Shown here: positions 1 through 37,582 of the stretch, in pieces
How the letters are laid out: every line of letters starts with the position of its first letter
How positions within the stretch are numbered: position 1 is the first letter of the stretch
Source: a virus
Taxonomy: Duplodnaviria > Caudoviricetes
Strand: one strand, 5' to 3'
IMG/VR virus record: IMGVR_UViG_3300044513_000301
Location: 1-37,582 of that record
Length of the DNA stretch: 37,582 bases
Translations under genes and position numbers: made by a program
The notes under the pieces: model-generated
Database searches by the model: none
The model's input: only the letters and a program-made list of their open reading frames with translations
What the model was told of the DNA's origin: nothing

Positions 1-90
1 CAATGTCACCATTCGTTGTGTCTGCTTGAAGAACACGGTTTGTTCCATCTGCCTTTTCGATACTGACAAACTGCGAACCCATAATCCAAA
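1..90. repeat. 90-bp terminal direct repeat (circular assembly overlap), copy 1
   Basis: Bases 1-90 are identical to 37493-37582, and the tail fibre reading frame runs through the join in frame. Confidence 0.97.
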
Positions 91-1369
91 GATTACCTGC
101 GCCACTTTCTTCAATGTAACTGCCAGCCCCATTCACTCCATCAGCACCTGTCGCATCGTGATAAATCCGCAAATCGCCGCCAGACTTTGTACCAAACACA
201 GCCTTGACATTATCACTGAAGGACAAGTCACCTGATGTCTTGGTATCTGCCGCATCGCTACGAAGATATGATGCGCTACTAATTCCATCTAAGGTATCAG
301 CATCTAGACCACTCCCAGCACCATCAACAGTCTTTATAAGGGTAAGTATCTCTGATGCAGTCTGGTCTGCCGTAGCTCCAGCTTCAATACCATCGAGCTT
401 AGTACCATCAGTTGATACATCTCGACCGTCTACATTGCCGGAAGTAATAAGATTAGGAACAGTGACGTTTCCTGTAAAGGTTGCACCGTTTAATGCAGCA
501 AAACCTGTACCTGAGATATAAGCAGCAACCCATGCAGTACCATTGTATAGCTTGATTGCCCCAGCGTCAGAATTGTAATACAGACTTCCAGCTACCAAAG
601 CATCACCGTCATTATCTACTGTTGGTTCTGTAGAATTAGTGAATGTACCAAGGTATCTGTCATCAAAGTTATCGTAAGCTGCTAAAGCACTGTCTCTTGC
701 TGCTTCAGCTGCAGTTTGTGCTGAGGATGCTGAAGATGCGCTTGATGCCGCTGCTGACGCTGATGCGGCTGCTGCTAGCTTATCTGTGTTAACAATAGCC
801 TTATCAGCAGCAACAGTTGCTTTATCTGACGCTACTGCTGTTCTATCTGCAGCTGTTGAGGCTGCGTCTGCATTGGTTAAAACTACGTCAGCATTTGTAA
901 TAACTACATCAGCAGCAGTGCTTACTGCATCTGAAGAAGCGGAAGAGGCACTTGATGCCGCTGCTGCTTGAGATGAAGCTGCTGCAGATGCTGAAGATAA
1001 AGCATTTGTCTCAGATGTTGCGGCATTATCCTCGCTAGTCGCGGCATTAGATGCGCTTGTCGATGCTTCTCCAGCCTTTGTTGTTGCTATGCCAGCTTGG
1101 GTTGTCGCAGTTGCGGCAGATGTCGAGGCAGATGAGGCACTAGACGCCGCATTAGTTTCTGAAGTCGATGCATTAGCTTCAGAAGTTTCGACAGAAGCCG
1201 CACTTGCGGCACTAGCTGTGGCAGAAGCAGCACTAGATGAAGCAGATGAAGCTGCTGCTGTTTCTGAAGCTGCAGCCGCAGCAGCCGAAGCTGCCGCTGC
1301 GTCAACGTCTGTTTGAATAGTGTTTTCTACAGTACTTGTAGATCCTGATTTCTGGAAGAAGCTGCTCAT
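1..1369 (-). CDS. Tail fibre protein, N-terminal part (continues at 37492 down to 35715; ~1048 aa in total)
   Basis: Not in the ORF track. ATG at 1369 overlaps the upstream TAA (TAATG). Reads MSSFFQKSGSTSTVENTIQ..., then a long Ala/Ser/Thr repeat, FDDRYLG..., and GAGSGLDADTLDG. Position 82 equals 37574 and 1369-82 = 429 codons, so it is in frame with the 619-aa ORF. Confidence 0.9.
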   Translation of the reverse strand, partial: MSSFFQKSGSTSTVENTIQTDVDAAAASAAAAAASETAAASSASSSAASATASAASAASVETSEANASTSETNAASSASSASTSAATATTQAGIATTKAGEASTSASNAATSEDNAATSETNALSSASAAASSQAAAASSASSASSDAVSTAADVVITNADVVLTNADAASTAADRTAVASDKATVAADKAIVNTDKLAAAASASAAASSASSASSAQTAAEAARDSALAAYDNFDDRYLGTFTNSTEPTVDNDGDALVAGSLYYNSDAGAIKLYNGTAWVAAYISGTGFAALNGATFTGNVTVPNLITSGNVDGRDVSTDGTKLDGIEAGATADQTASEILTLIKTVDGAGSGLDADTLDGISSASYLRSDAADTKTSGDLSFSDNVKAVFGTKSGGDLRIYHDATGADGVNGAGSYIEESGAGNLWIMGSQFVSIEKADGTNRVLQADTTNGDI

Positions 1370-1980
1370 TAGTAATCACCATAGGAATAAGCTGGGTTTA
1401 TGACTTGAGTACCACCAGACATCTCTTGATCATTTGCTTGCTCTTGGACTTCTAAAAGAAAACGCTGATACTTAGTTTCAAACTGTTCTGCGCGTTCATC
1501 CAGGTAAAAGTCAGATGCATAAGTTAAAGCTGAATAGATAATGAGATCCGGCGCAGCTGAAGCTAAGATGTTCTCATCATTGTCTTCTGACATGGCATCA
1601 AATTGACCGTAGTAATATAATGTGACAGTACCATCAGAAGGTTGTGGATGCAGAAGAAGGTCTTGTTGCAGTCTTGTGTAGACATCCGGCTTACCAGCGT
1701 AGGTGTTATTTACTAGCTTGCGAAATTGACTCATTGGCACACGCCGGATCTCGCGGTCACTGTGGTATAACGACACTGTTTCTATGAAGTCAGAAGGAAG
1801 AGTTATACTTTCTGTTTGTGCAGTTATTGTGTAGTTCTTAACCTTCTCATTCATAGCTGTACGCAGCTGGCGTTCAACACGACCAATGCCGTCAGTAATG
1901 AACCGGACTGCCTGTGCGTCTGTAATGTCAGACCTGTTCAAGACATCCTTGAAGTGTGTCTTCAGTTCACCGTAGTTCAT
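1369..1980 (-). CDS. Head-tail adaptor / tail tubular protein A-like
   Basis: 203 aa starting MNYGELKT..LNRSD, typical size and position between capsid and tail fibre; inferred from position and recalled similarity. Confidence 0.65.
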   Translation of the reverse strand: MNYGELKTHFKDVLNRSDITDAQAVRFITDGIGRVERQLRTAMNEKVKNYTITAQTESITLPSDFIETVSLYHSDREIRRVPMSQFRKLVNNTYAGKPDVYTRLQQDLLLHPQPSDGTVTLYYYGQFDAMSEDNDENILASAAPDLIIYSALTYASDFYLDERAEQFETKYQRFLLEVQEQANDQEMSGGTQVINPAYSYGDY

Positions 1981-2225
1981 GTCTTGGATCTCCGTGATTT
2001 ACTACCTGAGCATCGCCACTTCTTCCGGCTAAGTCTCAGTGGACTGTTGGGGTCTTTAGCTGCCTTGGGGTGTTTCTTCATCTGACCTGCAGACCTGGCG
2101 CAGTAGCTGTCGCCCTTCTTAGTACCTGGGGCTATCGTGTATCCCTTAGCACCATACCGAACCGTCTTAGTTCGACCAGTCTTCGGGTTCTTGATAGTCT
2201 TAGAGTACTTTTTACCTGCAGCCAT
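1977..2225 (-). CDS. Small very basic protein (SYCAR...DPNS...KKWRC type)
   Basis: 82 aa, K/R-rich, overlaps both neighbours at start/stop codons. Confidence 0.8.
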   Translation of the reverse strand: MAAGKKYSKTIKNPKTGRTKTVRYGAKGYTIAPGTKKGDSYCARSAGQMKKHPKAAKDPNSPLRLSRKKWRCSGSKSRRSKT

Positions 2226-2524
2226 TAGACACTCTTTTCCGTTGTGATAAAGTCCTCTAGGTTCTCAGCTTTAAGCCTTTTGATGATCTCTTGTGGCGTC
2301 TTAGTACCATCGAGGATGTTGAAACCTTCGCGTATCCACTTTTCCACTACGATTACTGGAATAGATGCAACGCGCATGTATTCACCTTCTCGAACCTCAG
2401 AGCTATTGTTCTTCTCTTCTTTTAGTGAAGTGAGAAAGTCGTCAGACAGATGTTGATCCTTGCGAACAAACAAGCCGTCAGCGTTTGCGTCCCAGCTTGG
2501 GACGACATCAATCAGTTTAGTCAT
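2225..2524 (-). CDS. Hypothetical protein downstream of capsid (99 aa)
   Basis: Start moved from 2551 to ATG 2524 because AAGGAG lies just upstream; contains RVASIP..VVEKW. Confidence 0.8.
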   Translation of the reverse strand: MTKLIDVVPSWDANADGLFVRKDQHLSDDFLTSLKEEKNNSSEVREGEYMRVASIPVIVVEKWIREGFNILDGTKTPQEIIKRLKAENLEDFITTEKSV

Positions 2525-2544
2525 GATATCTCCTTGGATATGAA

Positions 2545-2589
2545 GATGCACAGCCAGGGGAAGGAGAGCAAAACCCCCAGCTGTGCATC
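2545..2589 (-). promoter_or_regulatory. RNA hairpin with anti-RBS loop in capsid 3' UTR
   Basis: mRNA-strand GAUGCACAGCUGGGGG-UUUUGCUCUCCUU-CCCCUGGCUGUGCAUC: 16-bp stem with two G-U pairs that form only on the minus strand. The loop is complementary to 4815-4827. Confidence 0.75.
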
Positions 2590-2601
2590 ATTAGTTAGAA
2601 C

Positions 2602-3486
2602 TTAGGACAGGCCAGTGATCATACCGTCTGCGCTGAAGTTCATGTGCTTGAGTGACATTTCACCCACGACAAAGTGCTTGTCGGCATCGCCATTCTTCGC
2701 AAGCAAGGTGCGTGTGAACGGACGAAGGGTGATTGAACGCCACATTGCTGGATCATACAGGAATGCATGAGTTGTCAGCTGGTGACGGTTAAGCACGACA
2801 TTGTATGTACCGAATGGTGATACATAGATATCGACTACGTTAGTCACTGTTCCGGAGTCACCGAAGTCACGGCGGCGTCCTGAAGCTGCAGCAAAGTCAG
2901 CAAGGATAGTTGCGTCTGATGGTTTGATCATCATGACTGTTGGTTCTGAACCGTTGTCATAGCAGTCTTCACCAAGCTCAAGTAACTTAGCTTCTGTCAG
3001 CGCGTCAGTTGCATTAGCACCTGCGTCAACAGAAGTTGAGATCATTTGAGTAGCTGAAGCCATCTCACGCGCAGTTGAACTGTCACCAGTTACAGCTGCA
3101 TTATCGACACCAATATAGGCACGTTCTAGGTCACGCTTGATCTCTTTCAAAACCTTAGAAAGTTGATAAGCGGTCTCTTTAGCCCTGCCGTAGGTACGAA
3201 TGGCATCACTTGTGGCACTTACACTAAAAGCCTTGCTCAGGATTTGGGTGTTATTAGTGCGTGAAGTGGTAGGCGTGAGGGTTACTAATGAGGCATCAGC
3301 ACCTTCAACCTGCGCGTTGTTGGCGGCGGCTGCAAGGCTATCTTCCATCCATTCAAACACGCGAGCATTTACCTTTTCATCCTTAATGGATGTATAAAAA
3401 GGCACATCAGTAGGTGTGATATCCGTAATTAGATCGGAAACGTCTTCAGCTTTGCCGACCTGATCATAAGTTGTAAAAGTTGCCAT
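2602..3486 (-). CDS. Major capsid protein (SU10/DUF5309-like)
   Basis: 294 aa directly after the scaffold; motifs G.AEDVSDLI.DITPTD.PF, FEW.ED.L, NNTQI, KEIKRDLE; GGAG RBS. Confidence 0.88.
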   Translation of the reverse strand: MATFTTYDQVGKAEDVSDLITDITPTDVPFYTSIKDEKVNARVFEWMEDSLAAAANNAQVEGADASLVTLTPTTSRTNNTQILSKAFSVSATSDAIRTYGRAKETAYQLSKVLKEIKRDLERAYIGVDNAAVTGDSSTAREMASATQMISTSVDAGANATDALTEAKLLELGEDCYDNGSEPTVMMIKPSDATILADFAAASGRRRDFGDSGTVTNVVDIYVSPFGTYNVVLNRHQLTTHAFLYDPAMWRSITLRPFTRTLLAKNGDADKHFVVGEMSLKHMNFSADGMITGLS

Positions 3487-3515
3487 TTGATTACTCCAAT
3501 CTGGCTATGGGTTGA

Positions 3516-4550
3516 TTACTCTTCCCAACGACTCATGATTGCATCAGCGATATCATCCAGATCCCTTGAGTTACGAAGTTTAGACTGGGCTTCTTTAGCC
3601 TTAGCCATACGCCTGTCAACTTTAGTTGCAGGAGCTTTCTTACTTCGAAGCACTCTCTGTTGTTGTTTTGCAGTTGTCTTCTTCTTGACGGCAACCTTCT
3701 TACCTTGGTCAAACATCCTGGCTTTGTTCAGTAACTTGATCACTACTGGATCTACATACTGATCGACCTGCTGCTGGGGTAAACCCTCAGATACGGCATA
3801 AGCCCTGATGTCGTTGTACAGGTTGTTAGACCAGTCTGGGATCTCCGTTTGAAGAACCTTGACTGCTTCTGATGCCTGTTGTTTTAAGGCTTGTTGTTGC
3901 TGTTGCTTGAGTTCATTATAGAAGTTATCAGCTTCTGATTGTAAAAACTTGATATTCTCTTCGGCTGCCTGAGCTTCCTTACGCAGCTGGGCAAACTCAG
4001 ATGCATCCATTGTTCTGGAAGCAACTAGCATATCCACGTCTGCATAGGGTTTATACTGCTCTTGAGCCTTCTCAAGTAACTTCTGCATAACCACATGGGT
4101 CTTTTCGATATTCGCGTCAGCAATCTTTCGTTGCTGGGCTACGTCTTGAGACTTTCGAGTTAAAGACGCCTCTTGACCGTAGAGCCGCTTCAAGTCAGAC
4201 ACAGATACTTGTAGATCTTCGCCGTCAACGGTGACATTAACAAGTGAGTCCTCAGAAAGTACTTCAGCTGTTTGTTCAGCTTCTTCTGTATCATCATCTT
4301 GTTCGTCTTCGTCTTCAGCATCTTCAAGGTCTTCGTCATCATCGACTTCGACTTCTTCGATAGCTTCGTCTTCATCATCAAACAGTTCACCTTGGTCTGT
4401 CTCATCGGCTTCGGTGGCTGTCGCCTCTTCCGTAGGTTCTGAGTGATCCTTTTCGGGACGCTCTTCCCATCCGGCTAGAATGGCATCTGCAGCATCATCC
4501 ACATCATTCAGGATGCGCTGCTCTTTTTGGGTTTCATTTAAGTCGCTCAT
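3516..4550 (-). CDS. Capsid scaffolding protein
   Basis: 344 aa with highly acidic N-terminus, VTVDGE..VSVSDL...Y......TRKSQ motif and coiled-coil character; lies between portal and capsid. Confidence 0.82.
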   Translation of the reverse strand: MSDLNETQKEQRILNDVDDAADAILAGWEERPEKDHSEPTEEATATEADETDQGELFDDEDEAIEEVEVDDDEDLEDAEDEDEQDDDTEEAEQTAEVLSEDSLVNVTVDGEDLQVSVSDLKRLYGQEASLTRKSQDVAQQRKIADANIEKTHVVMQKLLEKAQEQYKPYADVDMLVASRTMDASEFAQLRKEAQAAEENIKFLQSEADNFYNELKQQQQQALKQQASEAVKVLQTEIPDWSNNLYNDIRAYAVSEGLPQQQVDQYVDPVVIKLLNKARMFDQGKKVAVKKKTTAKQQQRVLRSKKAPATKVDRRMAKAKEAQSKLRNSRDLDDIADAIMSRWEE

Positions 4551-4557
4551 GGTAGAC

Positions 4558-4815
4558 TTATTCCCCTTCGCTGTTGTTGCGAGAAACGATGATTTCGTCC
4601 CTGACGTTTACTCGCTGTTGTAGAGTATGGACGATATCAACTAAGGCACGGTAGAAAGCATAAGCGGTTTCACGCTCTGCTGCCTGATCCGGCTTTGTTG
4701 CTGTGAATGAACTAAACGTGGACTCGACAAGACTGTTAATAGTCCTGTTAAATACATTGTTATTAAGTAAGACCTCAGCATCATCACCAGCTGCGATCAG
4801 TTCATCATCATTCAT
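4558..4815 (-). CDS. Hypothetical protein between portal and scaffold (85 aa)
   Basis: Strong RBS AAGGAGAGCAAAATG; stop lies 7 nt before the scaffold ATG. Confidence 0.85.
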   Translation of the reverse strand: MNDDELIAAGDDAEVLLNNNVFNRTINSLVESTFSSFTATKPDQAAERETAYAFYRALVDIVHTLQQRVNVRDEIIVSRNNSEGE

Positions 4816-4833
4816 TTTGCTCTCCTTTGGTTG

Positions 4834-4953
4834 TTAGGATTTACGCATCTTCTTTGATGCTTTCTTCTTTGCACTTTGTTTGGCTGCTGCTTTCTTAGCT
4901 GCTGCCATACCTGACTTTGTGTATGGGTATTTCTTTCCGGCTACATAAGGCAT
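4834..4953 (-). CDS. 39-aa Lys/Ala-rich basic protein
   Basis: Translated by hand: MPYVAGKKYPYTKSGMAAAKKAAAKQSAKKKASKKMRKS; fills the gap after the portal; AGGA upstream. Confidence 0.75.
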   Translation of the reverse strand: MPYVAGKKYPYTKSGMAAAKKAAAKQSAKKKASKKMRKS

Positions 4954-4959
4954 GTCGTG

Positions 4960-6993
4960 TTATCCTGTTGGGCTAGCTATTCCACGGACATCTGTCGATG
5001 ACTTCATGAGGACATCAAGTTCACCTTCGTCTATCCGTCTCTTGTGAGCGAATTGCTCTTCCTTTAGATCCATCTGGTCAGACTTCAGTGAATGATCAGC
5101 CTGGGCTTTCATTGCATCCAGTTCTGCTTTCAACTGGGCAATCTGTATGTCTGACTGCGCTCTAGCTTCTGCCAGGGCTGTCTGACGTTCTTGGATCTCT
5201 AGCTGTTTCTGTGCCATCTGCATCTGCATCATCTGCGCTGGGTCAGGTTGCTGAGGTGGCAGCTGATCCGGTGGTGTCAGATACTCTTCTGCGTTAAGGT
5301 ATCCGGACTGCTCCATGATCTTGGTCATCAGCTTGTATCGGTTCTGCGGTGTATACAGGGGCTGCAGCATGGGGTCTTGGCTAAACAAGCTATGCATAGC
5401 CATGAGCTTCTGCGCTTCGCGCTCTTGCTCGCCATATCCCAGCTTTAGCTCTACCATCACGTCTCTACGGTCTTCTAGTGACGCCGGATCGATAGGCACA
5501 AAGTTACCTGCAATCTCAATAATACGCTCTTCTGTCTCGTTCTCGACAATAAGTCTGTATGTTTCCATCCACAGTTTGCGAATGAAGTTGTTGGCAAAGT
5601 TCCTGGCTACGATCTTCTGACGCTGTTGTGACATAGTCGCCAGCTGCTCGATCATTGCCGCACTGTTCTGTTTAGATACAGCGTCTTTATTCATGCCCTT
5701 AGATAGCTGTGATATCCCTGTTGTATCTTCTAGGTCTTCTTCTAATAGCTTTAGTGTCTGGAAGATAAATGGGTTCAGCGGTGCTTGTGGCAGTGGAGAG
5801 ATAGCATCCGGTCTGGACGTGTTTACGATCCCACCTACCCTTGAGTCAATTAGCTCCCTGGGGTTGGTTAACGCGCCTTTGACTACCATGTATCGAGGGT
5901 TATTAGAGATCACTGCATGGTCTAGAATTGATCTGGTAAGTACTGACCTGGCATTCTGTGTGCTGATAACCTTCTCAGCAAAGTTACTACCAAAGAAAGC
6001 ATGGGGTATCGGCAGCGGAACGAAGGCAACGAAAGGCAGACGGTCTACCTGCTCGATGTCGAGCAATGCATTACCTGCTTTGACTACACGGTGTAGTTCA
6101 GCTTCACCTGTTCCAGCAACATCCAGCATCATATATGCTTCGTAGACCATCACGCTGCGAACCTGGTCTTGGTAGTTATCAGCGTTAAAGCCACGGTCTG
6201 CGCCTACGTCTTCATGCCTGGCTAATACCTCTGGATCTGTCTCACGTTCTACGTCTTCATGGTCACCGATGTTTGCAATGACTTCTTCATCATATCCCAT
6301 CTGACGCAACTCAGTGATGGTCTTACGCATACGGTGAGCGCAGAAGTTGATATCAGTCATAGATAAAGACTTGGCTTGTGGTTCGATGACGAACTCTTCA
6401 GGGGCAATAGCCTCTACCTTGACCTGGCTAGTATCTTTCTCGACAAACAACGTGCCGGAGATCAGACCTAGATCATTCTCAGTTGACTCACCAAGCTCTA
6501 TACCGTCTTCCATAAGGACTACGTCTAGTTCGTCCGGCGTGACCTGTTCAAACTCACGTTCAACAATGTCAGTACTAGATTGCCAGTATACTTTTGCTAG
6601 ACCTACTCTAGAGGTTAGGCCATCGTGTATAACGCTGCTGAAGACGTTATAAGCGTCATTCTGGCGGTATAGAACGTAGTCAGTATACTTTGTGGCTATC
6701 TCAGCTAAAGGCACGTCCTGGGGGCTTTGAGGGGCAAAACGTACAATGTTATTCCCAGCTGAGAATGTCTCTAACAATGACGCTTTTAGTGACTCAACAG
6801 AGTTATAAACATCCTGGCTGACATACTTACTGTTTCCATCATGGGTTGGCTTCGGTGAAGATGCGTTATAATAGCTGGTGACAAGCTCGCGCTCTCTACT
6901 AATGTCGCTGTCATAATACCCCACGGATCTGTGGATATTATCATCGACCAGCTTTAGTATCTCGCGGTCATTTAGTTCTTTGTAATCATCCAT
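4960..6993 (-). CDS. Portal protein (P22/SU10-like)
   Basis: 677 aa following terL; SKYVSQDV, RFAP..PQD..AE.AT.Y and PEEFVI motifs; Gln-rich C-terminal barrel-like tail. Confidence 0.88.
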   Translation of the reverse strand: MDDYKELNDREILKLVDDNIHRSVGYYDSDISRERELVTSYYNASSPKPTHDGNSKYVSQDVYNSVESLKASLLETFSAGNNIVRFAPQSPQDVPLAEIATKYTDYVLYRQNDAYNVFSSVIHDGLTSRVGLAKVYWQSSTDIVEREFEQVTPDELDVVLMEDGIELGESTENDLGLISGTLFVEKDTSQVKVEAIAPEEFVIEPQAKSLSMTDINFCAHRMRKTITELRQMGYDEEVIANIGDHEDVERETDPEVLARHEDVGADRGFNADNYQDQVRSVMVYEAYMMLDVAGTGEAELHRVVKAGNALLDIEQVDRLPFVAFVPLPIPHAFFGSNFAEKVISTQNARSVLTRSILDHAVISNNPRYMVVKGALTNPRELIDSRVGGIVNTSRPDAISPLPQAPLNPFIFQTLKLLEEDLEDTTGISQLSKGMNKDAVSKQNSAAMIEQLATMSQQRQKIVARNFANNFIRKLWMETYRLIVENETEERIIEIAGNFVPIDPASLEDRRDVMVELKLGYGEQEREAQKLMAMHSLFSQDPMLQPLYTPQNRYKLMTKIMEQSGYLNAEEYLTPPDQLPPQQPDPAQMMQMQMAQKQLEIQERQTALAEARAQSDIQIAQLKAELDAMKAQADHSLKSDQMDLKEEQFAHKRRIDEGELDVLMKSSTDVRGIASPTG

Positions 6994-8564
6994 TATATCA
7001 TCTCTATGTAGTGATCATCATCGATTTCTACTGGTTGCCACGCGCCTTCATGAACGTGATTAGCCAGGGCTAGGCTCATCACACAGTCATCAAAACAACC
7101 TGACTCAGCTTCCATCGCCCCTGAGTTCGTTACGATGTAAGTAAGCATTTCGCGTATTGTGGTTTTGTCATTAAGTTCTAGATCTTCTTCGCGCATAGAC
7201 GCTCGAAGCTCATCGATCACAAGCGGTTTAGTCTTTGCTGTTGTTGTGAAACCAAGTCTGACTGTCTCTTTGTCGGTCAGCTTGTCTACTTGGACATCAG
7301 TGTAGAAGTTAGGATAAGCCATATCCTTACCCAGGCGCGTACAGGTTAATATTCCGTGTCCGTTGTTTTCGACAATGATAAACGCCTCGTTATAGTAGAG
7401 ACCAAGCTCGTAGAGGACTTCGGCGAAGAAATCTGGGTGGACTTGTCCACGCCAGGTGGCAACCTGTCGTTTCTTGCTGTCGAGTACTTGTGCGACACTG
7501 AAGTCCCCATTCTTAACACCCATGGCAACATCAGCCCCAATGACATACTGTTCTCCTGGATCATGTGTAATATAGGTTGTCAGCTCACCCCTACTGTGGT
7601 TGCACCACTCACCGCCTTCTAGTGCTAGACGTTCCTTAACATCCCTGGCTTCTTCCAGGGTTTCTTGCAGCTGGTCAGGGTTGAATACCGGACGACCAGT
7701 GGTTAGGAAGGCTTCTTCTGGGTAGCTTGGGTATTCCTGGCGAAACAGGTCATAGCCGTTCTGTGCAATCTTACGTCTTCTAAACATAAGCTGCTCATGG
7801 TCTAAGTCGTATTTATCGACTAGCTCTTCTTCGTCAGGGGTAATCTCGAAGTTGTCAGGAACTGGCTCACGGTACTCTGGGTCTGTATACCAAGGTATAA
7901 ACACCGGAACATAACCATTAGTTCCTTCTACCGCCCCTTTCCAAAGGTCATAAAATACACCACTAACACCGTTAGCCGTGCTTTCAATATAGACAGCAGT
8001 ATCCTTAGTGTTTGGTACAGCTTGAGCAAGACCATTCCAGATATCTTGCTGAGTACTCTTAGGCCAAAAAGCAAGCTCAGAAGCATGAACGTGAGTAAGG
8101 GTCTCACCGCGCCCAACACTATCACCGCCAGCTGTTGCAACAACATATGAAGAGTCGAGGACATCGAATGACAATTCCCTTCGAGAGCTATATTTAGTTG
8201 ATGGCTTTAGGATATCAGGGCAATGTGAATGATATCTTCTCGTCATATCAAACAAAGCTCTTGTACTGTCGGCGTGGTGTGTCACCACCATTGCCTTTTG
8301 CGCTTTACGTTGGCTGACTGAGAAGTAAAGATAACCGCCGACATATGTGGACAGACCTTGCTGCCGTGCTTTAAGAATGATGATGCGGATCTTACCCTCA
8401 GTCTGGAGTTGTTCCGTGACTGCTTTGTTTAAGATTTGCTGGGCTGGGTTTAGGACTAGGGGTGCTACCTCTCCTTGCTTTGTCCTAATCTTTAATGCTG
8501 CTTTTGAGTAGAACGCAAAGTCTTCACGCAGTCTCTTCCGTACTGCTAGAAGTTCTTTCTTCAT
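6993..8564 (-). CDS. terL: Terminase large subunit
   Basis: ILKARQQGLST (Walker A variant), VHASE (Walker B), ESTANG coupling motif, nuclease IGADVA and FDDCVMS. Confidence 0.95.
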   Translation of the reverse strand: MKKELLAVRKRLREDFAFYSKAALKIRTKQGEVAPLVLNPAQQILNKAVTEQLQTEGKIRIIILKARQQGLSTYVGGYLYFSVSQRKAQKAMVVTHHADSTRALFDMTRRYHSHCPDILKPSTKYSSRRELSFDVLDSSYVVATAGGDSVGRGETLTHVHASELAFWPKSTQQDIWNGLAQAVPNTKDTAVYIESTANGVSGVFYDLWKGAVEGTNGYVPVFIPWYTDPEYREPVPDNFEITPDEEELVDKYDLDHEQLMFRRRKIAQNGYDLFRQEYPSYPEEAFLTTGRPVFNPDQLQETLEEARDVKERLALEGGEWCNHSRGELTTYITHDPGEQYVIGADVAMGVKNGDFSVAQVLDSKKRQVATWRGQVHPDFFAEVLYELGLYYNEAFIIVENNGHGILTCTRLGKDMAYPNFYTDVQVDKLTDKETVRLGFTTTAKTKPLVIDELRASMREEDLELNDKTTIREMLTYIVTNSGAMEAESGCFDDCVMSLALANHVHEGAWQPVEIDDDHYIEMI

Positions 8565-9039
8565 GCTCGATGCTCTCTTTATCTTCTACGATTAATGCTT
8601 CTAGAAACTGCTCTGCTCTAGACACGCTGAGTTCATTCTTGCTGGCTGGTTTCTGCTTAGTGAAGTCTAGGACTAGACGTGCAGCCGCCAGTCTTTCCCT
8701 GGTCTCGCCAGGTACTCTTAGGATCTCAACAGCTGCTTCTAATGCCTCTGTTGCATAATTATCTTCTATGCCAAACTTATCTGCCATAACTGATACAATC
8801 TCTTTCGCGTTTTGTTTCTCACGTTCCCTGATCGGCTCGATCATCTGCTTACGATAGCCGTCAGGCACTCCGACAGGGCGTCCGGTGCTTTTCTTACGTT
8901 CCTTAGCCCACTTTGCTCTTAATGCTCTTCCTTCGGGTGTTTTGCCTAGCTCCGCGAAGTAGTTTGTCTTCGGGGCTTTCTGAGGGTGTTTCAGACCTGT
9001 TCTGGGGGGAGCTTTCGCTCTTTGTCGCCGCTGCTGCAT
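8524..9039 (-). CDS. Putative terminase small subunit
   Basis: 171 aa, basic N-terminus and helical C-terminus, directly upstream of and overlapping terL; GAGG RBS. Function is inferred from position. Confidence 0.55.
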   Translation of the reverse strand: MQQRRQRAKAPPRTGLKHPQKAPKTNYFAELGKTPEGRALRAKWAKERKKSTGRPVGVPDGYRKQMIEPIREREKQNAKEIVSVMADKFGIEDNYATEALEAAVEILRVPGETRERLAAARLVLDFTKQKPASKNELSVSRAEQFLEALIVEDKESIEHEERTSSSTEETA

Positions 9040-9232
9040 TGATAGCCTCGTCTAAAGTTCTTGATACAATACCCCTGGTTATCTTACTGAACCGACATAA
9101 CTGTTCAGCTGGTAGCTCATGCCTCATCTCTTCGAGAATGGCTTTCTTGTCAGACTTATCTAGCTTTGTGTGATCACTAACCTTGTGGATAGTATCCAGC
9201 ATCGCGACTAAGTCAGATGCACTAGTTAACAT
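8903..9232 (-). CDS. Hypothetical protein (109 aa)
   Basis: AAGGAG RBS before the ATG; 3' part overlaps the next ORF by 137 nt. Confidence 0.7.
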   Translation of the reverse strand: MLTSASDLVAMLDTIHKVSDHTKLDKSDKKAILEEMRHELPAEQLCRFSKITRGIVSRTLDEAINAAAATKSESSPQNRSETPSESPEDKLLRGARQNTRRKSIKSKVG

Positions 9233-9242
9233 TATACTCTCC

Positions 9243-12200
9243 TTATGCTGATAATGCTGCGCTGCCTAACGACAGTGCTGCTTTCTCATCTTCGTCTTCC
9301 TTCATGGCTACTGCCATGTTTGCAATGATGCCAGCCAGGATGACACCCAGTGGCAAGTTAAAGAATTGAACAGTATTATTCTTGGCGAAAGCCTCACGGA
9401 TGAGCTTGGCTGTTAATGGCATGTTCTGCTTGGCTAGCTGAGGATTAGCTAGGTAGTAAGCAATGGCGTCTGCAGCCAGTTCTTCTGGGGACTGGAAGTA
9501 AGTAGCTTCTATATCCTTCAGCCTTTGTTTGTTTCTAGCCCGAAGTTCAGGACTCATGTCCTCGAATAGCCTGTAGCTATCTCTTACACGCATGTCAGTT
9601 CCAGGTATTAGACCTGTGCGCTGCAACCCAACGATCTCATCATAGATAGCTTTACTGACTTCACGCTTCTTTGCGCCAGCTTTAGAATTAACTGACTGCG
9701 TGCCTAGCACGCTTGTTATGATCTGTCTGAAGGTATCTTCATAGACATTGCCGCCTTTGACTGTAGTGCCTTTGACAGGGCTGTAGTAAGACTGAGATGA
9801 CAGAACGCCTTCTTGGTCTTGTCTGTTTTTACCGAAACGGAAGTTACCTTCTATGACATGCCCAAGTTCATGTAGTGCTGTCCATAACTCCTGGTTTTTA
9901 CCGCCGCCAGTCTGTTTAGGGTTCTTAGGATTTACATAGTCACCACTGAGAACCGCAACTGTGCCGCTGCCGCCTGGTTTTCTTAAAGGTGCTTCGAAGC
10001 CGCCTCTGGTAAATCCTTTACTACCTAGACTGCCCTTAAAGGCTTTCTTCAGCTGTGCGCTGTTCTTCGCAATGATGAACATATGGTGGAAGGCTTCGAC
10101 AATAGATTTAACAGTCCGGATGTCTTTAATGCCGTTCTCAAACGGTGACCCTGGCTTTCCTACTTCGAAGATAGCTTTGACTACGCCGTCAGCTTCACGC
10201 AGTTCAGCTGGATTAGCTGGTCTGCTTCCGGCTACGGAAGTATTAGGTTCGGATCGCTGAGTATCCCCTTGGGGTTGTCCGTTATCGGCTCTGTCGAAGG
10301 TTGGCTCTTGGCTGAGGACTGCTTGGCCTTCTGCTCCATCATAAACTTCTGAAGTTCCTTGACGAACAGATCCATCTTGTCGTCCGGCACTTGGTCTATT
10401 AGAGATCCCGTCTCGTTCTGTATCGGGGAGTGCTTCTTGGATTTGCTCATAGCTTTTACCTTCTTTTGCTGCAAGTAGTTTAGCAGCATCTAAGTAATCG
10501 TTATCACTGCCTCTTCCAGGGTCTACACCTAAAACTCTGAATAACTGTTTCTCAGGATACCACATAAGAGCCTGGAAGTCAGCTGTATTAATATCATATC
10601 CCTGAGTGCTTAGAAGCTGGATAGCTCTTTGTGTCGCTTCACGCATGTACGCACGTTCACCAGGTGTTTTAGGCATAGCCTGTAGTTGCGGCTCTAAGTT
10701 CTTTATGTGCGTTCCTACAGCTTTAAATAGATCAGGCTTTTCATGATTCTTCTTGTTAACTTCCTTGTATCTCTTAAAGAAACGCTGATATTCCTTATTA
10801 AGCTGCACAATGTAGTTATCGAACCTAGATGCGTCTTTATATAGTCCTGTTCTTGTTTCTCCAGATACTTCAAACGCATCCTTAATTAACTTTCGCATCT
10901 CTGGGTCTTTTATAGATTTCATGCCTTCTTCAATGCGTTTTCTATTCTTTTGCATTACAGCATCAGTCTTCATATCCTCAAATGGACGACCAACTGTTCT
11001 ATTCCACATACGCATCCACCAGATATCCATAGTTAGTGGATCATAGTTACCTCGTATATTCTGGAAGAAACCTTGCCCTATCTTTGCACCAAGGATGAAT
11101 GAACCTTTAACAGTAGAGGCTGCACTTTCGCTTGCTGGTACGGATAGTTTAGTACCATTAGCTTGATTAAACCTTTTAATGAAACTCTTTAATTCACTGA
11201 CAGTTGTATCCATGTCTAAGAACTCTGATATCGACATGTTCTCAGTGCTTTGGGTGTACTTGTTGAAGAAATCAAAAGCCTTCAACATTGAGGCGTTTCT
11301 TTCTCCACCCTTCTTAAATGTTGTTGTAGGCATTACACCATTATCCATGTAATACCTGAATACCTCAGTTGCGTATTCGAAGTTATCGACAACTGCTTGT
11401 CCATTGGATGTCACTGCAAGAGCATAATCAAAAGCAGCCTCATTAGCAGGTGACTCCATTATGCGTGGCTCTACAATAGACATGACTGACTTTGCGGCCT
11501 TCAACTTACGGTCATACCATCCAATAGCATTACCATCTTGTTGAAGATTGCGTACAGCTTCAGTAGCCATTATTCTAGCAATTCTATCAACATTCTCAGG
11601 TGTGTACTCGAAAGGCTCGTTTCTGCCTGTGGCTTTTCTCCACCTATCGTGTAGAAGGTTTACAGCTTCGACTAGGCTTCTTTTCTTAGCTCTTTCAAAA
11701 GTACCGTCTCTCATGGACTCTACTTCTGCAGCTGTTGGCATTACTTCTGTGCTGGTGATGTCTATGTCAGTGCCAATGCCAAAAGGATCACTGTTAGTGA
11801 GACCTGGTTCTTGGCTAAGGTTGATCTCACCTTCAGGCTCAATACGAACAGTGTCGTAGATAGGATGCTGTTTGCCTGATGACTTTAGAACAATAGTTCC
11901 AATCTGATTACCTGGGACAACTCTGCCAAAGCCTCTAGGACGCATAGTCGGCTCATCGCCTTTAGGCTTGCGATACATCTCAGTCGGCACATCAGCTTCT
12001 ACATTCATGGCATAGAAGTGCTGGCTGCCCTGCTCTACTGTTGTAATGAAAGACATAGGTAAGCCAGATGAGTTCTCAACCCAGTTCCACAGATTAGGAC
12101 GCACTAGATTACTATGCCACCGCTTACCTGTTTCCTTACTTGGTGTCTTAACTGGCTTAGGATCAACTTCAAGTCTGCCTCTTCCAGTCTCTGGATCTAT

Positions 12201-14678
12201 ACCAATCCTAGCACCGTCAAAAGTGACACCAGTTACGTCATTACCGTCTGCAACATAGTTACCCTGGTCAACGTCTACACCGTCAATCTTCTTGTATAGC
12301 TTGCGTGTCTTAGGGAATACCGACAAGCCCTCGCCAATATCAGGCACAGCCATCTGGTTAATCTCAGGGAACTGGTCAAGAATGTTGTCGCTGTCCTGTT
12401 GCTGCTCTGGAGCAGCGTTAGCCTGTGCTTCTACACGTTGCACATATGGAAGCATGTAAGTCTCAGCTATAGCCGGATCGCTGAGGTTTGCAGCGGCCTC
12501 GTTGTAGATGCTGCGCACACGGCTGGCTGGGTCTGCACCTAAGTTCTTGCGCATAGCCATTAGTGCGGTCTTTACGACAGACTTATCACTAGGTGATAGG
12601 GTATCGTCAGCGTCTGCAGCCGCTGCAAGCTCGTCTACGGCTGCCTGGTTGTCTCTGATGCCGCGCTCGTAGTTTGCGCCTCTAGGATCTGTTGCGCCTC
12701 TTGGCTGGGCTTGTGCGCCTTCCGGGTTGTAATCGCGGATAGGTTCTCTAACTCTAGTGACGCCAAGATCCGGCACGTTGTCTAGACGCTTGTTCATCTC
12801 GCGTATTAACGGTGACAGATCGGGTACGCGACCGCCTCTAAATACGCTTTCGGCAGCGGAGTCAGCTGCACGTTTTAATGCAGGGTTTCCAGAAGATCTG
12901 CTTATGATTGTAAGCAGCCGGACGACACCGTCACGGTCTAGCCCAGTAGACTGCTCCATTACATCCTGTGGACTTCCTGGTGTAGGTTTTGCACCAGATA
13001 GGAACAGGTTCGTATTCATGGCCTCACGGTCACGCTGCTCTTGCTCTTGTTGCATCTGAGCAGTCAATTCACGTTGTCTGCCTTGTTCACGGACAGAAGG
13101 CACATCCGGAGACTGGACGCCTGGGTTATTGATATTGCCTTTGATGTAACGCTGTACTTTGTTGCGTCTGCCTGTAACTCGGTCAATTAGACGCCCAGCA
13201 CCGACAGCGGCTGCCTGTCCCACAGGTATCATAGGATTGATTGTGGCTGCACCTAGTGATGCTATAGGACGTGCCAAGCGTTCAAATGATGCCTGGCCTT
13301 TGTCATAACCAATAGTTGATCCCAGTGGGGAGAAGCTATCAGTGATGCGGCTGACACCCCCTTGGTAACCGCCGTTGTGAAGATTAGTAAGCTCATTCAT
13401 GCGGCGCATGATAGACGCAAGCTGTTGACCTTCTGACGTGTCCCCTGTCAGCTCCATGACAGCTTGCATCTCTTCTACGCCAACCACTGACTTAGTTTTA
13501 TTCCGGGCTTCTCTGTAAGCGACCTTGGCTAAGATCTTCTTCAAAACAAGATCTCTTGGGTCACCGTCTTTAATCTGTAGCCTGTCACGCAAGTCTTTGA
13601 TGAGTTGCTTCATCTCTTCGTCATATCGGATATGCAGGTTGTCTACAGCCTGACGAACACCTTTAGTTGACTGCTTATCGAGGTCATTAATGTTTAAGTC
13701 GTTATTGACTATTTGATCTTGAAGATCTCTTGCAAAGTCTGCGGCTGCGGCCTGGTCATCGCCTACAATAGCTGACGATGGTACGATGTTACCAGCAGCG
13801 TTAACAACGCCTTTAGTCGCGTCTATACCAACGCTGGTTGTGCTACCAAGTGTTCCACCGAGGACGCCAGCTTCAAACATTCTTGAGCCAACTTCGTCTG
13901 CGGTATACTCACCACCTTGAAGAACTGCACCGCCCATAGATAAGGCTTCTTGCCCCATCTCAGTTGTGCCCTCTGCTGCAAAGTTCTTAACTGCACGTTT
14001 ACTAACTGCTAATGCAGCGTCTCCGTACCCCTTCTCAGCAAGCTCCTGCGTCAGCTCTCCGACACTCATCTTCATCAAGCTGCTTTTAGGGATAACTTTA
14101 CCTGCGCCGTATCTATCGAGAAGACCGATCAGCGCACCAATACCAACGGCTGTTGTTGGATCATAGTCTCCGGTCTTTTCCTCTTGCTCAAATGCGGCTT
14201 CCCCAGCTCCCATAAGACCAGATCCCACGGTTGTCACACCGCCGATAGCCACGGCTGCAGGTGCGCTGTAGACTGCAGCAACTGCGGCTGCGCCTGTGCC
14301 AACTAAAGCAAGCCCACCAGAAGGCGCATTTTCTAATGACTTTTCCCAAAGTGCGCCAAAGAAATCACCTGTTCCAACGTATTCACTAAGAGGCTTATCA
14401 TAAGTTGGGATATACCCACCCTGTTGTATGTCGCGCTCTTTAACCCAGGTGTAAGCACTGCCAACATCTTCTAAGTCTTTAACGCCAATAAATCTTCCAA
14501 GAGCTTCAGTGCCCTTTCCAGCCATGAGACCAGCTTGGTCAAGGCCGTAACCAAAAGACCCTTGGCGTTTTGCAAGACCTTCATTATAGGCTAGTTCAGT
14601 AAGTGTTTGCTCTAAAAGCTCAGGTGTGAGGTTGTCGGGGATCTCGTAAGTGCTTTGACCTACCTGATATCGAGCCAT
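9243..14678 (-). CDS. Large internal virion / DNA ejection protein, multidomain
   Basis: 1811 aa, last of three ejection-type genes; Gly/Ala-rich hydrophobic N-terminal region; HELGH...EELAAD zinc-peptidase-like motif near the C-terminus. Confidence 0.75.
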   Translation of the reverse strand: MARYQVGQSTYEIPDNLTPELLEQTLTELAYNEGLAKRQGSFGYGLDQAGLMAGKGTEALGRFIGVKDLEDVGSAYTWVKERDIQQGGYIPTYDKPLSEYVGTGDFFGALWEKSLENAPSGGLALVGTGAAAVAAVYSAPAAVAIGGVTTVGSGLMGAGEAAFEQEEKTGDYDPTTAVGIGALIGLLDRYGAGKVIPKSSLMKMSVGELTQELAEKGYGDAALAVSKRAVKNFAAEGTTEMGQEALSMGGAVLQGGEYTADEVGSRMFEAGVLGGTLGSTTSVGIDATKGVVNAAGNIVPSSAIVGDDQAAAADFARDLQDQIVNNDLNINDLDKQSTKGVRQAVDNLHIRYDEEMKQLIKDLRDRLQIKDGDPRDLVLKKILAKVAYREARNKTKSVVGVEEMQAVMELTGDTSEGQQLASIMRRMNELTNLHNGGYQGGVSRITDSFSPLGSTIGYDKGQASFERLARPIASLGAATINPMIPVGQAAAVGAGRLIDRVTGRRNKVQRYIKGNINNPGVQSPDVPSVREQGRQRELTAQMQQEQEQRDREAMNTNLFLSGAKPTPGSPQDVMEQSTGLDRDGVVRLLTIISRSSGNPALKRAADSAAESVFRGGRVPDLSPLIREMNKRLDNVPDLGVTRVREPIRDYNPEGAQAQPRGATDPRGANYERGIRDNQAAVDELAAAADADDTLSPSDKSVVKTALMAMRKNLGADPASRVRSIYNEAAANLSDPAIAETYMLPYVQRVEAQANAAPEQQQDSDNILDQFPEINQMAVPDIGEGLSVFPKTRKLYKKIDGVDVDQGNYVADGNDVTGVTFDGARIGIDPETGRGRLEVDPKPVKTPSKETGKRWHSNLVRPNLWNWVENSSGLPMSFITTVEQGSQHFYAMNVEADVPTEMYRKPKGDEPTMRPRGFGRVVPGNQIGTIVLKSSGKQHPIYDTVRIEPEGEINLSQEPGLTNSDPFGIGTDIDITSTEVMPTAAEVESMRDGTFERAKKRSLVEAVNLLHDRWRKATGRNEPFEYTPENVDRIARIMATEAVRNLQQDGNAIGWYDRKLKAAKSVMSIVEPRIMESPANEAAFDYALAVTSNGQAVVDNFEYATEVFRYYMDNGVMPTTTFKKGGERNASMLKAFDFFNKYTQSTENMSISEFLDMDTTVSELKSFIKRFNQANGTKLSVPASESAASTVKGSFILGAKIGQGFFQNIRGNYDPLTMDIWWMRMWNRTVGRPFEDMKTDAVMQKNRKRIEEGMKSIKDPEMRKLIKDAFEVSGETRTGLYKDASRFDNYIVQLNKEYQRFFKRYKEVNKKNHEKPDLFKAVGTHIKNLEPQLQAMPKTPGERAYMREATQRAIQLLSTQGYDINTADFQALMWYPEKQLFRVLGVDPGRGSDNDYLDAAKLLAAKEGKSYEQIQEALPDTERDGISNRPSAGRQDGSVRQGTSEVYDGAEGQAVLSQEPTFDRADNGQPQGDTQRSEPNTSVAGSRPANPAELREADGVVKAIFEVGKPGSPFENGIKDIRTVKSIVEAFHHMFIIAKNSAQLKKAFKGSLGSKGFTRGGFEAPLRKPGGSGTVAVLSGDYVNPKNPKQTGGGKNQELWTALHELGHVIEGNFRFGKNRQDQEGVLSSQSYYSPVKGTTVKGGNVYEDTFRQIITSVLGTQSVNSKAGAKKREVSKAIYDEIVGLQRTGLIPGTDMRVRDSYRLFEDMSPELRARNKQRLKDIEATYFQSPEELAADAIAYYLANPQLAKQNMPLTAKLIREAFAKNNTVQFFNLPLGVILAGIIANMAVAMKEDEDEKAALSLGSAALSA

Positions 14679-14691
14679 GCTATACCTATAT

Positions 14692-16419
14692 TTAATCTAA
14701 TTTAGTTACAGTCGCGCCATTAGATAGCGTCACTGGAGTACCAATCGAAGATCCGAATTGGTTGATCTGACCTGTTGTTGCTACTTGGCTAGGGTCTAGT
14801 GATATACCTTGTGCAAGTCTGTTTCTGACATTCTGGATGGCTTGCATACGTTGGTTAATCCAGTCTATCCAAACCTGTTCGTCTTGTAGCGTTGAAGGAG
14901 CTGGAGATAAGAACAACTTCATTTCATTGTTTGATATTGCACCTTTAGTCTGTGCAACACGCAGAAGTGCGTCATCAACTCTAAGTTTCTTCAATAATAG
15001 TCGAGATCCAGCTTCTGGGTTACCCATGATGCTATCCCAGGTAGATCCTAATGTTCCTTGGAAGAAGCCAGTAAGACCACCTTGTTCTAGAAGTCCTTTA
15101 GCCATTTGCATGTCATATAGCGTCTGATCCATTCCAGCTATTTGCTCACGAACTTCTGCGTTATCTTTGTCATCTTTACCGTCTGGCTTTGCAGATAAAG
15201 ACGCCTGATATGCTGCAAGGGCATTAGTGCGCTGCTGATCCATTAAGTTACCGTATTCAGTACCAGCTGCTGCCATCATTGCTGTACCGCCGTTAGCGGC
15301 CTGGGCTAGACCAGCTGAACCCATTCTGATGAGCATCTCATTGATGTCCATAGCCTTCGGTGCTGATAGAGATAAAGGTGTTCTGTATCTATTGCCTGTG
15401 GTTAATGCACCGCCCTGGGTAGTTGGTACGTTTTCTATCTTAGTGGCTAGTGCGCCTTCCTGATCATACTGTGAGGGTGCTGTTTCAAATCTATCACCAG
15501 GGTCATCATTTAGAAGAGGGTTTGGGTCAGTGCGAATGAATGAATCAGGATCATTAAGACTTTCGTAGTCTCTTCCTGTATTCTTATAATCATATGCATA
15601 TAGGACGTTTTGATTGGGGGGTGCATATGGATTTATAGACGGATCAAGTTGGACGTTGCCAGCAGCCTTTTCATATTGCATAGCAGCTAGCAGTGCAGGA
15701 TCTGTGGGATCTAATTGTTGTACAGGTTGAGCAGGTTGACTCATTTGCGAAAAGTAACCGCGAAGCTGTCCTAATCCAGGGTTTTGAGTATTGTTGCCAA
15801 ACATTGTATTTACACCTGTCTGGGTGTTGTTAATACTCTGCATCAATGCATTCATGGGATTAGGCTGTGGGTTAGGTTGAACCATACTACTACTACCTTG
15901 TGTCTGCTGCTGAGGCTGCATTTGCGAGAAGTTCGCCATCATGCTGCCAGCGTTATTAAACTGCTCAGGATTGTTATAGATGTACTGCGATGCTCTTCTT
16001 ACATATTGCTGGGTTTCTAAGGGCAGATCTTCCCACTTAGACCCTGCTGCTTTCCACTTTGCAGCATTTGTAGGCCCCCAATTATAGGCTACTAAGGTGT
16101 CTTGAATTGTGTCAAAGCCGTGATGCTTTTTATAACCGCTGATGTAATCGTAAGCGATCTGACGTGCCTTAACCGGATCTCTAGCTTCCGGGATGGTGAT
16201 GTTTGGGCGAACACCGTAACCCATGTCGTGTAAATTATTCTGTAACAGCTGGTATTGACCGATTGCACCAGCACCTGATGTAGCTCTATTGGCTTTATCT
16301 GGAGATAAATGACCAGTCTCAGCATATTTAATTGCGTCTAGGAGAAGTGGGCTTGGCATTCCTGGACGTGTGAGGATGCCATCTAATACTGTTGGGTATT
16401 GAATAGACGTTGTAGCCAT
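14692..16419 (-). CDS. Internal virion protein with N-terminal lytic transglycosylase (SLT) domain
   Basis: AIKYAETG (catalytic Glu), SGAGAIGQYQL, AYNWGP and ETQQYV match SLT motifs. Confidence 0.82.
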   Translation of the reverse strand: MATTSIQYPTVLDGILTRPGMPSPLLLDAIKYAETGHLSPDKANRATSGAGAIGQYQLLQNNLHDMGYGVRPNITIPEARDPVKARQIAYDYISGYKKHHGFDTIQDTLVAYNWGPTNAAKWKAAGSKWEDLPLETQQYVRRASQYIYNNPEQFNNAGSMMANFSQMQPQQQTQGSSSMVQPNPQPNPMNALMQSINNTQTGVNTMFGNNTQNPGLGQLRGYFSQMSQPAQPVQQLDPTDPALLAAMQYEKAAGNVQLDPSINPYAPPNQNVLYAYDYKNTGRDYESLNDPDSFIRTDPNPLLNDDPGDRFETAPSQYDQEGALATKIENVPTTQGGALTTGNRYRTPLSLSAPKAMDINEMLIRMGSAGLAQAANGGTAMMAAAGTEYGNLMDQQRTNALAAYQASLSAKPDGKDDKDNAEVREQIAGMDQTLYDMQMAKGLLEQGGLTGFFQGTLGSTWDSIMGNPEAGSRLLLKKLRVDDALLRVAQTKGAISNNEMKLFLSPAPSTLQDEQVWIDWINQRMQAIQNVRNRLAQGISLDPSQVATTGQINQFGSSIGTPVTLSNGATVTKLD

Positions 16420-16422
16420 GTC

Positions 16423-17487
16423 TTATCTAAAACCATAGACATTCGCATTACCGAAGCTGTCGAACCCACTAAAACCTGCGGATGATGTTGGCGTTGTAGA
16501 TCCACTAAAGAGATTACCAAAGCTAAAACCACTATTGGCTAGGTTGCCGCCAGCACCGTAGCCCTGCATAGCACCCATAATACCAGACATCATTGGGTTG
16601 TACATATTAGCAGATGCAGACATCCCTGGTGACATGGGTGCGCGACCTAAGATGCCAGCACCGAAGTTCTGATGAGCATTCATTTCAAAATCACGATTAC
16701 CCTCAAAACTCTGTCTGTCAGCGTCAAGCTCCATCTGTCGGTCATTTTGAAGTATGCCCTCGCCTCTTCCAATTAAACCAAGGGCAGCCGGAGTCATGTT
16801 GAAGCCAACGCCGTAAGCTGTTCTCATTGCGTCAGCTGCGCCTTGCTGGTTTCTAATGTCGTTATTAAACTGGCTAAGACTTCTACCCATTAGCTTGTCT
16901 TGGATATCTGCAGCTACGTCAGCTCGTCTATCATCATAGGCACGATTAGCCAGCGCATCAGCAACACCTGCACGGCTGGAATTAACGTTGCCGGACATCG
17001 ATGCTTGCCTATTGATGCCTGGAAGCGTCTGCTCTTGAAGCTGCCTGGTGCTGTCTCGCATAGCAGCCTGGACTAAAGGATCAGAGTTATTCAAGGCGTA
17101 TTCCTGGGCTGCCCCCATACCGCCTGTGGACGCTCTATTGTAAATATCCGCATAGTTCTGCCCAAAGCCTCTGGATTGATCCATCAGGCGTTGACCTTCT
17201 CCGGTATTATAACGTCCAAAAGCAGCGAGATCTCTTGCTGCTTGTTCTTGTGCTTGGTTTAATCCAGCGTAAGTCGCGCCAGTGTAGTAACCTTTGTCCA
17301 GGATGTTGTCTAAGCCAGATGCACCGCCTTCATATAAACGCTTGATATACGGCTTGGCTAACTCAAAGCCCTCGCGGTTCAGGCGGTTCATCTCATTGAT
17401 GGCTGACATCTGTGATCTGGCACTGTTTCTACCTAACAGTCCACCTGCTATAGAACCAAAAGCCTGTAATGCTGCTGCTTCGCCCAT
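16423..17487 (-). CDS. Internal virion / DNA ejection protein
   Basis: 354 aa, Gly/Ala/Gln-rich with pilot-protein-like N-terminus and GNVNSSRAGVA motif; position. Confidence 0.65.
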   Translation of the reverse strand: MGEAAALQAFGSIAGGLLGRNSARSQMSAINEMNRLNREGFELAKPYIKRLYEGGASGLDNILDKGYYTGATYAGLNQAQEQAARDLAAFGRYNTGEGQRLMDQSRGFGQNYADIYNRASTGGMGAAQEYALNNSDPLVQAAMRDSTRQLQEQTLPGINRQASMSGNVNSSRAGVADALANRAYDDRRADVAADIQDKLMGRSLSQFNNDIRNQQGAADAMRTAYGVGFNMTPAALGLIGRGEGILQNDRQMELDADRQSFEGNRDFEMNAHQNFGAGILGRAPMSPGMSASANMYNPMMSGIMGAMQGYGAGGNLANSGFSFGNLFSGSTTPTSSAGFSGFDSFGNANVYGFR

Positions 17488-17491
17488 TTAT

Positions 17492-17776
17492 CTACTCCAA
17501 TACGAATAAAGACTTGTCTTCCGGCAAGTCTGTCTCGTGTATAAATCCAAACATGATTAGGAACTTCAGATGCTTGGTATCTCCTACGTTGTGCAGCGCG
17601 TAGGCTGGCATCTTCGTAAGTGATCTTAGCGTCTCGAAGTCTTCTTTTAATGCTCTCTTTATTCTGGGTGTCCACCGCTTAACATCGCAGTGAACAAAGA
17701 TATGCAGGTATTCATCCATTGTTACTGGTTCATACCAAACGATATAATCTTCTTTTACGATTACTGGCGTCTTCAT
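17492..17776 (-). CDS. Hypothetical virion assembly protein (possible GNAT-like, T7 gp13 position)
   Basis: ATGA overlap at 17773-17776 supports this start; HLKFLIMFGF resembles the degenerate GNAT motif. Confidence 0.55.
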   Translation of the reverse strand: MKTPVIVKEDYIVWYEPVTMDEYLHIFVHCDVKRWTPRIKRALKEDFETLRSLTKMPAYALHNVGDTKHLKFLIMFGFIHETDLPEDKSLFVLE

Positions 17777-18051
17777 ACCGCCACCCAATTAGTGCCGTCA
17801 TAGACGACTAAACCCTCACTTGAGTCGCCCAGGGCATCCCATGGGCTTTTGTTAAAACGGATCATGCCGACCTGGGGGTTATCAGGCGCACGATCCGCAA
17901 CCTGCACGGCTGCGTTAGTCAAAGAACTGATACTATTCTGAATACGCTGTAGCTCGTCTAGCAGGTACTTAGCCATATCATTGTTAACTACAGGACGCTG
18001 GCTTCTGGAGTAGTCTAGAACTGTTAATTCAGTCTTCTCATTGATAGCCAT
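17773..18051 (-). CDS. Small tail structural protein
   Basis: 92 aa; YLLDELQRIQ helix and GLVVYDGTNW end; follows the tail protein. Confidence 0.65.
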   Translation of the reverse strand: MAINEKTELTVLDYSRSQRPVVNNDMAKYLLDELQRIQNSISSLTNAAVQVADRAPDNPQVGMIRFNKSPWDALGDSSEGLVVYDGTNWVAV

Positions 18052-18054
18052 GTC

Positions 18055-19671
18055 TTATCGCCGCCCTGTTGTAGTAACATCGAGATCAAAACCGCTGAAC
18101 TCTACGTCCTTATTGTCGCTGAAGATCAGTCTGTAGCTCAGGTATCTGCCACTAACACGACTGTCTATCTTGTAATCAGCTGCAATGTCGTAAGTTCTGC
18201 TTTCGCTGAAAGTAGGTGTATTCTGGGGGATATCTGACGCACCAAACTCGAAAGTTACGTTAGTTAACTGGGTGTTTTGTGTCTGTATCTGAGGGTAAAT
18301 AGCATTAACTACTTTATAGCCGGATAAACGCTCCCTTATCTCGTCCATATCCATTCCGATACGCTCTAGAAGAACAGGTTTTGTGGCCTCGTCATCGATC
18401 TCGAAGGTCATACGTCCATTATCAGCTGTATCCAGGCCATAAACCTTGGCTGACGTGATGCCGTCTGTTGTATCTGACTCACCAATCATGACTGACTGCC
18501 TGTTAAAGCTGTCTTCCTGGTCATAATAGCTGCCGCCAACGCCGTCATAAGTAAGACTTGTTGACTCAGAGTAGGTCTTTACGTTGTTTACGTTGATTAC
18601 AGCTGACGCAGAGACGTTAGGAAGATCCATGATCGACCAGGTGTTGTTTCTGTAGTTGTAAACAGCTGACCTATTACATCTATTGGCATTCGGGAAGTAG
18701 GCGTCAGGGTCACCTGACTGAAAACAGAAGTGTACTTCGTTTAACACTGGGTCATGGTGTACGAAATAGCGGTCAACATTCTTTGCATTCATGTTCTTAA
18801 AGACGAACTCGCGGATACGGTTGTCACAGATGGACTCTTTAGACGTGCCGTCATGAACATATATGTCTGACTTAGTAAAGCAGTAGTGTTTACCTTCTAC
18901 TTCGACAACACAGTTAGTGTTAATCAATCCGGCGTCATTAAACAGCTTGCGGAAGTTAAATAAGAACGTACCGCCTACGAACTCCATAAGCATGACTTCA
19001 GACTGCGTGTAGATGATAAAGTTAGACTGCAGGGCTAGCCCGTCCAGGATAGGATCTTTAAGGTCTACCAGGTCATTAAAACCAGCTGACTTAGTTATAT
19101 CTGTCTCATCCCAGCTGGATGGAACACTATTAGCCAGGGCGATGTCACTAAACCGGACTCTAGTCGGGTAGTTGACCAGGGTTTCTGTCGTGTTCAATGC
19201 GACCAGGAAGTCACCGTATGACCTTAGTGACTTACAGCGGTGGTCTGAAGGCCAGTTAGGCAGGTCAGCGTAGTTAGTGCCATTAGCTGTCCGGTAGACA
19301 GGCACACGGTCTTCCCTGTTGATGTAACTAATGTTAGCCAGAGACGTACTAGTGAACGGCCTGGGGTCTGTAGTCCCAGTGATAGAACCTGATCTGTCTA
19401 GATAAGTGCCATTGATCAACTCTTGGATTGACCAGTCGTCAGACACGCAGACCAGTGTATCAAAGCCGCTGCTTGGGGTATTAGCGACAGCAGCCCTGGG
19501 TAAGAAGCCGCTGTTGTCAACGATGTTGCGGAAGACTGAGGCTCTTTTCACCTTACCTTCATCAAACCGCACATTAAACGCCTTGCTGTATGCATTAAGC
19601 GGTAGGTTATATGGGGATACGTCAGTTATAAGTCCAGTTGCACCTAAGTCGCGTACTGGAAGCATAACCAT
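18055..19671 (-). CDS. Tail nozzle / tubular protein B (P22 gp10-like)
   Basis: 538 aa, beta-rich; GLITDVSPYNLP...NVRF start and GRYL...GRR end; position. Confidence 0.7.
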   Translation of the reverse strand: MVMLPVRDLGATGLITDVSPYNLPLNAYSKAFNVRFDEGKVKRASVFRNIVDNSGFLPRAAVANTPSSGFDTLVCVSDDWSIQELINGTYLDRSGSITGTTDPRPFTSTSLANISYINREDRVPVYRTANGTNYADLPNWPSDHRCKSLRSYGDFLVALNTTETLVNYPTRVRFSDIALANSVPSSWDETDITKSAGFNDLVDLKDPILDGLALQSNFIIYTQSEVMLMEFVGGTFLFNFRKLFNDAGLINTNCVVEVEGKHYCFTKSDIYVHDGTSKESICDNRIREFVFKNMNAKNVDRYFVHHDPVLNEVHFCFQSGDPDAYFPNANRCNRSAVYNYRNNTWSIMDLPNVSASAVINVNNVKTYSESTSLTYDGVGGSYYDQEDSFNRQSVMIGESDTTDGITSAKVYGLDTADNGRMTFEIDDEATKPVLLERIGMDMDEIRERLSGYKVVNAIYPQIQTQNTQLTNVTFEFGASDIPQNTPTFSESRTYDIAADYKIDSRVSGRYLSYRLIFSDNKDVEFSGFDLDVTTTGRR

Positions 19672-19684
19672 GGGTTTATCCTTA

Positions 19685-20689
19685 TTATGTCTTAATGATG
19701 TAGTTCAGAACCACAGTAGGCTGCATGACTGAGTGAGACTGTGAGGCGTCAGTGTTTGGCTCTGTAGAAACATTAATAAACGAAGTACCGTCCGTTAAGG
19801 TGGAGTATTCTGCCTCCTGGTTCGGGTTAGCCGATTGTCCAATTGTTTCCACTTTAAGACCAGTCTTGGATGAAGTAGTTCCACTTCCAACTATTCTTAA
19901 CTCTTTTACTGTAGAGCTTGAGTGGCTGTGGGAAGCTACCCCTGACTGTTCACCTGTGAGAGTAACACTGTCATTACCACCTGAAGCACCTAGTGTGTCA
20001 CCGTTAATGCCGCCTTCACCAGATGTCATCCGGTTGGCTGAAGTGCCACCCATGTCATCTTGTCCAGCGACCACACGCCCTCTGAGATCAGGAAGATTAA
20101 ACGTAGTTGATCCATTGCCACTGCCGTAGGTTGTGCCAATAGCTGTATAAAGGTCAGCGTATGTTGTTCTGGATATCTCTTGACCGTAAGCCAATAGCCA
20201 TCCTGTAGGGGCTGTAAGACCTGCGTATGGCATCAACATTCCTGATGCGAAGGATACGTCAGCTGAGATCTTAGAAGCTGAGATAGCACCAGCAGCAATC
20301 TTGTCATTAGTAACCGCGCCGTCTGCAATGTTAGCTGTGGCGACTACATCATCCCCAAGTGACGCTGTTGTGACCACATCGTCTCTTAGTGTCATGCTGG
20401 CGTTGATATAAGTGATTAGATCTGTAAGTGCCACCTGCACCATAGTGCCGCCGTCATTGATAACGACAGTGTCAGCGTCTACTAGGGTTACTGAAGTGGC
20501 TGGTGTAGAACCATCGATGATATTAAGTTCGCCTTCGGTGACAGTAACAGCACCAGCTAGGTTAGGAAACGTATTGACCAGGACAGACTTAATGAGACGA
20601 AGGTGGTCATCAGCCTGGGCTAATGCATCAGTCGCTGTAGGGTTGCTGGTCACTAAGCTGTTTAAGTATGTTCCTGACTCTAAGGCCAT
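19685..20689 (-). CDS. Tail collar domain protein (short fibre)
   Basis: MPYAG.TAPTGWLL..GQ.ISRTTYADL..AIGTTYG.GNGSTTFNLPDLRGR and terminal QPTVVLNYIIKT. Confidence 0.9.
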   Translation of the reverse strand: MALESGTYLNSLVTSNPTATDALAQADDHLRLIKSVLVNTFPNLAGAVTVTEGELNIIDGSTPATSVTLVDADTVVINDGGTMVQVALTDLITYINASMTLRDDVVTTASLGDDVVATANIADGAVTNDKIAAGAISASKISADVSFASGMLMPYAGLTAPTGWLLAYGQEISRTTYADLYTAIGTTYGSGNGSTTFNLPDLRGRVVAGQDDMGGTSANRMTSGEGGINGDTLGASGGNDSVTLTGEQSGVASHSHSSSTVKELRIVGSGTTSSKTGLKVETIGQSANPNQEAEYSTLTDGTSFINVSTEPNTDASQSHSVMQPTVVLNYIIKT

Positions 20690-20694
20690 CTCTG

Positions 20695-20847
20695 TTACCT
20701 CTTCTTGGCTGTCTTAGCAGCCGCTCTGAATGCTGCAGATGTAGGTGCGCCCTTAGTCCCAGGTTTACGCATCTTCTCACCAGAACCATTGGCTATACGC
20801 CGCCTTTTAGCAGCGATATTGGCATATAGACCCTTTGGTTTCCGCAT
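20695..20847 (-). CDS. 50-aa basic protein, first gene of the late module
   Basis: Translated by hand: MRKPKGLYANIAAKRRRIANGSGEKMRKPGTKGAPTSAAFRAAAKTAKKR; AAAGGAG RBS. Confidence 0.82.
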   Translation of the reverse strand: MRKPKGLYANIAAKRRRIANGSGEKMRKPGTKGAPTSAAFRAAAKTAKKR

Positions 20848-20871
20848 CTGGGACTCCTTTGACAAAAGCCT

Positions 20872-20886
20872 AACAACAACAACAAC
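20872..20886. repeat. (AAC)5 microsatellite within a structured 5' leader
   Basis: aacaacaacaacaac read directly, flanked by inverted repeats. Confidence 0.9.
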
Positions 20887-21207
20887 AAGTCGAAGGTTTA
20901 ACGGCTTTTTGAAATCGACATGACATAAGACCTATGGGGGTCAAATCTGTGGGCATGAGACTCTAATCAGCAGCAACCTATAGCTATGTTACTGTAAACT
21001 AACGATATCTTCTGTTGCTGACTGTCAATCAGCATGGCGTATGGTAGCCAATCATGTAAAGACATTAGGCATTTCTGAACATTGTCCGTAAGGGGCTGAT
21101 TATTGTTTATACAAATAGGAACTTATGTGCTCCGACAACCCTTAGATACACACTGCACATACAGCAACATCCAGTACATCAAGATCAACTTGACTACCGA
21201 CAGTTAT

Positions 21208-21230
21208 CTATAGGTGTACACCCCTCTATC
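21208..21230 (-). promoter_or_regulatory. Putative phage RNA polymerase promoter (late)
   Basis: AGAGGGGTGTACACCTATAG; one of three intergenic copies of AGAGGGGTGTACACC; resembles SP6 AGGTGACACTATAG. Confidence 0.7.
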
Positions 21231-21264
21231 TTGTGTTTAATCTTAGCCTGTGCTAACAACATGC

Positions 21265-21310
21265 TGTGCTGAAGGGAGGCAGCCTATTCTTTGCTGTGCC
21301 CTTCAGCACA
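21265..21310. other. Long hairpin (possible RNase III site or terminator)
   Basis: Perfect 12-bp inverted repeat TGTGCTGAAGGG/CCCTTCAGCACA with an inner short stem; no U-tract. Confidence 0.55.
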
Positions 21311-21477
21311 CTTAGGTTAGACCTTGGGTATACTGGTACGTGTAAGAAGACGCCTACGAGCCACCCAGGCCATCTGTTGGTTATACCTTGGGCTTCTAGG
21401 CGGTATCTTAGGTATCTCCAAGAGCAGCCGAAGCCGCTCCTGGTTCTCAGTGAATGACGCTGTTGGTTGCTGTCTGT

Positions 21478-23211
21478 TTACTCGCATGTCTTCATCCCTG
21501 TCTCTGGATCGATAAAGCAAGCCTCAGCACCCTCAGTCACACTGTCGTCCTTGACTTCATTCAGTATACCGTAACGCTTACCTGCAGCACGGAAGGTTGT
21601 TATGCCCTTAGCTCCGTGCTTCCACGCCTTCCAGTACAGCGTCTTGAACTTATCGAAGGTAACATCATCGCCGACATTGCATGTCTTGCTGACTGCGCTG
21701 TCGATGTACTTCTGCACCAGTGTCAACACGGCGACATGGTCATCAGCTGATATCTGGTTAGCTGTGAGACCTTTGACACCCTGACGGAATGCATAGTCAT
21801 CCACACGCTCTACAGTAGACCCATCGAACCGACTGACGGTTCTGTCATAGTACATACTGAACGGTGGCTCGATGCCTGATGACACGTTGTCAGCCGTCAG
21901 ACTGATAGTGCCTGTCGGTGCTATCGAAGTTAGGTGGCTGTTCCTGATGCCGTTCTTAGCGATCTTGTCCTGGATGTGTACAGGCAGCTGTTTAATGAAC
22001 TCAGACTGCATGTAGTCTTCTTTGCTAAACAAAGGGAATGCACCCTTCTCGTCAGCCAAGTCAGCTGACGTGTCATACGCCTTGTTACGCAGTGCTTCCA
22101 GGACTGTTGACGTGAACGCTAGGAAATCAAGAGAAGCATACGGATGCCCAAGCATCTCAGCTGCATTAGCTAGACCAGTGACACCTAGTCCCATGCGTCT
22201 CTTGTTCTTGGCTTCCTGTTCCTGTTCCGGCAGCGGATAGATGGTTCTGTCGATCACATTGTCCATGGCACGGACAACGACAGTGATATCATTGTTGAAC
22301 CTGTCATAATTGAACCGCCGAAGCCCGGGTTCACTGATGTGATCCTCGACATACTTCACTAGGTTGAAGCTGCCCAGTAGACACGCTCCGAATGACGGCA
22401 GTGGCTGCTCACCGCATGGGTTCGTAGCTTCCAGCGACTCACAGTACCAGAGGTTATTCATCCGGTTGATGGTGTCTATAAACAGTACGCCTGGCTCTGC
22501 CCAGTCCCAGGTGTTGCGCATGATCTGATCCCACAGTGCCACAGGATCTACCTGTTTGTAGACCTTGCCTTCAAAGTGCAGTGGGAATGGCTTACCTAAG
22601 TCCAGGTGTTCCATGAACTTGTCAGTCACACCGACTGATATGTTAAACCCAGTCAGCTTGTCGCTGTTTAGCTTCGCAGATATGAACTCCTCGATGTCGG
22701 GGTGATCTATCCGCAGCACACCCATCTGCGCGCCCCTACGGTGACCACTGGACGCGATTGTCTGGCATATAGCGTCATAGATGCCCATGAAGCTCACAGC
22801 ACCGCTGGCGAGGCTGTCAAGGCTTACAATGCGGTCACCTTTAGGTCTTAGGTTACTAAAGTCATAACCAATGCCACCGCCGCGCCGCATTGTCTCAGCA
22901 GCTTGGGTTGCACGAAGCATAATGGACTCCATGCTGTCTTCGATGACGCCGGATACAAAGCAGTTGTATGCTGTTGTCTGACGTGAAGCACCGATAGCGT
23001 TCTGTACACGTCCAGCTGGTAGAAACCGCATGTTTCTAAGTATATCTTTAAACTGCTCAAAGTGGACGTCACTATCTTTCAGTCCGTTTGCAATCCTAAC
23101 GACCTTGCCGTAGAAATCCTCGCCACGCTGACGATACTTAATTGCATCAATCTCTTGGCTGATTGGCAGTGTCATACCATAGTGCTCATTAGTGTTATCT
23201 CTTGGCGTCAT
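21478..23211 (-). CDS. nrdJ: Class II (adenosylcobalamin-dependent) ribonucleotide reductase
   Basis: FLPAGR, YNCFV, TNPCGEQ, ACLLGS, IAPTGTISL, C-terminal Cys pair; no beta-subunit gene nearby. Confidence 0.9.
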   Translation of the reverse strand: MTPRDNTNEHYGMTLPISQEIDAIKYRQRGEDFYGKVVRIANGLKDSDVHFEQFKDILRNMRFLPAGRVQNAIGASRQTTAYNCFVSGVIEDSMESIMLRATQAAETMRRGGGIGYDFSNLRPKGDRIVSLDSLASGAVSFMGIYDAICQTIASSGHRRGAQMGVLRIDHPDIEEFISAKLNSDKLTGFNISVGVTDKFMEHLDLGKPFPLHFEGKVYKQVDPVALWDQIMRNTWDWAEPGVLFIDTINRMNNLWYCESLEATNPCGEQPLPSFGACLLGSFNLVKYVEDHISEPGLRRFNYDRFNNDITVVVRAMDNVIDRTIYPLPEQEQEAKNKRRMGLGVTGLANAAEMLGHPYASLDFLAFTSTVLEALRNKAYDTSADLADEKGAFPLFSKEDYMQSEFIKQLPVHIQDKIAKNGIRNSHLTSIAPTGTISLTADNVSSGIEPPFSMYYDRTVSRFDGSTVERVDDYAFRQGVKGLTANQISADDHVAVLTLVQKYIDSAVSKTCNVGDDVTFDKFKTLYWKAWKHGAKGITTFRAAGKRYGILNEVKDDSVTEGAEACFIDPETGMKTCE

Positions 23212-23485
23212 CTTCTTCTTCCAATCTCTGTATTAGTTTATCTAAATACCAAGCTGCTTTCTCTAGATCCTGTACTCCGCTCTTGTATCTATACCGCCAG
23301 ATATACTTGAGAATATTGCCTTGCAGGTAGTACTCGAACCCCTCGTGGGTTGCTGCTGCAATGGCTTCGATGCACTCGATCTCGGATTTGTTGTAATGAG
23401 GTGGGTTGTTAACCATGTCACTTGGTTTGGTTTCTTCGTTGCCGTGAATGAGTCTCAGGGCTTCTTCGTAACTTTCAGGGTTCAT
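23195..23485 (-). CDS. DUF3310 / T7 gp1.7-like nucleotide kinase
   Basis: DMVNNPPHY...IECIEAI...GNILKYIWRY..K.GVQDLEKAAWYL. Confidence 0.85.
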   Translation of the reverse strand: MNPESYEEALRLIHGNEETKPSDMVNNPPHYNKSEIECIEAIAAATHEGFEYYLQGNILKYIWRYRYKSGVQDLEKAAWYLDKLIQRLEEEDDAKR

Positions 23486-24216
23486 CGTTTAGGACTCCAA
23501 AGTATTGGTTGTTGTTTCTCATCATCCCAGTCCGACCAGCGAAGTATCCTGGCTAAGCGTGCCTGTTGGATGGCGTGGTCTTCGCTGAGGTTCTGCTTGC
23601 GGTAAGCTGAAACAACAACAGACCAGTCTGGGCGAGACCCTAAGAGGTCTGCGGCTTTCTTAAATCCAATGCCTGGGCATCCTGGGTAACCGTCAGCTGG
23701 GTCACCCATCAGTACCTGCTTCATAAAGAACAAGTCAGCTGCGCCTTCAGTAATGACGTGGTGTTCTTTTGCAGACGGTCTGTAGAGATTGCCGGGGATA
23801 GTCTGCATGTCCTTGTCATCAGAAATGATGAGGCTGGTGGGGGTGTCTGGCTTAGTAGACATGATACCCATGCAGTCGTCAGCTTCGAGACCTGGCTTAG
23901 AAAACGTGTTGTAGTTCTCGATAGCCCAGTCCACTAAAGCTCTATGTCCTACAGGCTTCCTGGTCTTCTTCCGGTGACCCTTGTAAGTAGGGTCAATGGC
24001 TTTACGGAAGTTATCTTTATCACTTAAACACAGTATGTAATTGTCAGTGTCGAAGCGTGATAAGAAGTCATCCATCGTATACTTAAAGATGTCTTTAGCT
24101 TCTTTTAGATCAGTGGATAGCGACCAGATGTCATCACCCCAGTCTATCTCTTCTTCAGCAGCAGCCGCTGCACGGTACAGATAGATGTCACCGTCAATCA
24201 GTAAATTCAAGGACAC
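23482..24216 (-). CDS. 5'-3' exonuclease (T7 gp6-like)
   Basis: LLIDGD, YKGHR, LEADD, DKDM, GDPADGYPGCPGIG. Confidence 0.92.
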   Translation of the reverse strand: MSLNLLIDGDIYLYRAAAAAEEEIDWGDDIWSLSTDLKEAKDIFKYTMDDFLSRFDTDNYILCLSDKDNFRKAIDPTYKGHRKKTRKPVGHRALVDWAIENYNTFSKPGLEADDCMGIMSTKPDTPTSLIISDDKDMQTIPGNLYRPSAKEHHVITEGAADLFFMKQVLMGDPADGYPGCPGIGFKKAADLLGSRPDWSVVVSAYRKQNLSEDHAIQQARLARILRWSDWDDEKQQPILWSPKR

Positions 24217-24550
24217 TTTCTAGCTCCATCATGTATTCAAAGCCGTAGTCAGTTAGCACCCAAGTGTTACCCCAGGTGGTTTCTGACAGGCGTGTTGTTA
24301 TGAGTTCTTCTGTCGCTGCAATCGCAATGACAGTGGCAAAGTCTCGTGCAAACTTAGACTTTGTTGTAAAGCCACGGTCACCTGCGTTGAAAAGAACAAC
24401 GTAGATTGCAAGCAGCGGTTCGAAGTCAGGATTATCTTTAGTGAGTATCTGCCCAGGTCTTCCCGACCTTGTACTCACTTCGGATTGGGATTTTGAGGTT
24501 GAACGTCTTTTGCGTTTCTTGCGCCATTCGTCCAATGAGATCACCGACAT
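24194..24550 (-). CDS. Hypothetical protein overlapping the DNA polymerase 3' end
   Basis: Fills the polymerase-exonuclease gap; likely ATG at 24550 (MSVISLDEWRKKR) after AGGAAG; start uncertain. Confidence 0.6.
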   Translation of the reverse strand: MSVISLDEWRKKRKRRSTSKSQSEVSTRSGRPGQILTKDNPDFEPLLAIYVVLFNAGDRGFTTKSKFARDFATVIAIAATEELITTRLSETTWGNTWVLTDYGFEYMMELESVLEFTD

Positions 24551-26189
24551 GATCTTCCTGTCCTTTCCGCACCGCAACCTGGACTTCGTCATGAACCCAG
24601 GCGACTATATGTGCATCGATATCTTCGGCGTCTAAAGCATCTTGGATATTGATTACCCATTGTCTTGCGATAGTTGCTCCAGCAGCTTGAAGTAAAAGAT
24701 TAAGAGCAGAGTGTTTACTTCTGATCTTTATGACTCTTTCGTCTAAACCGTAGAAGAAACCACGTTCAGCTCTGATATCAACTCCGGCTTTTAACTTGCT
24801 GTAAGCAGGTAGATTATCCATAAACTTATCTCTGATGGCTTTGCCTTGCGCTGCGCCGCCATCGACAACCTCACCTAGCTTGGCGTCACCGCCGCCATAA
24901 ATCAGGCAGTAGATCATGCGTTTAGCTTGGTCACGATTAGTTAGACCAGCTTGCTGTTGGTTATATGTATGGATATCTCCGGACTCGATCTGGTTGATGT
25001 AGTCTTCATCGCCCATGTAGTGGGCTAGGCATCTAAGCTCTAATCCACTCAGATCAGATCCAAGTAACACATAGCCAGGATCAACAGTGAATAGGTCACG
25101 ACACTCTTTACCGTAGGGAAGCCTAACAGCTGGTACTTGACCTAAGTTAGGATTGCGGTGGGCGCATCTACCGGACACAGTCGCGCTGCTGACGATCTGA
25201 TGCCTTAACTTACCGTCATCGTCTAGTTTACGCAGCCAAGATCCGTTGCCTTCACTAAGTTGACCGATCCGTTTCTGCACCACGAAGAACTTGGAAAGTA
25301 TCTGTGCTTCGGGGTATGGCAGTTGTGACAGGATACTCTCATCAATCTGAGCATGACCCTGGGCTGTCAGGTACTTAGGCTTCCACTTGTATTTAGACTT
25401 CAAACAGTATTCTATATGCCTTCGACTGTTTGGGTTGAAGTAAACTACCTTGGTCTTCTTAAACGGCTCGCCTTTAACGTAACCTAGCTTTTTATTACTA
25501 ACTTTAGGCGTGATCCACTCATAGATCTCCCAAGGCTCAAACAGATTAGCAAGGCTTTCTTTTAAGTTGTCTCGCATCTGTGATAGATCAGAGTAGAGCT
25601 TAACTGCCTTCGTTCTATCAAACGTCCATCCGTACTTACCTATCTGTTCACAGATCTCTGTACAGCGGTGTTCAGCATCTATAGCAGACTGGCTGTGTTC
25701 CCAAGGGCGCAGTAGGTTATACAGATCTTTAGTGACCTTAACATCCTGAATGCAATACTCGAGCATCTCATCATTAAAAGCATCCCAGCCACCAGTGTAG
25801 TCACCTTTGTGAGTGCCCATGCGTAAGCCCCACGCTTTAAGGCTGTGGCTGCCAAAGAGACGGTTTGGGAGGATCTCATCGCCTTCGGCTAACCAATACT
25901 TATCAAAGTCCTCAGACTTGATGTCAGACTTCAACATCCGACTGAGAACCAAAGTATCTGTGACCTTCTTAGGAGTAAACCCAGGGTAGATCTTCTTAAT
26001 GGCTGGGATGTCATAGCCGATGCCATTATGCCATATGGTCTCCTCGGCTTCGGCTATAACCTTTATGCCAGCTTCTAGGCTGTCGCCGTGAAACTGCCAA
26101 TTCTCATTACTGTCTAAGTCTTCAACACATAGACAATGAATAACATTAGGATCGAGACCATCAGTCTCGATGTCACAAACTAATCGCAT
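24438..26189 (-). CDS. Family A DNA polymerase with 3'-5' exonuclease (T7 gp5-like)
   Basis: Exo DIETDG, HNGIGYD, YCIQDV; motif A DLSGLELR, motif B RDQAKRMIYCLIYG, motif C VHDE. Confidence 0.96.
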   Translation of the reverse strand: MRLVCDIETDGLDPNVIHCLCVEDLDSNENWQFHGDSLEAGIKVIAEAEETIWHNGIGYDIPAIKKIYPGFTPKKVTDTLVLSRMLKSDIKSEDFDKYWLAEGDEILPNRLFGSHSLKAWGLRMGTHKGDYTGGWDAFNDEMLEYCIQDVKVTKDLYNLLRPWEHSQSAIDAEHRCTEICEQIGKYGWTFDRTKAVKLYSDLSQMRDNLKESLANLFEPWEIYEWITPKVSNKKLGYVKGEPFKKTKVVYFNPNSRRHIEYCLKSKYKWKPKYLTAQGHAQIDESILSQLPYPEAQILSKFFVVQKRIGQLSEGNGSWLRKLDDDGKLRHQIVSSATVSGRCAHRNPNLGQVPAVRLPYGKECRDLFTVDPGYVLLGSDLSGLELRCLAHYMGDEDYINQIESGDIHTYNQQQAGLTNRDQAKRMIYCLIYGGGDAKLGEVVDGGAAQGKAIRDKFMDNLPAYSKLKAGVDIRAERGFFYGLDERVIKIRSKHSALNLLLQAAGATIARQWVINIQDALDAEDIDAHIVAWVHDEVQVAVRKGQEDHVGDLIGRMAQETQKTFNLKIPIRSEYKVGKTWADTH

Positions 26190-26200
26190 TTGTGTCTCCT

Positions 26201-27808
26201 TTAGAAGCCGTAATCTAAATCTGTAAGACGGCCTGTTTGTCTGTCGTAAGTGAGTGTTCCAGCTGTTCCGACTTCACCAGTGAACCTATTCTTCAGGACT
26301 ACTAGTCGCCGCTGGTCTGAGTCAGGATCATCAGCTAGTTTCTCAAGCCCTAGTGTGATGTCACTAAGTTGAGCAAGGCTGTGTGATCCCCTGAGATGTC
26401 CGATAGATACCTTCTTGCCATCCTCATGTCCTTTGTCGCCTTCAGGACGCCGAAGGTGAGACACTAAGAACAGGCATATGTCTAACTCTTGAACAAGGGT
26501 TCTTAGCTTAGTCATAGCCACATCAATGAGCTTGCGCTCATCATTAGTTGCCAGACCGGATATTAGGATACTGACGTGGTCTAAGAAGATGTACTTAAGG
26601 TCTAAGGCTTTCGCCATAAACTCTATACGTTTGCAGATGATGTCAACGTCAGTAGATCCGAAGTGGTCATAGAGATAAATCGGACGCTTCTTAAACAGAT
26701 CATCAAAGGCTTCTTTAAGTTCGTCTTCAGAAACTCCGGTTCTATCAACTAAGATATTCTTACTGAGGTGGATACCAACTAGCCCAACCAGAGTTCTCTT
26801 GTTGCTCTCTTCAAGCATAATCATGCCAATGGACTCGCCAGATGTGTGAAGATGCGTTGCTATCTCACGAATAAACGTGGACTTCCCGACTCCGCTGCCA
26901 GCAGCTACAGTGACCAGCTCACTAGTCCTGATGCCTTTAGTGATTTCGTTAAGGCCAGGATAGGGATACATAATGGACGAGGCTGCATCATCCACACAGA
27001 CTGCCTCACGGAGATCGGTAGCAGCCACGATGCCGTCCGGCCTGTATTCTCTGGCCTTAAATACGGCATCGATTATCTCTCCTGTCTTACCTTGCAGCAG
27101 ACACTCGTTAGCGTCTTTGCAGGGTAGTGTAGCAATCTTTGCTTTGCCGATTGGCAAAAGCTCGGCGACCTCTTCAGCGGCCTTTTGACCTGGCTCATCC
27201 ATGTCGAACATCAGGATGATCTCTAAGAAGCCGTCTAAGTATTCCCAGTTATCTTTAATGGCACGTCTAGCACCTGCGCTGCCTTGAGGTAGACTAACGG
27301 TAGCCCACTTGTGACCCTGGACTTGACTGACTGTCATGCAGTCAATCTCGCCTTCCGTGATCACTAGCTTCTTTCCGGTCTTCCACAAGTGGCTACCAAA
27401 GAGTGGTAGCTTTCGCGTCTCACCTATAAGCTGGAAGCGTTTATCCTTATAGCGCAACTTCTGTGCTATAGGCTTACCACTGAGGTTTCTATAAGTCGCT
27501 GCCTGAACTGGTTCTCCCCGGTAGGTTGTAGTTAGGTAACCAAACTTCCTACAGGTTTCTTCGGTTAGCTTTCGCGCAACAATCGTTTGATATTCACCCT
27601 GGAGTAAACCTTCTTGCTTTGTATCTTCCGCTGGCGATACTTCGGCGTCAGTAAATCCTTGGCTATGTGGTTGGATCGTGGTGTTGCAGCTGAAGCAGTG
27701 CGTGTGTCCGTCCGAGTATATCGCATTTGCATCACTGCTCCCACAGTTGTCACACATTGTGTGAGTTAAGAACTCTGATCCCTCATGATCTGTCGCTAGT
27801 GTTAACAT
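26201..27808 (-). CDS. DNA primase/helicase (T7 gp4-like)
   Basis: Zn finger CDNC...HCFSC, TOPRIM ITEGEID and MFDMD, Walker A GSGVGKST, LRGS, KNRFTG; start set to ATG 27808 following AGGAG. Confidence 0.95.
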   Translation of the reverse strand: MLTLATDHEGSEFLTHTMCDNCGSSDANAIYSDGHTHCFSCNTTIQPHSQGFTDAEVSPAEDTKQEGLLQGEYQTIVARKLTEETCRKFGYLTTTYRGEPVQAATYRNLSGKPIAQKLRYKDKRFQLIGETRKLPLFGSHLWKTGKKLVITEGEIDCMTVSQVQGHKWATVSLPQGSAGARRAIKDNWEYLDGFLEIILMFDMDEPGQKAAEEVAELLPIGKAKIATLPCKDANECLLQGKTGEIIDAVFKAREYRPDGIVAATDLREAVCVDDAASSIMYPYPGLNEITKGIRTSELVTVAAGSGVGKSTFIREIATHLHTSGESIGMIMLEESNKRTLVGLVGIHLSKNILVDRTGVSEDELKEAFDDLFKKRPIYLYDHFGSTDVDIICKRIEFMAKALDLKYIFLDHVSILISGLATNDERKLIDVAMTKLRTLVQELDICLFLVSHLRRPEGDKGHEDGKKVSIGHLRGSHSLAQLSDITLGLEKLADDPDSDQRRLVVLKNRFTGEVGTAGTLTYDRQTGRLTDLDYGF

Positions 27809-28250
27809 AGATGCTCTCCTTGGCTTCTCGCAGCCACTCTTCTGGTATGTGTTTGTGTGCCCACATAAAGCCGTGCTTGATGCACCAGTCGCTGTAGGTA
27901 GTGGGTGAACCTTTGTAGATCTTTGCGTTGGCGTTACTGAATACGAACCGGATGTCCAGCCCCGGCATCTGCTGCTTGATAAGAAGATGCTTGTGCCTGT
28001 CAGCGGTAACGAAACGGCCTTTAGTCTCGACAAAGAAAAAGCCGCCTTTCTTAGGCAGCTTGAAATCGGGTGTGTACTTAGAATGACGAGCCGGAATGGT
28101 GTATTCTATGCGCTCTCTTTCATAGATTACATCAAGCCCGGCATCGTCAATCTGTTTGGATGCTCTGTCCTCAAGTCCAGAGCGATAGCCGTGCTTTATA
28201 GCTCTAGAAGTTCCAGTCTTGTTCTTGACCAGCCGCTTCGTTCGAGCCAC
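27783..28250 (-). CDS. Endonuclease I / Holliday junction resolvase (T7 gp3-like)
   Basis: YRSGLE, YTPDF, ETKG, DIRFVF, WCIKHGF. Confidence 0.93.
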   Translation of the reverse strand: MARTKRLVKNKTGTSRAIKHGYRSGLEDRASKQIDDAGLDVIYERERIEYTIPARHSKYTPDFKLPKKGGFFFVETKGRFVTADRHKHLLIKQQMPGLDIRFVFSNANAKIYKGSPTTYSDWCIKHGFMWAHKHIPEEWLREAKESIYVNTSDRS

Positions 28251-28752
28251 TAGCAGTCTCCATCTTAGATGCTATAAATCCACCTTCGACAGCATCAAAG
28301 GTGTTGTCACCGTTGCTCTCACCTTCAGAAAGCTCAATGATTTGGACAGCTGAAAGCTGAAGGCTGATGCCAATATTACCAGCTGCTTGATATGGGTTCA
28401 TCGCGCCCTTAACTCTGATGATGCTGCCGCCCCAGACCTGTGGTCTATTCTTTGGGTCAATGACTTCACCCATCGAGTCAACCATCTTGGGTTGATACTT
28501 GGACTTAGCATTAAAGATGATATCGCCAGTGTCTTCATCGACTTGGAATGGCAACTTAGCCACCTCGCCTTTCTTACCAAACTCATCGACAGCCATCTGC
28601 CGCATAGATTTGATAAGAGACTGTGCGTCATCGCTGTTGACCCGGATGCCAGTCTTGTATGTACCGTCCGGATCAAACTTAGTGTCCGGTTTGTTTAACC
28701 ATGGGTATACTGCAACACCCTGGTCAGTAATGAATGTTTGTTTACTTGCCAT
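28204..28752 (-). CDS. Single-stranded DNA-binding protein (T7 gp2.5-like)
   Basis: YPWLNKPDTKF, GGS, GISLQLSAVQIIEL, acidic tail ending in Phe. Confidence 0.9.
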   Translation of the reverse strand: MASKQTFITDQGVAVYPWLNKPDTKFDPDGTYKTGIRVNSDDAQSLIKSMRQMAVDEFGKKGEVAKLPFQVDEDTGDIIFNAKSKYQPKMVDSMGEVIDPKNRPQVWGGSIIRVKGAMNPYQAAGNIGISLQLSAVQIIELSEGESNGDNTFDAVEGGFIASKMETASGSNEAAGQEQDWNF

Positions 28753-28924
28753 AACCTTTAGTCTCCTTGGTCTCGTGGTTTGTAGGTTTGTTAGTGTGAT
28801 TACAAAAGTCGGACAGAATGATACCTAGACGTTCAGCCTCAACCAGAACGTCAACAGGTAAAGGCTTGCCTAACCTTGATAGGTAGACAGCCTTCTGTAA
28901 CAGTTGTTCTCTTGGGTGCATCAT
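28742..28924 (-). CDS. Hypothetical protein (60 aa)
   Basis: Start MMHPREQ after GGAG; the longer track start lies inside the promoter motif. Confidence 0.7.
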   Translation of the reverse strand: MMHPREQLLQKAVYLSRLGKPLPVDVLVEAERLGIILSDFCNHTNKPTNHETKETKGYGK

Positions 28925-28954
28925 GATCTCCGTGAAGTTGCGAAGGAGATCATA

Positions 28955-28975
28955 TGCTTGGGTGTACACCCCTCT
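28955..28975 (-). promoter_or_regulatory. Putative phage RNA polymerase promoter (middle)
   Basis: AGAGGGGTGTACACCCAAGCA immediately after the RNAP stop, upstream of the replication genes. Confidence 0.7.
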
Positions 28976-28998
28976 AGTAAGTAGCTAAAATGGCTACC

Positions 28999-31506
28999 TT
29001 AGCTAAAGCAGTATAAGCTCGACCTGATCCCTTCTAAATCTAAGTTCCCTTTTAGAGGGACTTTGGGGAGTTCGATCTGTGCGTGTGCTGGCAGTTTCTT
29101 TGAAGCAGAAGCCAGTATTTCTGAATAGATGCATTTATCTTGGTATTGATCGATAAACGCAGAGCGAACGACATGAAACATCTTCCAGGTGTTAGCTGGG
29201 GTTGTTGCAAAACTGTCGTGGATCAACATATAGTCTCTGATGTCGTTCTCAAGCCCAGTCAGTACAGTGTTTAGTAAGTGGCTGCTATCCAAGCTGTGAA
29301 TGATATTAGGACTGATAGAAGACCTTACACGCTTCTTGTCCAGCTTCTTCTCATTATCCACCGCTACGTTACTAAGTGTCTCGCGCTTCTCTTTCAGGTC
29401 TCTATCATAGAGAAACAAATGAACACGCCGGACTGACTTGGGGTGATAGCTGTTTACGACCGGAAAACCAATCGGTGTCTTCCACACCACAGGCAAGTCG
29501 TATTCAGACATCGTGTGTGCAATGTCTTTAAAGAACTGCATCCCTTCTGCCGCTCCCTTAACAACATGATGAACAGCATCCCAAGTGTGGTCTGCTAGAC
29601 AACGACAAGCGTTGAACTCGTCCGTGAATGGGAAGTACTGACGTTCACCCATGGTTATCTCACGCTTCATTGGTTTCATGGTGTCGTCAGCGATCTGCTG
29701 CCGAAAGCCAATGCGTGTTGCTGAATAACCGAAGGTCATCGTAGGTCTTTTGACTACCTTACGATCAACACCAAACTCAAGCCATTCCTGAGCCTCTTTA
29801 GATGTATCATCAGTCATAGATCTCCGGACTACAGAAGCTACAGCCTCGTATATATCTTCTGGTAAATCGGTAGGTATAAGGTTTACCAGCTTACCGTCAT
29901 TTTCATTAAGTCCGAGCGCAGCGAAATGCTGTGTGCCGGAGTTAGACCCATCAAGATTGATCGGAAGACCACAGATATGGTTGCCCTCACCCTTCTCAAC
30001 GTACTGCAACAGTTCGTTAGCTGCAGCTAAGAATGCAAAAGGCTTGTCTGCTTTCTTCCAAAGGTCATAGGTTGCCCGGAAGTCCCGGGCGCAATCTAAG
30101 ATCCATTCTTGATTGTCTAACGTCCACTGAAGCCTATCATCGAAGTTTAACTTGCTGACACGCTCCCCCTTGTCGTTCCGAAAGTCGCCAGCATTTGCAC
30201 ACTGATAGGCAACCCACTTAGCCCCTTCTTCATCTAGCGGCTGCCCACGACTAAGAAGAAACATAGATCTTATGTGGTCTTCACGGTGATGGTTGAAGTT
30301 AGGTATAGGATAGACACGGCCTCTCCAATCGAAGTTGTGAGGCAACCAGAAGTCTTGATACTCAGACATGCTGGTAGCCACAGCTAAATCAGACTTCATG
30401 ACTGTAATGTCACTGTCCACCTTTCGGTTATAAGCCACGGTTTCAGAAGCCATGAGCCTGTAACGCTTCTTTTCGTTGTCCGATAGCTCATCATAGTTAT
30501 CTGGGAATACGACAGGATCTTTCTTAACCTTTGATGGAAACTTATCACCAAGAGACAGTCCCTCATCCCAAGCCCACTTAACGGCATCTAAGATGAACTC
30601 GTTGATCTTGTAAGGTGTCCTTTGAATAGCATTGATAGCATCGAACACGTCATTAAACTCATTACGTTCGATTGCATTGCGGATCATTGTGCGCTGCAGA
30701 GGATTGCTCTTACGAACTAGAGGTGTGAACTTAGCCATCGCCGGGTCTATATAGCAGCCGCTGTCCATATCAGCCCATCCCCGAGGCTCGGTGATAGTTG
30801 GCATCAAGATTGGATGTGACCACGACTCCTCAAAGTCGGCAGCAGCGAGAGTGTCTGAGAACTCTTTAGTAAACCCAAGTCGAACAATGTCCTTGCCCTT
30901 TTCTGTGGCTGTCCATGTCTCAAACATATCACAACCTTCCATCACCGCGTTAAACAGCGGCTGAGACATCTTAGTTCTCTTTTCGTTACTCCACCAAGTG
31001 TACTCAAAGCCTTCTTTGGCAGCGACAGCCGAGACATAGTCTTTGCGCTGCTTCAGTCCACTGTGTCGGCGAATAGCTTCCTTCTGAAGTCTGTTGTATA
31101 GGTTCTTATTGAACTTCTTCAGACTGATGCTGTAGTACTCCATTTCGACACGCATTCCGATACGGATTAGGAACTTGTTGCGAGGCCAATGTTGACCAAC
31201 AGCTTCCATGCATGTGGACAAGGTGAGGTATGATAGTAACTCCAGGTCTAAATCAGACAGCATCTCATACCACTGAGGCTTCTGTAGATGCTCTGCCTTG
31301 CTGTCTATCTCATGTTTGTATTGCTGTAAGTAAGCTGCTACGCCCACTACAGCGTCATCCATAAACCGACCGTGGGTCTTGCTGACTGCAAGGTTCTTTA
31401 GATCAGCTTGTCTGTCTAAGTATCGATCTCTGCCAGCAGAAATCATTTGTTGTTCTAATGTAATCTGATCGGCTAACGTGCCGACACGCTTTGACTGTAG
31501 TTTCAT
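28999..31506 (-). CDS. Single-subunit DNA-directed RNA polymerase (T7 gp1-like)
   Basis: DWRGRVYP, LDGSNSGTQH, RKVVKRPTMTFGY, PNIIHSLD, IHDSF; start set to ATG 31506 after GGGGG. Confidence 0.97.
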   Translation of the reverse strand: MKLQSKRVGTLADQITLEQQMISAGRDRYLDRQADLKNLAVSKTHGRFMDDAVVGVAAYLQQYKHEIDSKAEHLQKPQWYEMLSDLDLELLSYLTLSTCMEAVGQHWPRNKFLIRIGMRVEMEYYSISLKKFNKNLYNRLQKEAIRRHSGLKQRKDYVSAVAAKEGFEYTWWSNEKRTKMSQPLFNAVMEGCDMFETWTATEKGKDIVRLGFTKEFSDTLAAADFEESWSHPILMPTITEPRGWADMDSGCYIDPAMAKFTPLVRKSNPLQRTMIRNAIERNEFNDVFDAINAIQRTPYKINEFILDAVKWAWDEGLSLGDKFPSKVKKDPVVFPDNYDELSDNEKKRYRLMASETVAYNRKVDSDITVMKSDLAVATSMSEYQDFWLPHNFDWRGRVYPIPNFNHHREDHIRSMFLLSRGQPLDEEGAKWVAYQCANAGDFRNDKGERVSKLNFDDRLQWTLDNQEWILDCARDFRATYDLWKKADKPFAFLAAANELLQYVEKGEGNHICGLPINLDGSNSGTQHFAALGLNENDGKLVNLIPTDLPEDIYEAVASVVRRSMTDDTSKEAQEWLEFGVDRKVVKRPTMTFGYSATRIGFRQQIADDTMKPMKREITMGERQYFPFTDEFNACRCLADHTWDAVHHVVKGAAEGMQFFKDIAHTMSEYDLPVVWKTPIGFPVVNSYHPKSVRRVHLFLYDRDLKEKRETLSNVAVDNEKKLDKKRVRSSISPNIIHSLDSSHLLNTVLTGLENDIRDYMLIHDSFATTPANTWKMFHVVRSAFIDQYQDKCIYSEILASASKKLPAHAQIELPKVPLKGNLDLEGIRSSLYCFS

Positions 31507-31536
31507 ATGAAAACCCCCTGAACTCACACAGTTATA

Positions 31537-31557
31537 TGCTAGGGTGTACACCCCTCT
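31537..31557 (-). promoter_or_regulatory. Putative phage RNA polymerase promoter upstream of the RNAP gene
   Basis: AGAGGGGTGTACACCCTAGCA, third copy of the motif. Confidence 0.65.
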
Positions 31558-31582
31558 TTTTTACAGCATTCAGGGTGTTTAT

Positions 31583-31681
31583 TCAGGGGGAGTATTGACC
31601 TGCAGGTGAGGATACGAGGTCTATAAAACCAATAGAAGTGAGAACCGATATACGGCGATTGATTATAGGACACCAAACCAT
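31583..31681 (-). CDS. 32-aa upstream ORF / leader peptide
   Basis: AAGGAG followed by ATG; MVWCPIINRRISVLTSIGFIDLVSSPAGQYSP*; translation unproven. Confidence 0.45.
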   Translation of the reverse strand: MVWCPIINRRISVLTSIGFIDLVSSPAGQYSP

Positions 31682-31716
31682 GCTCTCACTCCTTTCTATT
31701 GATTATCGTACACTAT

Positions 31717-32547
31717 TCAATTTAACTTATCAAGATCATCAGCTATCTTAAATCTTGTAGATGATATACCGTGAACATACTTCTGGGTAGTCTTGTGATT
31801 ACGGTGTCCAAGCATATCCATGATAACTATAGTGTTAGTTTGGAGTTTGTTAGCCATCATCGTGGCGCAAGTGTGGCGACAAACGTGAAAGACAAAGTTC
31901 TTGTCGCCCCGGGCAATCCGATGACGTGCCTCAGCCCATACTTGGTAAAACGTATGTGCGTTAAAAGACTTGCAGTTGTGTAGACGTGTGGAAGCCTTCA
32001 GAGCTGTGTTAGACAGCGGTATATAGCGTTCAGAGCCGTTCTTAGTGCGCGGCAGATAGATACACGGCCTGTCGCTGTCCAAGTCGTTCCTGAAGCCTAC
32101 ACTGCCGTCCATGAGCTGCTTGATCTCACCGAGGCGCATACCAGTATTAAGTGACAACAGAACCATGTCTGCCATCCAAGGTGCGTCAGAGTACTTTAAG
32201 AACGTGACTAGTTGCTCACGTTCCTTGTCATTGAAGAACCTTACACGGTTCTCAGGCTGCTTGCGCCACACGAAGTCCGGCTTCTCACTAATCTTCTTAG
32301 TGCGCTTGGCATGTTTCATGACACTGCTAATGGTTGCACCATAGCGATCTATCGATGCAACGGACAACCCACGTTCTTGTAGTTTATCAAAGAAGTCGTG
32401 GATCTTGTCTGCGTCAATCTTATCAAGCTCTATGTTTCCAATGATTGACGTAAGTTTCTCAACTCTCCGTATGCTGTCGTGCTGATGCTTAGTGCCTTCA
32501 GCCCAGATGCGATTACGTTCTTTTCTAACGAAGTCTTCGATCCTCAT
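31717..32547 (-). CDS. int: Tyrosine integrase
   Basis: TGMRLGEI, TKNG, FHVCRHT, LGH, TQKY catalytic motifs; ATGA overlap gives start 32547; adjacent to attP. Confidence 0.94.
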   Translation of the reverse strand: MRIEDFVRKERNRIWAEGTKHQHDSIRRVEKLTSIIGNIELDKIDADKIHDFFDKLQERGLSVASIDRYGATISSVMKHAKRTKKISEKPDFVWRKQPENRVRFFNDKEREQLVTFLKYSDAPWMADMVLLSLNTGMRLGEIKQLMDGSVGFRNDLDSDRPCIYLPRTKNGSERYIPLSNTALKASTRLHNCKSFNAHTFYQVWAEARHRIARGDKNFVFHVCRHTCATMMANKLQTNTIVIMDMLGHRNHKTTQKYVHGISSTRFKIADDLDKLN

Positions 32548-32762
32548 GACGCTTCTCCTGTGATTGCTGATTTTCCAATCAGTGACAGGCATTGGATCTC
32601 GATGGCATTGGCTTCGAGGTCTGCATCATTCATAATCGTAACGTCTTTAAGTGGAAGGTGACCGTAGTGATCCAGATGTGCCTGGATGTATAAATGCTCA
32701 ATGTTTATACGGTCTTCGAGACCCCAGCTAAGGGGCTGTCTAATGGTCTTTTGGTGTGACAT
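32544..32762 (-). CDS. Hypothetical protein between attP and integrase (72 aa)
   Basis: AAAGGAG RBS; stop coupled to the integrase ATG. Confidence 0.7.
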   Translation of the reverse strand: MSHQKTIRQPLSWGLEDRINIEHLYIQAHLDHYGHLPLKDVTIMNDADLEANAIEIQCLSLIGKSAITGEAS

Positions 32763-32813
32763 TTGTGTGCTCCTTTAGTGCGTCAGTTTGTCACAACCTA
32801 AAGGGCTATTTTA

Positions 32814-32860
32814 TGGCGACTCCGGCAGGATTCGAACCTGCAACCTGCTGATTAGAAGTC
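32814..32860 (-). other. attP core: 3' half of tRNA-Arg(UCU)
   Basis: GACTTCTAATCAGCAGGTTGCAGGTTCGAATCCTGCCGGAGTCGCCA: anticodon loop CTTCTAA, T arm GCAGG-TTCGAAT-CCTGC, CCA end; no D arm or 5' acceptor strand. Confidence 0.88.
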
Positions 32861-32933
32861 GTGACTGCTAGTAGCCCTCTGATTGTTCCTATTATATACC
32901 ACAGATCAATACTAAATGGAATCCCTAGAGGGC

Positions 32934-32976
32934 AAAAAACACCGATAGACCTATCGCATCTATCGGCGTCCTTTTT
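32934..32976 (-). terminator. Intrinsic terminator ending the late operon (possibly bidirectional)
   Basis: ACGCCGATAGA-N9-TCTATCGGTGT followed by TTTTT, directly after the holin stop; a T-run also follows on the plus strand. Confidence 0.8.
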
Positions 32977-33367
32977 ACTTAGATAAGCCTTTTGACTTTT
33001 CATATGTTCGAAGTGTTCCAAGACCTAATAGTCCACCTAAGACGGTTAGAAGTGACGACATATCGAACTCCGGAAGGTCAGGTATATCGACACCAAACAC
33101 AGCCACAACGAACAGTGTAATTGGGTGTAAAACAAAGTGCCACATAAATGCAATCGCACAAGTTAATCCAATCAGCGGTCTCCAGCTTCGCTGCAACCAG
33201 TTACCTTTGGCTTCAATCTTGTTGACTTCAATTTGTGCCAGTGCAATCGCGTGTGCTTGACGTTCTGCCATCGTAGCTATCTCATGAGCTAACTTGGCCT
33301 TCTCATCCGCATCAGGGATAAACTTATCAAGTAAACCTGTTACAGGTTCAATTAACATCTGCAGCAT
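32975..33367 (-). CDS. Holin (GTA-holin 3TM-like)
   Basis: LLDKFIPD, QIEVNKIEA, WRPLIG, two hydrophobic helices, LLGLGTLRTYEK. Confidence 0.8.
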   Translation of the reverse strand: MLQMLIEPVTGLLDKFIPDADEKAKLAHEIATMAERQAHAIALAQIEVNKIEAKGNWLQRSWRPLIGLTCAIAFMWHFVLHPITLFVVAVFGVDIPDLPEFDMSSLLTVLGGLLGLGTLRTYEKSKGLSK

Positions 33368-33440
33368 TGATACGCTCCTTTAGTAGCTTTATGCGGTGAC
33401 GCAGTACTTCTATGACCTTTTCCCAGTCGATATCCATCAT
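33348..33440 (-). CDS. 30-aa hypothetical peptide
   Basis: MMDIDWEKVIEVLRHRIKLLKERINAADVN; ATGA overlap with the upstream stop. Confidence 0.5.
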   Translation of the reverse strand: MMDIDWEKVIEVLRHRIKLLKERINAADVN

Positions 33441-33640
33441 CCCTTCTCCGACCCAAGCCATAATCCGAAAGATCCTGTCATAGCCCCTGTCACGGTTGCT
33501 GTCACAGCGGTAGCTTCAACAGTCATAAGATCCGGCGGCAGTGAAATGAACCACTCGATCACTCTGATGTACATGACAGTCATGACGAACATCATGAACC
33601 TTGGGATTATCTTCCACTCTAGTATATGTTTCGCTGACAT
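33437..33640 (-). CDS. Small two-helix membrane protein (holin/antiholin-like)
   Basis: 67 aa, WKIIPR followed by two hydrophobic segments; directly after the lysozyme. Confidence 0.65.
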   Translation of the reverse strand: MSAKHILEWKIIPRFMMFVMTVMYIRVIEWFISLPPDLMTVEATAVTATVTGAMTGSFGLWLGSEKG

Positions 33641-33641
33641 A

Positions 33642-34058
33642 TTAATCTCCAGCTGCTCTTATCAGGTTTGCGTTGTGTGCTGCCCTGTTAGGCAGGGTTG
33701 CAGCATACCTGCTGTCTAGAAGCTCTTCGGCTGCCAAAGCCCACTTACGTTCTTTAAGGTGTTTAAGTGTCTTCCGGAACTGTAGTAGCCTTGCTATGCC
33801 CATATTGAAACATAAGTCCATCAGTGCTTCCTGGACTTCGCCTGGCATCTCGTCCCAGTACGACAGGCTGCCCCTCAGTTCGTCTTCGCATATGTCTAAA
33901 TCCTCGTTCAGGATAAACATGATTGCGGCGTCTGACAGCCCTCTGTCCTCGATGTTGTGCCCTACTCCGATAGTCCATTTATCAGCTGGGCACTTGTACA
34001 TATTGTTGCGATAGCCTTCGGCTTCGATAGTGCGTTGCAATAGACGTTCTCTGTCCAT
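33642..34058 (-). CDS. Endolysin, phage lysozyme (GH24-like)
   Basis: EGYR...YKC....WTIGVGHN and DLCFNMG; AGGAG before ATG 34058. Confidence 0.88.
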   Translation of the reverse strand: MDRERLLQRTIEAEGYRNNMYKCPADKWTIGVGHNIEDRGLSDAAIMFILNEDLDICEDELRGSLSYWDEMPGEVQEALMDLCFNMGIARLLQFRKTLKHLKERKWALAAEELLDSRYAATLPNRAAHNANLIRAAGD

Positions 34059-34079
34059 CAACTTGTCTCCTTCGTTGCA

Positions 34080-34541
34080 TTATGTGAATGACTTCAATGT
34101 AAATAAGAAACCAATGATTGCTGCGATCATGCCCATACTGGCTGCAGTACCCACCAGAAACGTAATCATCTGACGCTTCTGTTTAGCGCGTAGTTCGAGC
34201 ATGTTCTTATGCATTGTTCGATGCCTAGCTATCTCAGCTGACAGGCGTTCCCATTGACCCATTGACCCATATAGCATCACGGTCTCACGCAGTTGGTCAT
34301 ATGCCTGACGCATCTCTTCCTTTTTGAAGAACTCGTCTATGGCATTTACGTCAGCCCCTTTGAACTTACTTAGAAAACCATTCTTCTTCTTTGATGCACC
34401 GAACTGTAACTCAGCTTCAGCCTCAGCCATGCGCTTTATCTTAGGGGCTACAGAACTAATGTCTTTGCCAGCTTTAACTGCTGATGATATAGATCCTGAG
34501 ACAGTGCTTATGATGCTGAATGCACTAATCGGATCAATCAT
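34080..34541 (-). CDS. Hypothetical membrane-anchored protein (153 aa)
   Basis: MIDPISA start, helical body, C-terminal hydrophobic helix. Confidence 0.75.
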   Translation of the reverse strand: MIDPISAFSIISTVSGSISSAVKAGKDISSVAPKIKRMAEAEAELQFGASKKKNGFLSKFKGADVNAIDEFFKKEEMRQAYDQLRETVMLYGSMGQWERLSAEIARHRTMHKNMLELRAKQKRQMITFLVGTAASMGMIAAIIGFLFTLKSFT

Positions 34542-34543
34542 AG

Positions 34544-34777
34544 CTAATACACCTTTACTTTATTAATGTTTAATGTGATGGGTTTACAATAGGTAACAAC
34601 TTTGTCTCTAGGGTCTAGATCCAGGTATCTATAGCTTGTGTATCGGTGGCTGATACGTTCGGCGAAGTAGAGGCAATCATTAAGATCATGAAAACGAAGA
34701 TCATTAGGTACTTCCACTCGTCCATCGCCCACTCCTGTAAATATCATTAAAGCAAATACAACAGACAACTCTTGCAT
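34544..34777 (-). CDS. Hypothetical protein, hydrophobic N-terminus and two Cys (77 aa)
   Basis: Tightly packed with neighbours (TAATG overlap). Confidence 0.7.
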   Translation of the reverse strand: MQELSVVFALMIFTGVGDGRVEVPNDLRFHDLNDCLYFAERISHRYTSYRYLDLDPRDKVVTYCKPITLNINKVKVY

Positions 34778-34959
34778 TAGGCTTGATCCGGCTTTTTAAA
34801 ACACTGGTATGTCCACCCAGCCACGTCATGCTCTTGGTAGAACTGTACTATGTTATCCCTAGCTTCCTGGTATGTTGGGCAGCGGTCTAGATCATAAGGC
34901 GTAATGACGAAAGTCATCTGCTTTGTAAGAACAACAAAGATAACCAGGTACTCAGCCAT
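34777..34959 (-). CDS. Hypothetical protein, hydrophobic N-terminus and two Cys (60 aa)
   Basis: GGAGG RBS. Confidence 0.7.
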   Translation of the reverse strand: MAEYLVIFVVLTKQMTFVITPYDLDRCPTYQEARDNIVQFYQEHDVAGWTYQCFKKPDQA

Positions 34960-34971
34960 GTGTTACCTCCG

Positions 34972-35073
34972 TTATCGGTCATAATGTTGTGCTGTTGAAT
35001 TAAAGTCTTCTTCGTCTACTCCAGGTATTCTTGTTATAACAAAGGTTATAATAGCCTGGATTATCTTGGTCAT
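34972..35073 (-). CDS. 33-aa hypothetical peptide
   Basis: MTKIIQAIITFVITRIPGVDEEDFNSTAQHYDR; ATGA overlap; fills the gap. Confidence 0.45.
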   Translation of the reverse strand: MTKIIQAIITFVITRIPGVDEEDFNSTAQHYDR

Positions 35074-35291
35074 TTATCGAATAGTCTCTCTATTCTGTCT
35101 TCTATTCTGCGTAGAGACACATAGATGGTTTGTAAGTCCTCTTTTAGCTCATCGCGTGTTGCATACTCTTCCCTTGTCCGGTTTAGAAGTATACCCAAGC
35201 GTTTTACTTCCATACTAAGTGTTGATAGAAAGTATGCAAATCCAGCCACTATTATTGCTAGTAAACCATCTATTATATCTGTCATGTCCAT
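35070..35291 (-). CDS. Small membrane protein with coiled-coil tail (73 aa)
   Basis: One N-terminal hydrophobic helix then LLNRTREEYAT...RIEDRIERL. Confidence 0.75.
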   Translation of the reverse strand: MDMTDIIDGLLAIIVAGFAYFLSTLSMEVKRLGILLNRTREEYATRDELKEDLQTIYVSLRRIEDRIERLFDK

Positions 35292-35357
35292 TAGATTACC
35301 TACAGAGCGTTTATAACAAAGATTAGAACGTCCAGAAGATTGGTCATTTCCACAGTC

Positions 35358-35705
35358 TTACCACCCTGCTGGAGTTTTGCCCACGACAGGCGGCATGATT
35401 AGATTGTCTAGCTTTTGGGTTAGCATAGCCTGTAACTCTTCTTCGGTTTTGTCCAGACTTGCCAGCACCCAGCCCTTCACCTGTTCCTGTGTCAGGCTGT
35501 CAAACGCTGTGAAGTTGTCGGCATTAGCCTCGCCAACACCAGCACTGCCATATGCGCTAACAGAAAGCGGTGCGCCTTCGTCATTTGTTGCGCTGTCGTG
35601 CGTTGCTGTTAGCCGCCAGTGAATAGCTTTCGCTACATCTGTTAAGTCACCCTCTGATGGGGCTGTGTCGATTTGTGGGAAATCCCAAGTGTAGGTTGCC
35701 ATCAT
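35358..35705 (-). CDS. Tail fibre-associated protein (115 aa)
   Basis: AGGAG RBS; TYTW...IHWRL...FTAFDSLTQEQVKGWV...PAGW; directly after the tail fibre. Confidence 0.7.
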   Translation of the reverse strand: MMATYTWDFPQIDTAPSEGDLTDVAKAIHWRLTATHDSATNDEGAPLSVSAYGSAGVGEANADNFTAFDSLTQEQVKGWVLASLDKTEEELQAMLTQKLDNLIMPPVVGKTPAGW

Positions 35706-35714
35706 TTACTCCTG

Positions 35715-37582
35715 TTAATTAGCTTCCAATGCCGCAAGGCGTGTTTCTAAGTCATCAATCTTAGTCAATGCTTCCTGCAATGCGGCGGTCAATAGAGGCA
35801 CTAGCTTGCTCTGGTCAATGCCCTGATATACAGGATTGCCATCGTCATCTACCTCATTGTGTGTGCCTGTAATCGCTTCTGGCACAACATCCTGTACCTC
35901 GTGGGCAAGGAAGCCATCAACGGTAGTGTCAGGGTCAGCAATAAAGTTAAAGCGCACAGGGTTGAGTGCCTTAACACGGTCAGCCGCACCAGTTACGTCA
36001 GTGACGTTTTCTTTGAGGCGGTAGTCAGATGATGTGTTGTAGGATGTGGCTGATGTTGATGTTGTTATACTGCCGACAACGCCATTGGTAAAATTCCCAA
36101 AACGCCAATGATAACCTGTACCACTACCAGAAAAAATGCTAAAGCTACCACTGTTATCTGGGTGCGCTATTGATACGCCTATGCCAGAATATGATGTGCC
36201 ACCCACCAGCAGATTGCCACTGCTGTCGATGCGCATCTTTTCTGTGCCGCCAATACTAAACCTGTGCTGCGCAGCCTCATTTACTGCGTCAACATAAGCT
36301 GCGCCAGAACGATTATAATGTTGCACAAGGTTTGCTGTTCCAGAATATGCTGGGCCAAATTCAATACCGCTAGCACCACCCGCTGAAACAACTAGGTTGT
36401 AAACAGGATTTGTAATACCAATGCCCACGTTGCCACTGCTGGTGATGCGCATTGCTTCTGACCAAGTAATAGCCGTATCCGCAGTGCCTGAACTCGCAAC
36501 ACGAAAACTATGTGTTCCGTCTAATTGAGCATATAAAGATGCCTCGTTAGTACTCATATACTTCCAAGAAGTAAGTTGATTTGAACCATCTGCATAAGCA
36601 TTATCTGAAAGAAAAGTTCTTGAGGTTGCCCCCGAAGCACCAACTAAAGACGAACCGCTACCTACTTGAGTAGCAACCCAAGCAGAGTTCCAATCTTCAG
36701 GCGTAGTCCCAATGCCCACGTTTTGCGAACTGTCGATGCGTATTGCTTCTGTGGAGTCAGTAGAAAACGAAATAGTTCCGTTGTTACTAATCGCATCAAA
36801 ATCTACTCCAGCATCAGGGTCCGTGTTTTCAAAAGTAGATATAACCAAACCACGACCAGTGTATACGCCACTAAACGCAGCAATATCACTGTTTGATGTA
36901 CCACTAAGGACATCTAATCTCTTATCAGGCGAACTCGTTCCCAGCCCTAATCGCTGTGTGGAGGCATCCCAGAAGAAACCTTGCGTCACGCCTGTGCTGT
37001 CGTAGAAGCTGATGTCGCCGTCATTCTTAACAGTAAACCGCTTAGTCCAAGTATCATCTGATGCGTCTGCGTCTTGTTGACCAGAAGAAATCTCAAAGGC
37101 TTGATTAAGACTTTCTTGCGCCGCAATTTGCCAATTTGTGTGACTTGCGTTTGTTGTTTCAAAAGTTAATTCAGGTGAATCATTGCTAATAACAGGATTG
37201 TCTTGAAACTCTGTTGCACCTGAAACCGTCAGCCCATCAGCCGTCACCGTGCCGTTAATATCAACATTACCATCACAGCCAATTACCATCTGGTCAACTT
37301 GTGTGCCACCAACATTAGACTGAAACTTTGCAATGTCCCGTGCTGATGTAGATGTTGGATGATACGCTTGGAGTGCAAGGTTTCCATCACCAGCCGCACA
37401 AGTGCTTTCAATCCCATCAGACACAACACTGCCCTGCACGTTAATGCCGCTAGTGGTGGTGGTTAGTTTGGTTGCATCCTGATACTTTAATTCAATGTCA
37501 CCATTCGTTGTGTCTGCTTGAAGAACACGGTTTGTTCCATCTGCCTTTTCGATACTGACAAACTGCGAACCCATAATCCAAA
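35715..37582 (-). CDS. Tail fibre protein, C-terminal part with peptidase S74-type intramolecular chaperone
   Basis: Repeated (M/I)RI(D/T)SS(G/Q)N(V/L) modules; TSSDYRLKENV...GFLAHEVQDVVPEAI and terminal coiled coil; frame continues from 1-1369. Confidence 0.92.
   Translation of the reverse strand, partial: WIMGSQFVSIEKADGTNRVLQADTTNGDIELKYQDATKLTTTTSGINVQGSVVSDGIESTCAAGDGNLALQAYHPTSTSARDIAKFQSNVGGTQVDQMVIGCDGNVDINGTVTADGLTVSGATEFQDNPVISNDSPELTFETTNASHTNWQIAAQESLNQAFEISSGQQDADASDDTWTKRFTVKNDGDISFYDSTGVTQGFFWDASTQRLGLGTSSPDKRLDVLSGTSNSDIAAFSGVYTGRGLVISTFENTDPDAGVDFDAISNNGTISFSTDSTEAIRIDSSQNVGIGTTPEDWNSAWVATQVGSGSSLVGASGATSRTFLSDNAYADGSNQLTSWKYMSTNEASLYAQLDGTHSFRVASSGTADTAITWSEAMRITSSGNVGIGITNPVYNLVVSAGGASGIEFGPAYSGTANLVQHYNRSGAAYVDAVNEAAQHRFSIGGTEKMRIDSSGNLLVGGTSYSGIGVSIAHPDNSGSFSIFSGSGTGYHWRFGNFTNGVVGSITTSTSATSYNTSSDYRLKENVTDVTGAADRVKALNPVRFNFIADPDTTVDGFLAHEVQDVVPEAITGTHNEVDDDGNPVYQGIDQSKLVPLLTAALQEALTKIDDLETRLAALEAN
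37493..37582. repeat. 90-bp terminal direct repeat, copy 2
   Basis: Identical to 1-90. Confidence 0.97.

Follow-up and report, generated by a model that had tools for sequence, protein, structure and literature searches.

The head-gene region of the viral genome analysed here, a stretch of 37,582 nt that we refer to as the window, raises the question of why a hairpin directly behind the major capsid protein gene should expose a loop that is complementary to the ribosome-binding site (RBS) of a small gene further upstream. The initial annotation had proposed that the two sites pair and that this pairing represses or times the translation of the small gene and of the adjacent scaffold gene. To our knowledge, post-transcriptional control of the dosage of late phage genes (portal, scaffold, capsid) is known in few models only. 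The hairpin is a simple RNA device that is conserved across many uncultured marine podophages, and it can be examined by comparing the loop of each phage with its own RBSs.

A conserved RNA element behind the capsid gene

The hairpin follows the stop codon of the capsid gene (TAA, 2604–2602) after a gap of 12 nt. On the minus strand, which is the coding and hence the mRNA strand, it consists of a 5' arm (2589–2574), the loop (2573–2561), and a 3' arm (2560–2545); both the coordinates and the predicted fold agree with the stem originally described (Table 1). When a 106-nt fragment is folded with RNAfold, the hairpin is both the minimum-free-energy and the centroid structure, with its loop unpaired (–35.1 kcal/mol; z = –3.05), and only 2 of 200 shuffled controls fold equally well. 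The two G-U pairs are neighbours and would be replaced by A-C on the opposite strand, which bears out the claim that they are valid on the mRNA strand only. The reported absence of a U-tract holds for the window, where the sequence 3' of the stem (UUCAUAUCC) contains no clear tract (UUCAUAUC after the stem, four U in 8 nt), but not for many of its relatives, in which the hairpin resembles an ordinary terminator: counted over 8 nt beyond the outer stem, at least four U are present in 31 and at least five U in 21 of the 49 distinct sequences.

Table 1. Coordinates of the hairpin, its potential pairing partners, and the neighbouring genes in the window
Feature	Position	Strand	Remarks
Capsid-gene 3' hairpin	2545..2589	–	16-bp stem, 2 G-U pairs
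Loop UUUUGCUCUCCUU, 13 nt	2561..2573	–	Core GCUCUCCUU fixed in relatives
85-aa gene: RBS, spacer, and first base of the ATG, AAGGAGAGCAAAA	4815..4827	–	Exact loop complement; main predicted target
85-aa gene	4558..4815	–	Syntenic, between portal and scaffold genes
Scaffolding protein gene	3516..4550	–	phrog_3927, phrog_9013
Major capsid protein gene	2602..3486	–	phrog_1328, 3.3e-83
AAGGAGA, RBS of the following 99-aa gene (ATG 2524–2522)	2529..2535	–	9 nt past the stem; alternative 7-bp loop partner (local pseudoknot)
AAGGAGAGCA, RBS of primase/helicase (ATG 27808; phrog_239)	27812..27821	–	Second-best loop partner in the window, –16.8 kcal/mol
AAGGAGAG, RBS of the 109-aa gene (9232–8903)	9237..9244	–	8-nt loop partner

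The hairpin is present throughout a family of relatives, which comprises the window and 80 IMG/VR loci whose capsid proteins are 61–97% identical (81 sequences). It occurs together with its motif no farther than 160 nt from the capsid stop in all 76 sequences that extend far enough; the remaining five loci break off before reaching it or within it. The 9-mer GCTCTCCTT was located at this position in 72 of the 80 loci, and the loop core GCUCUCCUU, embedded in loops of 13–18 nt, shows no variation among the 72 loci in which it is present; a variant core, GUCUCCU, is found in one clade (L069–71). The exact loop 14-mer is present in an estimated 810 stretches of IMG/VR; inspection of the first 100 identified 34 members of the family. 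By contrast, a blastn search of the cultured phages in INPHARED retrieved no relatives, and by protein all 309 records share less than 60% identity. Nine INPHARED records cover 3–4% of the query in one short stretch of the scaffold gene that is likely of low complexity, judged by its acidic repeats.

Whereas the loop is nearly constant, the stem varies and is maintained by compensatory changes. In the alignment, 72.8% of the cells are paired, compared with 49.5 ± 1.9% in shuffled alignments, and double-sided changes occur in 110 cells, compared with 48 ± 5.6 after shuffling, a value that was reached by none of 500 shuffles; slid controls yielded 43–59. The sense strand folds more stably than the antisense strand in 34 of the 41 distinct hairpins, and internal pairs, counted only inside Watson–Crick helices, include 27 G-U but 10 A-C combinations. 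The covariance model R1 yields one strong match in each of the 16 records searched, which in every case lies on the coding strand; in the window, the hairpin is the sole strong match (47.7 bits; E = 5.7e-12).

None of the Rfam families fits this element. The whole window has no match to Rfam 15 at gathering score, and a relaxed search (E up to 10) of positions 2400–2750 retrieved only seven matches far below threshold, to eukaryotic miRNAs, snoRNAs, and lncRNAs. The Rfam 15 covariance models of small RNAs with anti-Shine-Dalgarno (anti-SD) loops (RsaE/RoxS, RNAIII, and Cuckoo/CcsR/NfeR1) also gave no match. The hairpin is not listed by a consensus terminator scan because the scan admits only loops of 3–8 nt, and a consensus scan for promoters lists no site at the hairpin on the minus strand. 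Likewise, no repeated phage-promoter word was found near the head genes; the word search returned only a palindromic repeat of 24 nt in another part of the window. At the RNA level, the hairpin is a genuine and conserved element, and it represents a new RNA motif fit for Rfam-style curation.

Complementarity of the loop to ribosome-binding sites

The 85-aa gene that carries the complementary RBS ends 7 nt before the ATG of the scaffold gene (4550), and homologues were found in 72 of the 80 loci, the remaining eight being cut off upstream. Searches of PHROG and Pfam returned no match to its product, and in the Atlas, it falls into viral clusters labelled hypothetical protein; one automatic EF-P/YeiP name was given no weight. 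Its structural neighbours in the Atlas are helical hairpins of histidine kinases, whose TM scores of 0.5–0.66 we take to indicate fold likeness only.

The loop has a single exact complement in the window. The 13-mer occurs at just two places, the loop itself and the RBS of the 85-aa gene, extending there to the A of its start codon, and with a mean expectation of 0.01, two matches were reached in none of 100 shuffled sequences. Among all 30-nt windows of the coding strand, this RBS is also the best RNAduplex partner of the loop (–19.3 kcal/mol; background mean –5.5, standard deviation 2.4), followed by the RBS of the primase/helicase gene. These energies refer to the loop alone; RNAcofold is unable to represent the pairing of a loop to a strand and returned only end-to-end pairing of the hairpin with the TIR. 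A closed loop of 13 nt cannot form 13 stacked pairs without strain.

Short matches are easily found among words as common as those resembling SD and anti-SD sequences, and an inverted repeat such as this one might also act in DNA, as a cruciform, an origin, or a packaging site. That the complementarity arose by chance or that the element functions at the DNA level is nevertheless extremely improbable, given the low expectation for the exact 13-mer, the family-wide conservation with covariation of the stem, the strand bias in folding energy and G-U pairs, and the fact that each genome has only one copy, which invariably follows the capsid gene.

Comparison across the family narrows the complementarity to a short core. 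The loop matches the 85-aa RBS of its own phage over at least 9 nt in 26 of 54 distinct loop/RBS combinations (23 of 41, and 3 of 13 further ones), whereas the longest match is 6 nt in the scaffold TIR, 7 nt in the capsid TIR, and 8 nt in the TIR of the downstream gene. The hexamer GAGAGC is present in 26 of the 54 distinct 85-aa TIRs but absent from those of the scaffold (0/22), capsid (0/37), and downstream genes (0/38). It recurs in 14 of 31 sequence clusters of 85-aa TIRs with differing flanks and spacings and is retained even in TIRs whose SD is reduced to AAAGAGAGC. Hence, the part of the original claim that extends the match past the generic SD stands for a recurrent 9-nt core (AAGGAGAGC opposite GCUCUCCUU) but not for the "gene-specific spacer", because pairing to the AAAA is not conserved. 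Covariation of the loop flank with the spacer, which would have been expected from the initial proposal, was not found beside the core: in loops with a C immediately 5' of GCUCUCC, the opposite RBS base is T or A, and a G in none of seven combinations. The A-rich match beyond the core can be a consequence of a U-rich loop lying opposite an A-rich spacer.

The same loop could also pair more locally. As pointed out initially, seven of its bases are complementary to the AAGGAGA of the next gene, so that in read-through transcripts UCUCCUU might form a pseudoknot that gates the 99-aa gene. Although 16 of the 38 distinct combinations of loop and downstream TIR match over 7–8 nt, the match never extends beyond the generic SD (8 nt at most, without AGC), and the loop is kept in loci that lack an SD at this site (L042, L059, L061, and L003). 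In addition, the distance between stem and SD ranges from about 8 to more than 40 nt, and the 9-nt linker of the window is short relative to the top of a 16-bp stem, which renders a pseudoknot distinctly improbable as the reason for the conserved loop.

The loop is not complementary to the 85-aa RBS alone. Its last six to seven bases are identical to CUCCUU(A) of the 16S rRNA tail (GAUCACCUCCUUA; PMC6107228), and in some genomes, it matches the RBSs of primase/helicase, the 109-aa gene, DNA polymerase, exonuclease, and others over 9–12 nt. The match to the RBS of the 109-aa gene extends to 12 nt in G001 and to 10 nt in G006, where the RBS (AAGGAGAGCG) fits the CCGCUC in the loop of the same phage. 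Moreover, AAGGAGAG(C) adjoins a terminator at the endonuclease/primase junction of three genomes (G002, G006, and G010). These observations are compatible with a general anti-SD decoy, a mimic of the 16S tail through which the abundant 3' end of the capsid message would compete with ribosomes for many phage or host SDs and cause a late translational shift in which the 85-aa gene is not special. We regard this explanation as unlikely, because the fixed GCU located 5' of the anti-SD part is not needed for generic SDs, and some of the matches lie inside coding sequences, where they are possibly fixed by the protein (..EAKES..). Also, the enrichment of GGAG-AGC at RBS-like sites is modest (21/325, compared with 25/1206 elsewhere), and other triplets starting with A are enriched by a similar factor. 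The 85-aa gene is prominent in a gene-by-genome comparison, its TIR being the best or joint-best match of the loop among 15–34 gene families in 10 of 14 genomes; this table rests on a crude choice of start codons and missed matches detected by a motif scan, among them those of the primase/helicase of G003 (11 nt) and the exonuclease of G002 (9 nt).

Whether loop and RBS change together has no uniform answer. In the L069 clade, the variant loop GUCUCCU coexists with an equally altered 85-aa RBS (AGGAGACA, which reads AGGAGAC), indicating a joint change of both partners. By contrast, the loop is unchanged in several lineages whose 85-aa RBS matches poorly (4–6 nt; L032–38, L051–54, L280, L282, L286, and L309–311). 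The expectation that the loop tracks the RBS is thus borne out in one clade and contradicted in others, and pairing with the 85-aa RBS cannot be the sole constraint on the loop.

The constancy of the loop in the face of mismatched RBSs lends some support to an explanation that involves a protein. The hairpin would terminate transcription or stabilise the 3' end, and its pyrimidine-rich loop would be conserved as a binding site for a host or phage protein, for example S1, Hfq, ProQ, an RNase, or the RNA polymerase of the phage during termination; the RBS matches would be side effects of SD-like sequence. The phage encodes its own single-subunit RNA polymerase, the hairpin occupies the same position as the plain post-capsid terminators of distant cultured relatives, and U-tracts of at least five U are frequent in the family. 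However, neither the recurrence of GAGAGC in so many 85-aa TIR clusters and in no other head-gene RBS nor the joint change of loop and RBS in the L069 clade is explained in this way, and the data name no protein partner. We therefore consider a protein-binding loop rather unlikely.

Possible functions of the hairpin

In the best reading of these results, the hairpin is a 3' element of the terminator type that additionally serves as an anti-SD antisense RNA and is predicted to act mainly on the 85-aa gene. The stem may terminate the abundant late scaffold–capsid message, protect its 3' end, or both, similar to T-phi. The exposed loop is tentatively predicted to pair with SD regions of the AAGGAGAGC type, foremost that of the 85-aa gene, and to lower their translation. 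Binding to the 85-aa RBS could take place in cis on a transcript that extends from portal to capsid or in trans if the 3' end persists as a stable fragment, and by analogy to the icaR 3' UTR of Staphylococcus aureus, it would block the access of the 30S subunit. In view of the 7-nt gap between the two genes, synthesis of the scaffold might be reduced as well, and we infer, purely speculatively, that the hairpin might affect the scaffold:capsid ratio. In some genomes, the loop may also reach the RBSs of primase/helicase, the 109-aa gene, DNA polymerase, and exonuclease.

On the minus strand, a consensus scan detected no strong terminator-like site in the stretch from 4815 to 2602. Contigs from RNA libraries (X1 and X17–19) are uninformative with respect to the pairing, as none of them spans the hairpin or the 85-aa gene. 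Those of library X1 cover positions 2608–3815 and 3809–4557 at word depths of 12.7 and 14.2, compared with 2–4.2 for other pieces of the window, although contig depth cannot rank genes and assembled contigs cannot show RNA ends. One contig stops in adapter at 4557, immediately past the stop of the 85-aa gene, a weak hint that the scaffold–capsid RNA may lack the 85-aa RBS, which would leave only an action in trans.

A broader scenario, possible but on the unlikely side, is that in a marine T7-like clade, the terminator of the most abundant late message has become a riboregulator, in which the mimic of the 16S tail together with the GCU prefers a private class of AAGGAGAGC RBSs. Rising levels of capsid mRNA would then shut off the small head gene and some replication genes, and the SD-like words beside early terminators may be counter-partners of the loop. 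If the loop masks RBSs, the translation of other genes would be subject to feedback from the level of capsid mRNA, and the hairpin would offer synthetic biology an anti-SD module that is compact and portable. If the riboregulator scenario is true, it could form part of a general, undescribed layer of translational timing in phages.

Comparison with known systems

A terminator at this position has precedents among phages. T7 reportedly carries the T-phi terminator after gene 10, and plain terminators occupy the same place behind the capsid gene in HTVC106P, Venkman, Octadecabacter DB2, and ctnlZ23, which share the module of portal, small gene, scaffold, and capsid. The window hairpin has the GC-rich stem directly after the gene in common with T-phi-type terminators, and many of its relatives also have the U-tract; however, the terminators of the cultured relatives have loops of 4 nt and reach at best 12 bits with the R1 model, whereas the loops considered here comprise 13–18 nt with a fixed 9-nt core and are neither short nor unconstrained.

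Regulation by the 3' ends of phage mRNAs is also not without parallel. In the T7 gene 1.1/1.2 mRNA, the 3' end is said to pair with an RBS until relieved by RNase III, and in the sib retroregulation of phage lambda, a structure at the 3' end of an mRNA reportedly controls an upstream gene. Both systems involve RNase III sites and long duplexes and are not known to display an anti-SD word in a loop. A search of the freely accessible literature found no account of an anti-SD loop in the terminator of a phage capsid gene.

Small RNAs that mask SDs with C-rich or CU-rich loops include RNAIII and RsaE (PMC3868564), and the Cuckoo RNAs CcsR/NfeR1 reportedly belong to the same class (PMC4615179). They resemble the window hairpin in that an anti-SD word is located in a hairpin loop and in that conservation is confined to the seed, with variable stems, but they are separate genes with their own promoters and often several loops, whereas the window has a single loop in a hairpin that begins 12 nt past a stop codon. 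In hbs of Bacillus subtilis, a long-range interaction between the 5' and 3' UTRs stabilises the mRNA (PMC5737220); it shares the long-range pairing but reportedly acts by stabilisation instead of masking of an SD, and the sequence is unrelated.

The closest functional parallel is the icaR mRNA of S. aureus, where a UCCCCUG motif in the 3' UTR is complementary to the upstream SD, blocks initiation, and creates a substrate for RNase III (PMC3868564). Like the icaR motif, the window loop is a pyrimidine motif in a 3' UTR with complementarity to the SD of a gene lying upstream, in this case over 13 nt, and both cis and trans action have been considered. However, the icaR motif is not located in a terminator loop and acts on a monocistronic mRNA, and the two are unrelated in sequence and organism; in the window, the pairing is predicted, and the partner lies in a phage late operon, 2.25 kb upstream of the loop.

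A conserved hairpin downstream of the capsid gene

The hairpin that follows the capsid gene of the window is very probably a real RNA structure that is strand-specific and conserved across a large clade of uncultured marine T7-like phages. Its stem includes two adjacent G-U pairs and is followed by the tail UUCAUAUCC. The initial annotation had described a capsid 3′ hairpin whose 13-nt loop is exactly complementary to the ribosome-binding site (RBS) of the 85-aa gene; stem, loop, and unique complement were all verified (see table).

A capsid search of IMG/VR yielded 329 relatives, the best 80 of which (61–97% identity) were kept. Gene order (85-aa gene, scaffold, capsid) is conserved among these loci; an 85-aa homolog is present in 72, the remaining 8 being cut off upstream. 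The motif-bearing hairpin lies no more than 160 nt 3′ of the capsid stop in 76 of 81 sequences (window and 80 loci), and the other five are loci that end before or inside it. The 9-mer GCTCTCCTT occurs at the capsid 3′ hairpin in 72 of the 80 loci; three others (L069–71) have the variant loop C(U/C)GUCUCCU. Stem sequences diverge freely (CUGGGG/CCCUGG, CCUAGGU/ACCUAGG, GCACAU/GUGUGC, AGUCAG/CUGACU, CGGCGG/CCGCCG, CAGUGG/CCACUG, and others), and many relatives have a second, lower helix after the stem. Some relatives have an interrupted major capsid gene: in L047, a group I intron (Rfam RF00028; 74.2 bits against a gathering score of 50) follows approximately codon 19, and the reading frame is closed across it. 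Capsid-gene insertions of equal size are present in L041, L046, L048–50, L058, L072, L074, and L079.

A covariance model of the hairpin (41 distinct sequences) has a single strong match in the window and in each of 15 further records, always on the coding strand. In the model-fitted alignment, which is biased towards the model's own structure, 72.8% of the cells are paired (49.5 ± 1.9 in shuffles) and 110 cells are changed on both sides (48 ± 5.6 in shuffles, with 0 of 500 reaching 110; 43–59 when the partner was shifted by 1–3 columns). RNAalifold agrees, with compensatory changes in all five pairs predicted from a plain MAFFT alignment, so the stem does keep its pairing through compensatory changes, as the initial annotation had asked. 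Because 34 of 41 distinct hairpins are more stable on the mRNA strand than on its complement (mean −29.9 versus −24.5 kcal/mol) and G-U pairs exceed A-C pairs inside helices (27 versus 10), the evidence points to an element that acts as RNA rather than DNA.

No Rfam entry fits the hairpin in an Rfam search of the window. The family is large, because the exact 14-mer TTTTGCTCTCCTTA occurs in at least 120 stretches of IMG/VR (estimated total about 810, the majority expected by chance), and the model matches 38 of the first 100 such loci, 34 of them directly 3′ of a homologous capsid gene (52–73% identity).

The window phage

The window is a complete virus record of 37,582 bp with every gene on the minus strand. 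Besides a single-subunit RNA polymerase (850 aa), it encodes an integrase, a gp2.5-like SSB, an endonuclease, a primase/helicase, a DNA polymerase, an exonuclease, and a ribonucleotide reductase, followed by the head module (in order: TerL, portal, 39-aa basic ORF, 85-aa ORF, scaffold, capsid). Based on this gene content, it represents a T7-like podophage. The runs in which the window occurs are metagenomes from seawater, marine, estuary, and aquaculture sources, and cultured phages are distant (top capsid identity 38.7%).

The integrase gene adjoins the RNA polymerase gene, which suggests a temperate lifestyle. The terminal repeat of the record lies within a tail-fiber ORF spanning its ends and probably reflects an overlap in the assembly of a circular or permuted genome rather than the physical ends. 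The palindrome GGGTGTACACCC is the core of a 24-nt word that precedes both the RNA polymerase gene and the SSB gene and also occurs in the gap preceding the tail genes; the word may be a phage promoter, an operator, or a small hairpin. The sole homolog found for the lysine-rich 39-aa ORF is in G001, the closest relative. In other clades, the portal gene is immediately followed by the 85-aa gene, for which a strong Shine-Dalgarno (SD) sequence is often missing.

Coordinates of features in the window and in related genomes (positions in G002, G006, and G010 are those of the oriented genomes)
Feature	Genome	Position	Strand	Details
Capsid stop	Window	2604–2602	−	12 nt before stem
Stem	Window	2589–2574 with 2560–2545	−	16 bp on mRNA strand
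Loop	Window	2573–2561	−	13 nt, UUUUGCUCUCCUU
Exact loop complement	Window	4827–4815	−	AAGGAGAGCAAAA; single site, continues into ATG of 85-aa ORF
39-aa ORF	Window	4834–4953	−	between portal and 85-aa genes
109-aa gene RBS	Window	9244–9237	−	AAGGAGAG
Primase/helicase RBS	Window	27821–27812	−	AAGGAGAGCA
Tyrosine integrase	Window	31717–32592	−	phrog_1, 4.5e-39
Terminal repeat	Window	1–90 and 37493–37582		90 bp
24-nt word	Window	21204–21227, 28952–28975, 31534–31557	+ (coordinates)	three copies
Endonuclease/primase junction word	G002	24329		AAGGAGAG(C)
Junction word	G006	7726		AAGGAGAG(C)
Junction word	G010	4596		AAGGAGAG(C)
Junction word, counterpart	Window	27812–27821
Group I intron	L047	4047–4265		inside major capsid gene

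Complementarity of the loop to ribosome-binding sites

Judged by its sequence, the loop is an anti-SD word with the 5′ extension GCU, because its CUCCUU(A) is identical to the last bases of the 16S rRNA tail (GAUCACCUCCUUA; PMC6107228). In the window, the 85-aa RBS forms the top duplex with the loop (−19.3 kcal/mol; all 30-nt coding-strand windows: mean −5.5, sd 2.4), followed by the primase/helicase RBS (−16.8 kcal/mol) and, among the next-ranked, that of the 109-aa gene. The exact 13-mer match has a chance expectation of 0.01, and two matches occurred in 0 of 100 shuffles; a match by chance, or a function of the DNA, is very improbable.

When the loop of each phage (15 nt) was compared with its own translation-initiation regions (TIRs), 9–13 contiguous bases of the 85-aa TIR were complementary in 23 of 41 distinct combinations, whereas the longest match was 6 nt for the scaffold gene (23 combinations), 7 nt for the capsid gene (39), and 8 nt for the gene downstream (38). 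A local pseudoknot between the loop and the SD of the next gene is quite unlikely. A second capsid search added 13 combinations (at least 9 nt in three, 8 nt in four, and at most 5 nt in six). Of 54 distinct 85-aa TIRs, 26 contain GAGAGC (14 of 31 sequence clusters), with varying flanks and ATG spacing, but none of the 22 scaffold, 37 capsid, and 38 downstream TIRs do; one clade retains the word despite an SD weakened to AAAGAGAGC. Among 34 window genes in 14 genomes (crude start choice), the 85-aa row (13, 12, 9, 4, 7, 8, 6, 8, 8, 7, 11, 13, 6, and 7 nt) is top or joint-top in 10 of 14 columns.

The claim that the loop tracks this RBS among relatives holds only in part. It is supported by the 26 of 54 combinations with at least 9 nt and by L069, whose altered loop (complement AGGAGACAG) faces the RBS AGGAGACA, one compensatory event (the match in L070 is 7 nt). 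However, the loop is constant also where the 85-aa RBS has no extended match, namely in L032–38 (RBS ACAGGAUAAC), in L051–54 (poor SDs), and in six combinations of the second search (RBS UAAGGUUAC or ACAGGAUAG), which argues against a simple loop-to-85-aa pairing. A loop that binds a protein, on an otherwise plain terminator, is an unlikely alternative reading of this constancy. The proposed extension of pairing through the gene-specific spacer was not upheld, because the bases beside the core show no co-change: where a C precedes GCUCUCC and the RBS contains GAGAGC (seven combinations), the RBS has T (2) or A (5) opposite that C but never G, and although a U beside the core faces A in 16 of 18 cases, A is the usual spacer base. 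The conserved loop/RBS unit is 9 nt.

Some other RBSs also match the loop in some genomes, namely those of primase/helicase (G000, 10 nt; G001, 8 nt; G003, 11 nt; G007, 8 nt), the 109-aa gene (G001, 12 nt; G006, 10 nt, where AAGGAGAGCG fits the same phage's loop CCGCUC), DNA polymerase (G003, 9 nt), and exonuclease (G002, 9 nt). The primase/helicase match partly overlaps the C-terminal codons of the endonuclease (..EAKES..). AGC follows GGAG in 21 of 325 RBS-like sites versus 25 of 1206 others, an approximately threefold enrichment like that of several A-starting triplets. That the loop is a general SD decoy is unlikely, if slightly less so than the pseudoknot. At the endonuclease–primase/helicase junction of three genomes, only 3–5 nt separate the junction word from a GC-rich intrinsic terminator on its 3′ side; in G002 and G006, the word lies outside coding sequence and is followed by a second SD. 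This layout resembles a seed-plus-terminator 3′ UTR sRNA that would complement the capsid hairpin loop.

Relation to terminators and possible function

Four distant relatives (capsids 34–39% identical), the cultured Pelagibacter phage HTVC106P, Methylophilales phage Venkman, and Octadecabacter DB virus 2, and the Manatee Spring metagenome genome ctnlZ23, carry an ordinary terminator at the same position as the hairpin of the clade but with a tetraloop; the model has no match in these four (best score 12 bits). Within the clade, the 8 nt 3′ of the outer stem contain at least five U in 21 and at least four in 31 of 49 distinct sequences (four in the window), counts in which the fold over-extended some outer stems. 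Because of these plain terminators and the U-rich tails, the element looks like a terminator-type hairpin that gained a large, sequence-constrained loop.

The RNA evidence is weak: contigs of one metatranscriptome (X1; 100% identical), which are no readout of RNA ends or levels, cover 2608–3815 and 3809–4557. The second contig runs into Illumina adapter at 4557, just past the stop of the 85-aa gene and with 7 nt remaining to the scaffold ATG, and a discrete RNA may have its 5′ end there.

We tentatively favor, with slightly less than even confidence, a hairpin that is both a terminator or 3′ protector and an anti-SD antisense element. The stem would end or 3′-protect the scaffold–capsid message, and the loop would pair with the SD region of the 85-aa gene as its principal partner, reaching additional partners in some phages. 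This proposed mode of action would be common to the phage hairpin, the icaR 3′ UTR (PMC3868564), and loop-seed sRNAs.
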